From Halarcobacter sp. (GTDB taxonomy: Bacteria; Campylobacterota; Campylobacteria; Campylobacterales; Arcobacteraceae): a stretch of 64,000 nucleotides of DNA. The notes beneath the pieces were generated by a model that worked only from the letters and a program-made list of their open reading frames with translations, did not search any database and had not been told where the DNA came from. Every line of letters starts with the position of its first letter. Position 1 is the stretch's first letter. The stretch lies in contig OY781089.1 of the NCBI GenBank assembly GCA_963676565.1, forward strand, positions 2,528,001 through 2,592,000. Reading direction: 5' to 3'. Of the stretch, positions 1-64,000 are shown one piece after another. The position numbers were made by a program, and so were the translations under genes.

Positions 1-1921
1 TTTGTGCATATTTTATATATCCAATGGTAAAATTAATACACCCTTCAATTTGGTTTTCAATTCCTAATGGATTTATAGCCATACCACAATCAACTGCTCC
101 CCAAACATTTTGGACTTTAAAATCATTGTTTTCAACTTTAATTTTTACAACATATGCAACTATACTTCCAAATGATTCAGCAATAGCAACACCATAACCA
201 CTATTCTTTTCCCTTTTATACCAATTTGATTGTTTAGCAACATTTTCCAGTAACTTTACAAATCTTGGACTTTTTAGATTTTTAATTCTAAAATCAAGGG
301 GGTCAATACCTGAAGCAATAGCAGCTTGGTCAACTATATTTTCAACAACAGGTGCTGAAGTTGTATGACCAACTGATCTTAACCATAATACAGGAACAGG
401 TGATTCTGGACAAAATGCTTTTAAATCATGATTTGCAATATTATAGGGATGTGTTTCTAAACCTTCTCTTTGTGTTGCATCAATACCATCTTTATACATA
501 AAACCTTCAAACATAGTACCTTTTGTCAAAGACTGATTGATTACATCTGCTTTAAAAGCTGTGATATTTCCATCTGCATCAACTGCCATTTTTGCTTTAT
601 TTACTGTAAGAGGTCTATAATAACCCATTTTAATATCATCTTCTCTAGTCCATAAAGTTTGTATTGGCCACTTTTCATCTTTTGCAACTAAAACAGCATC
701 CACAACAAAATCACTTGATGGATTAGCTCGACGTCCAAAACTTGAACCTAGATAATTATTATAATACTCCACATCATCAGGTTTTATCCCTAAAAGTTTT
801 GCACAAGTTCCCCTATAAATTGTTTGAAGCTGACCACCTACAGACATATATGCTTTTTTCCCTTTATGATGAACCGTACAGTTTAATGGTTCCATTGGTG
901 CATGGGCTAAAAATGGGAAAGAATATTGTGCTTCAACTACTTTTTTAGCATTTTTAAAAGCATCATCAATATTTCCATCTTTTTTCATAACTGGTAAATC
1001 ATCTTTATCTAAATAGTTTATATACTCTTTTTCCAAGTCTTTAGAACTAACTTTTCCAAAGTCACCTTTATCCCATTTTACTTCAACTTTTTCAATTGCC
1101 ATTTTTGCTTGATACCAATGTTCTGCAATAATTGCAATTTTTTCATTTGAAAGTTTTTTAATCTTTAAAATTCCTGGCATATTTTTTGCTTTAGAATCAT
1201 CATAACTAATAATTTTAGCTCCAAATGAAATAGGCTGAACAAGTGCTGCATATTTCATATCTGGTAATCTAACATCAATACCAAACTTAGCTTTTCCAGT
1301 GATTTTTTCTTCAACTTCTAAAGGATGTCTTTTTATTCTTTTCCCAATTAAAGTATGATCTTTAGCACTTTTTAGTTTTACATCATTTGGAAGTTTCATA
1401 TCTTTAATATCGTCAATTAAAGAACCGTATGAGATTTTTTCTTTAGTCTTTTTATTAATCACATAAGAATCTTTTGTTGATACATCATACATTCTTACTT
1501 GCCATTTTTTAGCAGCAGCACTTTTTAGCATATATCTTAAAGTAGCTCCAACTTGTCTTACTCTTTGTTGTTGAGTTTTAATACTCATTGAACCACCAGT
1601 TAACATCATTGGCATTCCAGGGATATTAAATACATCATCTACAGGAGCTGGTTCGAAAATAATCTCATCCCAAAAAGCATCAAGTTCATCTGCTATGCAC
1701 ATTGCAATACCAGTGTAAGCTCCCTGCCCCATTTCAACTTGTCCAAGATAAAATGTAATTGTATTATCTTTATCAATTTTTATAAATGCATTTGGTTCAA
1801 TAACTTCACTTTTTTTCTCTACTTTAGAAGCCATTCCTTTTGTTGGCAAATGAAATCCTATAACAAAAGCTGAACTTAAAAGGGCACTATTTTTTACAAA
1901 ATTTCTTCTATTTAAACTCAT
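1..1921 (-). CDS. iorB: Xanthine dehydrogenase-family molybdopterin-binding subunit (isoquinoline 1-oxidoreductase beta-like); 3' end beyond the window edge
   Basis: Not in the ORF track because it is truncated. Read by hand from ATG at 1921: MSLNRRNFVKNSALLSSAFVIGFHLP (Tat-like RR), with EMGQG and TGGSMS motifs. Starts 1 nt after the stop of the 2Fe-2S subunit gene. Confidence 0.85.
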   Translation of the reverse strand, partial: MSLNRRNFVKNSALLSSAFVIGFHLPTKGMASKVEKKSEVIEPNAFIKIDKDNTITFYLGQVEMGQGAYTGIAMCIADELDAFWDEIIFEPAPVDDVFNIPGMPMMLTGGSMSIKTQQQRVRQVGATLRYMLKSAAAKKWQVRMYDVSTKDSYVINKKTKEKISYGSLIDDIKDMKLPNDVKLKSAKDHTLIGKRIKRHPLEVEEKITGKAKFGIDVRLPDMKYAALVQPISFGAKIISYDDSKAKNMPGILKIKKLSNEKIAIIAEHWYQAKMAIEKVEVKWDKGDFGKVSSKDLEKEYINYLDKDDLPVMKKDGNIDDAFKNAKKVVEAQYSFPFLAHAPMEPLNCTVHHKGKKAYMSVGGQLQTIYRGTCAKLLGIKPDDVEYYNNYLGSSFGRRANPSSDFVVDAVLVAKDEKWPIQTLWTREDDIKMGYYRPLTVNKAKMAVDADGNITAFKADVINQSLTKGTMFEGFMYKDGIDATQREGLETHPYNIANHDLKAFCPESPVPVLWLRSVGHTTSAPVVENIVDQAAIASGIDPLDFRIKNLKSPRFVKLLENVAKQSNWYKREKNSGYGVAIAESFGSIVAYVVKIKVENNDFKVQNVWGAVDCGMAINPLGIENQIEGCINFTIGYIKYAQ

Positions 1922-1922
1922 A

Positions 1923-2378
1923 TTATGCTCCTTTAGCAACAGATGAAACTGCTGTTAATATTTTGTTATAAGTTCCACATCTACAAATATTTCCATCCAT
2001 AGCTGATATAATCTCTTCTTTTGATGGGTTTGAATTAGACTTTAATAATCCTGCCGCATTTACAAGTTGTCCCGCTTGACAATATCCACATTGTGCAACA
2101 TCATGTTCTCTCCATTGAACTCTTAAAGCTTTTAACTCTTTATCTTCTTTATTTTCAATAGTTGTGATTTTTTTGCCATATGCTTTGCTTACAGGAGTTG
2201 AGCAACTTCTAATTGCTTGATTATCCAATAATACTGTACAGGCTCCACACATACCAACACCACACCCAAACTTAGTTCCAGTAAGGTCTAAGTAATCTCT
2301 TAATACCCAAAGTATTGGTGTCTCTTCTGGAATATCTTTTAATTCAAATTTTTTTTCATCTACAAATATATGGTTCAT
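1923..2378 (-). CDS. iorA: (2Fe-2S)-binding small subunit of an aldehyde/isoquinoline oxidoreductase
   Basis: GTKFGCGVGMCGACTV, QCGYCQ and NICRCGTY motifs; AGGAG SD. Confidence 0.9.
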   Translation of the reverse strand: MNHIFVDEKKFELKDIPEETPILWVLRDYLDLTGTKFGCGVGMCGACTVLLDNQAIRSCSTPVSKAYGKKITTIENKEDKELKALRVQWREHDVAQCGYCQAGQLVNAAGLLKSNSNPSKEEIISAMDGNICRCGTYNKILTAVSSVAKGA

Positions 2379-2533
2379 ATTTACTCCTAATCTCGAAATC
2401 TTACTAGTTTATTTTATGTGATTTTTTAAAAAACCAATAGAACAATTATCTATATCAATTGCCTAATTCTCCAAATTTATTAAATTTGATAATCAATCTA
2501 AATATTAATTTTAATCAAAAACTAAGTTATGTT

Positions 2534-3424
2534 TTAATTATAAATATATACAAAATCTGATTTATTAATTTCTATTTTTAAGTCTTCTTTTTCTGGGATT
2601 TTTTCATTAGAAATTGTTAAAAAAGGAATATTACTTAATCTTGCAAATCGTAAAGGAATCCCCAAATCATATTCAACATGCATTGATCCCACAAAAACCA
2701 ACAACTTGTCTTTTTTAGTTTTCAAAACCTTTTTTGCAAGTTCTGCAACATTTTTAGCCATATAACTGTCCCAAGCAACTTGAACTCTATACATTCTTTC
2801 CTCACAGGGTTCATCAGTTTTATTTGGCATTTTTTTACAATGATTTAAATATGGCATAACTAATTTTTGATGGGCACTTACATTTAAATCTAAAGAATCA
2901 TAAAAAGCTTTTTCCCCTTTAGACATATCTTTTATATTTTTAGTTGAAATTTTTTCTCTTTCCTCATCTGTAAGATTGATTCCATATAAGCTTCCACCGT
3001 TTTTCTTAACCGTTTCATAAATTGGTTCTAGATACTCCCATTTAAACTTTGTAAACTTATCCCACTGCCTTTTCTCTTTTAAGGTTTTTAAATCTATTTT
3101 ACCACTTGTATAATCTTTTAATAAGCCATTATGATTTGGAGAAAACCATTCATTTGCTAAATTTAAGTTATACCCTTCTTTATCCATTTGTTTTAATAAT
3201 TTAGTAAAAAATTCATGGGTTTGTTTAGTATTATGATGGTCACCTACAAATATCACAGGATAGTGTTCAAATTGTTTTACAAGAGTTGGGATATCAATCA
3301 TTTTTCCCTCTTTATTTGAAAAAACACCCTCTTGCTTTTTTAAATCATAACTTAAAACCAAATCTTTATTAGAACAAGCAGTAAAAATAAATAGTGTAAA
3401 AATTAGTAAAAAAATATTCTTCAA
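2534..3424 (-). CDS. ChaN-family (haem-uptake associated) lipoprotein
   Basis: Likely TTG start at 3424 after AAGGA; lipobox FTAC; VIFVGDHH, LANEWF, Q-x-AWDSYMA and VGSMH motifs. Confidence 0.7.
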   Translation of the reverse strand: MKNIFLLIFTLFIFTACSNKDLVLSYDLKKQEGVFSNKEGKMIDIPTLVKQFEHYPVIFVGDHHNTKQTHEFFTKLLKQMDKEGYNLNLANEWFSPNHNGLLKDYTSGKIDLKTLKEKRQWDKFTKFKWEYLEPIYETVKKNGGSLYGINLTDEEREKISTKNIKDMSKGEKAFYDSLDLNVSAHQKLVMPYLNHCKKMPNKTDEPCEERMYRVQVAWDSYMAKNVAELAKKVLKTKKDKLLVFVGSMHVEYDLGIPLRFARLSNIPFLTISNEKIPEKEDLKIEINKSDFVYIYN

Positions 3425-3587
3425 AATTAATCCTTTAAATAATAAAAAATGATACAAACCATACTCTTAAAAAAACATATCTTATAAAACTTCATTAGTT
3501 TTGTAAGGTATAAATAAACTTCAAGTTTAAAGTTTTTTTAGTATATATAAATAGTAGTTTAAATTACTACATATTAATAAACTATTA

Positions 3588-3596
3588 TGATATAAT
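3588..3596 (+). promoter_or_regulatory. Extended -10 sigma70 promoter of uvrA
   Basis: TGaTATAAT about 30 nt upstream of the uvrA ATG. Confidence 0.6.
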
Positions 3597-3627
3597 GCGC
3601 CCTTAAAAATTTTTTAATGGACTATTT

Positions 3628-6444
3628 ATGACTGATACAATTAAAATATATAATGCAAAAGAAAACAACTTAAAAAATATAAATTTAGAGATTCCAAAAA
3701 ATAAACTTATAGTTTTTACTGGACTTTCAGGTTCTGGAAAATCAACTCTTGCTTTTGATACACTTTATGCAGAAGGGCAAAGAAGATATATTGAATCTCT
3801 TAGTGCTTATGCAAGACAATTCTTGGATAAAGTTGGTAAACCTGATGTTGAAAGAATTGAAGGATTAACTCCTGCAATTGCAATTGACCAAAAAACAACT
3901 TCTAAGAATCCAAGATCTACAGTTGGAACGATTACAGAGGTTTATGATTATTTTAGACTTTTATATGCAAGGGTTGGTAAACAACATTGCCATAAATGTG
4001 GCGAACCAATCTCTCAAATGAGTGCAAGTGATGTAATTGATCAAGTTTTAAAACTTCCAGAAAATTCTAAAATAGTTATATTAGCTCCATTAATTAATAG
4101 AAAAAAAGGAAGCTTTGCAGATTTACTTGATAGCTTAAGAAGCAAAGGTTATGTAAGAGCCATGATTGATGGAGTTATGGCAAGACTTGATGAAGATGTA
4201 GAATTAGAAAAAAACAAAATGCACACTATCAAAGTTGTAATTGACAGGGTTGTAGTAAAAGAGGAAAACAAAGATAGAATTGCCCAAGATGTTGAAAAGG
4301 GTTTAAAAGAATCTTTTGGAGAACTTGAAGTTGAAGTTATGAATCATGAAGAAGTGGGAGTAGATAAACATATTCACTATTCTGAACATATGGCTTGTTT
4401 TGATTGTAAAATCTCCTTTGAACCTCTAGAGCCACTATCTTTCTCATTTAACTCACCAAAAGGTGCTTGTCCTTCTTGTGATGGCTTAGGTATAAGATAT
4501 GCCTTAGATATGAAAAAAGTTATAAATGAAGAACTTCCTTTAGAAGATGGTGCCATTAAAATTATATATGGATTTAATAAAGGTTACTATTTTAAGATGC
4601 TAATTGCCTATTGTCAAGGGGCTGGTATAGATATAACAATCCCTTTTAAACAGTTACCAGAGCATCAACAAAAATCAATTTTACATGGTGGAGTTGAAGA
4701 AGCAAAATTTGTTTGGAAAAGACATAATCTAACTAGAAAATGGGAAGGTATTGTAAAAATTGCCTATGACATGATTAAAGATGAAAAAGATATGGCTGAA
4801 TTTATGACAGAAAAGAAATGCTCAGATTGTAATGGAAATAGATTAAAACCCTCTTCTCAAAGTGTTTTTGTAGCAAATAAAACTATTTCTGATGTAATAA
4901 ATAAACCAATTGAAGAAGCCCATGCCTTTTTCCAAGATGAAAAAAACTTTGAGTACCTAAGTGAACAAAACAAGATGATTGCTGCACCAATTTTAAAAGA
5001 AATAAAAGAAAGAATCTTCTTCTTAAATGATGTAGGTTTAGGGTATATAACTTTAGGAAGAGACGCAAGAACTATCTCAGGAGGAGAAGCTCAAAGAATT
5101 AGAGTTGCTTCACAAATTGGTTCAGGACTAACAGGAGTTATGTATGTTTTAGATGAGCCATCAATTGGACTTCATGAAAGAGATACAAATAAACTAATTA
5201 AAACATTAAAAGCCTTACAAGAAAAAGGTAATAGTGTAATTGTAGTTGAGCATGATAAAGAAACAATTGAAGCTGCTGATTTTATTGTTGATATTGGTCC
5301 AAATGCAGGGAAATATGGTGGAGAAATTGTTTTTGCAGGAACGCTAAAAGAAATGAATAAAGCCAAAACTTTAACTGCACAATATATGAATGGAAAGAAA
5401 AAAATAGAATATCCACACAATAGACCTCAAGAAGAGTTTATTGAAATAAAAAATGTAAATATCAACAACATTGAAAACCTTGATGTAAAAATACCATTAA
5501 AAAATCTTTGTGCAATTACGGGTGTTAGTGGAAGTGGAAAATCATCACTAATTTTACAAACACTACTTCCTGTTGCAAAAGAATTATTAAATCATGCAAG
5601 AAAAGTAAATAAAGTTGATGGCGTAGAGATTCAAGGTTTAGAGAAACTTGATAAAGTTATCTATCTTGACCAAAGCCCTATTGGAAGAACACCAAGATCA
5701 AACCCTGCAACATATACAGGTCTTATGGATGAGATTAGAACACTTTTTGCAAAAACAAAAGAAGCTGAAATTAGAGGATACAAAATTGGTAGATTCTCAT
5801 TTAATGTTAAAGGTGGTAGATGTGAAAAATGTCAAGGTGAAGGTGAGATAAAAATTGAGATGCACTTCTTACCAGATATTATGGTTAAATGTGATGATTG
5901 TGGTGGGCATCGATATAATGCCCAAACACTTGAAATCCTTTATAAAGGTAAAAACATTTCTGATGTACTTAATATGAGTGTAGATGAAGCCTTAGAGTTT
6001 TTCCAAAAAGTTCCAAAAATAAAAGCTAAACTTCAAACATTAAGCGATGTTGGACTTGGATATATTACCCTTGGTCAAAATGCAGTTACACTTTCAGGTG
6101 GGGAAGCTCAAAGAATTAAATTATCAAAAGAGCTTAGTAAAAAAGACACTGGAAATACTTTATATGTATTGGATGAACCAACAACAGGACTTCATTTTGC
6201 AGATGTTGATAGATTAACAAAAGTGTTACACCATCTAGTTGAAGTTGGGAATTCAGTTCTTGTAATTGAACACAATCTTGATGTTATTAAAAACTCTGAT
6301 TGGGTTATTGATATGGGACCTGAAGGTGGGAATAAAGGTGGAAAAATTATTGCAGAAGGAACTCCTGAAGAGTTAGCAAAAACACATAAGGAAACCTCTT
6401 CTTACACAGGGTATTATCTAGATAAAGAATTAAATGGTAAATAA
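3628..6444 (+). CDS. uvrA: Excinuclease ABC subunit A
   Basis: Two ABC ATPase domains (GLSGSGKS, GVSGSGKS, LSGGEAQR), zinc-finger CxxC pairs, 938 aa. Confidence 0.98.
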   Translation: MTDTIKIYNAKENNLKNINLEIPKNKLIVFTGLSGSGKSTLAFDTLYAEGQRRYIESLSAYARQFLDKVGKPDVERIEGLTPAIAIDQKTTSKNPRSTVGTITEVYDYFRLLYARVGKQHCHKCGEPISQMSASDVIDQVLKLPENSKIVILAPLINRKKGSFADLLDSLRSKGYVRAMIDGVMARLDEDVELEKNKMHTIKVVIDRVVVKEENKDRIAQDVEKGLKESFGELEVEVMNHEEVGVDKHIHYSEHMACFDCKISFEPLEPLSFSFNSPKGACPSCDGLGIRYALDMKKVINEELPLEDGAIKIIYGFNKGYYFKMLIAYCQGAGIDITIPFKQLPEHQQKSILHGGVEEAKFVWKRHNLTRKWEGIVKIAYDMIKDEKDMAEFMTEKKCSDCNGNRLKPSSQSVFVANKTISDVINKPIEEAHAFFQDEKNFEYLSEQNKMIAAPILKEIKERIFFLNDVGLGYITLGRDARTISGGEAQRIRVASQIGSGLTGVMYVLDEPSIGLHERDTNKLIKTLKALQEKGNSVIVVEHDKETIEAADFIVDIGPNAGKYGGEIVFAGTLKEMNKAKTLTAQYMNGKKKIEYPHNRPQEEFIEIKNVNINNIENLDVKIPLKNLCAITGVSGSGKSSLILQTLLPVAKELLNHARKVNKVDGVEIQGLEKLDKVIYLDQSPIGRTPRSNPATYTGLMDEIRTLFAKTKEAEIRGYKIGRFSFNVKGGRCEKCQGEGEIKIEMHFLPDIMVKCDDCGGHRYNAQTLEILYKGKNISDVLNMSVDEALEFFQKVPKIKAKLQTLSDVGLGYITLGQNAVTLSGGEAQRIKLSKELSKKDTGNTLYVLDEPTTGLHFADVDRLTKVLHHLVEVGNSVLVIEHNLDVIKNSDWVIDMGPEGGNKGGKIIAEGTPEELAKTHKETSSYTGYYLDKELNGK

Positions 6445-6796
6445 TAATATTTTCACCCAAGAAACTTCTATTGAGAGGTTTATCTATGCAATTGAAAATA
6501 AAATGTTTGTGCAAGCCCATGAATTACTTGAAGATGATTGGAGAAATTATAAAAAAATTTATAAACAAACAGATGAAAAAATTTATTGGATTAAAGCAAA
6601 AGCAGTTCAAGGTCTTATAAATGGTGCAACTGCTTTGGCTTTGTATTTTGATAAAAAAAGACCACATAGTTATGAAAAAATTTGGAAGGTTTTTGAAAAA
6701 TATGATCCTTTATTAAAAGAATCAGGTTTGAAAAATTTAGATAAATATTTTTATGCAAGAGATCTATTAATAAAAATCAATAGTACAATCAAGTAG
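6434..6796 (+). CDS. DUF309-like protein
   Basis: AHELLEDDW and QGLI motifs; overlaps the uvrA stop. Confidence 0.6.
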   Translation: MVNNNIFTQETSIERFIYAIENKMFVQAHELLEDDWRNYKKIYKQTDEKIYWIKAKAVQGLINGATALALYFDKKRPHSYEKIWKVFEKYDPLLKESGLKNLDKYFYARDLLIKINSTIK

Positions 6797-6805
6797 CCAA
6801 ACTAC

Positions 6806-7219
6806 TTAACTTAATTCGGCTGCTTGTTCTGCTTTAGCTTGAGCTATAAAATATGCTTTTAGTTTCATCATTTCATCAGTTGGAAACTGACTTTCAGACT
6901 CACCTCTAACAGCTTTTACAAAAAAATCTTTTGAATCATTGTTATAGCCAAAATTTAAATTTGTAAGTACCACTTCTTGATATTGCGCAACATCTTGTGC
7001 CGTTACCTCTTTTGTTTCCTTTGCTTTAGAAACCTCATTATTTATCTCATTAGCAGAAGAAGATTCTTCTACATTTTTAAAGAAAGAATCTTTAGCTATT
7101 TGTTTTGCTTCATCACCACTTTTTAGTTTCGCAATTTCATTTGAAGGTTGTATTTGTTGAATCAAAATCTGTTGATTATCAGCATACTGATTCATATTAG
7201 AAATTAATCCATATTCCAT
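6806..7219 (-). CDS. FlaG-like flagellar protein
   Basis: C-terminal LNFGYN-x4-FFVK...QFPTDEMMKL resembles the FlaG fold; strong AGGAGG SD. Confidence 0.55.
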   Translation of the reverse strand: MEYGLISNMNQYADNQQILIQQIQPSNEIAKLKSGDEAKQIAKDSFFKNVEESSSANEINNEVSKAKETKEVTAQDVAQYQEVVLTNLNFGYNNDSKDFFVKAVRGESESQFPTDEMMKLKAYFIAQAKAEQAAELS

Positions 7220-7239
7220 GACTACCTCCTTTTTTTATT

Positions 7240-7269
7240 ATTATACAAAAAAATTGTTTTTTTTGTCAA
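7240..7269 (-). promoter_or_regulatory. Consensus sigma70 promoter TTGACA-N18-TATAAT for the FlaG-like gene
   Basis: Plus-strand tgtcaa at 7264-7269 and attata at 7240-7245. Confidence 0.65.
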
Positions 7270-7295
7270 AAAAAAAACCATTTTCATCATTTTTT

Positions 7296-7304
7296 TGGTA
7301 TTAT
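7296..7304 (+). promoter_or_regulatory. Extended -10 promoter for the CNNM gene and its uORF
   Basis: TGgTATTAT. Confidence 0.45.
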
Positions 7305-7384
7305 ACGTTGTAAATTTTTATAACAAAGGAGTAGTGATTGGAAGATAGTTCCCAGAGGTGCAGTTTAATAAATAAAGGTATAAA

Positions 7385-8434
7385 ATGGATATATTAATAT
7401 TTCTATTTATACTTGTAATAGGCACGTCATTTTTATGTTCTGTTTTAGAATCAGTTATTCTATCTACGAATTTTAGCTATATCTCAGTAGTTGAAAATGA
7501 AAATCCAAAAACTGGAAAACTTTTAAAAGAATTAAAAACAAATATTGATCAATCTATAGCTTCAATATTGATTTTAAATACTATAGCAAATACTTTAGGT
7601 GCAACGGCAATTGGTGTTCAAGCTCAAAATGTATTTGAAGGTGATGCAACATTAGTAATGATTGTTTCAATATTATTAACTTTTGCAATTTTATTTGTTG
7701 CAGAGATTATTCCAAAAACAATTGGTGCAGTTTACTGGAAGCAATTAGCTCCAATAAGTGCAAGTTTTATTAAGGCATTTGTATTTTTAACTTATCCAAT
7801 AATTTTAATTACACAATTTGTAACTAAAAAAATTAAAGGAAAAGAAAATTCTGACTCATTATCAAGGGAAGAACTAATTCATACTACACTATTAAGTGAA
7901 GAAGAAGGTGTTATTGGAGATTTAGAATCAGATATTATTGAAAATACTTTAACATTAAACGAAATAAAAATAAAAGATATTTTAACTCCAAGATCTGTTA
8001 TGTATGCAGTTGAAAAAGATACTATAATTAAAGATATTTTAGAGGATAAAAGAACTTATAAATTTTCAAGAGTTCCTGTATATGAAGGGACAATTGATAA
8101 TATAATTGGAGTTATTTTAACAAAAAAGCTTTTTAAACAAGCAATAAAAAATGAGACATCGAAAATTGAAGCGATTATGAAACCTGTATTTGCTTTAAAT
8201 GAAAATATTCCTGTTGGAAAAGCTTTAAATAAATTCATCGAAAAAAGAGAACACATGTTTGTTGTTCTTGATAATTATGATCAAACTGAAGGAATTATTA
8301 CTTTAGAAGATTGTATTGAAACACTTTTAGGCTTAGAAATCATGGATGAGTCTGATACGACAGCTGATATGAGAAGATTAGCACTTAATAAAATGAAAGC
8401 AAAAAGAAAAGAGAGAGCAAGTAAGAGAGCTTAA
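7385..8434 (+). CDS. CNNM/DUF21-CBS domain protein (CorB/hemolysin family, putative Mg2+ exporter)
   Basis: N-terminal TM region (SFLCSVLE, ILILNTIAN, AEIIPK) and tandem CBS domains (TPRS, FSRVPVY, GIITLED). Confidence 0.88.
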   Translation: MDILIFLFILVIGTSFLCSVLESVILSTNFSYISVVENENPKTGKLLKELKTNIDQSIASILILNTIANTLGATAIGVQAQNVFEGDATLVMIVSILLTFAILFVAEIIPKTIGAVYWKQLAPISASFIKAFVFLTYPIILITQFVTKKIKGKENSDSLSREELIHTTLLSEEEGVIGDLESDIIENTLTLNEIKIKDILTPRSVMYAVEKDTIIKDILEDKRTYKFSRVPVYEGTIDNIIGVILTKKLFKQAIKNETSKIEAIMKPVFALNENIPVGKALNKFIEKREHMFVVLDNYDQTEGIITLEDCIETLLGLEIMDESDTTADMRRLALNKMKAKRKERASKRA

Positions 8435-8444
8435 GCTCTCTTTT
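8423..8444 (+). terminator. Intrinsic terminator overlapping the CNNM stop
   Basis: AAGAGAGC-TTAA-GCTCTCTT followed by TT. Confidence 0.7.
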
Positions 8445-8521
8445 CTTAACAAGACAACTACAAATAACTTTTAATCTACTTTTTTTGATATAATTCTTCA
8501 CTAAACTTTTAAAGGCTTATT

Positions 8522-10894
8522 ATGAGTAGCACATTTAATTATGAAAACCTTAAACTTTTTTATATAGGAAAAGAAAAAGTAGATGAAAGATTAATCCCAT
8601 TAGTTTATAAAAATAAACAACTCACAACACATGCAGCAATTATTGGTATGACAGGAAGTGGGAAAACAGGACTTGGTATTTCATTACTTGAAGAAGCTGC
8701 TATTGATAATATCCCTTCTATAATTATTGATCCAAAAGGCGATATGGGAAATTTATTATTAACATTTCCCCAATTAAGAGCAAAAGATTTTGAGCCCTGG
8801 ATTGAAGAGCAAGATGCTATTAATAGCTCTATGAGTGTTACTGAACTAGCACAAAAGACAGCTTCTTTATGGGAAAATGGTCTTCTCAATGATTTTCAAA
8901 ATAAAGATAGAATAGAGAAATTAAAAAATAGTGCAGATTTTACGATTTATACTCCAGGAAGTACCTCAGGAGTTCCTGTATCTGTTTTAGCATCTTTTAA
9001 AGCTCCATCAAAAGAAGTTTTAGATGACGCAGATATTTTAAATCAATTAGTTAACTCAACTGTTTCTTCATTACTTTCTTTAATTGAAATAAAAGAAAGT
9101 AACTCTTCAAAGGAGCATATTTTATTATCTTCAATTTTTATGGACTACTACTATCAAGGAAAAGATTTAAGCTTAGAAGAACTCATCTCAAATATTGTAA
9201 GTCCTCCTTTTAAAAAAGTAGGAATATTTGACTTAGACACTTTTTTTGCTTCTGAAGATAGATTAAAATTAGCATTAAAACTAAATTCAATTATTGCAAA
9301 CCCATCATTTAAAACATGGATTCAAGGTGAGCCTCTAGATATATCTAAAATGTTATATGACGAAAATGGAAAAGCAAAAGTATCAATTTTTTCTATTTCC
9401 CATTTAAATGATTCTCAGAGAATGTTCTTTGTATCTCTTTTATTAAATCAAATGGTAGCTTGGATGAGAAGACAAGAGGGAACAAGTTCATTAAAAGCCT
9501 TACTTTACATGGATGAGATTTTCGGATACTTTCCACCATCAAAAAACCCTCCCACAAAACAACCAATGTTAACACTTTTAAAACAAGCCAGATCTTTTGG
9601 TGTAGGAGTTATTTTATCAACACAAAATCCAGTTGATTTAGATTACAAAGGTTTATCAAATATTGGAACCTGGTTTATTGGTAGATTACAAACAAAACAA
9701 GATAAAGAAAAAGTTATTGATGGTTTAACAACAGGAGCCAATTCAAACCTAGATAAAAAAGAGCTTTTTGATTTATTATCTAAACTTGAAAAAAGAAACT
9801 TTATAATGAAAAATATTCATGAAGATACAGTAAAAGTTTTTAAAACAAGATGGGTTTTGTCATATTTAAAGGGTCCTATATCTAAAGAAGATATAAAAAA
9901 ATTGATGTCTGAAAAAATCAAAAAAGCATCAATAAAGAATAAAGAAGAAACTGATAATAAAAAATCTTTAAGAAGAAACCTTGATAATTCTACTAATAAC
10001 ATAAAACCCATAGTTCCAAATGAATTAGAAGAATTATACTTATATAAATCACAAAATGATTCATACCAAATGCAACCTTATCTTTTAGCCTCAAGTGAAA
10101 TAAATTTTTATAATGCAGCCAAAGATATTGATTTAAAAAAACAGATTATTCAAAAAATTTATTTAGATGAAACAAATTTAGAAGTAAACTGGGAGGACTA
10201 TGAATCGCTAAAAGAAAAAGTATTTACTAGAAATGAAAAGATAAACTCTTCTTATTATAACCTTCCAAATTTTATGTTAAACATAAGAGATTTAAAAGAA
10301 ATCCACAAAGATTTTACTAATAGAATCTATAAAAATAATGTTTTAATTCTTTATAAGAATAAACCATTAAAATTACTATCTAAACAAAATGAATCATTAG
10401 AAGATTTTAAAATTAGAATCCAAGATAGATTAAATGAAAATATTGATGAAGAAGTAGAAAAACTTCAAATAAAATTTCAAAGAGATGAAAAAAGATTAGA
10501 AAATAAATTAAATGATTTATATGTAAAACTTGAAAAAGAAAAAGACCAAGCAACAGCAAAAACAACTGATACCTTAATATCAATTGGTTCTTCTATTTTA
10601 GGTGCATTTTTTGGTAAATCTTCATCAAGTAGAACAAATATTGGAAGAGCAGCAAGTGGTATTAAAAATGCTTCAAAAGTATTAAAAGAAAGAAAAGATG
10701 TAAAATTTGTTGAATCAGAAATAGAAGAGGTTTCAAATGAAATCTCTTCTTTAAATCAAAAGCTTGAAATAGAAATTGAAAAAATAAAAGAAGAGTTTAA
10801 CTTCAATAACTATGAAATAGAAGAAGAAAAAGTAAAATTAAGAAGAAAAGATATTTATAATGTATCTATTTCACTTTTATGGGAAGAGGTTTAA
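8522..10894 (+). CDS. HerA/FtsK-superfamily ATPase (DUF87/DUF853-like) with a coiled-coil C-terminus
   Basis: Walker A GMTGSGKT, IIDPKGD, Walker B LYMDE, QARSFGVGVILSTQNP. Confidence 0.75.
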   Translation: MSSTFNYENLKLFYIGKEKVDERLIPLVYKNKQLTTHAAIIGMTGSGKTGLGISLLEEAAIDNIPSIIIDPKGDMGNLLLTFPQLRAKDFEPWIEEQDAINSSMSVTELAQKTASLWENGLLNDFQNKDRIEKLKNSADFTIYTPGSTSGVPVSVLASFKAPSKEVLDDADILNQLVNSTVSSLLSLIEIKESNSSKEHILLSSIFMDYYYQGKDLSLEELISNIVSPPFKKVGIFDLDTFFASEDRLKLALKLNSIIANPSFKTWIQGEPLDISKMLYDENGKAKVSIFSISHLNDSQRMFFVSLLLNQMVAWMRRQEGTSSLKALLYMDEIFGYFPPSKNPPTKQPMLTLLKQARSFGVGVILSTQNPVDLDYKGLSNIGTWFIGRLQTKQDKEKVIDGLTTGANSNLDKKELFDLLSKLEKRNFIMKNIHEDTVKVFKTRWVLSYLKGPISKEDIKKLMSEKIKKASIKNKEETDNKKSLRRNLDNSTNNIKPIVPNELEELYLYKSQNDSYQMQPYLLASSEINFYNAAKDIDLKKQIIQKIYLDETNLEVNWEDYESLKEKVFTRNEKINSSYYNLPNFMLNIRDLKEIHKDFTNRIYKNNVLILYKNKPLKLLSKQNESLEDFKIRIQDRLNENIDEEVEKLQIKFQRDEKRLENKLNDLYVKLEKEKDQATAKTTDTLISIGSSILGAFFGKSSSSRTNIGRAASGIKNASKVLKERKDVKFVESEIEEVSNEISSLNQKLEIEIEKIKEEFNFNNYEIEEEKVKLRRKDIYNVSISLLWEEV

Positions 10895-10895
10895 A

Positions 10896-11372
10896 ATGTT
10901 AAAAGAGTTTATCAGTTCGTTTAAAAGTTGTGTTTTATCAACCATTGATGAAAAAGGAAATCCTTTTTCAAGTTATGCACCTTTTATTATTCAAGATGGG
11001 AAATACTACGTTTATATTAGCTCAATGGCTAAACATACTAAAAATCTTGATTTACATAAAAAAGTAGCATTATTTTTTGTTGAAGATGAAATTAGTTGTG
11101 AAAATATATTTGGTAGAAAAAGAGTTGTTTTACAATGTAATTCAAATAAACTTCCAAGGGATACAGATAGCTTTGAAGAACTTGTAAATATTTTTGAAAA
11201 GAAACATGGTTCTACTATGAAAATGTTAAAATCAATGAAAGATTTTTCATTTTATGAATTTGAAGTTTTTGATGGTGAAGCTGTATTTGGCTTTGGAGAA
11301 GCCTACAATGTAGGTGGAAAAAATTTCGATGAATTAGTAGAAAGAAAAGGATTAAGTGGCCATAAGAAATAA
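10896..11372 (+). CDS. Split-barrel pyridoxamine-phosphate-oxidase family protein (HugZ/HutZ-like haem utilisation)
   Basis: SYAPF, YISSMAKHTKNL, IFGRKR and VFGFGEAY motifs; likely start 10896, 1 nt after the upstream stop. Confidence 0.75.
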   Translation: MLKEFISSFKSCVLSTIDEKGNPFSSYAPFIIQDGKYYVYISSMAKHTKNLDLHKKVALFFVEDEISCENIFGRKRVVLQCNSNKLPRDTDSFEELVNIFEKKHGSTMKMLKSMKDFSFYEFEVFDGEAVFGFGEAYNVGGKNFDELVERKGLSGHKK

Positions 11373-11377
11373 ATCTC

Positions 11378-12019
11378 TTATGGTGCCAGTCTTTCTACTT
11401 TCCAAGTGTTATCTTCTTGTAAGGTATAAACAAATCTATCATGCAATCTATTCTCTCCACCTTGCCAAAACTCAATTTTAATAGGCTTTACAATATAACC
11501 TCCCCAAAAATCAGGGAAAGGTATCTCTCCTTTTACAAACTTGTTTTTTATTTCGTTAAATTTTGCTTCAAGTAAAGATCTTGAGCTAATAACTTCACTT
11601 TGGTGAGAAACCCAAGCACCTATTTGGCTACCTTTAGGTCTAGATAAAAAATATTTTAAAGACTCTTTTGTAGAAATTTTTTCTATAGTTCCTTCAATTT
11701 TCACTTGTCTATCTAATTCTAGCCAAGGGAATAACATCCCTGCATAAGGGTTTTCTTCAATATCAACTGCTTTTTTCGATTTATAATTAGAGAAAAAGAC
11801 AAAACCATTTTTATCGAAAATTTTCATTAAAACAGTTCTTACACTTGGAATTTTATCATTTCCAACCGTTGCAAGGGCAAAAGCATTTGGCTCAGTAAGT
11901 TTTGCATCAAGAGCTTGTTGAAACCACAACTCAAATTGTAGCATTGGATCGGGATTTAAATCTTTTTCATCAAGACCTTTTTTTCTATATTCCCGTCTCA
12001 TAGATGTTGCATCAATCAA
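11378..12019 (-). CDS. pdxH: Pyridoxamine 5'-phosphate oxidase
   Basis: EPNAFALAT, RQVKIEG, YFLSRP and IEFWQGGENRLHDR motifs. Confidence 0.95.
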   Translation of the reverse strand: MIDATSMRREYRKKGLDEKDLNPDPMLQFELWFQQALDAKLTEPNAFALATVGNDKIPSVRTVLMKIFDKNGFVFFSNYKSKKAVDIEENPYAGMLFPWLELDRQVKIEGTIEKISTKESLKYFLSRPKGSQIGAWVSHQSEVISSRSLLEAKFNEIKNKFVKGEIPFPDFWGGYIVKPIKIEFWQGGENRLHDRFVYTLQEDNTWKVERLAP

Positions 12020-12109
12020 TTTGTTTTCCTAATGTTAATATTTATAATTTTAACATTTTTAAATGTAAGTTTGTAGTAGATTTTTGAATATAGAAGCAGA
12101 AATAAAAAA

Positions 12110-12793
12110 TTATTCTTCTATTTCTGCTGTAGATTGAGATTCTAATTCTTTTTGTGAATCTGTTTTTAAAAGCTCTGAAATTTTTTCATCTATTATTGTT
12201 AAGGTCTCTTTTTGTGTTTGATATGAAATTTCAGGTAATGTTCCACCCCACATTTTTTCAGCCTCTTCAAAACCTTGAACAACACCTCTTCTTGCTTCTT
12301 GTAATGCTTCTACATTATCTCCTGCAAGATTTATAACAAAAGAACTAACTCTTTTAGATGTTTCTGAAATACCAAAAAATCCTTCATCAGAAACTAAATC
12401 TTTCGCCTCATCTGCAGATAATTCAGTAATAGGTTTACCATCATATCCAATAGATTTTAAAGAAAAGCCACCATCAATCTCTTTTCCAGATAAAAAATCA
12501 TACACTTCTGTATTGTTAATAATGTTCATTAATGAACTTTGAGCTGAAGTATTTCCTTGAGAGTATTCAACACTTTTTATGTTTAAAAATACTTTCAAGC
12601 TTTCCATTGAAATTGAAACATTAACTGCAGAATTATGAATTTTACTTTCATTATTTGCGGGGTCATGAATCTTATGGCCTTCTAAAGGATTTTGCACTTT
12701 ATTATGTTCAGCCACTTTTTCATAAGCTTTTGCTTTTTCAGCTTGAAATGTACTATTTAACTGATTATCAACGTTTAAACTGACTGCATCCAT
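12110..12793 (-). CDS. Hypothetical protein (DUF5610-like C-terminal helical domain)
   Basis: EAKDLVSDEGFFG...GFEEAEKMWGGTLPEIS motif; AAGGAG SD. Confidence 0.5.
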   Translation of the reverse strand: MDAVSLNVDNQLNSTFQAEKAKAYEKVAEHNKVQNPLEGHKIHDPANNESKIHNSAVNVSISMESLKVFLNIKSVEYSQGNTSAQSSLMNIINNTEVYDFLSGKEIDGGFSLKSIGYDGKPITELSADEAKDLVSDEGFFGISETSKRVSSFVINLAGDNVEALQEARRGVVQGFEEAEKMWGGTLPEISYQTQKETLTIIDEKISELLKTDSQKELESQSTAEIEE

Positions 12794-12958
12794 TTCAAAC
12801 TCCTTATTATATATTATCTAACTTTACTATTACATTTCTTAATATTAGCTTATATAAGAATCTTTATTTATATAATATTTACTTTTATCTTTAATTTTAT
12901 TTCTATATTTTATTTTAGTTTTTTTTCACTATAATATTTGCGATTAGGGGAAACATTA

Positions 12959-14743
12959 ATGATTAGATTTTTTTATTTTTTATTTTTCACAACAATTTTT
13001 GCATATGCAAACACCTCAAGTTATACTACTACTGAACAAAATGTTTTTGAAATGAATCAAGGAAATAAAGTACTTATACCTTTTGAAGACGAGTTTCTAA
13101 AAAAAGAAATAAAAGTAGAGATAAAAAAATTATTAAAAATAAAAAACCCTTCAAAACTAAGTTATAATCTAACAAGAAAATATTATAAATACCATAATTT
13201 TAATCCTTTTTTTGTATCTGATAAAGGAATAAAAAATATTGCCTTTGAACTTCTTACAACTATTAAGAAAGATGAAATCTTAAAACCTATCATCTCTAAA
13301 TTTTTTGACATTGATTCAATTGAGAAACAAATTAATCTAATAAATCAAAAAACTCTTGATGCAAAAGAGTTAGTAAAATTAGATTTTATGTTGATTTCCA
13401 CTTATCACATATATATGAGACACCTATCAAATGGTATTATTGATTGGGAAAAGTTTGAAGAAGACCTAGCAAAACTTGAAGAAGAGGAAGAGATAATTGC
13501 AAAGTGGCAAAGATACAAAGTTTTTACTAATTATAGAAAACTACTTTATAAAGCTGTTGAAAATGATGATATTTCTTTAGCAATTGATAAAACTAACTAC
13601 ACTTTTCCCAAAGTAAAAGAGTTATCAAATACTATTAATAAATACGAAGAGATTAAAAAAAATGGTGGTTTCTTAAGAATTCCAGAAATAACAAAATCTC
13701 TAAAAAAAGATAATTATTATTCTCAAATTTATTATTTAAGACAAAGGCTTTATCAAAGTGGTGACTTAGAAAATACAGATTGTGAAATAGAAGATAAAAT
13801 TGATGAAAATAATAATATAAAAAAGTGTTATGAATATTTCGATAATTCAGTTTTTGAAGCAGTTAAAACATTTCAAAAAAGACATGGATTAATTGATGAT
13901 GGAATTGTTGGTAAAAATACAATTAAATGGTTAAATCTTTCAATTGATGAAAGAATTAAAATCATAAGACTAAATCTTGAAAGAATGAGATGGCTACCAA
14001 GAAACCTTGGAGAAAAATATATAATTGTTAATATTCCTGATTTTCAACTAAAAATGTATAATAACTCAGAAAAGATTTTGGATATGGCTGTAGTCGTAGG
14101 AGAAAGAGAGCACCCTACTCCAATTTTTAGCCACAAAGTATCAACAGTAGTTCTAAACCCTTATTGGAGAATACCTCAAAGAATTGTAAGACGTGAAATT
14201 ATCCCAAAACTTGTAGAAGATTCTATGTATTTAGTTGAAAATGAGATTAAAGCATTTGAAAATTGGGATCATAAATCAATGGAATATGACGTATCGGCAG
14301 TTGATTGGAGTATGTATTTAGATAATGAATTAATTGGTACTAGTGAATCTGCTCCAATGAGATTTATTCAAATCCCTGGAGATAAAAACCCTCTAGGAAG
14401 AATGAAGTTTTTATTTCCAAATAAATACTCTGTATATCTTCATGATACGCCAGCAAAATCTTTATTTAAAAAATCATCGAGAGCCTTTTCCCATGGATGT
14501 ATTAGAGTTTCAAAACCACATGAATTACTAAAGGTAATTGCAGATGAAGATAAAACTTTTAAATACGAAGAGGCTCAAAAAATTTTAGATGATATTGAGA
14601 AAAAAGATTTAGATTTAAAAAATAAAATTCCTGTTCATATAGTTTATTTAACTTCTTGGATTGACGAGGAAGGGAATATACAATTTAGGGATGATATTTA
14701 CAACTATGATAAGATGCAAATAAAATATATTTATGAAAATTAA
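12959..14743 (+). CDS. L,D-transpeptidase (YcbB/LdtD family) with a peptidoglycan-binding domain
   Basis: AVKTFQKRHGL-x2-DGIVG PG-binding motif; VYLHDTP...SHGCIR catalytic motif; signal peptide from ATG 12959. Confidence 0.9.
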   Translation: MIRFFYFLFFTTIFAYANTSSYTTTEQNVFEMNQGNKVLIPFEDEFLKKEIKVEIKKLLKIKNPSKLSYNLTRKYYKYHNFNPFFVSDKGIKNIAFELLTTIKKDEILKPIISKFFDIDSIEKQINLINQKTLDAKELVKLDFMLISTYHIYMRHLSNGIIDWEKFEEDLAKLEEEEEIIAKWQRYKVFTNYRKLLYKAVENDDISLAIDKTNYTFPKVKELSNTINKYEEIKKNGGFLRIPEITKSLKKDNYYSQIYYLRQRLYQSGDLENTDCEIEDKIDENNNIKKCYEYFDNSVFEAVKTFQKRHGLIDDGIVGKNTIKWLNLSIDERIKIIRLNLERMRWLPRNLGEKYIIVNIPDFQLKMYNNSEKILDMAVVVGEREHPTPIFSHKVSTVVLNPYWRIPQRIVRREIIPKLVEDSMYLVENEIKAFENWDHKSMEYDVSAVDWSMYLDNELIGTSESAPMRFIQIPGDKNPLGRMKFLFPNKYSVYLHDTPAKSLFKKSSRAFSHGCIRVSKPHELLKVIADEDKTFKYEEAQKILDDIEKKDLDLKNKIPVHIVYLTSWIDEEGNIQFRDDIYNYDKMQIKYIYEN

Positions 14744-15861
14744 GAGACAAATTTAAAAGTTTTTAAACTCTCTTTTAATTGTTTTATATCATCTAACTGT
14801 AAAAAATACTCAGGTTTTACAAGATATTTCATAAATCTAACTTCAGCATTTGTAAAACCATCTAACTCTTTATCTTTTATAGAGGTTTCTTTAGTAGTTA
14901 TTCTAACCCTTTTTAGTTTTCCATTTTGATTTTTTACATAAAAAACTAAATCAAAATCTTTTGTATTTATTTTTTCAATGGTTACAAATACATTTAAAAT
15001 ATAATCTGAATATGAAGGTACAAGCTTTAAAAACTCATCAATATCTAAAAAACCTATGTAAAGCTTCGTATAGATACCAAAATATAAAGAGAGTTTTTTT
15101 GATTTAAAAAAGTTTAAATCCACAAAACCTTTTTCTCTACTTTTTTTAAATATCCACTCCAATGTTTGAAAATATATAAATTTTGAGTGTCTTATTGTAT
15201 ATGCTTCTATAAATTTTTCATGGGTATATGGTGTTTTAAAATTACGTTTTTTTCTATTAAAAACAAGTTGTTTTAAAAGTTCATCATCATTTAAATCTTT
15301 TGTAATCCAAATAGTACAATATTGAGGAAACCTTTTTAATCCAACTGTTCCTTGTGTCAAAATTATTAAGGCTCTAATATGATACTTTGGGAATAAAACC
15401 TTTAATAAAGCATATTTCTTTTCTAATCTTTTATTTAAGCTAACTGTTTTCTTAGAAGTACTCATCTCTACAAAATAAAGTGCATCATTGGTAAAAAAAA
15501 GTGCATCAAATTCACTTATATCTTTATAATTTGATTTATAAGCAATTTGTAGTTTTTTATCAATCATTAAACCTGTTTTATAAAACTTATCTATTCTATT
15601 TTGGTGAGGGCCTTTTAAAACAAACTTTGTGATAAATTGATTATGTAAGGCATATTCTAATAGTAATTCATAAATAATGTTTTCAAAAACTTCACCTTTA
15701 AAACTATTATATGTAGCAATATCCTCTAAAGGGATCTCTTCATTTTCTGATTTTAAAAGGGGTTTTACATTTCTTGAATCATATTTATAGAAGAATAGAT
15801 GTTCTTTAATTTTTGATGTGTCTAAATTTTTTATTTCTTTTGATATTTTTAACTGCTGCAA
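14740..15861 (-). CDS. Hypothetical protein, possible PD-(D/E)XK-like fold
   Basis: GEVFE helix, then SEFDALF-x6-YFVEMS. Confidence 0.5.
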   Translation of the reverse strand: MQQLKISKEIKNLDTSKIKEHLFFYKYDSRNVKPLLKSENEEIPLEDIATYNSFKGEVFENIIYELLLEYALHNQFITKFVLKGPHQNRIDKFYKTGLMIDKKLQIAYKSNYKDISEFDALFFTNDALYFVEMSTSKKTVSLNKRLEKKYALLKVLFPKYHIRALIILTQGTVGLKRFPQYCTIWITKDLNDDELLKQLVFNRKKRNFKTPYTHEKFIEAYTIRHSKFIYFQTLEWIFKKSREKGFVDLNFFKSKKLSLYFGIYTKLYIGFLDIDEFLKLVPSYSDYILNVFVTIEKINTKDFDLVFYVKNQNGKLKRVRITTKETSIKDKELDGFTNAEVRFMKYLVKPEYFLQLDDIKQLKESLKTFKFVS

Positions 15862-15981
15862 ATCACTTAACTTTCTTTAAAAACCTTTAATTTTGGGGAT
15901 TATACCTAAACTAAGCAACTTTGTAAAGTGAATTTAAATAAATAAAAATATAATTATTTAAAATAAAAGAAAATGGGTTAT

Positions 15982-16500
15982 ATGAAACATATCGTACTTT
16001 TAATTATTATAGTTTTTACTTTTGTTGCTTGTGGTACAAAACAGATTACAAAAAATAAGATTTTGGAACAAAAAGAGAATAATGTTTTAAAACTTTACTC
16101 TAAAGTTATCTCTTTATCAGAAAAGATAGATAAGCAAGAAGCAAAAGAGTTTTCACAAGAAGTTATATTCTTTTCAAAAAAATTAGCCTTTGAATATGAG
16201 GTTCAAACTCCTGCTTTGATGCACAATACCTTAATCAATTTAGGTTTAAAACAAAGGGGACTTTGTTATCATTATGCTAATGATTTGTTAAGTTTTCTTA
16301 AAAGTAAAAACTTCAAAACTATAAATTTTAAAAAAGTTATTGCAAAAAGAGGTGAATATTTTGAACATACTGCCTTGATTTTGACTAGAGATGACATTAA
16401 ATTTGAAAATGCTATTATATTTGATGCTTGGAGAAATTCAGGTGAACTTTTTTTTAGTAGCATAAAAAATGATACAAGATACAAATGGGAGTTAAAATAG
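15982..16500 (+). CDS. Hypothetical lipoprotein with a papain/transglutaminase-like Cys-His-Asp pattern
   Basis: Lipobox FVAC; GLCYH, EHTAL and IFDAW motifs. Confidence 0.6.
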   Translation: MKHIVLLIIIVFTFVACGTKQITKNKILEQKENNVLKLYSKVISLSEKIDKQEAKEFSQEVIFFSKKLAFEYEVQTPALMHNTLINLGLKQRGLCYHYANDLLSFLKSKNFKTINFKKVIAKRGEYFEHTALILTRDDIKFENAIIFDAWRNSGELFFSSIKNDTRYKWELK

Positions 16501-17190
16501 ATGAAAAAAAATATATTAATCACAGGTTGTAGTTCAGGGCTAGGACTTGCATTAACAAACTATTATTTAGATAAAGAGTATATAATTTATGGAATTAGTA
16601 GAACAAAACCAAATATAGAACATGAAAACTTTTATTTTAAAAAATATGATTTATCAAAAATTGAACTTATAAATCAAGAGCTAACTGCATTTTTATCACA
16701 GGTAAAAGAGTTTGAAGTAGTTTATTTAAATGCTGGTATGCTAGGTGGAATTAAAATATTAAAAGATTTATCAATTGATGAAATAAAAGAAGTTTTAGAC
16801 TTAAATGTTTTTGCAAATAAAGAACTTCTTGATATCCTAAGCCCCATGCAAATAAAAACAATAATTGGTATATCATCTGGAGCTTCAATTAAAGGCTCAA
16901 AAGGATGGGGAGCATATTCACTTTCAAAGTCTAGTTTAAATATGTTACTTTCACTTTATTCAAAAGAGATGTTAGATACAAAACTTCTTGCTGTTGCCCC
17001 TGGAGTTATTGAAACACCAATGACTGATGTAATTAGATTTGATGTAGATGATAATATATTTACCTCTGCGAAGGTTTTAAAAGAAGGAGAAATCCAACAG
17101 CCACTTGATACAGCTGCTAGATTAGATGAAGTTGTAAAAAGAGCTGATGAATTTGAATCAGGTTCTTTTATTGATGTAAGAAATATATAA
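16501..17190 (+). CDS. Short-chain dehydrogenase/reductase
   Basis: TGCSSGLG, NAG and YSLSK motifs. Confidence 0.9.
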   Translation: MKKNILITGCSSGLGLALTNYYLDKEYIIYGISRTKPNIEHENFYFKKYDLSKIELINQELTAFLSQVKEFEVVYLNAGMLGGIKILKDLSIDEIKEVLDLNVFANKELLDILSPMQIKTIIGISSGASIKGSKGWGAYSLSKSSLNMLLSLYSKEMLDTKLLAVAPGVIETPMTDVIRFDVDDNIFTSAKVLKEGEIQQPLDTAARLDEVVKRADEFESGSFIDVRNI

Positions 17191-17192
17191 AG

Positions 17193-18449
17193 TTATATAC
17201 CCTTTTCTTTTTTAATCTTTTTGATATTTGATAACATCAAAATTGAGATAAGTAAAGCTACTAAGAAAAATCCTGAAAACACATATAGTGTTTGAGAATA
17301 GCTTCCTGTTACATCTTTTACAATTGAGATAATTAATGGACCAACTAAACCAGCTGCTGCCCATGCTGTTAAGATATATCCATGTATAGCACCTAACTCT
17401 TTTGTTCCAAAAATATCACCAATATAAGCTGGGATTGAAGCAAAACCTCCACCATAACAACTCATAATAAAATATAAAATCACTTGAAATACAACAATTT
17501 CAGTAATTGAAGGTAACATATAAAAAGCAACTGCTTGTGTTGCAAAAAAGATGATATAAACAACTGGTCTTGTCAAAAGGTCTGATAATGAAGCCCAGAA
17601 AATTCTTCCTGCACCATTGAATATACCCATTAAACCAACTGCCGCAGCTGCTGCAATTGCTGAGATTCCAACAACTTCTTGAAGTAAAGGAGAAGCAACA
17701 CCAATAATTGCAATACCACATGTAACATTTATAAATAACATCAACCATAAGCCATAAAATCTAGAAGTTTTAACAGCTTCATTAACTGTTAAATTTGCTA
17801 AGTCTTTTTTTAACTTCTTCTTACCAGATGCAATTTTCTTTTTAAATTTTTCTGGCATAAAATCTTCTTCTGGCTTTTGTAAATAAAGAGCAGATAAAAA
17901 CATAACTACAAAATAGATGGCACCTAAAATAAAAAATGTATTTGAAATTCCAACTTTTTCTATTAAAATTTTAATTGTAGGACCCCAAATAGCCGAAGCA
18001 AAACCAAATCCCATAATTGCTAAACCAGTAGCCATTCCTCTTTTATCAGGGAACCACTTTACTAAAGTTGAAACTGGTGAAATATAACCAATACCTAAAC
18101 CACATCCCCCTAATACTCCATAAAAAAAGTATAAAAGTAGTTTTGATTCCATCAAGATTGCAAGACCTGAACCAATGGTACCTAAACCAAATAATGAAGC
18201 AGCAATTAATGCTGATACCCTAGGTCCATTTTTTTCCACAAATTTACCCATAAGTGCAGCAGATAATCCTAAAAAGAAAATTGCAACACTAAATGCAATA
18301 GTTACATCAGTTAAGTTCCATTGCATCTGTTCTTGGATTGGTTTTACATAAACACTCCATGCATACACAGAACCAATACAAATATGTACACCAACAGCAG
18401 CAAGTGCCATTAGCCATCTATTTTTTTCAATCATTATTTTATTCCCCAT
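17193..18449 (-). CDS. MFS transporter, oxalate/formate antiporter (OFA) family
   Basis: GSVYAWS and KWFPDKRGMATG motifs; about 12 TM segments. Confidence 0.88.
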   Translation of the reverse strand: MGNKIMIEKNRWLMALAAVGVHICIGSVYAWSVYVKPIQEQMQWNLTDVTIAFSVAIFFLGLSAALMGKFVEKNGPRVSALIAASLFGLGTIGSGLAILMESKLLLYFFYGVLGGCGLGIGYISPVSTLVKWFPDKRGMATGLAIMGFGFASAIWGPTIKILIEKVGISNTFFILGAIYFVVMFLSALYLQKPEEDFMPEKFKKKIASGKKKLKKDLANLTVNEAVKTSRFYGLWLMLFINVTCGIAIIGVASPLLQEVVGISAIAAAAAVGLMGIFNGAGRIFWASLSDLLTRPVVYIIFFATQAVAFYMLPSITEIVVFQVILYFIMSCYGGGFASIPAYIGDIFGTKELGAIHGYILTAWAAAGLVGPLIISIVKDVTGSYSQTLYVFSGFFLVALLISILMLSNIKKIKKEKGI

Positions 18450-18512
18450 ATGTAAAATGAAAAAAGATTTTATCTATATTTTTTATTAAAAAGCTAAAAG
18501 AAGGGAATTAAT

Positions 18513-18538
18513 AAGAACTAAGCTTAAGCTTAGTTCTT
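18513..18538 (-). terminator. Perfect 26-bp palindrome over the sstT stop, probable terminator
   Basis: AAGAACTAAGCTT/AAGCTTAGTTCTT. Confidence 0.55.
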
Positions 18539-19738
18539 TTGGTGACAAGCAGCTGTAAAAAGTACATCTGTTGAAGAGTTAAGTGCAGTTTCCATAGAGT
18601 CTTGAACAACTCCAATTACAAAACCTATTGCAACAACTTGTAATGCTATATCATTAGATATCCCAAACAATGAACAAGCTAAAGGGATTAGAAGTAAAGA
18701 ACCACCTGCAACACCTGAAGCACCACAAGCAGCAAGTGCAGATATAACTGAAAGTAATAATGCTGTACCAATATCAACACTCATACCTAAAGTATGAACT
18801 GTTGCCAATGTTAAAACAGTAATAGTAACTGCAGCACCAGCCATATTTGTGGTAGCACCTAATGGAATTGAAATAGAATATGTATCTTCATTTAAATTTA
18901 GTTTTTTACAAAGATCAAGATTTACAGGTATATTTGCCGCACTACTTCTTGTGAAAAATGCAGTAATTCCACTTTCTCTTAAACAAGTAAATACCAGAGG
19001 GTATGGATTAGATTTTGTTTTAATAAATACAATTATAGGATTAACAATTAAAGCAATAAATAACATAGTACCAACTAATACAAGTAATAGTTTTGAATAA
19101 CTTAATAAAGCTTCAAAACCTGTTTGTGCAAAAGTATTTGCAACCAGTCCAAAAATACCAAAAGGGGCAAGTCTAATGATAAATTTTACAATTTTTGTTA
19201 TTCCTGTTGATACATCAAAAAATACTTTTTTCGTTTCCTCTGCACTATAATGCATTGCAAAACCAATAGCGATTGCCCAAACTAAAATACCAATAAAATT
19301 CCCAGTTTGTAAAGCATTTACTGGATTATCAACCATATTAAATAAAACTGTTTTTAAAACATCAATAACACTATCAGGAGGATTTAAAGCCTTTTGAGCT
19401 CCATCAATAAGTACTAAGTCAACAGAAAAAAGAAAACTTGCAATAACTGCAATTAATGCTGCTAAAAAAGTTCCTATTAAATAGAGTATAACAATGGGTT
19501 TCATACCTGTTTGAACACCTACTTCTTTTGTTGCAATAGCAGTTGCAACTAAAACAAAAACTAAAACAGGAGCAATTGCTTTTAATGCACCAACAAACAA
19601 TGTACCTAAAATTGAAAATGACATGGCTAAATCCTTTGAGACCATAGCCACCACAACACCTAATATAATACCTACAAAAATTTGTAGAACTAAATTACCA
19701 TTTGCATATTTTGCAATGATACCGTTATTACTTTGCAT
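18530..19738 (-). CDS. sstT: Serine/threonine:Na+ symporter
   Basis: [28 protein letters not shown] and ETALNSSTD motifs. Confidence 0.93.
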
Positions 19739-19851
19739 ATCTAATCCTAATAATAAAATTTTAAAGTAAAGATTATATCTAAGAAAGTTTTTACTTTTTA
19801 TTATAAAAGTTATAGATTAATTGTATATTAGTTTCAGTTATGAGAATTGAT

Positions 19852-20751
19852 TTATTTTTTGAATATCAAATTTTTTAAACTTTTGTCTTCATTATTAGTT
19901 TGAAAGGTATCTAAATTTTGTAATTTTTTATGATATTTAAAACTAGGTGCATTTTCACTAAATAAATTCAATATAAAATTAGTATCTAATTCAGGGGCAT
20001 TTAAACAAGATAAAACTGTACATTCTTTATTTGCTAATTGATCTAATCTTTTTATAATCTTTTCATAATCTTTAGTTGCAGCAAAACTTCCTTTTTGAAA
20101 TGAAGGGGGATCAATAATTATAATATCATATGGCCCCTCTTTTTTTATTCGACTCCAAGATTTTAAAATATTATAAGGCAAAAATTTAACTTTTTTTGTA
20201 TTATGATTATTTAGATGATGATTTCTTCTACCTGTAGTTAATGCCCCTTTAGCCATATCAACGTTTACTACTTGTTTTGCACCACCTTCTATTGCACAAA
20301 CTGAAAAAGCACAAGTATAAGAAAAAAGGTTGAGTACATTTTTATCTTTTGAAATAGATTTTATATATTCTCTACCTACTTTCATATCAGGGAAGATACC
20401 AATATTTTGGTTTTTGAAATTTATTGAATATTTTAATGAGTTTTCAATAAGAAACTCTTCATCTTTTACTTCTCCAAAAATTACTTTAAAAAAACAGTTT
20501 TTATCATATCTTCGTTGAATAATAAAAGTAGAGTAAGCATTTAATATTGCAATTTTTTTTAATAATTCAATTATTTGATTTTCATTTTTGTTTTCTTCAT
20601 AAAAAGAAGCAAAAAAAATATTATTTATAGAATCAACCGTCAAAAAGTTTAAATCTTTATAAGAATTACCTCTTCCATGAAAAAGCCTTTTAAACTCTGG
20701 TGTCTTTTCTTTTAAATTTTTTTCTAAACAAGTTTGTAAAATATCAAACAA
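19852..20751 (-). CDS. Class I SAM-dependent methyltransferase (RlmI/YccW-like)
   Basis: RLFHGRG, VLNLFSYTCAFS and IIDPPSF motifs. Confidence 0.85.
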   Translation of the reverse strand: MFDILQTCLEKNLKEKTPEFKRLFHGRGNSYKDLNFLTVDSINNIFFASFYEENKNENQIIELLKKIAILNAYSTFIIQRRYDKNCFFKVIFGEVKDEEFLIENSLKYSINFKNQNIGIFPDMKVGREYIKSISKDKNVLNLFSYTCAFSVCAIEGGAKQVVNVDMAKGALTTGRRNHHLNNHNTKKVKFLPYNILKSWSRIKKEGPYDIIIIDPPSFQKGSFAATKDYEKIIKRLDQLANKECTVLSCLNAPELDTNFILNLFSENAPSFKYHKKLQNLDTFQTNNEDKSLKNLIFKK

Positions 20752-20793
20752 TAAAATATCCTTAAGTTTTTTTATGATTTTAGCTAAAACTTA

Positions 20794-21423
20794 CTAAGCT
20801 TTTAAGCACATCATCATAAAACCAGTAAACTGCGCGTTTTCTTTATTTAAAGATTGATGGCTGTGTTTTTTTAATTCATCTAAAAAATCTTTGTAGGCTT
20901 TATAAAACTCATAACTAGGTCTTGGTTTATAAATTATATTTTTAATTTCAAAATATTTCAAAATATTTTTTGTAGTTGTAGGTTTAACAAAATATTCTTT
21001 TTTTCTATTAAGATAATATGGAATCAACGTTATTAAGCTCCATTTAGCCAGCTGATACTTGGCTAAAATTTCAACCATATCATTTAAACCTTCTTTTTGA
21101 TTTCCATATAGAAGTTCATATAAAGCTATTGAAAACATATCTTTTTCATACATCCCCATAGATTTAATAGCATCTCTTAATTTTGGTTTCTCAAAAAGTG
21201 AAATTAAAGGAGATTTTGAAATTATTTTTGAATAATTTTCACAAATAAGTTCTGGTTGAGAGAAATTCTCTTTTTTGAAAAATTCATTAACTTCTTGGGA
21301 AAATTTCTCAGATTTAAATTTTTTTACGATTTTAATAATCTCTTCATCTTTAAAACCTTGGGGATAAGATTCTAAAAATTGAGCTTCAATATCCTTTAAT
21401 TTTTCAATAATTATTTTATCCAT
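20794..21423 (-). CDS. Conserved hypothetical protein
   Basis: 209-aa ORF with AAGG SD; no family recognised. Confidence 0.65.
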   Translation of the reverse strand: MDKIIIEKLKDIEAQFLESYPQGFKDEEIIKIVKKFKSEKFSQEVNEFFKKENFSQPELICENYSKIISKSPLISLFEKPKLRDAIKSMGMYEKDMFSIALYELLYGNQKEGLNDMVEILAKYQLAKWSLITLIPYYLNRKKEYFVKPTTTKNILKYFEIKNIIYKPRPSYEFYKAYKDFLDELKKHSHQSLNKENAQFTGFMMMCLKA

Positions 21424-21514
21424 ATTATTACCTTTATCTGTCTAAATTAAAAAATTATAACTAATTAAAGTGGTGGCTCTTAAAAATATTGCAATATGTA
21501 AGAAAGAAAATAGT

Positions 21515-21549
21515 GGAAAGGAGAAAGGGAGAGAAAAAATCTCCTTTCC
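21515..21549 (-). terminator. Hairpin downstream of torA
   Basis: GGAAAGGAGA...TCTCCTTTCC inverted repeat 5 nt past the stop. Confidence 0.55.
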
Positions 21550-21554
21550 TTTTT

Positions 21555-24047
21555 TTAACTTGGTTGTTTAAAGATAGTTAAGTCAGGGGCTTTTTTTGTA
21601 TATTTTTCAATATTTACTAAAGCTGTATTTGAACTATTTCCCATAGCAAGTTCTGATGTTGGAATATCTTTAGTTAAAAGGTTTGCATTACCATTTTTAC
21701 AAAGTGTTCCAATCTTACCTTTTTCTAAAGGATCATACCAAGCACCCTCTTGAACTCTTACAATTCCAGGTTTTAATCCATCAGTTACAATTGCACCTGT
21801 TAAGATTTCACCTCTATCATTAAATACTCTTACCACATCACCAGATTTGATACCTTTTGCTTTTGCATCTTGTGTATTAATCCAAATTGGCTCTCTGTTT
21901 GCAACTGCATATTTTTTTCTTAAACTTGTATTATTAAGTTGAGAATGCAGCCTATGACTTGGGTGTGGAGAGATTAATGCAAACTCTGCAGGTTTTTCTT
22001 CCATACCTACCCACTCAGCTGGTTCTAACCAAGTTGGATGTGCTTTACAATGTTTGTAATTCATTTTTTCTATTGTTTTAGAATAGATTTCTATTCTTCC
22101 AGATGGTGTTCCAAGTGGATTTAAAATTGGATCTTCTCTAAAATCAGCATATCTTACAAATTGTGTATTTTCATATGGAACCTCAAAAGTTATTGGTTGG
22201 TTTTTACTCCAAAACTCTCTAAATGTTGGCATTGGAAGTTTCATTTTTTGTGCTTGATTATAAGCTTTTGTATAAAACTCTTCTATCCATTGCATTTCAG
22301 TTTTATTTTGAGTATATTTTTCAAATACACCAAACTCTTTTGATAAGTCACTAAAAATTTGATAATCATCTCTTGCTTCAAATTGTTTTTTAACTGCTTG
22401 TTTCATAGGAACAATGTTAAGGTTAGAATAATCACCCGTTGCCGTAATATCATTTCTTTCATATGAAGTTGTTGTTGGCATTACAATATCTGCCATTCTA
22501 GCTGTTGGTGTCCAGAATGCTTCATTAACAACAACAGTTCTTGGTTTTTGCCAAGCTTTTAATAGTGTGTTTGTATCTTGATGATGAACAAATGGATTTC
22601 CCCCTACCCAATAGATAAAATCAATCTCTGGATAAGTAACTTTTTTACCATTAAAATCAATTGTTTTTCCTGGATTTAAAAGTGCATCTGCAATTCTTGC
22701 AACAGGGAAAGAGTATTTAGCTGCATTTCTTAACCACGCTGCTCCACCTTCATCTTTTGTAGGAGTTACATTTGCTGTAATACCACCTATAATAGCACTT
22801 TTTGCTGTTGGTGTACCACCGTTTGAATAGTGATAAGATAATCCAAATCCACCACCAGGAAGTCCTATTTGTCCAATAACTGAAGCAAGAGTTACTAACA
22901 TCCAGTGAGGTTGTTCTCCATGATGAGCTCTTTGCATTCCCCATCCAGACATAAACATAGTTCTATTATCATAGAATAGATTAGCCAATGAATTAATAGT
23001 TTTTTCATCTACTCCACAAATTTTTGATGCCCATTGAGCACTTTTTACAATGCCATCTTCTTTTCCATATAAATACTCTTTGAATTTATCAAAACCTTCT
23101 GTGTATTCTGATAAAAATTCCGCATCATATTTTTTTGCTTCTAATAGTGTATGTACCATACCCATCATCATTGCAACGTCTGTATTTGGATTTGGCGCAA
23201 TCCATTGTGCATCTAGATATTCACAAGTTTCTGTTTTAAATGGATCAATACAAATTATCTTTTTACCAGATTTTTTTAGTTCTTCAAAATATTTAAATCC
23301 ATGTTCATCACTTGAAGTCCATGCAATTTTTAAAGTTGCAAGTGGGTTTGCTCCCCATATTACTACAACTTTTGAACTTTCTAATACCACAGGCCATGAA
23401 GTTTGTTGTTCATACACTTCAAGTGTACCTAATACATGTGGCATAATTACTTGAGATGCACCTGTTGAATAATCACCTACAGTACCTGTAAATCCACCTG
23501 TTGCAGTCATAAATCTATGTAATAAAACTCTACAGTTGTGGATACTACCACTACTTTTCCAACCATAACTTCCTGCAAAAACTCCTTCGGCACCTTTTTC
23601 TTTTCTTGTTTTTTTAAGCTCTTTTGCAACTAATTTAATTGCATCATCATAAGAAACTCTAACCCATTCATCATTACCTCTTAATTCAGGTTTAGGACTA
23701 TCTGGGTTTTCTAAATAAGATTTTCTTACCATTGGATATTTTACTCTATCCTCTGCATATACTAAATCTTGTGTATAATGTTGTAATGAATTTTCAATAC
23801 CAGAAGTTTTTTGATAAGGCTCAGATTTTATCACTTTTCCATTTTTTATTGTAAGTTTTAACATACCCCAGTGAGCTGCTGTTAATATTTCACCATTTTC
23901 AACTAGTTTTGTAGAAAACTTTGCAATTGTACCTGCAAGTAATTCACCTCTTTTTGTAATTGCATCAATAAATGGAACTGTACTAAATAATGCAGCAACT
24001 CTAATAAATCCTCTTCTTTTCTGATCAATATTTTTCATTTTACTCAC
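21555..24047 (-). CDS. torA: Periplasmic TMAO/DMSO/biotin-sulfoxide reductase, Mo-bisPGD catalytic subunit
   Basis: Tat signal KRRGFI; AAHWG, SYGWKSSG, GDYSTGA and RLHSQL motifs. Substrate not determinable from sequence. Confidence 0.88.
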   Translation of the reverse strand: MSKMKNIDQKRRGFIRVAALFSTVPFIDAITKRGELLAGTIAKFSTKLVENGEILTAAHWGMLKLTIKNGKVIKSEPYQKTSGIENSLQHYTQDLVYAEDRVKYPMVRKSYLENPDSPKPELRGNDEWVRVSYDDAIKLVAKELKKTRKEKGAEGVFAGSYGWKSSGSIHNCRVLLHRFMTATGGFTGTVGDYSTGASQVIMPHVLGTLEVYEQQTSWPVVLESSKVVVIWGANPLATLKIAWTSSDEHGFKYFEELKKSGKKIICIDPFKTETCEYLDAQWIAPNPNTDVAMMMGMVHTLLEAKKYDAEFLSEYTEGFDKFKEYLYGKEDGIVKSAQWASKICGVDEKTINSLANLFYDNRTMFMSGWGMQRAHHGEQPHWMLVTLASVIGQIGLPGGGFGLSYHYSNGGTPTAKSAIIGGITANVTPTKDEGGAAWLRNAAKYSFPVARIADALLNPGKTIDFNGKKVTYPEIDFIYWVGGNPFVHHQDTNTLLKAWQKPRTVVVNEAFWTPTARMADIVMPTTTSYERNDITATGDYSNLNIVPMKQAVKKQFEARDDYQIFSDLSKEFGVFEKYTQNKTEMQWIEEFYTKAYNQAQKMKLPMPTFREFWSKNQPITFEVPYENTQFVRYADFREDPILNPLGTPSGRIEIYSKTIEKMNYKHCKAHPTWLEPAEWVGMEEKPAEFALISPHPSHRLHSQLNNTSLRKKYAVANREPIWINTQDAKAKGIKSGDVVRVFNDRGEILTGAIVTDGLKPGIVRVQEGAWYDPLEKGKIGTLCKNGNANLLTKDIPTSELAMGNSSNTALVNIEKYTKKAPDLTIFKQPS

Positions 24048-24627
24048 CTTTCATATCTTTTGCATGTTTTTGCAAAAATTGTGTTACTAAATATCTCTCT
24101 TGTTTTGGAATAGCCGTTCTATTTACCATGGCTTTAAACATACTTGGCCATTGATTAGCAGTAAATTCACCTACTGGATGTGCAGGATGACAAATTGCAC
24201 AGTTATTTTTATATAAATCTTCTGCTTTATCATATAGAGGTTTTAAATCTTTGCTTAGATTCTCATTATTTGTATATGCAGTTAAAACTACTTTTTCCCA
24301 CTCAACACCATCTTCATCTTTACTTGATGAAAGTTTTTTTACATCAAAATTTCCACTTTTGCTAAGTCCAGCAACTAAGATTCTTTTTCCCTTAACAAAA
24401 TAAATTGCATTAGATACTCCAGCTTTCATAAATCCTTCAATTTCTATTTTAGATTTATCTGAATTTTTTTCTACAATTGTAACCTTTGATGTAGGTAACA
24501 GCCTACCTTTAACAGTACTACTATCAGCAGCTTCATATAGATTTTTTACACTATTACTGTACATTGTTTCATTTGCATATAATGAAACTGACAATAAAGT
24601 CATTCCAAGAATTAAACTCGTTTTCAT
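24040..24627 (-). CDS. Monohaem cytochrome c partner of the reductase (TorC C-domain-like)
   Basis: Sec signal; CAICH; ANQWPSMFKAM; overlaps the torA start. Confidence 0.82.
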   Translation of the reverse strand: MKTSLILGMTLLSVSLYANETMYSNSVKNLYEAADSSTVKGRLLPTSKVTIVEKNSDKSKIEIEGFMKAGVSNAIYFVKGKRILVAGLSKSGNFDVKKLSSSKDEDGVEWEKVVLTAYTNNENLSKDLKPLYDKAEDLYKNNCAICHPAHPVGEFTANQWPSMFKAMVNRTAIPKQERYLVTQFLQKHAKDMKGE

Positions 24628-24654
24628 ATTTCTCCTTTATTTTTCTATATGTAA

Positions 24655-24709
24655 AGTATAAAGAAAATATGAGTTTAAATAATTGTAAAAAAGTGGGGAA
24701 AAAATGTAA
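24655..24709 (-). promoter_or_regulatory. Promoter of the cytochrome-torA operon with tandem OmpR-type direct repeats
   Basis: -10 TATACT (24655-24660); minus-strand TTACA/CCCCA/TTACA units at 11- and 10-bp spacing (24684-24709). Confidence 0.5.
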
Positions 24710-24717
24710 TTTTGAAT

Positions 24718-26370
24718 TTATTTTACTTTTATTGTAAATAAAGCTCCATTTTTAACATTTTTAGCATTGACAAAACCTTCCATATTATTTTCAATAATCA
24801 TTTTAGTCATATACAAACCAATTCCAGTTCCTTGTTTTGCATGCTTTGTTGTAAAGTAAGGTTCAAATATTGTATCAATATCTTTGAGTTGAATACCTCC
24901 TGCATTATCCATTATTTTAATTACAGTGTAAGTTTTACCAACTTTTATACTGATTTTTATTTCAGGATTTTTAATTTTTCTTAATACAAGGGCATCTTTT
25001 GCATTTGAGATTATATTTAATACAGCATGTGAGAATTCACTTGAATATCCATTTATTATATTATCTTCTTCAATATCCAATATCAAATTGATTTTATTAT
25101 TAGTTAACGAGGCATTTATAATTGCTAAAGCTTTTTTACAAGCAGTTAATACAGAAAAATCCTCTTTTTTCTTTGTTGGTTTGAAAAAGTTTTGAAAATC
25201 ACTAATTGTTGTTGACATATGTTCTGTTATTTCATTACAGATTCTAATATTCTCTAAAAGGTGCTCTTTTTTTAGACTATCATATCTTGTGATTGTCTCT
25301 AACTCCATTAAAAGAGCATTAATTTCACTTATTGGTTGTCTCCATTGATGGGCAATATTACCAATCATCTCTCCCATTGCAGCTAGTTTTGATTGTTGCA
25401 TCATGAGTTTTTCTTGATTTGTTCTTTGTTTTATTTCTTTTTGTATTTTATTTTCCAAACTATCAATCATTTGGTTCATTACATTTTTTAATACATTTAA
25501 TTCTTTAGATTTTCCTTCTTCTTTGAGCCTTTTACCAAATACCCCTTCTTTTAGATTGTCTAATGTCAATGTTGCTTCATGAATTAATTTATAATCATCA
25601 TTTAAATTCTCTTTTATTAGTTTTACTCTTTTATTTATTGCTTGGGACATTAATCCTAATTCATCTTTACTATCTATATCAATATGCAATTCACTATTGT
25701 AAGCCATAGGATTATTTAAATAGTTAAAAAACTTTTTTAATCCTTCTTGTATTGTTTCAATACCTTTTACAAGTTTCATAATAATTGTCATATCAAGAAT
25801 CAATCCAATTACACCTATAACCAATATTCCAATAATAATAAAAAGATTATTCTTATCAACACTCTTTTTTAATTGAATCAATTTTGACTCAGAACTTTTT
25901 AATTTCTCTTCTTGTGAAAGCTTTAACTGGTTAATTAATCTATAAAAACTATCTCTTTCTACAGTAGATGTATTCATAAAAGCTCCTTCATCAAAGCCAT
26001 TTAAAGAATATCTTCTTGTGGTAAGTGCTATTTTTTTATACTCATTCCAATAATTTTGATCTATTTTAGGATTCTTATCAAAATTTTCATCTAATTTTTT
26101 TATTATGGGCAAGATCTTTTTATCAATTTCATTTTTGAAACCATCATTAGGTGAAATAACTAAAGATAAAATTATTTCACGTAACATGTATAAATCTTCT
26201 ATATATAAAGTCTGAATTTTCTGTGTATCTTGAAAGTTTACAACTACACTATTAGAATTCTTAAAACTATCCTTATTTATTTTTAAAGATAGCCATCCTA
26301 TAAAAAGTAAAGATATAAGGGCTATAAAACCCAATATTAAAAACTTTTGTCTTATTTTCAAATTATTCAT
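24718..26370 (-). CDS. Membrane sensor histidine kinase
   Basis: Two TMs, periplasmic helical domain, HAMP-like region, H-box IAHQWRQP, DNAGGI and GTGIGLY. Confidence 0.92.
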   Translation of the reverse strand: MNNLKIRQKFLILGFIALISLLFIGWLSLKINKDSFKNSNSVVVNFQDTQKIQTLYIEDLYMLREIILSLVISPNDGFKNEIDKKILPIIKKLDENFDKNPKIDQNYWNEYKKIALTTRRYSLNGFDEGAFMNTSTVERDSFYRLINQLKLSQEEKLKSSESKLIQLKKSVDKNNLFIIIGILVIGVIGLILDMTIIMKLVKGIETIQEGLKKFFNYLNNPMAYNSELHIDIDSKDELGLMSQAINKRVKLIKENLNDDYKLIHEATLTLDNLKEGVFGKRLKEEGKSKELNVLKNVMNQMIDSLENKIQKEIKQRTNQEKLMMQQSKLAAMGEMIGNIAHQWRQPISEINALLMELETITRYDSLKKEHLLENIRICNEITEHMSTTISDFQNFFKPTKKKEDFSVLTACKKALAIINASLTNNKINLILDIEEDNIINGYSSEFSHAVLNIISNAKDALVLRKIKNPEIKISIKVGKTYTVIKIMDNAGGIQLKDIDTIFEPYFTTKHAKQGTGIGLYMTKMIIENNMEGFVNAKNVKNGALFTIKVK

Positions 26371-27994
26371 TTTTTAACCTTATAGGATATAGATACTCTA
26401 ATCTCTCTTTTGGAAGTTTTTCTTTTCTAATTGACCAATGATAAGGTGTGATTTTTGCATTCCATAAAGGGAAAAGTGCCATTTTAGATGGCTTGTAAAT
26501 CACCTCTTTATTTAGTGCAATTACTGTATTTACAGAAGGAAGAACTAAGGTATATGCCTTATTGTAAGAGTATAATAAAAGTTTATCAACCTCTTTTTGA
26601 AATGCTTCAGATGAAACATCAAGTTTAAAAAGTTTTTGAAACTCCTTTTCTAAATAATCATCTTTTATAATAGAGCTCCAACCTGAGTCAGGGTACAAAG
26701 TAAAAAGACCTGTCCATGGATGTCCATTCCAATCTTCATCTACCCAAACAAGTAGATCCCATTCAAACTTTTTATTTTTATTCTCAAAAAGTCTATTAAG
26801 TACAACTTTTTCATCACTTGTAACATAATATTTTAATTTAACACCATATTTTGATAATTGATACTCAATACCTTTCCACATAAACATAAATCTATCTTGT
26901 GTAACAACATTTAAAACTAAACCATTTAATATAGTTTTTAACTCTTTTTGGGAAAATCTTGATTTTCTATTTATATACTTTTTTGAAATTTCTTTTGAAT
27001 AATAAGCATTACTAGATAATAAAAAAGGAGCTTTTTTTGCCTCGTTTTTAAAAATGAACTTTATTAGTCGCTCTTGATTAATTGCATCATTTAATGCCCT
27101 TCTAACTTTTACATCCTTTAACTTTGAGTCTTTTTTTAATAAATTAAAATGTACTAAAAGATTCCCATTTGATGGGGAGATTAAAAGTTTTGCATATTTG
27201 GAATTAACTATTTCTGTCTTTTTATTAAAAGGGATATAAGCTATATCTAATTCACCCTCTTTTTTTGATATCTTATCAATAACCTCTTTATTAGTTAATT
27301 GAGTAAATATCGTTACTTTTTCTATATAAGGTATATCTTTTTTAAAATAATAAGAATTTGCTCTTAAAACTATTTTTTCACTTTGTTCTAATCCTGTTGC
27401 ATACCCTTCTTCTAAGATATAAGGCCCTACCCCATACAAACCTACACCTTTTGTATTTTGTGCAGTATAGCTTGGTCTCCAATTATATTTTTTATAATAC
27501 GCATTTGTATAAAAATTTATTACACACAAATCATTTAATAACATACCATAAGGTTCATTTAGATGAATTCTTATTTTATAATCATCTATTTTTTCAACAT
27601 AATTTAAAGCCTTATGTATATTACTATATAAGAAAGGCCCTTTCATAAAGTGTTTAAAATTCTCAACTACAGAGTCTGCATCAAATTTTGAACCATCTTG
27701 ATATTTTACATTATCTCTTAGCCAAAAATCATATGTCAAATCATCAATTTTTTTATGTTTATAAGCTAGATAATATTCCCATCCTTTATTAGAATCACTC
27801 AAACGAACTAAAGTCCCATTTATCAAACTTAGTATATTAAAATAAGGAAGTGTAGGCATATATACTTTTATATGGGAATTTTTGACTCTATGGTTTATTG
27901 CAATACTTTTTGAATCATCATGTTTATAACTTATTGCTTCAAGGGCAAATAAAAAATTACTTGTTAAATAGAATAAAACAATGAGTCTAAACAA
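26363..27994 (-). CDS. Family 5 (DppA/NikA-like) periplasmic solute-binding protein with no adjacent permease
   Basis: Signal peptide; FWLRDNVKYQDGSKFDADSV, GVGPY and DVKVRRALN motifs. Confidence 0.8.
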   Translation of the reverse strand: MFRLIVLFYLTSNFLFALEAISYKHDDSKSIAINHRVKNSHIKVYMPTLPYFNILSLINGTLVRLSDSNKGWEYYLAYKHKKIDDLTYDFWLRDNVKYQDGSKFDADSVVENFKHFMKGPFLYSNIHKALNYVEKIDDYKIRIHLNEPYGMLLNDLCVINFYTNAYYKKYNWRPSYTAQNTKGVGLYGVGPYILEEGYATGLEQSEKIVLRANSYYFKKDIPYIEKVTIFTQLTNKEVIDKISKKEGELDIAYIPFNKKTEIVNSKYAKLLISPSNGNLLVHFNLLKKDSKLKDVKVRRALNDAINQERLIKFIFKNEAKKAPFLLSSNAYYSKEISKKYINRKSRFSQKELKTILNGLVLNVVTQDRFMFMWKGIEYQLSKYGVKLKYYVTSDEKVVLNRLFENKNKKFEWDLLVWVDEDWNGHPWTGLFTLYPDSGWSSIIKDDYLEKEFQKLFKLDVSSEAFQKEVDKLLLYSYNKAYTLVLPSVNTVIALNKEVIYKPSKMALFPLWNAKITPYHWSIRKEKLPKERLEYLYPIRLKNE

Positions 27995-28664
27995 ATTTGT
28001 ACCCTATTCCTGAGAGATTTGAAATAAAATCCTTTGGCAATTTCTTTCTTAAATTTTTCACTAATGATCGTAAGGCATTATCTGTCATCACACTATTTTG
28101 CCATACTTCATCTTGTAATTGTTTATAATAAACTATATTATTTCTATTCTTAAATAATAACTCAACAAAAAGTATCTCTTTTTTTGTCAAGGAAATTAAC
28201 TCTTCATTGTGTAACAATATTTTTTGATTCCAATCATATTTATAACCATAAGGAAGCTCTTTTAAATAAAATTTTGAATCAGAAAATAATTTTTGACAAT
28301 CTTCTAAGGCATTAATGAGTTTTTCCAAATTTATTGGTTTTATAATATATTTTTCTATATGCATATCAATTAGTTCTAACAAATATTTTTCACTTGTATG
28401 AGCGGTTATAACTATAATACATATATCATTATTCTTTTGTCTAAGTTCTTTTATAAACTCTATACCATCCATACCAGGCATTTCCAAATCAGTAATAATT
28501 AAATCTGGAGTAAAGGATTTTAATTTTTCTAATGCTTCTACACCATTTGCTGCTTCTTCAACTTCTGCAACAATATACTCTAAGGATGAGACTGTTTTTT
28601 TTCTAATTAACTCTTCATCTTCAACAAATAAAACTTTTATTTGTTTCAATACTTTATTATGCAT
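27987..28664 (-). CDS. OmpR-family response regulator
   Basis: VEDE, TDLEMP and KP receiver motifs; winged-helix LRKKL...GIGY. Confidence 0.92.
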   Translation of the reverse strand: MHNKVLKQIKVLFVEDEELIRKKTVSSLEYIVAEVEEAANGVEALEKLKSFTPDLIITDLEMPGMDGIEFIKELRQKNNDICIIVITAHTSEKYLLELIDMHIEKYIIKPINLEKLINALEDCQKLFSDSKFYLKELPYGYKYDWNQKILLHNEELISLTKKEILFVELLFKNRNNIVYYKQLQDEVWQNSVMTDNALRSLVKNLRKKLPKDFISNLSGIGYKFV

Positions 28665-28740
28665 ATTTATATTTCCTTAAAAATAATCAAAATCAAATCT
28701 TTTTATAAAACATCCATTTTATATTTAAAATTATTAACAA

Positions 28741-29223
28741 TTAGTAAAACCTATACATTTGTACATCAATAATTTCATATTCAAAAACTTGGTTATTTAT
28801 AGAAAATTCAAATTCTTCACCTAATTCTTTTCCAAGTAAAACCTTACCTAAAGGTGATTTATTTGATATCATATGTTTATTTGGATTTGTTTCAAAAGTA
28901 CCTACAATTATAAAAGTTTTTTCCTCTTCGCTATCTAAATCTAAAACTTTAACAACTGAGCCAAAATTTACTTTTGTATGGGGGATTTTTGTAGTATCAA
29001 CTACGGTAGAATTATTAATAATTTTTTCTAAAAATCTTAATCTTTTATCAAGATTTCTAATCATCTCTTTAGCTGAAATATATTCTGCATTTTCACTTCT
29101 ATCACCATGCTGTGCAGCTATCTCTTTTTCTTTTACCCAAAAAGGTTTTTCAACCTCAGCTAATTGCTTAAACTCTTTTACGAATCTTTTATATCCAAAT
29201 TCTGTTATTAACTCTTTTTGCAT
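28741..29223 (-). CDS. GreA/GreB-family transcription elongation factor
   Basis: HGDRSENAEY and SPLGKVLLG motifs. Confidence 0.9.
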   Translation of the reverse strand: MQKELITEFGYKRFVKEFKQLAEVEKPFWVKEKEIAAQHGDRSENAEYISAKEMIRNLDKRLRFLEKIINNSTVVDTTKIPHTKVNFGSVVKVLDLDSEEEKTFIIVGTFETNPNKHMISNKSPLGKVLLGKELGEEFEFSINNQVFEYEIIDVQMYRFY

Positions 29224-29285
29224 TTGATATTATATCTAAAATACTCCTTTGTATTTTGCAAAGCTTTGCTATACTTCCAAGTAAT

Positions 29286-30299
29286 ATGGAAAATTTAAAA
29301 CAACTTTTATACAAAATGCTTATTATCGGCTTTGATGGTAAAGAGATACTTAATAATAAAAAATTAATTACAAATATACAAAATGGTTTAGGTGGAGTGA
29401 TACTTTTTGATCATTACATTGATGATAAAACAAAATCTAAAAATATACAATCGCCACAACAAGTAAGAAAACTCAATGAGTCACTTCAATCTATTAATAA
29501 AGAGCCATTAATAATTTGTATAGACCAAGAGGGTGGAAAAGTTGCTAGATTGAAAGAAGAAAAAGGTTTTAATAAAACTCTTAGTGCAAAAGAGATTGCC
29601 TCTTTAAAAGAAAAAGATGCAAAAAAAGAGTATGAAAATCTTAGCTTTCAACTTAAAAACCTTGGTATAAACTGCAATTTTGCTCCTTTAGTAGATTTAG
29701 GAATAAACAAAGAATCTAAAATAATCTATGGATTAGATAGAGCTTATGGTGAAGATAGCGAACAAGTAGTTAAATATGCCGAAATTTTTATGGATGCTTT
29801 AAGTGAAAACCAAATCATCTCTGTACTTAAACATTTTCCCGGTCATGGTAGTGCAAAGGGTGATAGCCATGAAGGCTTTGTTGATATAAGTAAAACTTGG
29901 GATGAGATTGAACTAACTCCATACAAAAAACTTTTACATAAAACAAAGATGATAATGAGTGCCCATGTTTATAACAGTAAATTAGATGAAGACTATCCAT
30001 CAACTTTATCTTTTAAAACAAATACTGAACTACTAAGAAAAAAACTTGGATTTAATGGGGTTTTAGTAACTGACGATTTACAAATGTTAGCGATAAAAAA
30101 ACACTATAAAAAAGAAGAAGCTATTCAATTAGCCATAAACTCAGGAGCTGACATGTTAATGTATTGCAATCAATTAAGCAATGATGATACAGATGAAACA
30201 ATAGATATGATGATACATTTAGTTCAAAATAAAAAAATCTCAATTGATAGAATCAAAGAAGCTAACTATAGAATAAATAGATTAATTAAAGGTATATAA
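29286..30299 (+). CDS. nagZ: Beta-N-acetylhexosaminidase (GH3), apparently cytoplasmic
   Basis: IDQEGG; NagZ signature KHFPGHG-x4-DSH; TDDLQM; no signal peptide seen. Confidence 0.9.
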   Translation: MENLKQLLYKMLIIGFDGKEILNNKKLITNIQNGLGGVILFDHYIDDKTKSKNIQSPQQVRKLNESLQSINKEPLIICIDQEGGKVARLKEEKGFNKTLSAKEIASLKEKDAKKEYENLSFQLKNLGINCNFAPLVDLGINKESKIIYGLDRAYGEDSEQVVKYAEIFMDALSENQIISVLKHFPGHGSAKGDSHEGFVDISKTWDEIELTPYKKLLHKTKMIMSAHVYNSKLDEDYPSTLSFKTNTELLRKKLGFNGVLVTDDLQMLAIKKHYKKEEAIQLAINSGADMLMYCNQLSNDDTDETIDMMIHLVQNKKISIDRIKEANYRINRLIKGI

Positions 30300-31783
30300 T
30301 GCAAGCTGGCTTTTCATTTATTGATTGGTTTATATTTATTTCTTATTTACTAATTTTACTTTTTTTAGCTTCTTATCTTTCAAATAAAAATATAAACTCA
30401 TCTAGGGAGTTTTTTACAGCTAAAAACTCTTTTGCTGCCTTTCCAGTTGCACTATCACTTCTTGCAACTGCTCAATCAGCTGCAACTTTCTTAGGAGCTC
30501 CAGAGTTTTCATATAGATATGATTTAACTTTGCTTGGTTACTCTATTACTTCTTTATTGGCTATTTACATTGTAGTAAAAGTATTAATCCCAAAACTTTA
30601 TGAGATGAAAGCAATAAGTGTTTATGAACTACTTCAAGAAAGATTTGGTGGAAATAGTAGACGAGATGTTGGAGTTATGTTTTTAGTAGGAAGATTATTT
30701 GCAAGTGGAGCAAGACTTTATATGGCAGCACTTGCACTTAGTATGATACTTTTTTATGATATAAGTTTAATTCATGTTTGTTTCTCTGTTATATTACTTA
30801 CCCTTGGTGCATTAATTTTTACTTATTTTGGTGGAATTAAATCAGTAATCATTAGTGATATACTTCAAATAATAGTTTATTTAGGTGCTGGAATAGCAGT
30901 TCTAATTTATCTATATTTATCATTATCTATGGACTTTAACCAAATTTTCCAAACTCTAAGTGAAGCTCAAAAGTTAGAATATATTGATTTTGAACTAAGT
31001 TTTACCAATGAAGGTAAATTTAATATCTTTTCACTTTTTACAGGTTATATGCTTTTAAATATAGCAGCCTTTGGACTTGACCAAGATTTAGCCCAAAGGG
31101 TTTTATCTTGTAAAGATAAAAAACAAGCAGGATTTTCACTTTATGGAGCAACCCTTTTAAGTATCCCTGTATCAATGCTATTTTTAAGTATTGGATTACT
31201 TTTATTTTTATATTATCAAGAGCATACAATAAATCAAAAATTTGCAGGTGAGAGTATTACTATTTTTATGTATTATATTTTAAATGAGATGCCAAATGGA
31301 CTAAAAGGTTTTGTAACTATTGGAGCTATTGCTGCAGCTTTAAGTAGTACAAACTCTGTTTTAGGAGCAATGAGTAGTGTTGCCATTGAAGATGTATATA
31401 AACCATATAGATTTAAACATAACAAAAATATTAGTGAGACCCATTTTGTAAAAGTTGCAAAGATTATGGTTTTAATATTTGCTTTTTTACTTTCATTAAT
31501 GGCTATTCTTAGTTTTATAATACATAGCAACTCCTCAATTCCACTTATTAGTTTTGCCCTTGGAGTTATGGCATATGCTTATAGTGGTTTACTTGGAGTT
31601 TTTGCAAGTGCTTTATTTACTAATAGAGGAAACTCAAAATTAATTCCTTATGCACTATTTATTGGTTTTGCAAGTGTTTTTTGTATGCAAGGATATACAT
31701 TTGGATTAAATATTGGTTTTGCTTGGCAATTAGTAATTGGTACTACACTTTCATTTGGAGTAATGCAACTTGGAAAAAAATGA
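30299..31783 (+). CDS. Sodium:solute symporter (SSS) family transporter
   Basis: Many TMs; SAATFLG, GGIKSVIISD, DQDLAQR and AAALSS motifs; TAATG coupling to nagZ. Confidence 0.9.
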   Translation: MQAGFSFIDWFIFISYLLILLFLASYLSNKNINSSREFFTAKNSFAAFPVALSLLATAQSAATFLGAPEFSYRYDLTLLGYSITSLLAIYIVVKVLIPKLYEMKAISVYELLQERFGGNSRRDVGVMFLVGRLFASGARLYMAALALSMILFYDISLIHVCFSVILLTLGALIFTYFGGIKSVIISDILQIIVYLGAGIAVLIYLYLSLSMDFNQIFQTLSEAQKLEYIDFELSFTNEGKFNIFSLFTGYMLLNIAAFGLDQDLAQRVLSCKDKKQAGFSLYGATLLSIPVSMLFLSIGLLLFLYYQEHTINQKFAGESITIFMYYILNEMPNGLKGFVTIGAIAAALSSTNSVLGAMSSVAIEDVYKPYRFKHNKNISETHFVKVAKIMVLIFAFLLSLMAILSFIIHSNSSIPLISFALGVMAYAYSGLLGVFASALFTNRGNSKLIPYALFIGFASVFCMQGYTFGLNIGFAWQLVIGTTLSFGVMQLGKK

Positions 31784-32876
31784 TTTAAATACTAAACTTT
31801 ATATTGGTGTAATGAGTGGAACTAGTCTTGATGGGATAGATATAGCCTTATGTAGTATAGATGATAATAGTAGTATACAAACTTTACAAACAAAAGAATA
31901 CCTCTTTGATAAAAAGATTAAAGAAGATGTATTAACGGCTATTTCAAATCCTATAACATTAGAGTTTTTAGGTACTTTAAATCATAAATTAGCACTTATG
32001 TATACAGATGCAATAAAAGATTTTTTAAAAGAGTTTGAGATTAAATCAGATGAAATTATAGCTATTGGTCTACATGGACAGACACTATGGCACTCTCCAA
32101 ACAAACCCTATGCTTTTTCAATGCAATTAGGTGATGGATCACTTGTAGCGAAGAAACTTCAAATTGATGTGGTAAATGATTTTAGAAGTGCAGATATAGC
32201 AAACAATGGACAAGGAGCACCTTTAACCCCTGCTTTTCATAAATCTTTATTTGATGATAAACAAACTGCAGTTTTAAATCTTGGAGGTATTGCAAATATC
32301 ACTATTTTAACAAAGGAATACCTAGGTTTTGATACTGGTGTTGCAAATATTTTAAGTGATTACTGGATACAAAAAAATCAAAAAACCCCTTTTGATAAAA
32401 ATGGTTCTTGGGCTAAAAGTGGAAAAGTAAATGAAGTGCTTTTAAAAGCTTTACTAGATGACCCTTATTTTAAGAAACTTCCCCCTAAAAGTACAGGTAG
32501 AGAGTATTTTAATAGCACATGGTTAGAAAATAAATTAAAAAGCTTTTCTTCCATAAGTGCAGTTGATATACAAGCAACACTTTTAGAATTTACTATTGTT
32601 CCTATAATTGAAATATTAAAAACAAAAGAGATAAAAAGATTAATTGTATGTGGTGGTGGAGCCCAAAATAAATTTTTAATGGAAAAATTATCAAATAAAC
32701 TAAAGAATATAAAGGTAATAAAAAGTGATGGACTTGGAATTGATAGTAACTTCTTAGAAGCTATTGCTTTTGCATGGTTAGCTTACAAAAGAGTTAATCA
32801 TCAAGCTATTGATTTGTCATCAATTACAGGTTCATCTAAACCAACTATTTTAGGAGCAATTCATGGAAAAGATTAA
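31770..32876 (+). CDS. anmK: Anhydro-N-acetylmuramic acid kinase
   Basis: GVMSGTSLDGID, HGQT, GQGAPL, KSTGREYF and EAIAFAWLA motifs. Confidence 0.95.
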   Translation: MEKNDLNTKLYIGVMSGTSLDGIDIALCSIDDNSSIQTLQTKEYLFDKKIKEDVLTAISNPITLEFLGTLNHKLALMYTDAIKDFLKEFEIKSDEIIAIGLHGQTLWHSPNKPYAFSMQLGDGSLVAKKLQIDVVNDFRSADIANNGQGAPLTPAFHKSLFDDKQTAVLNLGGIANITILTKEYLGFDTGVANILSDYWIQKNQKTPFDKNGSWAKSGKVNEVLLKALLDDPYFKKLPPKSTGREYFNSTWLENKLKSFSSISAVDIQATLLEFTIVPIIEILKTKEIKRLIVCGGGAQNKFLMEKLSNKLKNIKVIKSDGLGIDSNFLEAIAFAWLAYKRVNHQAIDLSSITGSSKPTILGAIHGKD

Positions 32877-33801
32877 AGAGTTTTTAAAGGGTACCTCCTA
32901 TGAAAACTTCACCATTGAAGTTGCTTCTAGTGATGCAAGTTTTAGACGATATTTTAGATTAAAAGATAAAAATACTAGTTTTATTTTAATGGATTCATCT
33001 TTAGAAAAAACATCTTTAGAACCATTTATAAAAGTAACAAATCTTTTATTAAGTGTAAATTCCCATGCTCCAAAAATCATTTTTGAAGATTGTGAAAAGG
33101 GTTTTTTAATTTTAGAAGATTTAGGCTCTTTAAATCTACTTGATAAATTAAACAAGGATAACTTTAAAGAACTATACAAAAAATGTATAGATGAAATTAT
33201 TACTATGCAAAAAATTGGTGGGAAAGATTTACCTTTATATGATGAAGCTTTCTTAAAACAAGAGATGAATTTAATGAAAGAGTGGTTTTTAAATAAATAC
33301 TTACAAAAAAACTTAAATAAAGAAGAGATTGAAGTTATTGAAAAGAGTATTGATTTAATAGCAAAAAAAGTACTTTCTCACCCTCAAGGAGTATTTGTAC
33401 ATAGAGATTTTCATTCAAGAAATATTATGTTTTGTGAACCACTTGGAATAATAGATTATCAAGATGCTATGAATGGTTCTATTGTATATGATTTAGTATC
33501 ATTGTTAAAAGATTTATATATAAAATTTAATCCAAAAAATATACAAGAATTGGCACTTTATTTCAAAGAGCAAAAGAAACTTCAAATAGATGATGAAGAG
33601 TTTTTAAAATGGTTTGATTTTATGGGATTACAAAGACATATAAAAGTTTTAGGTATTTTTGCAAGACTTTATATAAGAGACAACAAAGATGGCTATTTAA
33701 AAGATTTACCTCTTACTTTAGAGTATGTTCTTGAAAGCTTAGAAAAATATCCAGAGCTTAATGAACTTTATGAAATATTATCAAAGGTAAAATTACCATG
33801 A
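32863..33801 (+). CDS. amgK: Anomeric MurNAc/GlcNAc kinase (APH fold)
   Basis: DASFRRYFR, HRDFHSRN, IDYQDA and QRHIKVLGIFARL motifs; directly upstream of murU. Confidence 0.88.
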   Translation: MEKIKEFLKGTSYENFTIEVASSDASFRRYFRLKDKNTSFILMDSSLEKTSLEPFIKVTNLLLSVNSHAPKIIFEDCEKGFLILEDLGSLNLLDKLNKDNFKELYKKCIDEIITMQKIGGKDLPLYDEAFLKQEMNLMKEWFLNKYLQKNLNKEEIEVIEKSIDLIAKKVLSHPQGVFVHRDFHSRNIMFCEPLGIIDYQDAMNGSIVYDLVSLLKDLYIKFNPKNIQELALYFKEQKKLQIDDEEFLKWFDFMGLQRHIKVLGIFARLYIRDNKDGYLKDLPLTLEYVLESLEKYPELNELYEILSKVKLP

Positions 33802-34454
33802 CTGCACCAAATATGACAGCCCAAAATATGATAGCATTAATACTTGCAGCGGGTAGAGGTGAAAGAATGAAACCTTTAACAAACACAACACCAAAACCAC
33901 TTTTAAAAGTAAAGGAAAAAGCTTTGATAGAGTGGCATATTGAAAAGTTGGTTTCAAAGGGATTTACAACAATTATTATAAATATCGCCTATTTAGGTGA
34001 GCAAATCATGGAAAAACTAGGTGATGGTTCAAAATGGGGAATTAAAATAATCTATAGTGATGAGAGACAAAGTGGTGCTTTGGAAACAGCAGGTGCTATT
34101 ATTAAATCATTACCACTTTTAAGTGAAACTTTTTTAGTTGTAAATGCAGATATATGGTGTGACTATGATTTTGATATAAATTACAAATTAGATAACTCTT
34201 TAGCCCATCTTATTTTAGTGCAAAACCCAAAACATAATCTAAGTGGAGATTTTAAATATGAAGGTTCTTCTTACACCTTTAGTGGTATTGGATATTATAG
34301 TAAAAAGATTTTTGAAAATATGAAACTAGAAAAAAAAGCTTTAGGCCCACTTCTAAAAGAACTTGACTCTCAAAATAAAATCAGTTTTGAAGTTTATAAA
34401 GGTGTTTGGAGTGATATTGGAACTCCACAACGTCTAAAATTAGCTAATATATAA
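33798..34454 (+). CDS. murU: MurNAc-alpha-1-phosphate uridylyltransferase
   Basis: LAAGRGERMKPLT, PKPLL, LETAG and WSDIGTP motifs; paired with amgK. Confidence 0.87.
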   Translation: MTAPNMTAQNMIALILAAGRGERMKPLTNTTPKPLLKVKEKALIEWHIEKLVSKGFTTIIINIAYLGEQIMEKLGDGSKWGIKIIYSDERQSGALETAGAIIKSLPLLSETFLVVNADIWCDYDFDINYKLDNSLAHLILVQNPKHNLSGDFKYEGSSYTFSGIGYYSKKIFENMKLEKKALGPLLKELDSQNKISFEVYKGVWSDIGTPQRLKLANI

Positions 34455-34479
34455 TTGAATTTAATAAGGAATATAATCA

Positions 34480-36453
34480 ATGACTAGATCTTATTATTCT
34501 AATAGCATTAAAATTTTTTTGAATGATGACATAGATAAAATATTAGGTCAACTCACAAGAAAACATAGTCACTCGTTAGATGATTTACAAAAAAATGCCT
34601 GGATAAAACAAATTGATATTTTGAAATCAACATTTAAAAATACCCATAGAGGTCATATTTTCTTTGAATTTGCCATTCCTAGAATGGGTAAAAGAGTTGA
34701 TAATATTGTTATTATTGATGATTCAATCTTTATAATAGAATTTAAAGTTGGAGCTAATAAATATGAAAACTATGCAATAGAACAAGTTTTAGATTATTCT
34801 AATGACTTAAAAAATTTTCACGAAGGGAGTCATCACAATAAGATATTTCCAATATTAGTATCTACAGAATCTGATTATATTAATAATAAGATTGAAACTC
34901 TTCAAGACTTATTATTTAAACCATTACTTGCAAATAAAGATAATATTACAGAATCTATAGAAAAATGCTTAGAATATAATCAAATGAAACCTATTGATCC
35001 TCTTCAATGGTCTAATTCAATTTATAAACCAACTCCTACAATTATTGAAGCTGCACAAGCACTATACAAAGGCCATGATGTAAAAGAAATATCACGTTCT
35101 GACTCTGGTGCAATAAATTTAACTAGAACAACAGAAAGTATAAATAGAATTATTGAAAATTCAAAAAATAATAATTTAAAATCTATATGTTTTATAACTG
35201 GTGTTCCTGGTGCAGGGAAAACACTTGCTGGACTCAATATTGCTAATGAAAGAATGAATATTGATAAAAATGAGCATGCTGTTTTCTTATCTGGAAATGG
35301 TCCCCTAGTAGATGTTCTAAGAGAAGCCCTTACTAGAGATGAAGTTAAAAATGCAAGTAATTCTGGAAAAAAATTAACAAAAAAAGAAGCTGCAATTAAA
35401 GCTAATTCATTTATTCAAAATATCCATCATTTTAGAGATGATGCACTTATGAATAATAAGGCGCCAATAGAAAAAGTTGTAGTATTTGATGAAGCACAAA
35501 GAGCTTGGAATGAAAAACAAACTAGTTCATTTATGAAAAGAAAAAAAGGTCACGATAATTTTAATTCATCAGAGCCTAACTTTTTAATAAATGTTATGAA
35601 TAGACATCAAAATTGGTGTACTATTATTTGTTTAATTGGAGGAGGACAAGAAATCAACACAGGTGAAGCTGGTCTTGAAGAATGGGTAAATTCACTAAAA
35701 CATAATTTCAAAGACTGGAATATTTTTTACTCAAATTTAATTGTTCAAGATGAAAACTATTTAAATAATTTAGAACTAAAGCAATGGTTAATAAATAATG
35801 CAAAAGTAGAGAAAGATCTCCATTTAGCTGTATCAGTTCGTTCTTTTAGGTCAGAAAGATTATCAGAATTTATACATTTATTATTAACTTTAGACTTAAA
35901 TAAATGTAGAGAAATTTATTCAAAGTATTTGAAAAAAGCTTATCCTATTAAAATCACAAGAAACTTTGAAAATGCTAAACAATGGTTAAAACAACATGCT
36001 ATTGGAAGTGAAAGAAATGGAATATTAGCTTCTTCTGGAGCATATAGGTTAAGACCACATGGTATTAATGTAAAGAATCAAATAGACGCTCCCATTTGGT
36101 TTTTAAACGATAAGTACGATATTAGGTCATCTTATTTTAATGAAGAAGTTGCAACAGAATTTGATGTTCAAGGATTAGAATTAGATTGGATATGTGTTTG
36201 TTGGGATGGGGACTTCTATCTAAAAAACAATAAATGGGTATATAGAAAATTCAAAGGTACCAAATGGCAAAATGTTAATCAAGATATAATTAAGAATTAT
36301 TTATTAAATGCTTATAGAGTTTTACTTACTAGAGCTAGACAAGGTATGATCATTTTTATCCCTTATGGAACAAATGATGATTCGACAAGATTAAATGAGT
36401 TTTATGATGAAACCTTTGAATATTTAACACAAATTGGAATAGAAGAAATTTAA
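34480..36453 (+). CDS. DUF2075 (Schlafen group-3-type) helicase with an N-terminal PD-(D/E)XK/NERD-like nuclease domain
   Basis: RVD-x9-IIEFK; Walker A GVPGAGKT; FDEAQR; QGLELD; YRVLLTRAR. Confidence 0.8.
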   Translation: MTRSYYSNSIKIFLNDDIDKILGQLTRKHSHSLDDLQKNAWIKQIDILKSTFKNTHRGHIFFEFAIPRMGKRVDNIVIIDDSIFIIEFKVGANKYENYAIEQVLDYSNDLKNFHEGSHHNKIFPILVSTESDYINNKIETLQDLLFKPLLANKDNITESIEKCLEYNQMKPIDPLQWSNSIYKPTPTIIEAAQALYKGHDVKEISRSDSGAINLTRTTESINRIIENSKNNNLKSICFITGVPGAGKTLAGLNIANERMNIDKNEHAVFLSGNGPLVDVLREALTRDEVKNASNSGKKLTKKEAAIKANSFIQNIHHFRDDALMNNKAPIEKVVVFDEAQRAWNEKQTSSFMKRKKGHDNFNSSEPNFLINVMNRHQNWCTIICLIGGGQEINTGEAGLEEWVNSLKHNFKDWNIFYSNLIVQDENYLNNLELKQWLINNAKVEKDLHLAVSVRSFRSERLSEFIHLLLTLDLNKCREIYSKYLKKAYPIKITRNFENAKQWLKQHAIGSERNGILASSGAYRLRPHGINVKNQIDAPIWFLNDKYDIRSSYFNEEVATEFDVQGLELDWICVCWDGDFYLKNNKWVYRKFKGTKWQNVNQDIIKNYLLNAYRVLLTRARQGMIIFIPYGTNDDSTRLNEFYDETFEYLTQIGIEEI

Positions 36454-37271
36454 TTAAAACTTTCTAAATATTTAGCCACAGCATCTTCATCATTTGTATA
36501 AGAGGAAACATATGTAGCTATTTTTTTTAAGTCGTCATGGGCATTAGAAACTGCAACACTAGTTTGAGCAAGTTCGAACATTCCCATATCATTTAAATTA
36601 TCACCAAAAACTGTAAAATCTTTATAATCAACTTGCATCAACTCATGAACAGTTTTTAATCCATGGGCTTTATCTGCATCTTTATGTAAAATTGTTAGAA
36701 AATAACATCCCATATAAGCTTCTGGAGCTAAAATAGATTTAATTTCATCTTTAAAAATAGAATGAATATTTTCTTGTAATTGTTGTAATTGCTCTTTTGT
36801 AGAGAAATAAACTATTTTGAAATTCTCTTTCATAGCTTTTATATTGTTAGATTCTTGAAGATTGTCATCCATATGATATCTTTTTATCAACTCATTAGTA
36901 TAACTATTTCTTTGTTTTGGATATAAAAAAGCCTCATTAAGATTTTTATCTTTTAGGGATAAAACAACAGGATAGATTCCAAGTTTTCTTCCACATTCAA
37001 TAATTTCATTTCCAATCTCTTGGGATAAGATTTTCATATCTAAAATCTTTTTTTCAGGAGATACAATTAGTGAACCATCAAGTAAAATCATTGGTGCGTT
37101 TGTATTAAGTCCTTTTAAAAACTGTTCACTTTTTTTATAACTTCTAGCTGTTGCAATACTCATAATATGTTTTTTTGACATATTATTCCAGGTGTTTAAA
37201 CTATAAGGGCTAATAGATAAGTCATTACGTAAAAAAGTGTGGTCAAGATCAGTTAAAAAAAGTTTAGTCAT
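36450..37271 (-). CDS. Cof-type HAD-IIB phosphatase
   Basis: DLDHT, ATAR, K and FGDNLND motifs. Confidence 0.88.
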   Translation of the reverse strand: MTKLFLTDLDHTFLRNDLSISPYSLNTWNNMSKKHIMSIATARSYKKSEQFLKGLNTNAPMILLDGSLIVSPEKKILDMKILSQEIGNEIIECGRKLGIYPVVLSLKDKNLNEAFLYPKQRNSYTNELIKRYHMDDNLQESNNIKAMKENFKIVYFSTKEQLQQLQENIHSIFKDEIKSILAPEAYMGCYFLTILHKDADKAHGLKTVHELMQVDYKDFTVFGDNLNDMGMFELAQTSVAVSNAHDDLKKIATYVSSYTNDEDAVAKYLESFN

Positions 37272-37316
37272 AATTATCCTTCAAATCAATCTTGATAGTG
37301 TATTATTATGCTACTG

Positions 37317-37343
37317 TAGTTTCACTAAAAAATAGTGAAACTA
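37317..37343. terminator. 11-bp inverted repeat downstream of the 187-aa gene
   Basis: TAGTTTCACTA-AAAAA-TAGTGAAACTA; no clear U-tract on the minus strand. Confidence 0.45.
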
Positions 37344-37362
37344 AAAATTTATTGAAGATATA

Positions 37363-37926
37363 TTAAACTGCACCCATAAGTTGTTTTGAGCTTTCCCCTA
37401 CAAAAGTCAACATTTCTTCATATGATGCACTTGCCTCATCTACATCAGTATCAATCAACTCATCATATACTGCTTCAATTTTTTCTTCTTGTTTTTTTAA
37501 TCTCTTCATATCAGATTTCTCTAAATCTGCTAGTTCTAAAAGTTCATTCCAAACAGAGCTTTCATCTAAAGGAAATGCAGTAAATTTGATACCTTCATAC
37601 TCAAAAGTACCAGCTTTTTCTAAATCTGTTACATATAATAGATATAAACCACCAGATACTAAAAAATCTTTATATTTTTCTACTAATGGTGCTAAGTCAT
37701 GAAAACTTTCTAATTCACAAGCAAAAAATTTCATTGTTCCATCAAGAATAGTAATTACTTGTTTTGCCTGAATCTTTGGAGGAAGTTTTCTATCAGGAGA
37801 GATTTGTTTTCCAGGTTCGACTATTAAAGCTCCCCTATATCCATATGTTCCATCACTTAATTCACCTTGAAATGATGGTTGCCATGCTAATTCATTTTCC
37901 TTTAAAAACTCTACGAAATTTGCCAT
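37363..37926 (-). CDS. Acidic hypothetical protein, putatively nif-associated
   Basis: 187-aa ORF with AAGGA SD, preceded by a sigma54-type motif; functional label is inference. Confidence 0.7.
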   Translation of the reverse strand: MANFVEFLKENELAWQPSFQGELSDGTYGYRGALIVEPGKQISPDRKLPPKIQAKQVITILDGTMKFFACELESFHDLAPLVEKYKDFLVSGGLYLLYVTDLEKAGTFEYEGIKFTAFPLDESSVWNELLELADLEKSDMKRLKKQEEKIEAVYDELIDTDVDEASASYEEMLTFVGESSKQLMGAV

Positions 37927-37958
37927 TTTTATTCCTTGTATTTATATTTTCCAATGTA

Positions 37959-37975
37959 ATGCAAGAAATATTCCC
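37959..37975 (-). promoter_or_regulatory. Sigma54 (-24/-12) promoter
   Basis: Minus strand gGG-AATATTTCTT-GCAT, with GC 35 nt before the ATG. Confidence 0.7.
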
Positions 37976-37990
37976 TAAGCTTTTTTTACT

Positions 37991-39547
37991 CTACATAAAC
38001 CTTTCAAAGCTTTGAGGATATGGAGTATTTAATAAATCACCCTTTTGCATAGGTGGAAACAATTCATCATATCTTTTATAGCTAGTTTGGTCTAACCTTC
38101 TAAAAATATGTGTTCTATTTAGCTTGTGTGGATTATCAAGTCCTGCTGATGCAATTATCTCAATAAAACTTTCTAAAGTTACTTCATGAAAATTTGCAAC
38201 TCTTTGTTTTTTGTCTTCGACTACAAGTCCTTTTGCTAATCTTGGATTTTGAGTAGCAACACCCGTTGGGCAAGTATTTTTATGACATTGTAAAGCCTGA
38301 ATACATCCAAGACTTAACATCATTCCTCTAGCACTTGCTACTAAATCAGCCCCAAGAGAGAAGGCTTTAGCTATATCCATTCCATTTAAAATTTTTCCAG
38401 AAGCAACAACTTTAATCTCATCTTTTAAATTAAATCCATTTAAACAATCAACTACAAAAACCAAGGCCTCTCTAAGTGGCATACCAACAGAATTTGTATA
38501 TTCTAAAGGAGCAGCACCAGTTCCACCTTCACCACCATCAACAGTTATAAAATCTGGTCTAATGTTATGTTCAACCATTGCTTTACAAATATCAATAAAT
38601 TCCTCTTTTCTTCCAACACAAAGTTTAAATCCAACGGGCTTTCCTTCAGTTAAATCCCTTAATCTTTTAATAAATTTTAAAAGTCCTAAACTTGAATTAA
38701 AAGCACTGTGTGTTGGTGGAGAATCAACTCTTGTATGTGGTTTAACATCTCTATCCTCAGCTATTTCAAGGGTATTTTTATTTGCTGGTAAAATACCGCC
38801 ATGTCCAGGTTTTGCCCCTTGAGAAAGTTTAATCTCAATCATTTTTACATTTTCATTTAATGCTTTTTTAGTAAATTTTTCTTCATGAAAATTTCCATCT
38901 TCATCTCTACAACCAAAATATCCAGTTCCAATTTGCCATATCAAATCACAATTAGATGCTAAATGATATCTACTTAATCCACCTTCCCCTGTGTTTAAAG
39001 CAAAATTTCCAATTTTAGCGCCATGTCCTAAAGCCATAATAGCATTTGAACTTAAGGCTCCAAAACTCATGGCAGAAATATTTAAAATAGATGAATCATA
39101 TGGGACTTTACAATCACTACCACCTATTAATACTCTTGGACTTAAGTCTAAATCATGGGCTTTTAAAGCATGTAAAGAGTGTCCTATCCACTCATAACCT
39201 TCTTGATAAACATCCATCTTAGTTCCAAAAGGAATTGTACTTTGTTGTTTTTTTGAACGTCTATAAACTACACTTCTTGCTTGTCTATTAATTGGAACCC
39301 CATCCATATCAGATTCAATAAAATATTGTCTAATAGGAGGTCTAAGCTCTTCTAAAACCCATCTCATACGTGCAACTACAGGGAAGTTTCTCCATAAGGC
39401 ATGTTTAGTTTGTTTTGTATCATAAATACCAACTGCAATTAAAACTGCAAATATCAAAGCAAGCCATAAAAATGATAAATCGATAATAGAAAGGATAATT
39501 ATAAAAATAGATCCAAAGATGATAATTTTTTGAAATAGTTTAGGCAT
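37991..39547 (-). CDS. FMN-binding glutamate synthase family protein (stand-alone FMN domain, N-terminal TM)
   Basis: SAMSFGALS, NTGEGG, EIKLSQGAKPG and GCIQALQCHKNTCPTG (3Fe-4S) motifs; likely ATG 39547. Confidence 0.88.
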   Translation of the reverse strand: MPKLFQKIIIFGSIFIIILSIIDLSFLWLALIFAVLIAVGIYDTKQTKHALWRNFPVVARMRWVLEELRPPIRQYFIESDMDGVPINRQARSVVYRRSKKQQSTIPFGTKMDVYQEGYEWIGHSLHALKAHDLDLSPRVLIGGSDCKVPYDSSILNISAMSFGALSSNAIMALGHGAKIGNFALNTGEGGLSRYHLASNCDLIWQIGTGYFGCRDEDGNFHEEKFTKKALNENVKMIEIKLSQGAKPGHGGILPANKNTLEIAEDRDVKPHTRVDSPPTHSAFNSSLGLLKFIKRLRDLTEGKPVGFKLCVGRKEEFIDICKAMVEHNIRPDFITVDGGEGGTGAAPLEYTNSVGMPLREALVFVVDCLNGFNLKDEIKVVASGKILNGMDIAKAFSLGADLVASARGMMLSLGCIQALQCHKNTCPTGVATQNPRLAKGLVVEDKKQRVANFHEVTLESFIEIIASAGLDNPHKLNRTHIFRRLDQTSYKRYDELFPPMQKGDLLNTPYPQSFERFM

Positions 39548-39588
39548 AAGGAAGTCTCTTTTTTTATTTTTATTATACAAAAAAGAGA

Positions 39589-39891
39589 TTAATTAGAAGG
39601 TTTATATTTTTTAGTTATCCTTGCAAAATCATAAAAATCACTTAACATTAAATAGCGAATTTGAATATCTTCAAATTTCTTATGAACTATTTCTAAACCT
39701 TCATTATATAATCTTACATCTTCAATAAATTCATTTGGATAATCAAGCTTTTCCTCTTTTATTTGAGGGAAACATTCCATAAATTGAAAAAAAAGTTTAT
39801 TTACAAGTTCTTTTTTTTCATTGCTTGGTTCTTTTAAAAAACCTTTTAGAGTTTCAAACTCTTTACAAATTTCTACTAAACACTTGTACAT
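39589..39891 (-). CDS. Hypothetical protein, coupled to the ArsC-family gene
   Basis: 100-aa ORF overlapping the upstream stop; RYLMLSDFYDF motif. Confidence 0.65.
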   Translation of the reverse strand: MYKCLVEICKEFETLKGFLKEPSNEKKELVNKLFFQFMECFPQIKEEKLDYPNEFIEDVRLYNEGLEIVHKKFEDIQIRYLMLSDFYDFARITKKYKPSN

Positions 39892-40301
39892 GAATCACTA
39901 CTACTTTGACAAGTACCAATTTGTTTTTTTGTATCAAGTTCTAAATCTAAGACATCATTTAATTTTGCCATATCAAATCCACAAATTTTACTATCATCTA
40001 CAATTATCAAAGGTCTTTTTATTAAAATTGGATCATTAATCATTTTATATATCAATTGTTCTTTGGTGACTGAATTTAAGTCAATTTCACCGTTTTTTAT
40101 CTTTGGAGCAGTTTCATTTACAATTTCATTTTTTTCTAGTCCTACAAAAAATGACTCTAAGGTTTTTTTGTCCCATTTTGTATCAAGTATAGATTTAACT
40201 TCAAACTCAAGACCGTTGGCTTTTAAAAGCTCTTTTTGTTTTTTATTTCCTAAACAACCAGGCTTCTCATAAAAAACAATCTTTTTTTTAACATAAAACA
40301 T
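39876..40301 (-). CDS. ArsC/Spx-family protein of the nitrogenase-associated (NifO-like) type
   Basis: IVFYEKPGCLGNKKQK start; PILIKRPL and GFD motifs; C-terminal Cys pair. Confidence 0.75.
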   Translation of the reverse strand: MFYVKKKIVFYEKPGCLGNKKQKELLKANGLEFEVKSILDTKWDKKTLESFFVGLEKNEIVNETAPKIKNGEIDLNSVTKEQLIYKMINDPILIKRPLIIVDDSKICGFDMAKLNDVLDLELDTKKQIGTCQSSSDSCTSV

Positions 40302-40328
40302 TTTGTCTCCTTCATCCTAATAATCTAT

Positions 40329-40345
40329 ATGCAAATATCATGCCT
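40329..40345 (-). promoter_or_regulatory. Sigma54 (-24/-12) promoter
   Basis: Minus strand aGG-CATGATATTT-GCAT, close to the TGGCAC-N5-TTGC consensus, with GC 30 nt before the ATG. Confidence 0.75.
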
Positions 40346-40356
40346 TTTATTGTTTA

Positions 40357-40373
40357 CGGTATTATTTTTGCAT
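40357..40373 (+). promoter_or_regulatory. Sigma54 (-24/-12) promoter, divergent
   Basis: cGG-TATTATTTTT-GCAT, with GC 35 nt before ATG 40406; a TATAAT overlaps at 40373-40378. Confidence 0.55.
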
Positions 40374-40405
40374 ATAATACTTTTTTTCAATTACAAAGGT
40401 ATTAC

Positions 40406-41578
40406 ATGCTTTCAAAATATTCATTCGGAACTTATAGAACAACTTATCAAAATCCAATTCATAAAGAAGCTTTAAATTTTGCATTAGATAATGGGATTAC
40501 TCATATTGATACTTCATCAAACTATATGCATGGTGAAGCAGAAATTATGATAGGTCAAATAATAGAAAATAGAAATAGAGAAGATTTCACTATTGTTTCA
40601 AAGGGTGGTTATATCCAAGGTGAAAACCTAAAAAGAGTTATGGAAGGCTTTAAAGTTGAAGATTTAGTAAGATATGATGAAAACTGTTTTCACAGTATCC
40701 ATGAAGAGTTTTTAGAAGATCAAATCAATAGAAGTTTAGAAAGATTAAAAACAAACTACATCGATGTCTATCTACTTCATAATCCCGAATACTACTTATT
40801 AAAAGAGATAAAAGTTGGTATGACAGAACAAGCCATCTTAAAACACCACGAGATTATGCAACAAAGAATAAAAAGAGCCTTTGCCTTTTTAGAAGCAAAG
40901 GTTAAAGAAGGAAAAATAAAAGCCTATGGTATTAGCTCAAACTCCTTTGCAAAAAAAAGAATAAATTACCACTTTTTAGAGTATAAACACTTAATAAACT
41001 ATGCAAAAGAGATTGCAGGAGATAATCACAATTTTAAAGTAATACAATTGCCTATGAATATGTTTGAAAATGATGGTGAAGAGTGTGCAAAATGGGCCCA
41101 TGAAAATGGTTTAGAAGTTCATATTAATAGACCATTAAATGCGATGAAAGAGGATAGAATGATTAGGCTTGCTTCATATGAAGAGTGTATAAATTATGAT
41201 TCCCTTTTAGCTCAAATTAGAGAAATAAATAATGATGCCTTTCAAGAGGTTATTGACCAGATTTTAAAAATAGAAAATGATTACAGATGGGCTGGCGATG
41301 TTGATGATATATTAGAGTATCAAGTAATCCCTTATATTGTTCAAAATATCAATCTTGACCCAGTTTATTTTCAATTAGTTGATAACTTTTTAAACTGTTA
41401 TAAAAGTAATATAAAAAGTAGAATTTCAAAAGAAGTAGCAAAGGAAATAAATATAAATGGTCCAATAGATGGTGTTGCTTTAAAATATTTGGAACAAAAA
41501 GAGTATGTTACAAGAATACTTGTGGGGATGAGAGATAAAAGATATGTAAAAAAGATTTTAGATTACTCTAAAATCTAA
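40406..41578 (+). CDS. Aldo/keto reductase family protein
   Basis: FGTY, IDTSSNY, SLERLKTNYIDVYLLHNP, YGISSN and ILVGMR motifs; likely ATG 40406 after AAGG. Confidence 0.85.
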   Translation: MLSKYSFGTYRTTYQNPIHKEALNFALDNGITHIDTSSNYMHGEAEIMIGQIIENRNREDFTIVSKGGYIQGENLKRVMEGFKVEDLVRYDENCFHSIHEEFLEDQINRSLERLKTNYIDVYLLHNPEYYLLKEIKVGMTEQAILKHHEIMQQRIKRAFAFLEAKVKEGKIKAYGISSNSFAKKRINYHFLEYKHLINYAKEIAGDNHNFKVIQLPMNMFENDGEECAKWAHENGLEVHINRPLNAMKEDRMIRLASYEECINYDSLLAQIREINNDAFQEVIDQILKIENDYRWAGDVDDILEYQVIPYIVQNINLDPVYFQLVDNFLNCYKSNIKSRISKEVAKEININGPIDGVALKYLEQKEYVTRILVGMRDKRYVKKILDYSKI

Positions 41579-42454
41579 TCTTTTAAGCTCTCTTTTTTTA
41601 TACCATTGTAGTAAAATATATGAGATTATAATTGCTGCAATGGTTCTAATTACTACAACCATAGTAAAATCAGCACCAAATATTACAAACAATAAAGTAT
41701 CTTCAATAACTGCGTGACAAATCATCAAAAAAGTACCTATATAGAAAATATCATCCTTAGAGATATTTCCACTTTCAACCTCTTTTATTAAAATTCCAGC
41801 TCCATAAGTAATACCTAAAATTATACCAACAGTAATAGAAAAACCTTTACTAACATTTTTTTGTGATTGTTTAATAAACTTTCTACTTTTTATGAAATCC
41901 ATCAAAAAAATCAATGCAGTTATTAAAATAATTACTGTGATACTTAATTCAATTGAATTTAAAATAGAACTTTGCAATAAATCACCAATACTTTCATATG
42001 TTTGTTTTTCAAACACAGAATCAGTTAAACTTGCACTAAAAAGTTTTGCAGGTAATAATGAAGTAAAAAAAGCAACTATAAAAGCACTAATTATCCTAAG
42101 GCTATATGAATAAAAATTACCTATTCCAATTTTTTTCATAATTACACCTTCTACAGGAAGTGCATGTGCAATACCTACAAAAACAGCTAAAATCGACCAC
42201 TGGTGAATAGTTAAATCCAATGGTGCAGCAAAAGCAACAGAAGCATAAACATTTAAAAACATTCCACTAATAATTGCAAGTGAAGTTTCAGGTGGCAAAC
42301 CAATTATTGAAGTAAATGGTTCTATTAAAAAACTAACATAGGATAAAGTATTATAGTAAAATAGTATATCTGCAATAATATAAATAGGTATGATTAGCTT
42401 TAAAACTATCCATGCACTTTTTATTGATGATTTGAAACTTTCTTTGTAATTCAT
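41558..42454 (-). CDS. Nucleoside-recognition (Gate) domain membrane protein
   Basis: Duplicated HALPVEG / HAVIEDT helices, GITYGAG, multiple TMs. Confidence 0.75.
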   Translation of the reverse strand: MNYKESFKSSIKSAWIVLKLIIPIYIIADILFYYNTLSYVSFLIEPFTSIIGLPPETSLAIISGMFLNVYASVAFAAPLDLTIHQWSILAVFVGIAHALPVEGVIMKKIGIGNFYSYSLRIISAFIVAFFTSLLPAKLFSASLTDSVFEKQTYESIGDLLQSSILNSIELSITVIILITALIFLMDFIKSRKFIKQSQKNVSKGFSITVGIILGITYGAGILIKEVESGNISKDDIFYIGTFLMICHAVIEDTLLFVIFGADFTMVVVIRTIAAIIISYILLQWYKKRELKRLDFRVI

Positions 42455-42457
42455 AAA

Positions 42458-43417
42458 TTAAGCTAAGCCATTTACAATATTTATTGGTTTTTTACCATCA
42501 AGAACTCTTTTTACATTTAGAGCAGCTTTTTGTCTCATCTCAAAATAAGCTTTATCACTATAAAAAGCAGAATGTGGATTAATCATAAATCTTCCATCAA
42601 GCCACTTTTCTTTTGCTTTCCAAGCATCTATCATTTTTCCACTTACTGGCGGTTCACTTGGAAGAACATCTAAACTAACACAATTTAAATGTCCAGATTT
42701 TAAAGGTTCATAAAAAACATCTAAATCTTTTACAATAGCACCACGTGCAGTATTTACAAGTGAACTTCCTGGTTTCATTTTAGAGATAAACTCTTCATCA
42801 ATCATTGCATTTGTCTCTTTATTTAAAGGAGCATTTATAGAGATAATATCGCAAGTTTCAAGTAATTCGTCAAGATTGTCAAATCTTTTTGCACCAAGCA
42901 TTTTTTCAGTTCCACTTGAAAGATATGGATCATAAAAATGTGTTTGAAATCTTAGGGCATTTGCTTTTAATAAAACACTTCCCCCTATTCTTCCTGCTCC
43001 AATAACACCAAGCTTATAATCGCTTGTTCTTTTGATATATTTTAATGTATTAGTTTGCCATGTTCCATCATCATACTCTCTACATTGATAATCATATCTA
43101 GTAATTCCACGGGCAATATTCATAATCATAGCAATTGATGTATCACTTACTTCATCTGTACCATAATCAGGTGTATTTGAAGCATAAATCCCTTTTGATT
43201 TAATATATTCCAAATCTTGAAACACATCATAACCTACACCGTATCTAACTAAAGCTTTTAGATTTGGTAGTTTATCAATAAATTCATTTGTAATTTTATG
43301 ATGCCAAACTAAAAGTACCTCTATACCCTCATGAAGTTCAGATGATAATTCATCCCCTAAAACATCTCTTTCAATATCAGGGTTTGTAACCTTATCTGTA
43401 ATATAAACTCTTTTCAT
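42458..43417 (-). CDS. D-isomer-specific 2-hydroxyacid dehydrogenase (CtBP-like)
   Basis: GVGYD, GAGRIG, NTARG, DVLPSEP and PHSAFYS motifs. Confidence 0.9.
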   Translation of the reverse strand: MKRVYITDKVTNPDIERDVLGDELSSELHEGIEVLLVWHHKITNEFIDKLPNLKALVRYGVGYDVFQDLEYIKSKGIYASNTPDYGTDEVSDTSIAMIMNIARGITRYDYQCREYDDGTWQTNTLKYIKRTSDYKLGVIGAGRIGGSVLLKANALRFQTHFYDPYLSSGTEKMLGAKRFDNLDELLETCDIISINAPLNKETNAMIDEEFISKMKPGSSLVNTARGAIVKDLDVFYEPLKSGHLNCVSLDVLPSEPPVSGKMIDAWKAKEKWLDGRFMINPHSAFYSDKAYFEMRQKAALNVKRVLDGKKPINIVNGLA

Positions 43418-43487
43418 AATATCTCCAAAATATCTATAAATATTAGCTTGATATTTTAGTTAAATATTGCAAAAAGTTAAGAATTTT

Positions 43488-44192
43488 TTACTCAATTATT
43501 CTTTTAGCTAGTTTTTCTATAACTTTCTTTTTTAGGATATGAATATCACTTTGCTTTACCCATAACAAGGCTTCTTTTTTATAATATTCTAAAATAAGAG
43601 GGTCAATAGATTCTTTTTTTTCATCCATTTTTTGTAAAAAATCTTTTAATTCTCCTTCATCAAAATCTTCAAATTTTTCTAACTTAAAATATAAAGCTTC
43701 TAAGAAATCATTATCGATAAAATCTTTACTTCTTTTTAAAAACTTTGTAGCTTCTGTTTCTAAAGCTTTTATATCATTCCATTTTCTTCCAGTTTTAAGC
43801 TGGTCAATTGCTACAGGTAAAAACACAGGAACTAGATCTAAAACTTGATTTAACTCACTAAAATCATTATCAACCATAGATCTAAAAAGCATTCTAGTTC
43901 TGTTTCTAATTTTTACTCTTAGATTATCATCTTTTATTACATCTTTATGAATTAACTGAAATCTTCTAAGAGCAGGTAATTTTGAGTGATTAAAAGCCAT
44001 AATAGAAACAAGTGGGGCACTATCAGCTATTTGCTCCTCCCTTGAGCCATTTGGTCTACAAAATGCCCAATAAAGCCTAGCTTCCATATCTTCATGATTT
44101 AGATATTTTTCATCCCCTAAGCTTTCAAAATCATCCTCATCTTTTAGTAGTTCTACTTCATCTTTATATGTTAAATTGAATAACTCTTCCAA
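43488..44192 (-). CDS. Hypothetical protein, putatively nif-associated
   Basis: Likely TTG start 44192 after AAGG, overlapping the VWA gene stop; ARLYWAFCRP and IMAFNHS motifs. Confidence 0.7.
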   Translation of the reverse strand: MEELFNLTYKDEVELLKDEDDFESLGDEKYLNHEDMEARLYWAFCRPNGSREEQIADSAPLVSIMAFNHSKLPALRRFQLIHKDVIKDDNLRVKIRNRTRMLFRSMVDNDFSELNQVLDLVPVFLPVAIDQLKTGRKWNDIKALETEATKFLKRSKDFIDNDFLEALYFKLEKFEDFDEGELKDFLQKMDEKKESIDPLILEYYKKEALLWVKQSDIHILKKKVIEKLAKRIIE

Positions 44193-45384
44193 AACGTTCA
44201 AACCTTTTAATATTTTTTTTCTCACTTATTATAAATAGTGTCTTACAAACTAAACTTTCATACATCTCAAATTCACCATCAGTTAAAACCATAAGTAAGT
44301 TATCACTTCTGATATCACTTGATTTTTTTAAATATCTTAAAACTTCATCAAAATTTGTTCCACCATCACTTTTAGGGATAAAAAGTTCTTTTTCTATCAA
44401 GGGATTAAAGGAATCAAACTCGATTATATGCTCCTCTTTAACTTTTAAATCAAAAGGAAGAACCTTTACTTTATATTCATAGAAACCTTCACAAACATCT
44501 TTTACTACCCCTAGAAATTTTTTATATTCATCAAGGGTAACACTTGAACTACTATCAAGTGCTATAAAAACCTCAATCATCTCGTCACTTTTTTTATTCC
44601 CAGGTAAATACAATCCACTATGAACAAATTTTCTATTTGGCCTTGAGTAAGTTGATGTTTTTTCAAACAGTGATGAGATTAAATACTCTTTTAAAGTATC
44701 TTGTAGTGAAATTTCAGGTTTTATTAAAGTATCTATTTCAATTTGCATTCCCTGATACTCTTTTGAACTTTTTTTAGCTATTGAAAGTGCTTGTATTATG
44801 ATTCCATCTAATTTTTCTCTATCACCACTACTTGTATTTTCATCATTTACCTCTTCTATATCCATCTTTGATTCATCATAGATATAAGCTTTTAATTTAC
44901 CATCTTCTTTTGGTTTAGTTTTTATCTCATCATCTTTTTTTTCTTCTGAAGAGCTTTCATTTTTTTCTTCTTCTTTTCTAAGGATTTCATAGACCTCTTC
45001 AACACATTTATTTTCTAAGTCTAAATCTAATATCTCATCAGTTGGCATTTTCCCTATATTTGAGAAACTATATAAAACCAAATTTGTAACTAAATCACAA
45101 GCTTGATTCCAAAGTTTTTTCTCTCTTGTTCTTTGTCTAAAGGGGTGTTTTAAAACTATGTGTAAAAGTGTGTGGGCATAAAGATAAGTTATCTCATCAC
45201 TAGAATAACTTTGTAGTTTTTTTAAATCAATAAATATCTCTTTACCATTAGTTTGAAATGCACTATTACTATTATCTTTAAAACTAGTTGGAATTGATAA
45301 TGCTAATACAGAAAGAAAGGGATGGTTAAATAAAAAGTTAATCCTTATTTTCTGAAAAACTTCATCATATGATATACTCACCAT
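44164..45384 (-). CDS. DUF2201-type protein: degenerate metallopeptidase-like N-domain plus VWA domain
   Basis: HTLLH at the HExxH position, WNQACD, MIDAS LDSSSS, GGTNF, LTDG. Confidence 0.82.
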   Translation of the reverse strand: MVSISYDEVFQKIRINFLFNHPFLSVLALSIPTSFKDNSNSAFQTNGKEIFIDLKKLQSYSSDEITYLYAHTLLHIVLKHPFRQRTREKKLWNQACDLVTNLVLYSFSNIGKMPTDEILDLDLENKCVEEVYEILRKEEEKNESSSEEKKDDEIKTKPKEDGKLKAYIYDESKMDIEEVNDENTSSGDREKLDGIIIQALSIAKKSSKEYQGMQIEIDTLIKPEISLQDTLKEYLISSLFEKTSTYSRPNRKFVHSGLYLPGNKKSDEMIEVFIALDSSSSVTLDEYKKFLGVVKDVCEGFYEYKVKVLPFDLKVKEEHIIEFDSFNPLIEKELFIPKSDGGTNFDEVLRYLKKSSDIRSDNLLMVLTDGEFEMYESLVCKTLFIISEKKNIKRFERFGRVIQFNI

Positions 45385-46372
45385 ACTGCTCCATCCAAGT
45401 ATCAAACTCTTCAAGTTCTGCTATATCTTCATCTTTGACTATTAAATCTTTAATAAGCATCACATTAAACTCAACTGGAAGATGATTTGCATATTTAAAT
45501 AAATTCTTTCCTTGAGAATTCCCTTTATATTTTTCAATTATTGCTGCACATAAAGCATATAAAGCACTAGGTTCGTCTGGAACAACATCACTTTCTCCTT
45601 CCAAGATAGCATCAATATCAGGTAACGTTTTATAAACTTTTACAAAAGAGATAAACTCAATGCCTGCACCATATCCAACAGTTCCGTAAACAACTGGATG
45701 AATACAATTTAGATCTTCATTCTTTTTTAAAATATTGGATAACATATTCCATGCTCTTGGTGTACAAAAAGCTGGATTTGTTTCAGTTGAACTTGGTACC
45801 TCATTACTTAATAAATCTGGACGAAAGCCTAAAAAACCTATAACAAAAGGATGTATCTCATTTTTGATTGCCCAAATTTTAAAATCATCATATTTAGCTT
45901 CCAAAACAATATGTACCATCCTATTAATAAGTGGACTTGGAAGTTTAAAAACAATACCTTTATCATCTATTTTATTTCCAGCACAAATGATTCTCCAACC
46001 CCTAGGCAGTGTGTACTCACCAATTTTCCTATCTAAAACCAACTGATAAATTGCAGCTTGAACTGAAAGTGGAGCTGAGTTTAACTCATCTAAAAAAAGT
46101 ATTCCTTCAGAATCTTCATTGGAGGGTAAAAAAATTGGTGGCATCCATTTTGTTTGATTATTAGATATTGTAGGAATTCCCCTTAAATCAACTGCATCAA
46201 GTTGAGAAAGTCTTACATCTATAAGCTTTAAATCATTTTGTTTTGCAATATCATTTACAATATATGATTTTCCAATTCCTGGACTACCATGGATAAATAA
46301 AGGTATATCTACATCTATTAAAACTTGGATTTGTTTATATAATTCAGTTGTTCCTATAGAAGGTGTAATCAT
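45365..46372 (-). CDS. MoxR-like AAA+ ATPase
   Basis: GSPGIGKS, DLRGIP, LFLDELN, CAGN, LINRM and TPRAW motifs. Confidence 0.88.
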   Translation of the reverse strand: MITPSIGTTELYKQIQVLIDVDIPLFIHGSPGIGKSYIVNDIAKQNDLKLIDVRLSQLDAVDLRGIPTISNNQTKWMPPIFLPSNEDSEGILFLDELNSAPLSVQAAIYQLVLDRKIGEYTLPRGWRIICAGNKIDDKGIVFKLPSPLINRMVHIVLEAKYDDFKIWAIKNEIHPFVIGFLGFRPDLLSNEVPSSTETNPAFCTPRAWNMLSNILKKNEDLNCIHPVVYGTVGYGAGIEFISFVKVYKTLPDIDAILEGESDVVPDEPSALYALCAAIIEKYKGNSQGKNLFKYANHLPVEFNVMLIKDLIVKDEDIAELEEFDTWMEQYGEYII

Positions 46373-46380
46373 TATTTATC

Positions 46381-46569
46381 CTATGAAAGTTTTAGCTCTT
46401 TTAGTATCTCTTGTAAATCTTTATTTAAATCGGTGATTTTTTCTAGAACTTTATCTTTTTGCTCATTTGACATTGAAAATTTGCTATCAATATTTTCATA
46501 AATTTTTAAAGAGTCAGTAAAAATCTTTTGCATCAAATCTTGTTTTATTTTTTCTTCTAAAATACCCAT
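46381..46569 (-). CDS. Small helical hypothetical protein
   Basis: 62 aa, AAGGAG SD, within the operon. Confidence 0.7.
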   Translation of the reverse strand: MGILEEKIKQDLMQKIFTDSLKIYENIDSKFSMSNEQKDKVLEKITDLNKDLQEILKELKLS

Positions 46570-46582
46570 AATATCTCCTTGA

Positions 46583-46965
46583 TTAAACTTTTTTTAGAAA
46601 GCTAGCTAAATCACTATCCATACTTATTAGATGTAAATCAAACCAATCTGGAAGCTTTTGTATATAGTAAGCTTTTAATAGTTGCTTACCAATAGAAGTG
46701 TTACTTTTTTCTAAAAAAAACTGCATCTCATGTAGTACTTTTTGATGTTCCTCTTTATGCTCTCTTGAAGTTGGATAATTAAATTGATCCATTTGTAATT
46801 CTTCATAAAAAAATGTCTTTTTGTATGTTCTATTAACTCTTTTGTTTTATTTATTATACTGCCAATTGAATTGCTGTCTGCACCATTATAAATCTGAACA
46901 AACTCTTTATGAATCTCATCCATTTCATTGTGTTTTAGAAGATGCTTATTATCTTTAAATTCCAT
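46583..46965 (-). pseudogene. Single-domain bacteriohemerythrin split by a frameshift in a T7 tract
   Basis: MDEIH, HF-x2-EE, HKEEH and H-x4-D ligands lie in two frames; one extra T at 46807-46813 gives an intact 127-aa ORF. Confidence 0.8.
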
Positions 46966-46994
46966 ATTTTTCTTACCATATTTTTAAAGCTTAT

Positions 46995-47011
46995 ATGCAA
47001 TAACTATACCC
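46995..47011 (-). promoter_or_regulatory. Sigma54 (-24/-12) promoter
   Basis: Minus strand gGG-TATAGTTATT-GCAT, with GC 32 nt before the hemerythrin ATG. Confidence 0.7.
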
Positions 47012-47062
47012 CATTGAAAAAACTCTTTTAAACAATGTTTTGTATAATGTATTTTTTAATAA

Positions 47063-47173
47063 GAGCAACTCGTTGCTCACTTTAGAATTTGCTTCTTTAA
47101 AAAGAGTTTATCTCTTTTGCTAAAAGAAGTGTAATATTTAGGTCCCTTTAAAAATAGGGATTATTTTTAAAGG
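47063..47173 (+). promoter_or_regulatory. Structured leader or repeat element upstream of sfsA (three hairpins)
   Basis: Inverted repeats at 47063-47078, 47092-47129 and 47145-47173; the last covers the SD. Confidence 0.55.
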
Positions 47174-47179
47174 AAATTT

Positions 47180-47878
47180 ATGCAATTTGAAAAACTTATA
47201 CATGGAAAACTAATAAAAAGATATAAAAGATTTTTAGCAGATATTATACTTGATGATGGAAGTGAAATAACTGCCCATGTTCCAAATAGTGGTGCAATGA
47301 CAAGTTGTATTGAAGAAAATTGTGATGTTTGGGTTACACACCATGATAATCCAAAAAGAAAACTAAAATATACCCTTGAACTTACTCGTATGGGTGATAA
47401 CTTAATCTGTACAAATACAGGTGTTGCAAATAAAATTGCAATCGAAGCAATTGAAAATGGCGTAATAACTGAATTACAAGATTATGATAATCTAAAACCA
47501 GAACAAAAATATGGAAATCAAAACAGTAGAATTGATATTTTATTGTGGAATAACAATAGTGATAAAAAATGTTTTGTTGAGATTAAAAGTGTAAGTTTAA
47601 ACCTTGGTGATACCTTAGCATTTCCAGATGCCAAGACAACTAGAGGTCAAAAACATTTAGAAGAGTTAAGAGATATGGTGCAAGAAGGTCATAGAGCAGT
47701 AATGCTTTATATAATCCAAAGAACAGATAATCTTCCTTTTAGAATAGCACATGAAATTGATAAAAAATATAATGAGATTTTTGAAGAGGTAATAAAACAA
47801 GGTGTGGAAGTTTTAGTTTATCAATCTGATATAAATCATGAAGAGATAAATGTAGTAAAAAAAGTAGAATTTAAGTAA
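47180..47878 (+). CDS. sfsA: DNA/RNA nuclease SfsA
   Basis: RYKRFLAD, HVPNSG, SRID, VEIKSV and FPDAKTTRGQKHL motifs. Confidence 0.95.
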   Translation: MQFEKLIHGKLIKRYKRFLADIILDDGSEITAHVPNSGAMTSCIEENCDVWVTHHDNPKRKLKYTLELTRMGDNLICTNTGVANKIAIEAIENGVITELQDYDNLKPEQKYGNQNSRIDILLWNNNSDKKCFVEIKSVSLNLGDTLAFPDAKTTRGQKHLEELRDMVQEGHRAVMLYIIQRTDNLPFRIAHEIDKKYNEIFEEVIKQGVEVLVYQSDINHEEINVVKKVEFK

Positions 47879-47879
47879 A

Positions 47880-48167
47880 TTAACTTAACTCTACTCCACA
47901 ACTTTGGCACTCTTTTCTAAACCAACCTCGTCCAGGAAATTTACCACAACTTGGACACTTCCATAAAAAAATTGTGAACCCCATATATATTACAAATCCA
48001 GCTATTCCTGCTCTAAACCAAAAATCTTGATTTTGACCAAATATCTGTTCAATATCTTTTATAGCAATTACTATACTAGGTGTTAAAAGGATAAAAAATA
48101 TTCCCGCTGCAATTTTTGCATTTAATATCACTTTAGCAAATTCCTTTTTCACATCTTGATTTCTCAT
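47880..48167 (-). CDS. Small two-TM protein with a C-terminal zinc ribbon
   Basis: Likely ATG 48167 after AAGGA; WKCPSCGK...CQSCG. Confidence 0.65.
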   Translation of the reverse strand: MRNQDVKKEFAKVILNAKIAAGIFFILLTPSIVIAIKDIEQIFGQNQDFWFRAGIAGFVIYMGFTIFLWKCPSCGKFPGRGWFRKECQSCGVELS

Positions 48168-48325
48168 TTTTGTCCTTAATAAAAATATTGAAAATAGTAT
48201 CAAGGAAAAGTAGCAATAACAAAACAAATGATATCAAAGTATAAGATTTTCTTAATATTTTTTATTAAAACTTGCTTAAGTTTCATAAGGTACAATTATA
48301 AAAAAATTATAAAGGTAAGTTATAC

Positions 48326-48526
48326 ATGAATAAATTTGACAAATTTAGAAATTTTTGTAGAAAGTTCAGAATTATTGTGGGAATAGTTTTAATTGGAATT
48401 GGTTTTTTTACAGGAATTGTATGGTTCTATTTAGGTATTATTCCATTAATTGCTGGAATTGTAGACTTCTGTCCAACATGTCTTATTTCAAAAAAATGTA
48501 CTCCTAAAAATTTACAGCAAAATTAA
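48326..48526 (+). CDS. DUF2892 (YgaP-like) membrane protein
   Basis: RIIVG...LGIIPLIAGIVDFCP. Confidence 0.75.
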   Translation: MNKFDKFRNFCRKFRIIVGIVLIGIGFFTGIVWFYLGIIPLIAGIVDFCPTCLISKKCTPKNLQQN

Positions 48527-48550
48527 TCTCAAGCTTAATTGCTTGAGATT
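48525..48550. terminator. Hairpin between convergent genes
   Basis: AATCTCAAGC-TTAATT-GCTTGAGATT. Confidence 0.6.
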
Positions 48551-49623
48551 TTATAAATATTGCCACTATCAGTTGAAATAAAAAGTTCACCATTTTTTGA
48601 CTCAACTATATTTCTAATTCTTTCACCTAATTTTTCCAAAAAGCGCTCTTCTTTAACTAATGATAAATCTTTACTAACTTCAACTTTATTTAGATGCCTT
48701 AATTTTAATGCAGTAGATAATATATCCCCTTTTAAAGATTTAAATAATTTTCCACTGTAAACAATAAGTGAACTTGGAGCAATTGATGGAATATAGACTT
48801 TTTTAGGTTGTTCCATACCTTTTTTATGTGTTCCTTCTCCAACAGCTAATGGAGCCCAATACTCTTTCCCATATGAGATAACTGGCCACCCATAATTTTT
48901 TCCTTTTTCAATTAAATTGATTTCATCACCACCTCTTGGCCCATGTTCAATACTCCATAAACGTTGAGTTTTTTTATCATAAAAAATCCCCTGAGGGTTT
49001 CTATGACCATAACTATAAATCTCTGGAAGTTTTCCTCTTTTTTTAACAAATGGATTATCACTAGGTACAGTCCCATCTAAATTTAGCCTAATAATACTAC
49101 CTGCATGATTAGCTAAATCTTGTGCATTTTCTCTAATACCTCTATCTCCTATAGAAAAAAACAAATGACCATTTTCATCAAAGGTGATTCTACTACCAAA
49201 ATGTACATTCTTATCTGTAGCAGATTTACTAATAAATAAATCTTTAAAATCTATAAGTTTTTTTCCATCAAATTTGGCACTTGCTAATGTTGTAACACCC
49301 TGATTATTTATAGATTTTGAATAGGTAAAATAAAAAGTTTTATCAGTCTTGAAATTTGGTGATTTTTTAACATCTAATAAACCACCTTGACCACGATTGT
49401 GAACATTGATTTTATCTATTAATGGTTTTAATTTTAAAGTGTTTAAATCTAAAAGCATTACTTCACCTGATTTTGTCGTAAGAATCATCTTTTCATCATC
49501 TATAAAATCTATTCCCCAAATTATTCCAAGATTTGTTTCTATTTTATTTATTTTAAATTTGTCATTGGCAAATAAATTTATAGATAAAAAAAGAGCTAAA
49601 ATAGTTTTTAATAGTAACTTCAT
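48535..49623 (-). CDS. PQQ-dependent sugar dehydrogenase (YliI/GdhB family)
   Basis: Signal peptide; GQGGLLD, HFGSR, YGHRNPQG and EHGPRGGDEIN motifs. Confidence 0.9.
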   Translation of the reverse strand: MKLLLKTILALFLSINLFANDKFKINKIETNLGIIWGIDFIDDEKMILTTKSGEVMLLDLNTLKLKPLIDKINVHNRGQGGLLDVKKSPNFKTDKTFYFTYSKSINNQGVTTLASAKFDGKKLIDFKDLFISKSATDKNVHFGSRITFDENGHLFFSIGDRGIRENAQDLANHAGSIIRLNLDGTVPSDNPFVKKRGKLPEIYSYGHRNPQGIFYDKKTQRLWSIEHGPRGGDEINLIEKGKNYGWPVISYGKEYWAPLAVGEGTHKKGMEQPKKVYIPSIAPSSLIVYSGKLFKSLKGDILSTALKLRHLNKVEVSKDLSLVKEERFLEKLGERIRNIVESKNGELFISTDSGNIYKISSN

Positions 49624-49724
49624 AATAAACTCCTTTATTTACAATAATTAATTTTATGATTAAAAAGTTAAATAAGTATTAAGTGAAAAAAAGTAAATTC
49701 AAAACTTCAAAAAAGGTAGCTTCT

Positions 49725-50429
49725 TTAAAAGCTACTCTCTTTTATCCATGATTTTATTAAATCAGATAATAATTTAGGAGTTTCTAAAGGAAGCATATGT
49801 GATGTACCCTCCCTTGATATTACTTCAATATTTGTATGTTCTTTTTTTATTTTTTTAAGGGATTTATGATTAATAAGTCTGTCATTTAATGAATAAAAAA
49901 ACTTTATTGGGATTTTTAAAGCAGTTAACTCTTCATAGATATCATTTCTTTTAAATGTACTTTCCATTTGTACATTATAAACATCTTTTCCCATAGAAGA
50001 GAACATATCTTGAACTAGAGAAATCAATTTTTCATCATTTTTATTTGATTCTTCTAATAAAGATTGTGTTTTTTTGTAAGATAAACCCTTAAAACCTAAA
50101 TTGTTCATTTGTTGTAAGGTAAGTTTCCTTTTCTCAATTTCATCTTGATTCATTGAACTTGGAGTCCCAGCAACAAGCATAAGCTTTTTTACTCTATTTG
50201 GAAATCTTGTGGCAAAATAACATGCTGTATAACCACCTAAAGAGAAACCCAAAAGATTAATCTTTTCATCTTCTATTTGTTTATTTAACTGTTCTACTGA
50301 CTCATCAAAATCAGAAGTATGGGGTAAAGGCAAATGTATTAATTCATAATCAGTTAATAAAGGTCTTAGTTTACTCCATAATCTTTCATCAGTCATTAGA
50401 CCAGGAAGTAAATATATTTTTTCTTTCAT
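49725..50429 (-). CDS. Alpha/beta hydrolase
   Basis: GFSLGG nucleophile elbow, D, SHMLPLE. Confidence 0.85.
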   Translation of the reverse strand: MKEKIYLLPGLMTDERLWSKLRPLLTDYELIHLPLPHTSDFDESVEQLNKQIEDEKINLLGFSLGGYTACYFATRFPNRVKKLMLVAGTPSSMNQDEIEKRKLTLQQMNNLGFKGLSYKKTQSLLEESNKNDEKLISLVQDMFSSMGKDVYNVQMESTFKRNDIYEELTALKIPIKFFYSLNDRLINHKSLKKIKKEHTNIEVISREGTSHMLPLETPKLLSDLIKSWIKESSF

Positions 50430-50491
50430 TTTCTATCCAGTATATAATATTTTTTGTTTTAGTTTGTATCAAAATTTTTATTAAAACTTTA

Positions 50492-51232
50492 CTAACAAGT
50501 GATGTTATATTTTTCAACTAATGTTGAAATCTCTTTTCCTAGAAAGTTTAATTTTTCCATAGTAAGTCTTTCTTTACTGCCAGATATTCCAACTGATCCA
50601 ATTAATATATTTTCATGATTAAATAAAGGAACTGCAGTACAACACATGTTATCTTGGGATTCACTATAATCAATTGAATATCCATTTTTTTGAACATCTT
50701 CTAATGTGTCATTTAACTCATTTAAGTTTTTTATTGTGTTGTGTGTATATTGATTTAATTTCAAATTTTCTAAACTGTAGTTACCAAAGGCAAGTATTGA
50801 TTTACCCAAAGCACTAGTATGTAAAGGTGTTTGAAGTCCTATATTATTTCTAGTTTTAAGCTTTCTCGAACTATTATCAACTTGATTTAGATATAAAACT
50901 TTATTGTTATCAAAAATACCTAAATAAGCACACTCATTTGTTAGTTTTGATATATCTTCAAGAAGTGGTTTAGTTTTTTGAACAAGAAGTTGAATCTTTG
51001 TTTTTTTATTTTGTTCATTCTCTAAACTTTTGGGGATAATCTCATTTGACTCATCTAAATATTCAATATAATTTTCACTATTCAAAGTCTGTAAGATTCT
51101 TGACATAGTACTTTTATTTATATTCATTTTACTACAAAGTGTAGAAGCTTGAATAGGTTTTCCATAATTTACAATCTCTTTATAAACTTGTAAACCCTTA
51201 GAAAGAGATTTTAAAGAATCTGACATTTTCAC
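50492..51232 (-). CDS. IclR-family transcriptional regulator
   Basis: N-terminal HTH (KSTMSRILQTL); PLHTSALGK and AVP motifs. Confidence 0.9.
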   Translation of the reverse strand: MKMSDSLKSLSKGLQVYKEIVNYGKPIQASTLCSKMNINKSTMSRILQTLNSENYIEYLDESNEIIPKSLENEQNKKTKIQLLVQKTKPLLEDISKLTNECAYLGIFDNNKVLYLNQVDNSSRKLKTRNNIGLQTPLHTSALGKSILAFGNYSLENLKLNQYTHNTIKNLNELNDTLEDVQKNGYSIDYSESQDNMCCTAVPLFNHENILIGSVGISGSKERLTMEKLNFLGKEISTLVEKYNITC

Positions 51233-51237
51233 CCTTT

Positions 51238-51267
51238 ATGCAAAACTAATAAAAATTAGTTTTGCAT
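51238..51267. terminator. 13-bp inverted repeat between the pfpI-like and iclR genes
   Basis: ATGCAAAACTAAT-AAAA-ATTAGTTTTGCAT; it ends 5 nt from the iclR start and may cover its SD region. Confidence 0.5.
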
Positions 51268-51272
51268 ATTTT

Positions 51273-51833
51273 CTATAAAAGTTCGTTAAATTTTGCTAAC
51301 CAAGCTGGATGAGCAGGCCAAGCTGCTGCTGTAACTAAATGTCCATCAACATAAGCATCTTCAAATCCAACATCAATCCATGTTCCACCATTTGTATTAA
51401 TATCAGGCGCACACGCTGGATATGCTGAACAAGTTTTATCTTTTACAACACCTGCTGCAACTAAAACTTGTGCCCCATGGCAAACAGAAGCAATAGGTTT
51501 TTTCTCATCATCAAAATATTTTACAATTTCGATAACTCTTCCATTAAGTCTAATATACTCTGGTGCCCTACCCCCTGGAATCAATAAAGCATCATATTTT
51601 GTTTCATCAATTTCATCAAAAGAAGCATTTAATGTAAAATTGTGTCCTGGCTTTTCAGTATATGTCTGATCACCTTCAAAATCATGAATTGCAGTTTTTA
51701 TTTGTTCCCCTGCTTTTTTATCTGGACAAACAACATCTACATCATGACCTAACATTTTCAAACATTGAAAAGGCACCATCAATTCATAATCTTCAACAAA
51801 GTCACCAGCAATAATCAATATCTTTTTTGACAT
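51273..51833 (-). CDS. DJ-1/PfpI family protein
   Basis: [12 protein letters not shown] and VCHG motifs. Confidence 0.92.
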
Positions 51834-51932
51834 CTCACTCTCCTATAATTAGATTTAGTTAATCTTATAGAAAGTGAATTTAATATTAAACTTAGTGGAA
51901 AGATTAGTTTAAAGTAGTTTCAGCATGTGAAA

Positions 51933-52700
51933 CTATACTAAAGATTGTAGATACTCATATGCTGTAATCCCATATGCCCTGTTAAAATGGGAAAGGTCAG
52001 AAAAACCATATTCTACTATAGTTGCATATAAGTCTTTAGTTTGCTCCAAATATTTTTTTGCATGGATAAGTTTACAATTTAAAAAAAACTGATAAGGAGT
52101 AATTCCTGTATTGGCTTTAAACATCCTGATAAATTGAAATTTACTTAAACTCAACTTTGCAGAAATTTCATCTATATTTAAAACATCATCAAGTTCATAA
52201 TATATCATCTCTTTTGCTTTTTTTATAAAAAGATTTTCTTTTTTGTAATCAATTATAAAATCTTTAGAAGAAAAGTTATCAGCAACATTTAATAAAAGTT
52301 CATTGCACAAAGATATATCTTTTTTGTTTAAAATTGCATATGAAAGATTTAAAATATCTTGTTTTAATTTTTGATTATAAATAATAGGAGTGGCAAACTT
52401 TTCTATATGTTTTTTACCCAAAGCTTCTGTAAAAAGTTCAGGTTTAATATATAACATCACATAATCTAAAGATTCGTCTTTAGTTCCTGCTTGTCCATCA
52501 TGTAATTGTTCTGGACTAAAAAGCATAACTCCATTTTTATACGACTTAAGATTTGTTCCTTCCAAGTTATATTTTTGAATACCATTTAGAGTAACCCCTA
52601 AACAATACTCCTCATGGGCATGCTTTTTATATGAAAAGGTATGCATCTTTGCTGATAAAGCTGTTATATCAATCCTATTTTTATATATAAACTTTTCCAT
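51933..52700 (-). CDS. AraC-family transcriptional regulator
   Basis: Cupin HAHEEY and LHDG; FIRMFK-x3-GITP; GFSDLSHFNR. Confidence 0.9.
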   Translation of the reverse strand: MEKFIYKNRIDITALSAKMHTFSYKKHAHEEYCLGVTLNGIQKYNLEGTNLKSYKNGVMLFSPEQLHDGQAGTKDESLDYVMLYIKPELFTEALGKKHIEKFATPIIYNQKLKQDILNLSYAILNKKDISLCNELLLNVADNFSSKDFIIDYKKENLFIKKAKEMIYYELDDVLNIDEISAKLSLSKFQFIRMFKANTGITPYQFFLNCKLIHAKKYLEQTKDLYATIVEYGFSDLSHFNRAYGITAYEYLQSLV

Positions 52701-52717
52701 AAAATCTTTTTAAAATA

Positions 52718-53083
52718 CTAAACCAAATATTTAGCGTCGTTTGTTAGTTCACACTCTTCATCACCAGTATTAACAACACCTTCAGGCTCAATAACCATTA
52801 TATTACACTCAGTTTGGGCAAAAGGTTTATGTTCTACTCCTTTTGGAACTACAAACATTTCACCTCTGTTTAAAGTTACACTTCCATCTCTAAACTCAAT
52901 AGTTAATGTTCCATCCATAACAATAAATACCTCATCAGTATCTTTATGACTATGCCAAATAAATTCACCTTGAACTTTTACAACTTTAAACTGGTAATTA
53001 TTCATTTGTGCAATAATTTTTGGAGACCAATGTTCATTGAATTTTGTAAATTTTTCATTTATATTAATAGCTTTATATTCCAT
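52718..53083 (-). CDS. Cupin domain protein
   Basis: [13 protein letters not shown] and VPKGVEHKP motifs. Confidence 0.9.
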
Positions 53084-53162
53084 TTTTAACCTTTCAATAA
53101 AATTTTAAAACTATTATAACAATAAATTTTTTACTGACATAGAACATTATTGCATTATAATA

Positions 53163-54311
53163 TTAATTAATTTTTCCGTTTATCTCTTCTAGCCTTCTTT
53201 TATACGCCTTAGCTGCAACTGCATAACCACCATTTGTAGTATCAACAAAATGGATATGTTTCCCATGTCTTTCAAAAATTAAACATGTCATAAGTGCATG
53301 TTTTGACTTATTTATTCCATAAATAAGTTTTTTATTTTGGTACTCTTTTTCCAAATACTCTTCAAGTTCTTTCATCTGTTTATTACTAATAGAGAAAACC
53401 ATTCTAACTATGTTGTCAAACTTCTCAATATCTGTGGTTGAGATGATTCTTTTTTTATATTTTTCCCATTCACCAATTTTAAACTTCATCAATAAAAACC
53501 CTAAAAGGTTTATAAATCTTAGTTTAAATAAAGTGACCATTTTACCTAGTAATGATTTTGATAAAAAAGAGGCTTCTACATTTAAGTCTTTAGCATTAAA
53601 ACTAAGTAATAGTTTTTTCTCATTGATTGGATGTCTTGAACTAATATCACCAACAATTTTTTCAATATTTTCTAAGACATCTTTATAATCTTTTTCATCA
53701 AGACATTTTAAGATAAATGACAAGGTTTCATCTTTAGATGATTCAATAAAAGACCATCTACACTCCAAACCTTCTAAATCTAACTCATAAAACTCATCTT
53801 TTTTATCTTTTATATGATATTTGTCATCAAGTTTTAAAAGATAATCAAAATAATCTAATCCCTCCCCTTTTATCAAAGCTTGTTCATGATTTTGTGTAGT
53901 TTTATATTTAGCTATTAAAATCTCTTTTTCAAAACTTGCAAGTTTTTCTAAAGAGATAGATCCTACTCTAAGTTCTAGACCATAAGCATCTTTTGCCATT
54001 TCTCTAACTGCAACTAATGCACGCCTTGCACTTTTATAAACACGTCTTGGAACTAAAATAAAAGCGCCATCACCACCAAAAATAAAAGGAAGTTCTAAAC
54101 TTCTATCAATATTTAAAACAGAGATAATACTCATAGCTCCTAGCATATTGATCTCTTTATATTTTCCTTTTTCTATATTTTTTGTAGAATCTTTGACATC
54201 TGTTGCTAAAAGATGCCAATCATTTGGTATTTTTGTATAAATATCAGGGTTCGATAATTCTGTAAAATCACTTACAGGCTTAAGATTTTTATAAAAATAA
54301 TAAGTTGCCAT
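53163..54311 (-). CDS. DUF3095 family protein
   Basis: GKYKEIN, PFIFGGDGA, GLECRW and HIHFVD-x3-GGYA motifs. Confidence 0.8.
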   Translation of the reverse strand: MATYYFYKNLKPVSDFTELSNPDIYTKIPNDWHLLATDVKDSTKNIEKGKYKEINMLGAMSIISVLNIDRSLELPFIFGGDGAFILVPRRVYKSARRALVAVREMAKDAYGLELRVGSISLEKLASFEKEILIAKYKTTQNHEQALIKGEGLDYFDYLLKLDDKYHIKDKKDEFYELDLEGLECRWSFIESSKDETLSFILKCLDEKDYKDVLENIEKIVGDISSRHPINEKKLLLSFNAKDLNVEASFLSKSLLGKMVTLFKLRFINLLGFLLMKFKIGEWEKYKKRIISTTDIEKFDNIVRMVFSISNKQMKELEEYLEKEYQNKKLIYGINKSKHALMTCLIFERHGKHIHFVDTTNGGYAVAAKAYKRRLEEINGKIN

Positions 54312-54322
54312 TTAACTCTTTT

Positions 54323-54763
54323 TTAATTTATTGGTTCTGGTGTATTAATCATCCAGATAGAAAAAATATCAACATAATCCCAAAACGATTTTTTTTCCTC
54401 TTCACTTAAATTTGTTTCTTCAATCGCTTTTGCAAACATCTCTAACCAAACTACCCTAGCACTTGGAGTGATTTTAAAAGGCATATGTCTTGCTACCATT
54501 CTTGGAGCACCTCTGCTTTCATTGAAATATTTTGGTCCTCCACAAATTTGAATGAAAAAATCAGCAGAGTGTTTTTTTGCCATAGCTAAAGCTTGTTCAT
54601 TTTCAGGGAAAAGATCTTTAATTTTACTTTCCGCTAGTAAATCATAGTGTCTACTTATTAAACTTCTCATACCTTCTTCTTTTAAAGTTGTTAATATTTT
54701 TGGATTTGGAAGGCTTACATTTGGTCTATTTCCCATTGAAGTCTCAGATATATTATATTCCAT
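54323..54763 (-). CDS. Truncated (2/2) globin, group II-like
   Basis: FFIQICGGPKYF, PRMVARHMPFKIT, WL and WMIN motifs; likely ATG 54763. Confidence 0.8.
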   Translation of the reverse strand: MEYNISETSMGNRPNVSLPNPKILTTLKEEGMRSLISRHYDLLAESKIKDLFPENEQALAMAKKHSADFFIQICGGPKYFNESRGAPRMVARHMPFKITPSARVVWLEMFAKAIEETNLSEEEKKSFWDYVDIFSIWMINTPEPIN

Positions 54764-54883
54764 TTTTTTCCTTTTTTGATTTGTGAAAATATACACTTTT
54801 AATAATTTATAAATTATATGAAAATAAGGTAAATTAAAAAATTAAACAAATTTTGATAAAATTTAAAAAAAATTGGAAATTAA

Positions 54884-55273
54884 ATGAATACAAAAAATCT
54901 TTTTATACTATCTTTTATTGGGATACTTACAACATACTATTTTATTCTTGGCATTGATAAATCAATTCAACTTATAAAAGATGAATATCTTTCAATAATA
55001 GCATTGATTGTAATTCTTATAAGTCTTTTATTTTTTAAATTAAAACTAAAAGGTCATCAAACTATAGATTTTGTTCAAAATAATCAATTCTCTTTAAAAT
55101 CTACAATCTTATTTTTTCTAGTATTTCAAGTTGTAGATTACTATTATGAAGATGGATTTATTGGAATGATTTCACAATGGTTTTTATATTGGATAATGGG
55201 ACTTATTGCAATAACATTAATGAAAACAATAAACTGCTATAGAAATTATAAATATCTGAAAAACAACCCATAG
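54884..55273 (+). CDS. Hypothetical membrane protein
   Basis: 129 aa, about 4 hydrophobic segments. Confidence 0.65.
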   Translation: MNTKNLFILSFIGILTTYYFILGIDKSIQLIKDEYLSIIALIVILISLLFFKLKLKGHQTIDFVQNNQFSLKSTILFFLVFQVVDYYYEDGFIGMISQWFLYWIMGLIAITLMKTINCYRNYKYLKNNP

Positions 55274-55363
55274 TATTAAATTTAACTTAATTTTTTTATT
55301 AGTACACACTTTTAAGCCACTTCATAATTATAAAATTATCTAAATGTATTTAAAGGATAATTA

Positions 55364-56605
55364 ATGAAACAAAAATCATTATTGAAAAATGTTGGTGTCC
55401 AAATCATTATAGCAATGATTTTAGGTACTATTGTAGGTATAGTAATGGGTAAAGATGCATCTGTTTTTGCACCCCTTGGAACAATATTTATTCACCTAAT
55501 CAAAATGCTTGTAATACCATTGATTGTAATCTCAATTATCTCTGGTGCTGCAAACTTAAGTGATAGCCCAAGTGCAGGAAAAGTTGGAATTGGTACAATT
55601 GCCTTTTTCTTAGGAACTTCTGCTTTTGCAGTTGCATTAGCATTAATAGCAGGTGAAGTTTTTAAACCAGGTGTTGGATTAGACTTAAGTAGTGTAAGCC
55701 ATATGTTTTCAGACCAATATGCTGACAAAGGGGCTCTTCCTGGTGCAATGGAAACACTTATTGGTATGATTCCAACTAATATTTTCCAATCACTTATGGA
55801 TGCAAACATCTTACAGATTTTAGTTTTTTGTTTATTCTTTGGTATTGCAATTTCTAAAATTCCAAAAGAAAAGAGTAGTCCACTAATCAATGGTTTAGAG
55901 GGTATGATTCAAGCTTTAATTTGGATGGTTACTGTTGTAATGATGTTAGCACCAATTGGTGTTTTTGGTCTTATGGCTGATTCAATTGGTACATATGGAT
56001 TTGATATGCTTGGCCTTGTAGCAAAACTTTTTATAGTTTATATGGGAGCTCTTTTAGTTTATGGATTTATTTTTTATCCACTTATTATAAAACTATTCTC
56101 GAAAACATCTGTAAAAGATTTTATTGGTGCTATGAAAAAACCTCAAGTAGTTGCTCTTTCAACTGCTTCATCTATGGCAACACTTCCTGTTACAATGAAA
56201 ACTTGTGAAGAGGATTTAAATGTTTCAAAATCTACTTCATCTTTTGTTTTACCACTTGGTGCAACAATTAATATGAGTGGAAATGCCATTTATTATGGAC
56301 TTGTGGCTATTTTCTTTGCACAGATGTATAATATTGATTTAGGACTAGCTGGATATGCTGCTATTATTTTCACAGCTACTATTGGTGCAATTGGACAAGC
56401 TGGTGTTCCAGGTCCTTCATTTTTAGTTGTTGCGGTATTACTTTCTGCTGGAATTCCTATTGAAGGCTTACCTTTATTATTTGCCCTTGATAGAATTTTT
56501 GATATGACTAGAACTGCTTTAAATATTACAGGTGATGCTGTTTGTGCAGTAGTTATTGATAATTTAAATGAAAAACAAGATAAACTTCAATCAGTTGAAG
56601 TTTAA
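55364..56605 (+). CDS. Dicarboxylate/amino acid:cation symporter (GltP/DAACS family)
   Basis: STASSMATLP, GATINMSG and DRIFDMTRTALN motifs. Confidence 0.92.
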   Translation: MKQKSLLKNVGVQIIIAMILGTIVGIVMGKDASVFAPLGTIFIHLIKMLVIPLIVISIISGAANLSDSPSAGKVGIGTIAFFLGTSAFAVALALIAGEVFKPGVGLDLSSVSHMFSDQYADKGALPGAMETLIGMIPTNIFQSLMDANILQILVFCLFFGIAISKIPKEKSSPLINGLEGMIQALIWMVTVVMMLAPIGVFGLMADSIGTYGFDMLGLVAKLFIVYMGALLVYGFIFYPLIIKLFSKTSVKDFIGAMKKPQVVALSTASSMATLPVTMKTCEEDLNVSKSTSSFVLPLGATINMSGNAIYYGLVAIFFAQMYNIDLGLAGYAAIIFTATIGAIGQAGVPGPSFLVVAVLLSAGIPIEGLPLLFALDRIFDMTRTALNITGDAVCAVVIDNLNEKQDKLQSVEV

Positions 56606-56607
56606 AT

Positions 56608-56634
56608 AAAAGAAGAGATTAAGTCTCTTCTTTT
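56608..56634 (+). terminator. Intrinsic terminator
   Basis: AAAAGAAGAGA-TTAAG-TCTCTTCTTTT directly after the stop. Confidence 0.8.
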
Positions 56635-56735
56635 AAAATCTATTAATAATATTATTGTAATCTAAAAGTAAAATGTAAACTTTAATTAAATCTACTTAAT
56701 GTATACTCATTAAGAATATATTTTAGGTATTTTAA

Positions 56736-58646
56736 ATGAAAACATTAAATGCATATTTCAAGGACATTAAAGAGCTTGAAAGATTTATTAAAGATAATTG
56801 TATTGAAGACTCTTCAAAACTTTTAATTCAAGTTTTCACCCATGAAAACAATCCTTCATATATAGAACAAATAACAAACTATTTTTCAAAAAATTTCCCT
56901 TTATCTTCCTTAATAGGCTCTACAACAGATGGAGAGATAAAAGATGGCTTAGTAAGTACTAATACAACAGTTATAAGTTTTACAATTTTTGAACAAATAA
57001 CTTTAAAAACTGAAATCACAAATCAATTTGATAACCACTTCCAAGTAGGAAAAGATATAGCATCAAAGATAATACAAGAGGATACAAAAGTTATAATATC
57101 TTTTATTGATGGCTTATTAGGAAATGGTGAAGAGTATATCAAAGGGATAGAGTCAATTGACAAAAATATTATTGTTGCAGGGGGACTTGCAGGGGATAAT
57201 GCAAAATTTGAAAATACTTATGTTTTTACAAAAGAGAAAATATACACAAAAGGTTTTGTGGCAGTATCTTTAAGTAGTAAAAACTTAAATGTTAATACTG
57301 ATTATAGTTTTAATTGGGTTCCTATTGGGCAAAAATTAAAAATCACAAAATCAGATAAAAATGTAGTTTATACTATAAATGATAGAACCGCATTAGAAAC
57401 ATATGCATATTATTTAGGTCATGATATTAGTAAAAATCTTCCATATGTGGGAATTGAATTTCCTTTAATTCTTGAAAGAAATGGTATACAAATAGCAAGG
57501 GCAGTAATTGCAAAAAATGATGATGGTTCTTTAGTATTTGCAGGGAACTTAAATGTTGGAGATGAAGTAAGTTTTGGTTATGGAAATTGCAATGAAATAC
57601 TTGATAAAACACAATACCATATTGATAAAATTGCTTCTAAACCAGTTGAAAGTATATTTATCTATTCATGTATGGCAAGAAGAAGATTTATGCCAGATAA
57701 AATTGAACATGAAACACTTATATATAACGATTTAGCACCAACAGCTGGTTTTTTTACGTATGGAGAGTTTTTTAGTGAGAAAGACAATAAAGAGCTTCTA
57801 AATCAAAGTATGACTCTTTTAGCTTTAAGTGAATCAGAAAATATAAATAATAAAAAAATCACATTAGATATAAAAAAAGGAGCAAGCTCAACAGTTCAAG
57901 CTTTATCACATTTAATCTATGTATCAACAAAAGAGCTTCAAAGAAAAGATGAAATTATGATTTCCCAATCAAGAAATGCTGCTATGGGTGAGATGTTGAA
58001 TATAGTTGCCCATCAATGGAGACAACCTTTAAGTTCTATTTCAATGATTGCTAATAATGCTTTAGCTGATTTAGAATTAGATAGTTTAGATAATGATTCC
58101 CTTGAAGAGTATCTTAAAAATATACAAAAGAAAGCATTAGATTTATCAAATATAATTAACAATTTCAAAAACCACTTTAAACCTAGTGATAAAAAAGAGG
58201 AGATATCATTAAAAAAACTTTTTGATGATACAAAAGATATAATAAATGCAAACCTTGAAAACAATGATATAGAACTAATCATACAAGATGATAATGCTCC
58301 AATTGTTTATGTTTATAAAAGAGAATTAATGCAAGTTCTTCTTAATCTTATAAACAACTCAAAAGAAGCATTTACACCACAAGAAAAATTAAAAAAAGCT
58401 ATTGTAATATCGGTGAAAGAATCAAATCAAAATGTCATTATAAGTGTTTGTGACAATGCAGGTGGAATAGATGAAAAGATTATTGATGAGATATTTAACC
58501 CATACTTTAGTACAAAAAATGAACTAAATGGGACTGGTCTTGGACTTTATATGAGTAAGATAATTATTGAAAAATATATGCAAGGTACAATAACAGCAGA
58601 GAATAGAAAATATGGCGCTTGTTTTAATATTCAGTTAAGAAAATAA
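56736..58646 (+). CDS. Cytoplasmic FIST-domain histidine kinase
   Basis: GSTTDGEI, GGLAGD, YSCMARR and GFFTYGE (FIST); AHQWRQP and GTGLGLY (kinase). Confidence 0.88.
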   Translation: MKTLNAYFKDIKELERFIKDNCIEDSSKLLIQVFTHENNPSYIEQITNYFSKNFPLSSLIGSTTDGEIKDGLVSTNTTVISFTIFEQITLKTEITNQFDNHFQVGKDIASKIIQEDTKVIISFIDGLLGNGEEYIKGIESIDKNIIVAGGLAGDNAKFENTYVFTKEKIYTKGFVAVSLSSKNLNVNTDYSFNWVPIGQKLKITKSDKNVVYTINDRTALETYAYYLGHDISKNLPYVGIEFPLILERNGIQIARAVIAKNDDGSLVFAGNLNVGDEVSFGYGNCNEILDKTQYHIDKIASKPVESIFIYSCMARRRFMPDKIEHETLIYNDLAPTAGFFTYGEFFSEKDNKELLNQSMTLLALSESENINNKKITLDIKKGASSTVQALSHLIYVSTKELQRKDEIMISQSRNAAMGEMLNIVAHQWRQPLSSISMIANNALADLELDSLDNDSLEEYLKNIQKKALDLSNIINNFKNHFKPSDKKEEISLKKLFDDTKDIINANLENNDIELIIQDDNAPIVYVYKRELMQVLLNLINNSKEAFTPQEKLKKAIVISVKESNQNVIISVCDNAGGIDEKIIDEIFNPYFSTKNELNGTGLGLYMSKIIIEKYMQGTITAENRKYGACFNIQLRK

Positions 58647-58664
58647 TATTTATATATTAATTTC

Positions 58665-59132
58665 TTAATTTCTAAGTGTTGCTATAAGCCTATTTGAATC
58701 TTTTAAAAAGCCAAATACATCATCTATTGATTTTACTAAAATATCTGAAGATAAAAAAGTTTTAGTACATAAACCTTCATCTTGTAAAATAGCAATACCT
58801 AAAACACACTCTTCTAACATTAATAGATCATTTCTACCATTACCAACACTTAAAACTGTTTTACTGCCTAGCTTCTTTACAAACTCTAACTTGTCTTTGT
58901 CTTGATTTTGCTTCCCTATTACTATAACTTCACAATTTGTGTTTTCTAACTCTTTTTTTACTGTGCCATAAGTATCTGCTGTAATTACATAAAATTTAAA
59001 ATCTGATGCAAGTTTATTAATATTTTCAGAAACATTTTTAAGTAGTTTTCCATCAACTGCAATTGTTCCATTATAATCAAATACAACACTTTTTATCTCA
59101 AAAGCTTCCCTACCTGGAATTTCAATTTTCAT
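58665..59132 (-). CDS. HAD hydrolase, soluble P-type-ATPase-like
   Basis: DYNGT, TADTYGT and VGNGRND motifs. Confidence 0.8.
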   Translation of the reverse strand: MKIEIPGREAFEIKSVVFDYNGTIAVDGKLLKNVSENINKLASDFKFYVITADTYGTVKKELENTNCEVIVIGKQNQDKDKLEFVKKLGSKTVLSVGNGRNDLLMLEECVLGIAILQDEGLCTKTFLSSDILVKSIDDVFGFLKDSNRLIATLRN

Positions 59133-59154
59133 ATATTTACTCTATTTATTTTAT

Positions 59155-59631
59155 TTATTCAAATCTTTTATCAGAACGTCTATTTATAACATCCTCTGCA
59201 CTTGCTTTTAACCATCCTGATCTACTATCTTTAACACCATCAAATTTTTCAATATATGGCTTTATATCTAAAAGTGGTGTTCCATCTAATACATCTATGC
59301 CATCTACATAAACTTTATTATCTTTAACACTTTTTAATTTTACTATTGATAAACCTATATGGTTTGGTCTAAGTGGTGTCCTTGTTGAAAAAACTCCTCT
59401 TTCTTGAGTATCCATAAAAGGAGTTACAGTAAGTTCAGTTCTTTTTACTTCATGAAAACTATATATTAAATAGATATGACTAAAGCCATCTAAATCTTTT
59501 AATCCCTCACTAAGCTCTTCATCAAGGATAATAATCCCTTCTACATCTTTTGCACCCTTTGGTTGAATAGGCATATCTTCAATAGCCTTAAAAGGTGTTT
59601 TTATTGTTCCAATTGGTTTTATATTATGCAT
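59155..59631 (-). CDS. trmO: tRNA m6t6A37 methyltransferase TrmO (TsaA) family
   Basis: GVFSTRTPLRPNHIGLS and DGTPLLDIKPY motifs. Confidence 0.88.
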   Translation of the reverse strand: MHNIKPIGTIKTPFKAIEDMPIQPKGAKDVEGIIILDEELSEGLKDLDGFSHIYLIYSFHEVKRTELTVTPFMDTQERGVFSTRTPLRPNHIGLSIVKLKSVKDNKVYVDGIDVLDGTPLLDIKPYIEKFDGVKDSRSGWLKASAEDVINRRSDKRFE

Positions 59632-60601
59632 TTTCTAATCTCTTTAAATATATTAAGGCTCTATTTGTAACTGCTTGGCTGTAAGTATTTATCTTAAAGT
59701 GTTCTGGACTCCAACCTTTTAAAAATCTTTTAAAATCTGCCCAAGATAGACAAAACAACATTCTCCATTCATCTTCAATATCTTGTGGATCGATACTAGG
59801 ATGATAAATCTCTATAGCCTTATGTAATTCATCAAAATAGATATCTTTTATAAACTCTTCTAAATCTTCACAATCTTCTGGTTCAACTGCACTACTCATA
59901 AAGTATGCTAAATCCTTCATCCCACAACCATGACCTACATATTGAAAATCAACTGCCGCACATCTTGTAACTGATTTATTAAAACAAAAATTTGCTAATT
60001 TTGCATCCCCATGGACTATTGTTTGATATTTAGTATTTTTAAGTATTTCGTCTATTGTACTTGCATATTCCTTTAATTCACCATCTTCAAGTCTTTCAAA
60101 CTCATCGGGTCTTGTTTCAAGATGCCAGTAAGTTCCAGTTTCCCAAAGTAGTTCATTTTTTATATTTAAATATTTAGCATGAAAATTTGCAAGCCAAGAT
60201 AAACAAATTTTTATATGGCTTTCATTTGCATCTAAGGTGGTTGTAACAAGCTCAATATCTGCTAAATCTTCCATTACTATTAGATACTCATTTTCTGTTT
60301 TAAAAGTTTTTAGACCTTGTGGTATTCTACATCTTTCATCAACTTCTTTGCTAAAGTTTTCATACCAATTTACTTCAACTTCATAGGAGTGAAGTTTTCT
60401 TTGATGGGAGAAATCAGTATTCCAGCCCCTTGGATGAAGTTCAGGTTTTGGAAGTTTTATATGTTTTACAATAATATTTTTTGATTCAAATTTTAGTCTT
60501 ACTAGTTCACCATATCCACTCCAAAGAGTCTGGATGGTTTCCTTTGAAATTAATTCGCCAATATCTAAGTCATTGCCAATTTTTTGATATAAAGAGTTCA
60601 T
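59624..60601 (-). CDS. Choline/ecdysteroid-kinase-like phosphotransferase
   Basis: LWSGYG, MEDL, HGDAKLANF and DFQY motifs. Confidence 0.8.
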   Translation of the reverse strand: MNSLYQKIGNDLDIGELISKETIQTLWSGYGELVRLKFESKNIIVKHIKLPKPELHPRGWNTDFSHQRKLHSYEVEVNWYENFSKEVDERCRIPQGLKTFKTENEYLIVMEDLADIELVTTTLDANESHIKICLSWLANFHAKYLNIKNELLWETGTYWHLETRPDEFERLEDGELKEYASTIDEILKNTKYQTIVHGDAKLANFCFNKSVTRCAAVDFQYVGHGCGMKDLAYFMSSAVEPEDCEDLEEFIKDIYFDELHKAIEIYHPSIDPQDIEDEWRMLFCLSWADFKRFLKGWSPEHFKINTYSQAVTNRALIYLKRLENA

Positions 60602-60625
60602 AGTTACGTATTATATTTAAAATAA

Positions 60626-60659
60626 AGTCAATAAATACTAATACAAGTAATTATTGACT
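60626..60659. terminator. Inverted repeat downstream of the EthD-family gene
   Basis: AGTCAATAAATACT / AGTAATTATTGACT, 14 bp with one mismatch. Confidence 0.5.
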
Positions 60660-60667
60660 AATTAAAT

Positions 60668-60979
60668 CTAAATTTTCACTTCACTTATTTGGATAATAGG
60701 GTTTGAATTTGTAAAGTTTGGTAAATCATTCATGATTTTATCTGCATGGGGAGTAAATGCTTCTTGAAAAGCTTCCACCGATTCAAATGTTAAATGAGTC
60801 ATAGCAACATAAGGAATCTCTTGCCCTGGAATTGCATTTGCTAATCCATAATCAACATTTGCACCTTTTAAAGCATCACCAATTAACTCTCCTGCCATTG
60901 GGATATGAGTATCTAAATAATAATCCATATCGAACTTAATATCTTCACCGTTTGGGTATAAAACACTTACTCTAACCAT
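60668..60979 (-). CDS. EthD-family protein
   Basis: VSVLYP, FDMDYY-x2-HIP and DLPNFTN motifs. Confidence 0.88.
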   Translation of the reverse strand: MVRVSVLYPNGEDIKFDMDYYLDTHIPMAGELIGDALKGANVDYGLANAIPGQEIPYVAMTHLTFESVEAFQEAFTPHADKIMNDLPNFTNSNPIIQISEVKI

Positions 60980-61042
60980 TTTTTCTCCTTAGTGATTATG
61001 TATTAAGATTAGTCTAACCAATTTTTTTAATAAAAACAATAG

Positions 61043-61921
61043 TTATTTACTGTTTTTGGAAAATTTAGAACTAACTAAAATACCACCAAAAATTACAAGT
61101 AAAATACCTATAAATGTAGTTAAATCAGGGAAAGCATCACCTAAAGCAACTCCAAATCCTATAGAAAATGGAATATTTGTATAACTAACTACTCCAATAA
61201 TACTTGCTTTACTTACACTATATGCCCTTGTAATAAACCACTGTGAACCAGTAGAAATGATAGCCATAAAACCAATCAAAGCCCAAATAACAGGATCTGT
61301 ATGGAGTTTAAATTCAAAAATCGGAGTAAAAAAATAAATTAACAATGGGATAATCAAACCAATCCCCATAAATGAAAGCATTATAAGTCTTGCATCAAAT
61401 ATATCTTTTATTTTTTTTATAGTTGCATAAGCACAAGCTGCAAAAAAACCACCCAGTACTCCTAAAACATGTTCAAATGAAAACTCTATTCCAAAAGGTT
61501 TCATCACAAGTATAATTCCTATAAATCCAATAATAAGTGCAAAAAATGTTTTTAAACTAATACTCTCTTTTACTAAATAATAGGCGAGTATTGTTACAAA
61601 AAATGGTGAAGTTCTATTTAAAACAACTGCTTCACCAAGGGGAATTGTTGCAATTGTATAAAAAAACAATGCCATTGCCAAAGCTCCAAACAATCCCCTT
61701 AATAATAGTAAATGTAACTTTGATCTATCAAAGGCTACATTAAATTTTTTTAGTGTAAATAGTATGATAAAAACACCTATTAAGTTTCTATAAAAAACTA
61801 TTTCTAAAGGATCCATACTAGTTGATAAGTACTTTGCTACTGCTCCATTTAGTGCTCCTAAAACAGAACTTGCAAGCATAAAAAGTACACCTATATCTAT
61901 TAACTTTAATCTTTCATTCAT
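61043..61921 (-). CDS. DMT/EamA family transporter
   Basis: About 10 TMs in two EamA repeats. Confidence 0.88.
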   Translation of the reverse strand: MNERLKLIDIGVLFMLASSVLGALNGAVAKYLSTSMDPLEIVFYRNLIGVFIILFTLKKFNVAFDRSKLHLLLLRGLFGALAMALFFYTIATIPLGEAVVLNRTSPFFVTILAYYLVKESISLKTFFALIIGFIGIILVMKPFGIEFSFEHVLGVLGGFFAACAYATIKKIKDIFDARLIMLSFMGIGLIIPLLIYFFTPIFEFKLHTDPVIWALIGFMAIISTGSQWFITRAYSVSKASIIGVVSYTNIPFSIGFGVALGDAFPDLTTFIGILLVIFGGILVSSKFSKNSK

Positions 61922-61935
61922 ATAATTTATTCTCT

Positions 61936-64000
61936 TTATTTATTCATATTTTTTTTAGTTTTATTGGTTGCAATTGCCTCATAAGGATTATCTGGCCAAT
62001 AATGTTTTTTGTACTTAGAAAATAACTCTTTTTTCACCTCAGCATAAGAGTTTTCCCAAAAACTTTTAAGGTCGTATGTTATTTGAATAGGCCTTAAAGC
62101 TGGACTTAAAAGATGCATTTGTAAAGGGGTTTTTCCATTTAAGATTTTTGGTGTTTCGTGAAGACCAAAAACCTCTTGTATTTTAACTTTTAATATTGGT
62201 GTTTGAATATTAGTGTAATCTATTTTTATATTTGAGCCACTTGGTACCCTTAAAAAACTAGGAGCTAAAATATCTATTTGTTGTTGTTTTTCCCAAGGAA
62301 TATATGAAAGTAAAATAGCATAAATATCCAAAGACTCTAATTGCTTAATTGATTTAACATCACTTAAGTATGGTTTTAACCAAGATTCAAGGGTCTCTAA
62401 TAAATCTTCATCTTTGAAACTTACCAACTCATCTTTCATATTTTCATTTATAAAGTTTACTCTATTTTTTAAATCAATCGTCTTTTTACTCCATGTTAAA
62501 AGCTCTAATCCCTCTTTTTTTATAAGTTCACAAAAAAGATTAGAAAAATCGATATTATTCTCAACTGAAATAGCCTTTGAAGTAAGTTCAACTTCATAAA
62601 AATTGCTAACTTCTCTTATATCAAGCCTTTTTGACTCTTTATTATAAGTTATTGTCTGTGTTGTTTTTATATATTCACTAAAATACTCTTGTATCAATTC
62701 AAGTGAAATTTTAATTGCATATGAGATATATGAATCTTTATTTTGAGCATTTAGTATTGGTGTTACTAAAAACCTTTCATTAAATAAAGAATCCTCAATA
62801 TCTATTATCGCACCCTTACCATTGCTAAGTTTATATCTATTATTATTTTTCCCTCTTTGCTTTGCTAATCTATCGGGATAAGCAAAAAGGATTAATATAC
62901 TTAAAATCTTTTCATCAACTCTTTTTTTAGCTTTTTTCACTTCCTCTAAAGAGTTTAATTTTTTAAATATAAACCTAGCTTGTTTTAAAATATTTGAAGC
63001 TAAGTTTTTATTTATTAGATGACTACCTAAATCATTTTCATATAAGTGAATAAATCTAGAATAGATATTAGTATCACTAAAACTGCTTTTAAAAATATCT
63101 TTTTCACTAAGTAGTGTTGCTAAAATTGATGCTTCATAGGCAAAGCCTAAGTCATTTGCTTTTAATATCATAAATGCAAATCTAGGATGAATCCCAAGGG
63201 ATAATGCTTTTTCCCCTATCTTTGTTATCAAAGAGTTTTCATCTAACATTTTTAACTCTTGAAGAACTAATTTTGTACTTTGTTCAACTTCCTTTAAAGG
63301 ATAATCTAAAAATTTGAGCTCTTTTGTATCTTTTACTCCCCAAAGTGAAATTTCAAGAAAAAATGAACTTAAATCTGTTCTTAGTATTTCAGGTTTTGTT
63401 GACTCTTGCAATATCTTTTTCTCATGCCAAAGTCTATAACACTTTCCACTACTTAATCTTCCCGCACGCCCTGCTCTTTGAACTGCTGAATCTTTTGAAA
63501 TAAAAGTAAGATTTAAATGATTCATACTTGTTGAATAGTTATAAGAGGATTGTTTTTCTAGTCCTGAATCAATAACAATGCTAACACCTTCAATAGTTAG
63601 TGATGTTTGAGCAATATTAGTTGAAAGTATTACTTTTCTTTTATCACTTCTTAGTAAAGCCTTATCTTGTTGCTCTTTACTCAAAGCTGAATATAAAGGT
63701 AAAATCTCTATATCACTTTTTTTACCTTTTAGTTTCTCATTTAAACTATTTTGCAAGTTTTTTATCTCTTTAGTTCCTGCTAAAAAAACTAATATATCCT
63801 CACTATTCTCTTCCAGTGCTTTTAAAGTTGTATCACAAAGTAAGCTATTTAGAGTTTTAAAATCAGGTTGTTTTATACTCTCTTTTAAATAGATATTTTC
63901 AACATCATATAACTTCCCCTTTGAACTTATAACAGGTACTTTTCCTAATAAATTTACTAGGTCATTTGAATTTAATGTTGCAGACATAATCAAAAGTTTT
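61936..64000 (-). CDS. hrpB: ATP-dependent helicase HrpB; 5' end beyond the window edge
   Basis: MSATL, STNIAQTSLTI, QRAGRAGR and the C-terminal LLSPA...YKKHYWP motif. Confidence 0.93.
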   Translation of the reverse strand, partial: KLLIMSATLNSNDLVNLLGKVPVISSKGKLYDVENIYLKESIKQPDFKTLNSLLCDTTLKALEENSEDILVFLAGTKEIKNLQNSLNEKLKGKKSDIEILPLYSALSKEQQDKALLRSDKRKVILSTNIAQTSLTIEGVSIVIDSGLEKQSSYNYSTSMNHLNLTFISKDSAVQRAGRAGRLSSGKCYRLWHEKKILQESTKPEILRTDLSSFFLEISLWGVKDTKELKFLDYPLKEVEQSTKLVLQELKMLDENSLITKIGEKALSLGIHPRFAFMILKANDLGFAYEASILATLLSEKDIFKSSFSDTNIYSRFIHLYENDLGSHLINKNLASNILKQARFIFKKLNSLEEVKKAKKRVDEKILSILILFAYPDRLAKQRGKNNNRYKLSNGKGAIIDIEDSLFNERFLVTPILNAQNKDSYISYAIKISLELIQEYFSEYIKTTQTITYNKESKRLDIREVSNFYEVELTSKAISVENNIDFSNLFCELIKKEGLELLTWSKKTIDLKNRVNFINENMKDELVSFKDEDLLETLESWLKPYLSDVKSIKQLESLDIYAILLSYIPWEKQQQIDILAPSFLRVPSGSNIKIDYTNIQTPILKVKIQEVFGLHETPKILNGKTPLQMHLLSPALRPIQITYDLKSFWENSYAEVKKELFSKYKKHYWPDNPYEAIATNKTKKNMNK

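Follow-up and report, generated by a model that had tools for sequence, protein, structure and literature searches.

Four putative sigma-54 promoters as a probable remote branch of the NifA regulon in a nitrogen-fixing Halarcobacter

Within the Campylobacterota, sigma-54 is familiar from the flagellar FlgR regulon of Campylobacter and Helicobacter, and the textbook consensus for the -24 element of its promoters is TGGCAC. NifO, in turn, takes part in the partitioning of molybdenum in Azotobacter. In the proteobacterial NifA-RpoN regulons, a NifA of GAF-AAA+-HTH architecture and sigma-54 act on -24/-12 promoters of nif genes and scattered accessory genes; the regulon described for Mesorhizobium loti R7A includes an island-borne rpoN2 (PMC3538637). 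Pairs of MoxR-type ATPase and VWA-domain protein are exemplified by NorQ/NorD, by which a non-heme iron cofactor is inserted into an enzyme (PMC9976466).

The locus analyzed here lies in a window of 64,000 nucleotides of Halarcobacter sp. (Arcobacteraceae), to whose numbering the feature coordinates refer. A preliminary description of this DNA had reported four GG-N10-GC 16-mers ending in TTGCAT, and all of them were recovered with identical coordinates and strand: P1 (GGAATATTTCTTGCAT, 37959..37974, reverse strand), P2 (GGCATGATATTTGCAT, 40329..40344, reverse), P3 (GGTATTATTTTTGCAT, 40358..40373, forward) and P4 (GGTATAGTTATTGCAT, 46995..47010, reverse). The C of the GC precedes the ATG of p187, of an ArsC-like gene, of an aldo/keto reductase (AKR) gene and of a hemerythrin gene by 35, 30, 35 and 32 nt, respectively, in agreement with the reported distances; likewise, the statement that other inspected intergenic regions were free of the motif held true, P1-P4 being the sole intergenic copies of GG-N8-TTGCAT in the window. 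Probably, P1-P4 are true sigma-54 promoters of the -24/-12 class and make up an outlying part of the NifA/sigma-54 regulon in this nitrogen-fixing organism; this reading is based on the motifs, their spacing and conservation, their absence from sigma-54-less relatives, on rpoN and nifA being the sole partners available, and on the occurrence of the genes together with nifH.

The genome search proposed earlier for rpoN, nifA and nifHDK revealed all three. The absence of the nif core is thus correct for the window but not for the genome: nifHDK, nifBENXV, rpoN and nifA are clustered in a nif island at a distance of about 1.8 Mb. The rpoN gene (723541-724794 in genome numbering) adjoins nifH and is the only sigma-54 gene of the genome. 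The PF00158 profile yielded a single true match, NifA (260 bits; GAF, AAA+ and HTH_8 domains), with six others at 30 bits or less; NifA is the only sigma-54 activator of the genome. The island contains 12 promoters sharing GGAAC/T-N-TTGCAT (GC-to-ATG distance of 31-57 nt in 10 of them). These promoters, which match P1-P4 in type and spacing, precede nifH, nifB, nifE, nifN, nifX and nifV, among others; an additional match is present upstream of nifS-nifU, and two back-to-back pairs resemble P2/P3.

As in the proteobacterial regulons, a GAF-AAA+-HTH NifA, sigma-54, -24/-12 promoters and nif plus scattered accessory genes are found together, and, as in M. loti R7A, a copy of rpoN is located on the nif/symbiosis island. 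Unlike those regulons, the present one belongs to the Campylobacterota, its island rpoN is the sole copy and NifA the sole activator; the -24 element reads GGAAC/T or GGYAT instead of TGGCAC, and most of the remote targets belong to families without annotation. In further contrast, the canonical NifA site TGT-N10-ACA was not found within 300 nt upstream of 20 of the 21 promoters examined, P1-P4 included; a dyad search for an enriched motif upstream of the promoters found none. As P2 and P3 are arranged back-to-back with 13 nt between their GG dinucleotides, an enhancer, if any, would have to fall within coding sequence. The flagellar FlgR regulon shares phylum and sigma factor family with the system described here; in contrast, rpoN of Arcobacteraceae was detected solely in nifH-positive genomes (52/53 versus 0/98 nifH-negative genomes in the family sample), and the sole activator is NifA, not FlgR. 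Most other Campylobacterales families have retained rpoN with or without nif. Since both rpoN and nifA of Arcobacteraceae are tied strictly to nif, sigma-54-dependent genes would be lost or silenced along with the latter.

The protein p187 (187 aa; 37363..37926, reverse) is conserved and nif-associated, possesses an invariant C-terminal GESSKQLMGAV and gave no match to Pfam or NCBIfam; its AF2 model (pLDDT 87.5) gave no fold match in the PDB. The proposed profiling against nifH resulted in a clear association, with p187 in 46/53 nifH-positive versus 2/98 nifH-negative genomes of the family sample (it is absent in seven of the 53) and in 32/65 versus 2/236 at order level. GG-N8-TTGCAT is located upstream of its orthologues in 11/11 relatives and at 34 of 79 campylobacterotal loci. 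The neighbors of p187 in other genomes are nifH, rpoN, nifS or nifV: it lies between rpoN and nifH at three loci (L030, L031, L069) and after nifS_epsilon at 22 of 80, and gene runs of hemerythrin, ArsC, p100 and p187 occur at loci L061, L063 and L065. The similarity to proteobacterial nif-island proteins suggested in the preliminary description, followed beyond the genus for p187 and p100, was weakly confirmed for p187 but not for the 100-aa protein p100, whose 109 homologues are all "hypothetical" and, wherever named, from Campylobacterota. Distant p187 homologues are present on two metagenome contigs, where the neighbors are either DraG and TIGR01616 or modEABC; in a proteobacterial-type contig, DraG, TIGR01616 and, at a greater distance, a hemerythrin come after such a homologue.

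The motif upstream of the ArsC operon (P2) is preserved in 10/10 relatives. The assignment of its first gene (141 aa; 39876..40301, reverse) as ArsC/NifO-like is substantiated by the "nitrogenase-associated protein" model TIGR01616 (116.9 bits versus a cut-off of 109), and p100 (39589..39891, reverse), the start of which shares 16 nt with the ArsC gene, was correctly recognized as its companion; however, a third gene had been overlooked, encoding a 529-aa Glu_synthase (FMN) domain protein (37991..39580, reverse; PF01645, 286.8 bits), which follows p100 after 8 nt and is probably co-transcribed with ArsC-p100 in this strain. Within the operon it is a variable passenger: it is not found at this position in G120, G056, G147 and G152, and the genomes G126 and G138, both nif-negative, also carry it. 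Cysteines C16, C107 and C131 of the ArsC-like protein are invariant and C138 nearly so (alignment A2); in p100 this applies to C9 and to C4 and C40, respectively (A3). In keeping with NifO/TIGR01616, the gene tracks nifH (39/53 nifH-positive versus 1/98 nifH-negative genomes of the family sample), and a TIGR01616 gene adjoins DraG in the proteobacterial-type contig; unlike NifO elsewhere, it is translationally coupled to the Campylobacterota-only p100 and linked with p187 and hemerythrin. In four genomes of genus g11, ArsC is encoded some 750 nt past the VWA gene.

P4 is maintained in 9/9 relatives, and GGnATAnnnnTTGCAT is the sole invariant block in a 10-genome intergenic alignment (A4), in which GG and GC are invariant although the columns average 51% identity. 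The five-gene hemerythrin operon described previously is present; the bacteriohemerythrin gene (46583..46965, reverse) is, however, split in this assembly into two overlapping ORFs by a 1-nt deletion in a T7 run (46807-46813). One extra base in this run restores the frame in two near-identical strains, and the orthologues in relatives form a single reading frame. On the same strand follow p62 (62 aa; 46381..46569), weakly similar to a 61-aa ORF behind a nif-island sigma-54 promoter (29% over 45 aa, E 3e-4); a MoxR-type AAA+ ATPase (AAA_5, PF07728; 45365..46372) with Walker A GSPGIGKS and Walker B LFLDE, the nearest solved sequences being midasin and MoxR 2r44; a VWA protein (44164..45414; DUF2201_N, PF13203, 85.4 bits, and DUF2201, PF09967, 33.9 bits) with a DSSSS MIDAS-like motif and an N-terminal metallopeptidase-like domain reading HTLLH; and, as final conserved gene, the acidic p245 (245 aa; 43488..44225). 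A paralogue of the C-terminal half of p245 opens the ArsC operon in eight relatives. Profiling of the VWA orthologue also paralleled nifH (29/53 versus 1/98 genomes of the family sample; absent in 24 of the 53 nifH-positive ones). The succession of AAA_5 ATPase and VWA-domain genes corresponds to NorQ/NorD; unlike the latter, the VWA partner belongs to the DUF2201 type, its N-terminal domain being metallopeptidase-like, and the pair is flanked by hemerythrin and two uncharacterized proteins behind a sigma-54 promoter.

According to the sequence-based model, active NifA and sigma-54 RNA polymerase would open P1-P4, NifA itself being the presumed trigger. P1 would then direct transcription of p187 alone, with a start expected near 37949; P2 that of the NifO-like ArsC, p100 and, in this strain, the glutamate-synthase-like flavoprotein; P3 that of the AKR; and P4 that of hemerythrin, p62, MoxR ATPase, VWA protein and p245. 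Hemerythrin, TIGR01616 and p187 may form one functional module that, together with the MoxR/VWA remodelling pair, would support nitrogenase by metal-centre insertion or repair, or by oxygen/redox protection; oxygen protection is one conceivable role of the module. The co-regulated nitrogenase-support module envisaged in the preliminary description is thereby supported, all of its checks that could be run having been favorable. The genes behind P1-P4, mostly uncharacterized, thus narrow the search for new nitrogenase helpers to a few candidate proteins.

Chance matches or parts of sigma-70 promoters, in the absence of any sigma-54 regulon, might be suspected in a genome of 28% G+C, given that the 3' half of the motif is AT-rich and that a simple sigma-70 scan detected as many sites as in shuffles, so that the scan itself is compatible with sigma-70 overlap. 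Nevertheless, this explanation is extremely improbable. The window contains eight copies of GG-N8-TTGCAT versus 1.45 expected from shuffled sequence (sd 1.18, largest 5), and 0/100 shuffles reached eight; the four copies other than P1-P4 (154, reverse; 16537, 26445 and 45477, forward) reside within ORFs. Genome-wide, 127 copies were counted, 33 of them outside ORF calls (our own greedy calls, by which 93.5% of the genome is coding), and 16 were well-placed: these are intergenic, point in the direction of an ORF that begins with ATG and spans 50 aa or more, and end 20-60 nt before the ATG. They comprise eight in the nif island, four in the window and four elsewhere. The excess was confined to one spacing, as eight other spacers (4-7 and 9-12 nt) gave 0-3 well-placed sites versus 16 at spacer 8, and seven permuted motifs gave 0-7. 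Enrichment was observed only in rpoN-positive genomes (9-15 copies of GGAAYA-N4-TTGCAT in five genomes of the genus versus 3-7 in five rpoN-less ones); moreover, GG and GC are invariant in the weakly conserved regions mentioned above, and an identical motif precedes nifH, nifB, nifE and nifN. The weakest case of the four is P3, in front of the AKR (390 aa from the ATG at 40406; 40406..41578, forward; PF00248, 106.5 bits). That only P1, P2 and P4 work, P3 being a by-product of its divergent neighbor or part of a sigma-70 promoter, is rather unlikely, though it would fit the TATAAT within TTGCATATAAT, the GGTAT-N5-TTGTAT (GT in place of the -12 GC) at this position in six relatives, and the AKR homologues that also occur in nif-negative genomes and lack the motif there, as in rpoN-less genomes. 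In contrast, P3 has the complete canonical sequence at the usual distance of 35 nt in G000, G141 and G129 (the only genomes with the GC), GGTAT-N5-TTG-AT is kept at equal distance in relatives, and the nif island carries its own sigma-54-fronted AKR-like paralogue (29% identity) besides the similar back-to-back promoter pairs.

Alternatively, the promoters might be real and NifA/sigma-54-dependent, with the genes serving another task when nitrogen is limiting or oxygen scarce, namely housekeeping related to redox, iron or stress. The nifH co-occurrence could then stem from the need for the island-borne sigma-54 and NifA, without which the genes would be unexpressible, in line with the strict nif linkage of rpoN and nifA in the family. 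Indeed, the module is not universal among the diazotrophs of the group (see the VWA and order-level p187 counts), a paralogous MoxR/VWA pair is encoded at another place in the genome, and the nitrogenase functions of the whole set are putative. We consider this distinctly unlikely, however: p187 and TIGR01616 are found within nif clusters of several lineages (beside nifH, nifS, nifV, nifB or DraG), including families with a second, non-nif rpoN, in which dependence on the island sigma factor would not force a link to nif.

Two RNA runs contributed 1 and 0 reads, with no run covering the stretch. The closest relative, G129, has lost both p187 and the hemerythrin operon. A palindromic hairpin detected by consensus scan after p187 (37317..37343) is its likely terminator.

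The four intergenic GG-N10-GC motifs that the preliminary description had located in this region were confirmed by a sequence check (P1, GGAATATTTCTTGCAT, 37959-37974, - strand, upstream of p187; P2, GGCATGATATTTGCAT, 40329-40344, - strand, upstream of the ArsC operon; P3, GGTATTATTTTTGCAT, 40358-40373, + strand, upstream of the aldo/keto reductase (AKR) gene; P4, GGTATAGTTATTGCAT, 46995-47010, - strand, upstream of the hemerythrin operon), and the distances claimed between the C of the GC and the ATG (35, 30, 35 and 32 nt) are likewise correct. All four 16-mers contain GG and GC exactly 10 nt apart as well as a TTGCW -12 element and are co-oriented with the downstream gene, at GC-to-ATG distances (30-35 nt) in a range matched by the promoters of the nif island. 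The core motif GG-N8-TTGCAT was observed eight times in the window versus 1.45 expected, a count reached in none of 100 shuffles; the remaining four copies are located within ORFs. Genome-wide, 127 copies were present, 33 of them outside ORFs (intergenic status being judged by our own greedy ORF calls). Restriction to well-placed sites, i.e. those in the same orientation as an ORF of 50 aa or more that begins with ATG, and ending 20-60 nt before this ATG, left 16: eight in the nif island, four in the window and four elsewhere. Control searches yielded 0-3 well-placed sites at spacers of 4-7 and 9-12 nt and 0-7 for seven permuted motifs, the excess being limited to spacer 8 among spacers 4-12. 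A sigma-70/terminator scan was uninformative (65 promoter-like sites versus 64.4 expected), and neither Rfam families nor tRNAs were detected in the region.

The sigma-54 reading presupposed rpoN, nifA and nifHDK in the genome, and all of them were found in a nif island at approximately 694.7-749.6 kb (loci L006-L008) of the single contig C1 of the source genome (G000; 3.34 Mb, 28.4% G+C; window: G000:C1:2528001-2592000). By the source names of its homologues, G000 belongs to the genus Halarcobacter. The island comprises nifV, nifB, nifX, nifE, nifN, a second nifX, nifW, flavodoxin, rpoN, nifH, nifD, nifK, modEABC, nifT, nifA and ClpX. Twelve intergenic GGAAC/T-N6-[TG]TGCAT sites are present inside it; in ten, among them those of nifH, nifB, nifE, nifN, nifX and nifV, the GC is positioned 31-57 nt before the start codon. 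Two back-to-back divergent promoter pairs (G000:C1:697715(-)/697738(+) and 702811(-)/702836(+)) resemble the P2/P3 pair of the window (40344(-)/40358(+)); the GG-to-GG gap of only 13-24 nt in these pairs leaves no intergenic space for a shared enhancer. One sigma-54-driven operon of the island (G000:C1:746618-748730) encodes a SIR2-like protein, ClpX and a GNAT protein. Far from the island, the nifS-nifU operon is preceded at 34 nt by the sigma-54 motif GGAATAGTTATTGCAT (G000:C1:1581419 (+), locus L034), which is one of the four well-placed sites outside island and window. The other three (G000:C1:590767 (+), 1756600 (-) and 2599691 (+), the last 7.7 kb past the window end) are followed by ORFs of 111, 130 and 156 aa, respectively, without Pfam family, which are further candidate members of the regulon.

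The rpoN product of G000 scored 554.8 bits on NF004602. A six-frame search with PF00158 revealed one true sigma-54 activator, NifA (260 bits; the other six matches did not exceed 30 bits), with GAF, sigma-54 AAA+ and HTH_8 domains and a score of 518 bits on TIGR01817, slightly below the cut-off of 528.85. Sigma-54 promoters need an enhancer-binding activator to fire; as NifA is the only one in G000, it would by elimination be the activator that fires P1-P4. Because the genome possesses one sigma-54 and one activator, its whole sigma-54 regulon is readable from sequence. Only one of 21 promoters had the canonical NifA upstream activating sequence (UAS) TGT-N10-ACA ahead of it; over 300 nt, no copy precedes any of the four window promoters, and 11 of the 12 in the nif island lack one too. 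A search for an alternative enhancer dyad (3-mer dyads, gaps of 0-16 nt; 20 upstream versus 1500 background regions) found none enriched; the best p value of 2e-4 across approximately 35,000 patterns offers nothing usable.

In the Arcobacteraceae sample (151 genomes, 53 nifH-positive and 98 nifH-negative), rpoN was detected in 52 genomes, i.e. the nifH-positive set without G122 (a 350-contig assembly), and in none of the 98 nifH-negative genomes. In the Campylobacterales sample (301 genomes), most families keep rpoN irrespective of nif; in family f23, the 16 nifH-positive genomes are precisely the 16 having two rpoN matches, and in families f1 and f6 the rpoN-positive and nifH-positive sets are identical. 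This coincidence indicates that the nif islands of Campylobacterales bring their own rpoN, which is the sole copy in Arcobacteraceae.

Conservation of the promoters was followed by searching 25 genomes of the genus with window positions 36400-47200 (blastn) and then examining the retrieved loci by tblastn and for the motif. The motif is present upstream of the hemerythrin operon in 9/9 relatives, of p187 in 11/11 and of the ArsC operon in 10/10; in the upstream alignment of the hemerythrin operon (10 genomes, mean column identity 51%), GGnATAnnnnTTGCAT is the sole invariant block. The element GGAAYANNNNTTGCAT occurred 9, 14, 15, 15 and 14 times in five rpoN-positive genomes of the genus, clustered at the nif islands and the orthologous loci, versus 6, 5, 7, 5 and 3 times in five rpoN-less ones, where none of the copies contained GGAACAC. 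The AKR promoter P3 is weaker than the other window promoters; it is canonical in G000, G141 and G129 only, six other relatives have GGTAT-N5-TTGTAT, with a degenerate -12 element, in the same position, and a P3-like element is missing before the AKR homologues of the rpoN-less genomes G135 and G123. The last approximately 50 nt of one fetched locus (L020, G126:C105) are presumably a sequencing-adapter remnant, an artefact of that relative's assembly and not of the window.

Phylogenetic profiling against nifH, which the preliminary description had proposed for the hypothetical genes, revealed p187, TIGR01616 and the VWA orthologue to be far commoner in nifH-positive genomes. In the family sample, p187 was present in 46/53 nifH-positive versus 2/98 nifH-negative genomes (the two exceptions are fragmented assemblies), TIGR01616 in 39/53 versus 1/98, and the VWA orthologue (at least 55% identity) in 29/53 versus 1/98; a VWA paralogue at 23-29% identity is widespread. 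At the level of the order, p187 was found in 32/65 nifH-positive versus 2/236 nifH-negative genomes. The module is not universal in diazotrophs, the nearest relative G129 having lost p187 and the hemerythrin operon. Part of the co-occurrence could be due to the regulatory dependence of these genes on the sigma-54 of the island; beside the co-occurrence stands physical co-location with nif genes. The p187 gene is situated between rpoN and nifH in two genomes (G144, G040) and one further locus (L069); among 80 Campylobacterota loci, it comes after nifS_epsilon in 22, four of which also have nifB close by; in genus g18, the TIGR01616 gene lies at most approximately 25 kb from nifH. Furthermore, hemerythrin-ArsC-p100-p187 runs exist in three loci (L061, L063, L065), the ArsC gene is located approximately 750 nt past the VWA gene in genus g11, and a paralogue of the C-terminal half of p245 is the first gene of the ArsC operon in eight relatives. 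According to these shared neighbourhoods, the two window operons appear to be parts of a single module.

The ArsC-like protein (141 aa; 39876..40301, - strand) exceeds the cut-off of TIGR01616 ("nitrogenase-associated protein"; 116.9 versus 109 bits); its cysteines C16, C107 and C131 are invariant in the alignment and C138 is nearly so. Its gene overlaps that of p100 (39589-39891, - strand) by 16 nt, and in the p100 alignment C9 is invariant and C4 and C40 nearly so. The operon content stated in the preliminary description, the ArsC-like and 100-aa proteins, was incomplete: a 529-aa Glu_synthase-domain gene, 8 nt after p100, had been omitted. It is missing at this operon position in four genomes that have p187 immediately after ArsC-p100 (G120, G056, G147 and G152), and is found in G126 and G138, both nif-negative; we read it as a passenger.

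The structure predicted for p187 (37363-37926, - strand) is confident (pLDDT 87.5, pTM 0.83). Foldseek against the PDB gave nothing at E<=0.001 (best match McrC, 2.9e-3, TM 0.29), VIA-align against 48,161 chains reached a best Z of only 3.9, and the ESM Atlas gave no match of at least 0.9. The C-terminus is an invariant GESSKQLMGAV, a tail that might, speculatively, serve as a degradation tag. Word-index homologues of p187 and p100 were all "hypothetical proteins" of Campylobacterota. A profile search of 1.84 billion representatives retrieved 110 relatives of p187 at E<=0.001, the named distant ones coming from Thioflexithrix, Sulfuricella, Sulfurimicrobium and Sphingomonas and having in common the motifs YRG, PP, DE[SG]xVWNE and LEKxDxK and a G[AP]V C-terminus. 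On metagenome contig L123, the p187 homologue is followed by DraG (TIGR02662, 455 bits), TIGR01616 (161 bits), a sensor kinase, a GGDEF regulator and hemerythrin; on metagenome contig L125, by modE, porin, modA, mop, modB and modC. The likeness to uncharacterised ORFs of proteobacterial nif islands, proposed in the preliminary description for several of the window proteins, is partly borne out for p187 in that homologues reside near DraG/TIGR01616 or mod genes, a thin link resting on two contigs since the context search gave four loci, two with useful flanks. The contigs with the Sulfuricella-type homologue (L122:1-88, L123:1-80) end in (TGAGGAG)n or (TGATGAG)n approximately 50 nt upstream of the gene, and because of this heptanucleotide tandem repeat its promoter is unreadable there.

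In the hemerythrin operon, the first gene (46583-46965) consists of two overlapping ORFs, the frame being broken by a 1-nt deletion in a T7 run (46807-46813, - strand). The halves match NF033749 (E 6e-10), TIGR02481 (E 5e-9) and NF002522, each below cut-off because the gene is split. The frameshift reflects either an error of the assembly or a pseudogene peculiar to this strain: the orthologues of the relatives are in a single frame, and one extra base at the T run restores the frame in contigs of two near-identical strains, at 71/153 depth in X2, where it lengthens the T run, and at 107/107 in X3, where it is a different nucleotide. Downstream follow p62, a MoxR-type AAA_5 ATPase (PF07728, 29.1 bits, cut-off 22; Walker A and B present), a DUF2201_N/DUF2201 VWA protein (PF13203 and PF09967 both above cut-offs; no solved structure matched by sequence) and p245, the ATPase and VWA genes overlapping by 50 nt. 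The 2-hydroxyacid dehydrogenase and "Gate" membrane genes past p245 belong to a neighbourhood that is not conserved and also occur in nif-negative genomes.

The p62 protein (46381-46569) weakly resembles a 61-aa ORF (G000:C1:697783-697968; 29% over 45 aa, E 3e-4 within the proteome), the first gene of a sigma-54-driven operon adjoining nifB. A second MoxR/VWA pair (G000:C1:491492-493656; 42% and 23% identity to the window pair) had no sigma-54 motif among the matches listed. Between P4 and sfsA, an element of approximately 120 nt (47054-47190) with three predicted hairpins (z -2.5) recurs three more times in G000 at 76-79% identity and is present in many copies in every genus genome, including nif-negative ones; the sfsA-hemerythrin spacer is far shorter in relatives without it.

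With regard to function, the MoxR/VWA pair may act on a nitrogenase-related client, remodelling it or loading one of its metal centres, by analogy with NorQ/NorD, reported to insert non-heme iron into nitric oxide reductase (PMC9976466). The hemerythrin could provide oxygen or iron sensing or buffering, and the cysteine-rich ArsC-like/p100 pair might carry out thiol or metal chemistry. Beyond the observed promoter anatomy and its conservation, the sole sigma-54/NifA pair and the co-occurrence and co-location with nif, it is possible, though less likely than not, that hemerythrin, TIGR01616 and p187 form an unrecognised nitrogenase maturation/protection system, to which Campylobacterota would add p100 together with a dedicated remodelling machine made up of MoxR, VWA and p245. 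This tentative system would be Campylobacterales-wide, with its core trio also beside DraG in sulfur-oxidising Proteobacteria; it would be switched on by the nif-island sigma-54, nif-only in Arcobacteraceae, and p187 would be a Nif accessory protein of new fold.

That NifA and sigma-54 control nif genes is textbook knowledge for Proteobacteria, and such regulons are well known; new here are a nif-dedicated sigma-54 in Arcobacteraceae, the missing canonical UAS and the uncharacterised accessory families. A literature search returned nothing on rpoN or nifA in Arcobacter, nor on sigma-54 together with nitrogenase, Arcobacter nitrofigilis included. In a term search, the text of PMC11265409 and PMC12316311 did not mention rpoN in Arcobacteraceae or Campylobacterota, and none of the papers listed for DUF2201 or MoxR mentioned DUF2201. 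Besides establishing that nif islands in Campylobacterales come with an rpoN of their own, the analysis provides a short set of candidates for new nitrogenase helpers that can be tested (a conserved protein lacking a known fold, a thiol protein of NifO type and its small partner, and a hemerythrin-MoxR-VWA machine) and that are of relevance to nitrogenase assembly and survival near oxygen, and to moving nitrogen fixation into other hosts. Arcobacteraceae are widespread marine and salt-marsh bacteria with some oxygen tolerance, and four of the DNA runs listed as containing the stretch carry the label salt marsh metagenome. No RNA run was among those listed, and two oligo-dT RNA runs gave 1 and 0 reads, which says nothing about transcription. 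Immediately before the region (34480-36453), the window encodes a 657-aa Schlafen-group-3-like DNA/RNA helicase domain protein that is unrelated to the finding.

Follow-up and report, generated by a model that had tools for sequence, protein, structure and literature searches.

A three-gene MoxR–VWA module associated with nitrogenase and its probable role as a nitrogenase helper

We analysed a window of 64,000 nucleotides, the whole stretch of Halarcobacter sp. DNA considered here, which carries a row of genes with a conserved core of three: a MoxR-type AAA+ ATPase, a DUF2201 protein with a VWA domain and a 245-aa helical protein. The probable role of this module is that of a so far undescribed helper in the assembly or protection of nitrogenase. 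Our main reading, to which we give a probability of roughly 0.6, is that it encodes a MoxR–VWA chaperone of the nif regulon whose client is a protein of the nitrogenase pathway, acting in cofactor (Mo/FeMo-co) maturation or in protection. A preliminary description of this DNA had proposed that the MoxR and VWA proteins form a remodelling machine dedicated to a nitrogenase-related client. This inference is supported by the restriction of the module to nifH-bearing genomes among those sampled, by its nifQ and NifO-like flanks in many lineages and by its nif-type promoter. That description also held that no known system has this composition, and our literature searches found no published description of the module.

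The gene row and its conserved core

The row consists of the following genes:

46583..46965, minus strand: bacteriohemerythrin, frameshifted (ORFs, sequence, NCBIfam models)
46381..46569, minus strand: gene for a small protein of 62 aa (ORF)
45365..46372, minus strand: AAA+ ATPase, MoxR/midasin/dynein-related (AAA_5), 335 aa (Pfam AAA_5, motifs)
44164..45414, minus strand: DUF2201 protein of two domains, zincin-like (N-terminal) and VWA (C-terminal) (Pfam, motifs, AF2 model)
43488..44225, minus strand: 245-aa all-alpha protein, third component of the module (ORF)

Each of the five reading frames is on the minus strand, where it had been placed before, and they are spaced by gaps of 13 nt and then 8 nt, followed by two overlaps, and no terminator-like site was found on the minus strand within the row. 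The ORF positions bear out this layout, and the gene row is real; what the preliminary description had missed is that the hemerythrin frame is split in this strain. The five-gene composition that it described is particular to this genus. The conserved core is made of three genes (ATPase, DUF2201 protein and 245-aa protein) and not of five. Of 80 related loci, 78 have the VWA gene and 68 the AAA gene, and in 78 the 245-aa gene comes after the VWA gene. In the window, the ATPase and VWA genes overlap; the two are adjacent in related loci, and in one genome (G018) they are joined in a single frame of 738 aa. The hemerythrin and 62-aa genes are additions specific to the lineage; hemerythrin was found at 12/80 related loci and is lacking in 5/5 more distant relatives.

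The hemerythrin gene is split into an 84-aa N-terminal frame (46965..46711) and a 69-aa C-terminal frame (46792..46583). The frameshift maps to a run of seven T (46813..46807) inside the HxxxE iron-ligand motif, where one base is lost. Each half matches the complementary part of the NCBIfam hemerythrin models, below their cut-offs, and no single frame with the H, HxxxE, HxxxH and HxxxxD ligands is found in this strain. In 9/9 same-genus relatives the gene is one open frame with these ligands, and it comes first in the operon at all nine loci. The run is one base longer in X2 and in a near-identical contig in X4, where the open frame likewise has the ligands; it has an inserted G in X5 and is the same 7-run as in the window in X1. 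Since hemerythrin is broken in this strain, the label 'O2-linked' previously given to the system has to be drawn here from the neighbours only.

One could take this frameshift in the first gene as a sign that the row is decaying or non-functional in this strain. We regard this as most improbable: the four other frames are open, the three core proteins share 72–89% identity with their counterparts in same-genus species and have invariant catalytic motifs, and the frameshift consists of one recent change in a homopolymer, which near-identical DNA does not have.

The 62-aa gene is missing from 3/9 same-genus loci, the closest relative among them, and is therefore dispensable. Its product matched no family at curated level in Pfam, NCBIfam or PADLOC. 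Within the same genome, the best match other than itself is a 61-aa ORF (C1:697783) which adjoins nifB and lies behind a sigma-54 motif. The reciprocal search from this ORF recovered the 62-aa gene of the window and its orthologs in two other genomes (G036 and G058), and its matches fell in nifH-positive genomes only (18/18 relatives, own genome not counted). As judged by these searches, the 62-aa protein is a paralog of the 61-aa protein of the nif region.

The three core proteins

The ATPase is matched by Pfam AAA_5 (29.1 bits, cut-off 22), and AAA_3, the MoxR-proper model, falls just below its cut-off (26.5 bits, cut-off 27). The Walker A (GSPGIGKS) and Walker B (ILFLDE) motifs, the sensor-1 N133 and the conserved R151 and R206 are unchanged throughout an alignment of 14 sequences. 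Compared with PDB, the ATPase profile reached midasin at 1.2e-20, NorQ at 3.7e-5, MoxR (2r44) at 9.7e-4 and CbbQ at 1.2e-3. On the strength of its core motifs, its nearest solved relatives and its VWA partner, the protein is assigned from sequence to the MoxR-type/AAA_5 ATPases. A weak match to PHROG 249 ('porphyrin biosynthesis') was also observed. With PADLOC defence models, the ATPase gave only weak matches at the P-loop level (E of at least 1e-4), and none was obtained with the other three proteins scanned.

The second core gene had previously been described as encoding a VWA protein. The VWA domain stands, and a second, N-terminal zincin-like domain had gone unnoticed. Pfam recognises DUF2201_N (PF13203; 6.8e-24, 85.4 bits vs a cut-off of 23.2) and DUF2201 (4e-8), and the start used in databases is probably at about 45384 (405–406 aa). 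In the AF2 model (pLDDT 75), the C-terminal domain gave 64 PDB matches with Foldseek at E<=1e-3; those listed (50/64) are all VWA or I-domains and include the NorD VWA in NorQD complexes and the Rea1/Mdn1 MIDAS. The model of this domain has a Rossmann-like VWA fold, and the MIDAS residues D287, S289, S291, T353 and D379 do not vary among 19 sequences, some of which are paralogs.

An HExxH metallopeptidase was considered for the N-terminal domain and rejected, as the catalytic Glu is gone in 10/10 nif-linked orthologs, in which the motif reads H[TAVSI]LLH. Both motif His are retained, together with a third His five residues on. With the Glu lost and three His kept, the zincin-like domain would not be expected to be proteolytic and could bind a metal.

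The 245-aa protein is the family-specific third component of the module; its database entries have 234 aa, with a start at about 44192. It matched no family in Pfam, PADLOC or PHROG, and with NCBIfam it gave only one hit below threshold (19.5 bits vs a cut-off of 40). The AF2 model (pLDDT 91.6) contains 16 helices and had no Foldseek match in PDB at E<=1e-3; the best VIA Z is 7.6, limited to the last 63 residues. Twenty-three residues are invariant, many of them Arg, Asp or His. The family comprises only 34 representative clusters among 1.84 billion proteins, and its 126 genome relatives are all labelled Campylobacterota except three MAGs with vaguer labels.

A nif-type promoter

One promoter motif precedes the row:

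46995..47011, minus strand: sigma-54-type promoter motif, GGGTATAGTTATTGCAT, read 47011..46995

The single sigma54-type motif proposed ahead of the row is borne out by the sequence, with GG at 47010-47009 and GC at 46998-46997, 46 nt from the hemerythrin ATG. GG-N8-TTGCA occurs upstream of the hemerythrin gene in 9/9 same-genus loci. A stricter sigma-54 pattern has only 21 matches in the 3.34-Mb genome, including nine within the nif region and two beside NifS/NifU-like genes. Among 57 evaluable related loci, 22 carry the motif no more than 600 nt ahead of their first gene, with an expectation of 0.063 per locus. In several relatives, the 17-mer of the hemerythrin promoter is the same as the 17-mer before a nif-region ferredoxin gene of this genome. 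By its sequence, the module promoter belongs to the sigma-54 type that otherwise marks the nif genes of this genome.

A NifA-like gene and rpoN are both located in the nif region of this genome. No TGT-N10-ACA NifA site was found within 220 nt upstream, and it is likewise absent at 20/21 of the strict matches genome-wide, so that its absence carries no weight here. Sigma-54, probably with the NifA-like activator of the nif region, would turn the module on alongside the nitrogenase genes.

Co-occurrence with nitrogenase

The distribution of the module was followed in two samples. In 60 genomes of relatives (VWA orthologs at E<=2e-89, nifH by the TIGR01287 cut-off), the module was found in 14, all 14 with nifH; seven genomes had nifH without the module and 39 had neither. 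In 400 genomes of the order (full-length 245-aa orthologs, nifH at E<=1e-80), nifH was present in 87: in 33/33 genomes with the module vs 54/367 without it. The nifH match was above cut-off in 32 of these 33 and truncated in the last one (G151). In the two samples together, nifH occurred in every one of the 41 distinct module-bearing genomes, counts which overstate the statistics since the sampled genomes are related and not independent. The pattern recurs in 9 GTDB families; in one of them (f19), nifH is present in only 3/32 genomes, the same three that carry the module. The preliminary description had considered that an operon common in non-diazotrophs would speak against it; instead, not one full-length copy was detected among the 313 nifH-negative genomes of the order sample.

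The module was lacking in 54/87 nifH-positive genomes of the order sample, indicating that it is accessory and not required for nitrogen fixation. Paralogous AAA/VWA pairs are also present in nifH-negative genomes. nifQ was found in 33/33 module genomes and in most other diazotrophs sampled, so that the phyletic pattern cannot tell a NifQ client from another nif client.

Genes around the module

Within the 64-kb window, a single nif-associated gene was found and no other nif gene:

39876..40301, minus strand: NifO/DraB-like 'nitrogenase-associated protein', ArsC family (NCBIfam TIGR01616)

Its product scores 116.9 bits with TIGR01616 (cut-off 109), a family whose link to nif is given in passages of PMC5249018. 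The ancestral place of this gene is next to the 245-aa gene on its downstream side, where 49/80 related loci have a NifO-like homolog; here it has been displaced from the 245-aa gene by an insertion of about 3.2 kb, with genes for a 2-hydroxyacid dehydrogenase, a Gate-domain membrane protein and an aldo-keto reductase. On the other side, nifQ is directly upstream of the AAA gene in 29/56 evaluable loci, and about half of the related loci have the module flanked by both nifQ and the NifO-like gene. These two are the immediate, translationally coupled neighbours across families. NifQ is presented in passages of PMC11605450 as an Fe-S molybdoprotein that donates Mo for FeMo-cofactor. Our literature searches found no MoxR–VWA component in connection with nifQ.

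At least one canonical nif gene is located within 10 kb in 40/80 related loci, and the distance between module and nifH is 30–57 kb in 6 species representatives. nifH of this genome is 1.85 Mb from the module, which is distant from the nif cluster throughout this genus. Some distant loci have defence-type or mobile neighbours (restriction-modification, AAA_15/DUF3226, a phage replication gene).

Genes for O2 handling occur further away. Upstream of nifQ–AAA, a peroxiredoxin, a nitroreductase-like protein and a flavodiiron protein are encoded in two loci, L116 (labelled Pseudomonadota, with a layout as in Sulfuricurvum loci) and L088 (Sulfurovum), and an ankyrin protein in L116 only. The nif region of this genome includes a weak peroxiredoxin match, an ankyrin-repeat match, a SagB-family dehydrogenase and a flavorubredoxin-like protein. 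On the 'O2-linked' view of the preliminary description, the module could serve to reactivate or shield O2-damaged nitrogenase, or to mature a partner that scavenges O2, for example the flavodiiron protein, with hemerythrin as O2 sensor or buffer. The peroxiredoxin, flavodiiron and flavorubredoxin-like genes, together with hemerythrin at the head of all same-genus operons, are in favour of this explanation, and co-occurrence with nifH fits it equally well. We nevertheless consider it unlikely: most loci are without hemerythrin, which is broken here while the other four genes are intact, the immediate coupled neighbours are nifQ and the NifO-like gene instead of O2-handling genes, and no known conformational-protection protein was identified beside the module.

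The window also contains a secondary island with a glutamate-synthase-domain protein, aldo-keto reductases and orphan genes, one of which bears a nif-type sigma-54 motif. The main nif region in turn encodes an aldo-keto reductase-like protein and a flavoprotein of the SdhA/FrdA family (succinate dehydrogenase or fumarate reductase). Both sets of genes would suit a chaperone co-regulated with nif whose client lies beyond nitrogenase biogenesis, for example in electron supply, ammonium assimilation or redox balance, and co-occurrence says that the module needs nif, not which protein it acts on. Such a client is distinctly unlikely, since these candidates are not conserved beside the module across families, in contrast to nifQ and the NifO-like gene.

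Comparison with known systems

NorQ and NorD, a MoxR AAA+ protein and a VWA protein, insert the non-heme FeB into nitric oxide reductase. The module resembles them by its adjacent AAA+ and VWA genes, its intact MIDAS and its tie to one metalloenzyme pathway, as well as by the matches of its VWA model to the NorD VWA and of its ATPase profile to NorQ. However, sequence similarity is weak, the ATPase being nearer to the AAA domains of midasin (1e-20); the module has an extra N-terminal zincin-like domain and a dedicated 245-aa protein, and its partner pathway is nitrogenase, not cNOR. Class I chelatases (BchI/BchD/BchH, CobS/CobT/CobN) insert their metal through a third subunit, which binds the substrate and is driven by an AAA+ motor together with a VWA/MIDAS subunit. 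The module likewise has three components, including an AAA+ motor and a VWA/MIDAS subunit. In contrast, its third protein has only 245 aa and no CobN/BchH family match in Pfam, and the module would act on an Fe-S-Mo cluster or a protein instead of a tetrapyrrole; no large subunit of the CobN/BchH type is conserved in the related loci. NifQ and NifO handle Mo for FeMo-co in Azotobacter and are neighbours or partners of the module, not homologs of its three proteins.

Passages of PMC4240915 and PMC4660213 describe CoxD/CoxE, a MoxR–VWA pair for the Mo-Cu centre of CO dehydrogenase, and CbbQ/CbbO, for Rubisco activation. The likeness lies in an ATPase and a VWA adaptor encoded beside client genes and in post-translational action on a metal centre or an inhibited enzyme. 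These systems nevertheless belong to other subfamilies, CbbQ being reached only at 1.2e-3, and are without a zincin-like domain and a 245-aa partner. MoxR–VWA pairs are more generally presented, in passages of PMC9976466, PMC4660213, PMC3893208 and PMC4240915, as metal-insertion or remodelling chaperones. The pairing is known, and a nitrogenase-linked three-protein module was not found described.

Proposed function

In the nif-regulon chaperone that we favour, the ATPase presumably assembles as a hexameric motor, with the DUF2201 protein as its cofactor, whose VWA/MIDAS site would grip an acidic residue of the client. The 245-aa helical protein would be the system-specific third subunit or adaptor. 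ATP would be spent on remodelling a protein of the nitrogenase pathway; we infer complex formation, adaptor roles, client and chemistry. Since the module in related loci often lies between nifQ, encoding the Mo donor, and the NifO-like gene, the most likely step would be hand-over of molybdenum or a cluster in FeMo-co assembly, loading or unloading NifQ or acting on NifEN or NifH. Nitrogenase repair or protection against O2 would come next.

A more specific version, which we hold as tentative and rather doubtful, is an ATP-driven 'molybdenum insertase' for nitrogenase, the three proteins forming a chelatase-like MoxR–VWA machine. Mo would be loaded onto the Fe-S cluster of NifQ, or Fe-to-Mo exchange would be driven on the cofactor precursor bound to NifEN. 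The de-activated zincin site might be re-used for metal or cluster hand-over, and the Arg-rich 245-aa protein might be an oxyanion- or client-binding subunit. If true, this would add an energy-dependent FeMo-co step outside the Azotobacter/Klebsiella scheme.

Phage homologs of the ATPase and the DUF2201 protein

The ATPase matches PHROG 1297 at 1e-100 and the DUF2201 protein matches PHROG 1314 at 5e-66; 136 phage records encode a homolog of the latter. In passages of Iyer et al. 2021 (PMC7824862), group 2.2 jumbo phages are described with a MoxR plus (metallopeptidase–vWA) pair, for which a role in virion protein processing is proposed. The pair of jumbo and N4-like phages has the same two-gene architecture and the same two families as the module, whose 245-aa protein matches no PHROG family. 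These matches, and the defence-type or mobile genes near some distant loci, would fit a phage-derived pair with a role in virion assembly, conflict or defence, present in diazotrophs by chance. This origin of the association is highly improbable. The window is without phage structural genes, the PADLOC matches are weak and limited to the P-loop, and the chromosomal surroundings of the module are stable within the genus. The module is also confined to nifH-positive genomes among those sampled, with a nif-type promoter. In the two phage homologs examined, HExxH is kept in the same alignment columns in which all 10 nif-linked orthologs have lost the Glu and with it the peptidase motif.

The gene row and its conserved core

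An ORF scan of the window located the following frames.

46965..46583, minus strand, hemerythrin frames
46569..46381, minus strand, 62-aa gene
46372..45365, minus strand, AAA+ ATPase
45414..44164, minus strand, DUF2201 (VWA) protein, 416 aa
44225..43488, minus strand, 245-aa protein

They lie head to tail; the first two junctions are spacers of 13 nt and 8 nt, and the other two are overlaps. The row reported in the preliminary description was therefore recovered, with two corrections to its contents: the hemerythrin gene is not intact (frames of 84 aa and 69 aa) and the supposed plain VWA protein proves to be a DUF2201 protein with two domains. No terminator-like site was found inside the row on the minus strand, and sigma-70-like hexamers were about as frequent as in shuffled sequence (32 versus 29.7 expected). 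The window is G+C-poor (25–33%), and its proteins have database relatives under Halarcobacter and Arcobacter names.

Conservation was assessed by tblastn of the window proteins against loci cut from relatives. The ATPase, DUF2201 and 245-aa proteins stay together, with 70–89% identity within the genus and 37–77% in other families of the order. Hemerythrin was present at all nine same-genus loci and at none of the five more distant ones, and the 62-aa gene was absent at three of the nine, including that of the closest relative (G014). A profile of the 245-aa protein retrieved 80 further loci (L049–L128), nearly all labelled Campylobacterota and including three MAGs with vaguer labels. There, the 245-aa gene is preceded by the DUF2201 gene in 78 cases and by the ATPase gene in 68; in one relative (G018) the ATPase and DUF2201 genes are fused in a single 738-aa frame. 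Of the five-gene composition proposed initially, these comparisons retain the ATPase–DUF2201–245-aa core, kept across families, and point to hemerythrin and the 62-aa gene as lineage-specific additions. We refer to the three-gene core as the module.

The top non-self match of the 62-aa gene in its own genome is a 61-aa ORF beside nifB, with its own sigma-54 motif. A reverse search with this ORF recovered the 62-aa gene and its orthologs in two relatives (G036 and G058), and matches to the ORF occurred in 18 of 60 relatives, every one nifH-positive. As judged by these matches, the 62-aa gene is a member of a small nif-associated protein family. It is dispensable for the module.

A second AAA–DUF2201 pair (42% and 23% identity) was observed in the same genome at C1:491500–493650 (L040), with no 245-aa partner and with transporter genes adjacent. 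Paralogous pairs also occur in the nifH-negative genomes G026, G041, G050 and G054. In one species representative (G237) the 245-aa gene is present twice at full length, on separate contigs.

A recent break in the hemerythrin gene

The two hemerythrin frames match complementary parts of hemerythrin models, and the break falls in a run of seven T (46813..46807) within the HxxxE iron-ligand motif. All nine same-genus relatives carry a single open frame of ~130 aa. Contigs from four public sequencing runs were aligned to positions 46300–47100; no RNA run was among the sequencing runs listed for this DNA. The X1 contig, which may be what this assembly was made from, is near-identical to the window and has the 7-base run likewise. 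The run is longer by one base (8) in a metagenome contig from X4, which otherwise shows no difference across 801 bases, and also longer by one base in one X2 contig; in X5 an additional G adjoins it. Since the relatives are open-framed and near-identical DNA elsewhere carries the extra base, the break is recent and specific to this strain, in which the remaining four genes of the row are intact.

A run of seven T is a textbook slippery heptamer. The run here (46807–46813, minus strand) forms a perfect U_UUU_UUU in the zero frame with the downstream part in the -1 frame, so that some full-length hemerythrin could arise via slippage.

Properties of the module proteins

The aligned ATPase orthologs show no variation in Walker A, Walker B, sensor 1 or the conserved arginines. 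Against the PDB, the ATPase profile matched midasin AAA domains (1e-20), NorQ (3.7e-5), a MoxR structure (1e-3) and CbbQ (1.2e-3).

The DUF2201 protein combines an N-terminal ‘putative metallopeptidase’ domain (Pfam PF13203, 6.8e-24) with a VWA-like domain (PF09967, 4e-8), whose MIDAS set D287, S289, S291, T353 and D379 is invariant. A PDB sequence search with this protein gave chance-level matches only; in a structure search, its modelled C-terminal domain matched VWA domains, including that of NorD in NorQD complexes. Homologs of the protein were found in 136 phage records, and jumbo phages are described as encoding a MoxR ATPase and a peptidase-VWA protein in a two-gene architecture, presumed to be a virion-assembly chaperone (PMC7824862). 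This architecture is common to both systems. However, the two phage homologs examined keep the HExxH motif, whereas the corresponding residues are H-[T/A/V/S/I]-L-L-H in all ten module orthologs examined, followed five residues later by a third His. Because the metal ligands are retained and the catalytic base, Glu, is lost, the N-terminal domain is probably non-proteolytic and may still bind metal.

The 245-aa protein matched no Pfam, PADLOC or PHROG family and gave only a sub-threshold NCBIfam match (19.5 bits versus a cut-off of 40); among 1.84 billion proteins it forms just 34 representative clusters. Its ortholog in Arcobacter nitrofigilis, a cultivable relative, is Arnit_0270. Its predicted model is all-helical (pLDDT 91.6). 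Foldseek returned nothing at E<=1e-3, a PDB sequence search gave chance-level matches only, and a protein-atlas look-up reached a top score of 0.83, below the useful range, with LRV/HEAT-repeat hints among the results. In VIA-wide the top Z of 7.6 was confined to the C-terminal three helices, amounting neither to a fold assignment nor to proof of a new fold. Twenty-three residues are invariant, many of them Arg, Asp or His. An uncontrolled complex prediction involving the VWA protein, the strain's own NifQ and the 245-aa protein gave no verdict (score 0.00) and counts neither for nor against an interaction. In a PADLOC scan, the module proteins gave only weak P-loop matches.

A protein of ~187 aa homologous to residues 105–245 of the 245-aa protein is often encoded near the module (L032, L034–L036, L038 and 27 of the 80 loci L049–L128). 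No paralog of this C-terminal part was found in the own genome; the 187-aa gene of the window (37363–37926), tested as a candidate, is not that paralog.

Co-occurrence with nifH

No nif structural genes were found in the 64-kb window, and nifH lies 1.85 Mb from the module in this 3.34-Mb genome. The distribution of both was examined in two samples.

Occurrence of the module and of nifH
Relatives sample (60 genomes): module in 14; nifH in 14/14 of these; nifH overall 21/60
Order sample (400 genomes): module in 33; nifH in 33/33 of these; nifH overall 87/400

Of the order sample's 33 nifH matches, 32 exceed the curated cut-off and one (G151) is truncated. The samples overlap by six genomes, giving 41 distinct module genomes, all nifH-positive; because of kinship among the genomes, these are not independent observations. 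Among the 313 nifH-less genomes of the order sample, no full-length copy turned up. The proposed tie to diazotrophs thus withstood the comparison: the module is not common in non-diazotrophs. The pattern recurs across nine GTDB families; in one (f19), nifH is present in 3 of 32 genomes, exactly the three with the module. Three weak matches were set apart. G037 (83% complete) has a fragment at the end of a contig, G142 a pseudogene interrupted by stops, and G248 (82% complete), which carries nifQ, a paralog only. Fifty-four diazotrophs of the order sample are without the module. These gene counts indicate an accessory found only where nitrogenase is.

A nif-type sigma-54 promoter motif

The motif upstream of hemerythrin, GG-N8-TTGCA, is kept at all nine same-genus loci, mostly as TGGAATAAAAATTGCAT; the identical 17-mer forms the promoter of the nif-region ferredoxin. 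A loose pattern of the motif occurs 1064 times in the genome (both strands) and a tighter one 21 times. Nine of these 21 lie in the nif region (695–750 kb), ahead of NifV, the 61-aa gene, NifE, NifN, NifX, the ferredoxin and others, two at NifS/NifU-like genes, and two in the window, at the hemerythrin promoter and at an orphan 187-aa gene (37363..37926). The nif region also encodes rpoN and a NifA-like gene (518 bits versus a cut-off of 529). Searching the 220 nt ahead of the hemerythrin motif for the NifA site TGT-N10-ACA gave nothing; as the site accompanies just 1 of the 21 tighter matches, this negative carries no information.

Among loci L049–L084, labelled mostly Arcobacteraceae, Arcobacter and Aliarcobacter, the motif was present in 22 of 27 evaluable cases versus 0.063 expected per locus, in most of them 43–57 nt ahead of the ATPase start or else 5' of hemerythrin. 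The 30 evaluable loci of L086–L128, of which 29 place nifQ immediately before the ATPase gene, all lack it within 600 nt upstream, as would follow from transcription starting farther away.

Genetic neighbourhood of the module

At least one canonical nif gene lies within 10 kb at 40 of the 80 loci: NifQ at 33, NifA at 13, NifX at 9, NifB and NifV at 5 each, and NifDK at 1. Downstream of the 245-aa gene, 49 of the 80 carry a homolog of an ArsC-family gene of the window:

39876..40301, NifO-like gene, 141 aa, ArsC family; TIGR01616 ‘nitrogenase-associated protein’, 116.9 bits versus a cut-off of 109

TIGR01616 is described as a NifO/DraB-like family (PMC5249018). In the window, ~3.2 kb of inserted genes separate the module from this gene. 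Neither a nif gene nor the ArsC-family homolog was present at 25 of the 80 loci, among them five window-like loci labelled Halarcobacter or Arcobacter and several short contigs.

The nifQ gene lies immediately 5' of the ATPase gene in 29 of 56 evaluable loci overall, and the two genes often overlap. All 29 are among the 30 evaluable loci of L086–L128 (labelled mostly Sulfurimonadaceae, Sulfuricurvum, Sulfurovum and Sulfurospirillum). Further upstream in two fully annotated nifQ–ATPase loci are genes for a peroxiredoxin, a nitroreductase-like protein, a flavodiiron protein and, at one locus only, an ankyrin protein.

A conserved gene of 80–112 aa is also seen between the 245-aa and NifO-like genes (L116:10740–10982, 80 aa; L088:10621–10959, 112 aa), with homologs in about 42 of the 80 loci, a count that is not de-duplicated. 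It was not found in the own genome, and a 100-aa gene of the window, tried as its counterpart, proved unrelated.

Proposed function

MoxR–VWA pairs are reported to insert or repair metal centres or to release inhibited enzymes (PMC9976466, PMC4660213, PMC3893208, PMC4240915), acting on FeB for NorQ/NorD and on respiratory complexes for RavA/ViaA (same sources), and on the Mo-Cu centre for CoxD/CoxE and Rubisco for CbbQ/CbbO (PMC4240915, PMC4660213). They are known as dedicated helpers for a few metalloenzymes, including respiratory complexes, Rubisco, CO dehydrogenase and NO reductase. Judged by its parts, the module would be a chaperone of this type, and regulation, distribution and neighbours would place its client in the nitrogenase pathway. 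We put at roughly 85% the probability of a functional link between the module and nitrogen fixation; that it is a chaperone with a nif protein as its client, serving maturation or protection, is more likely than not.

NifQ is described as an Fe-S molybdoprotein donating Mo for FeMo-co (PMC11605450). Because the module sits between nifQ and the nifO-like gene, the likeliest step would be hand-over of Mo or a cluster during FeMo-co assembly; assignment to the Mo/NifQ step specifically is tentative and, taken by itself, less likely than not. The phyletic profile of NifQ was rejected as a client discriminator: present in nearly all sampled diazotrophs, it cannot single out the client. A role in protection or repair also has to be weighed, given the O2-defence genes located farther upstream and the presence of hemerythrin in this genus. 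Nitrogen fixation by these bacteria takes place in salt marshes and in sulfidic, micro-oxic sediments, habitats that pose problems both of Mo supply and of O2 exposure.

The absence of a prior description, asserted earlier, agrees with our searches: no description of the module was found in the literature covered (subscription journals and supplementary files lay outside it), nor, by title or abstract, any MoxR–VWA pair assigned to nitrogenase. Searches on DUF2201 returned only unrelated papers, and those on nifQ with VWA and on Arnit_0270-0273 returned nothing; among the papers listed for Campylobacterota nif AAA/von Willebrand genes, none was relevant. The MoxR ATPase plus peptidase-VWA architecture is already known from jumbo phages; new are the diazotroph-confined subfamily, the loss of the catalytic Glu, the private third subunit and the nifQ/nifO context. 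To our knowledge, the route of Mo to NifQ and its onward transfer are still unsettled. A distinct MoxR–VWA subfamily confined to diazotrophic Campylobacterota, often flanked by nifQ and a nifO-like gene, offers a candidate ATP-dependent factor at exactly this genetic position and makes the question of Mo transfer testable. It could also matter for nitrogenase transfer into other hosts, where cofactor maturation is limiting.

Other features of the window

The region 37991–41578, beside the NifO-like gene, resembles a small secondary nif island, with the 100-aa orphan, an aldo-keto reductase and a 529-aa protein with a glutamate-synthase domain. The main nif region (G000:C1:693000–750000, L045–L047) contains a similar aldo-keto reductase that has a sigma-54 motif to itself. 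Also interspersed with the nif genes there are rpoN, a ClpX paralog, an ankyrin-repeat protein, a SagB-family dehydrogenase and a flavorubredoxin-like (flavodiiron-type) protein.

The orphan 187-aa gene (37363–37926, minus strand) has no family match and stands behind a nif-type sigma-54 motif, GGGAATATTTCTTGCAT, at 37959–37975. Its homolog is divergent to a second AAA–DUF2201 pair in loci that carry Sulfuricurvum or Sulfurimonadaceae labels. The window also contains genes for a Schlafen-group-3-type helicase (34480–36453) and a HerA-like ATPase (8522–10894), which may have a role in defence and have no connection with the module.
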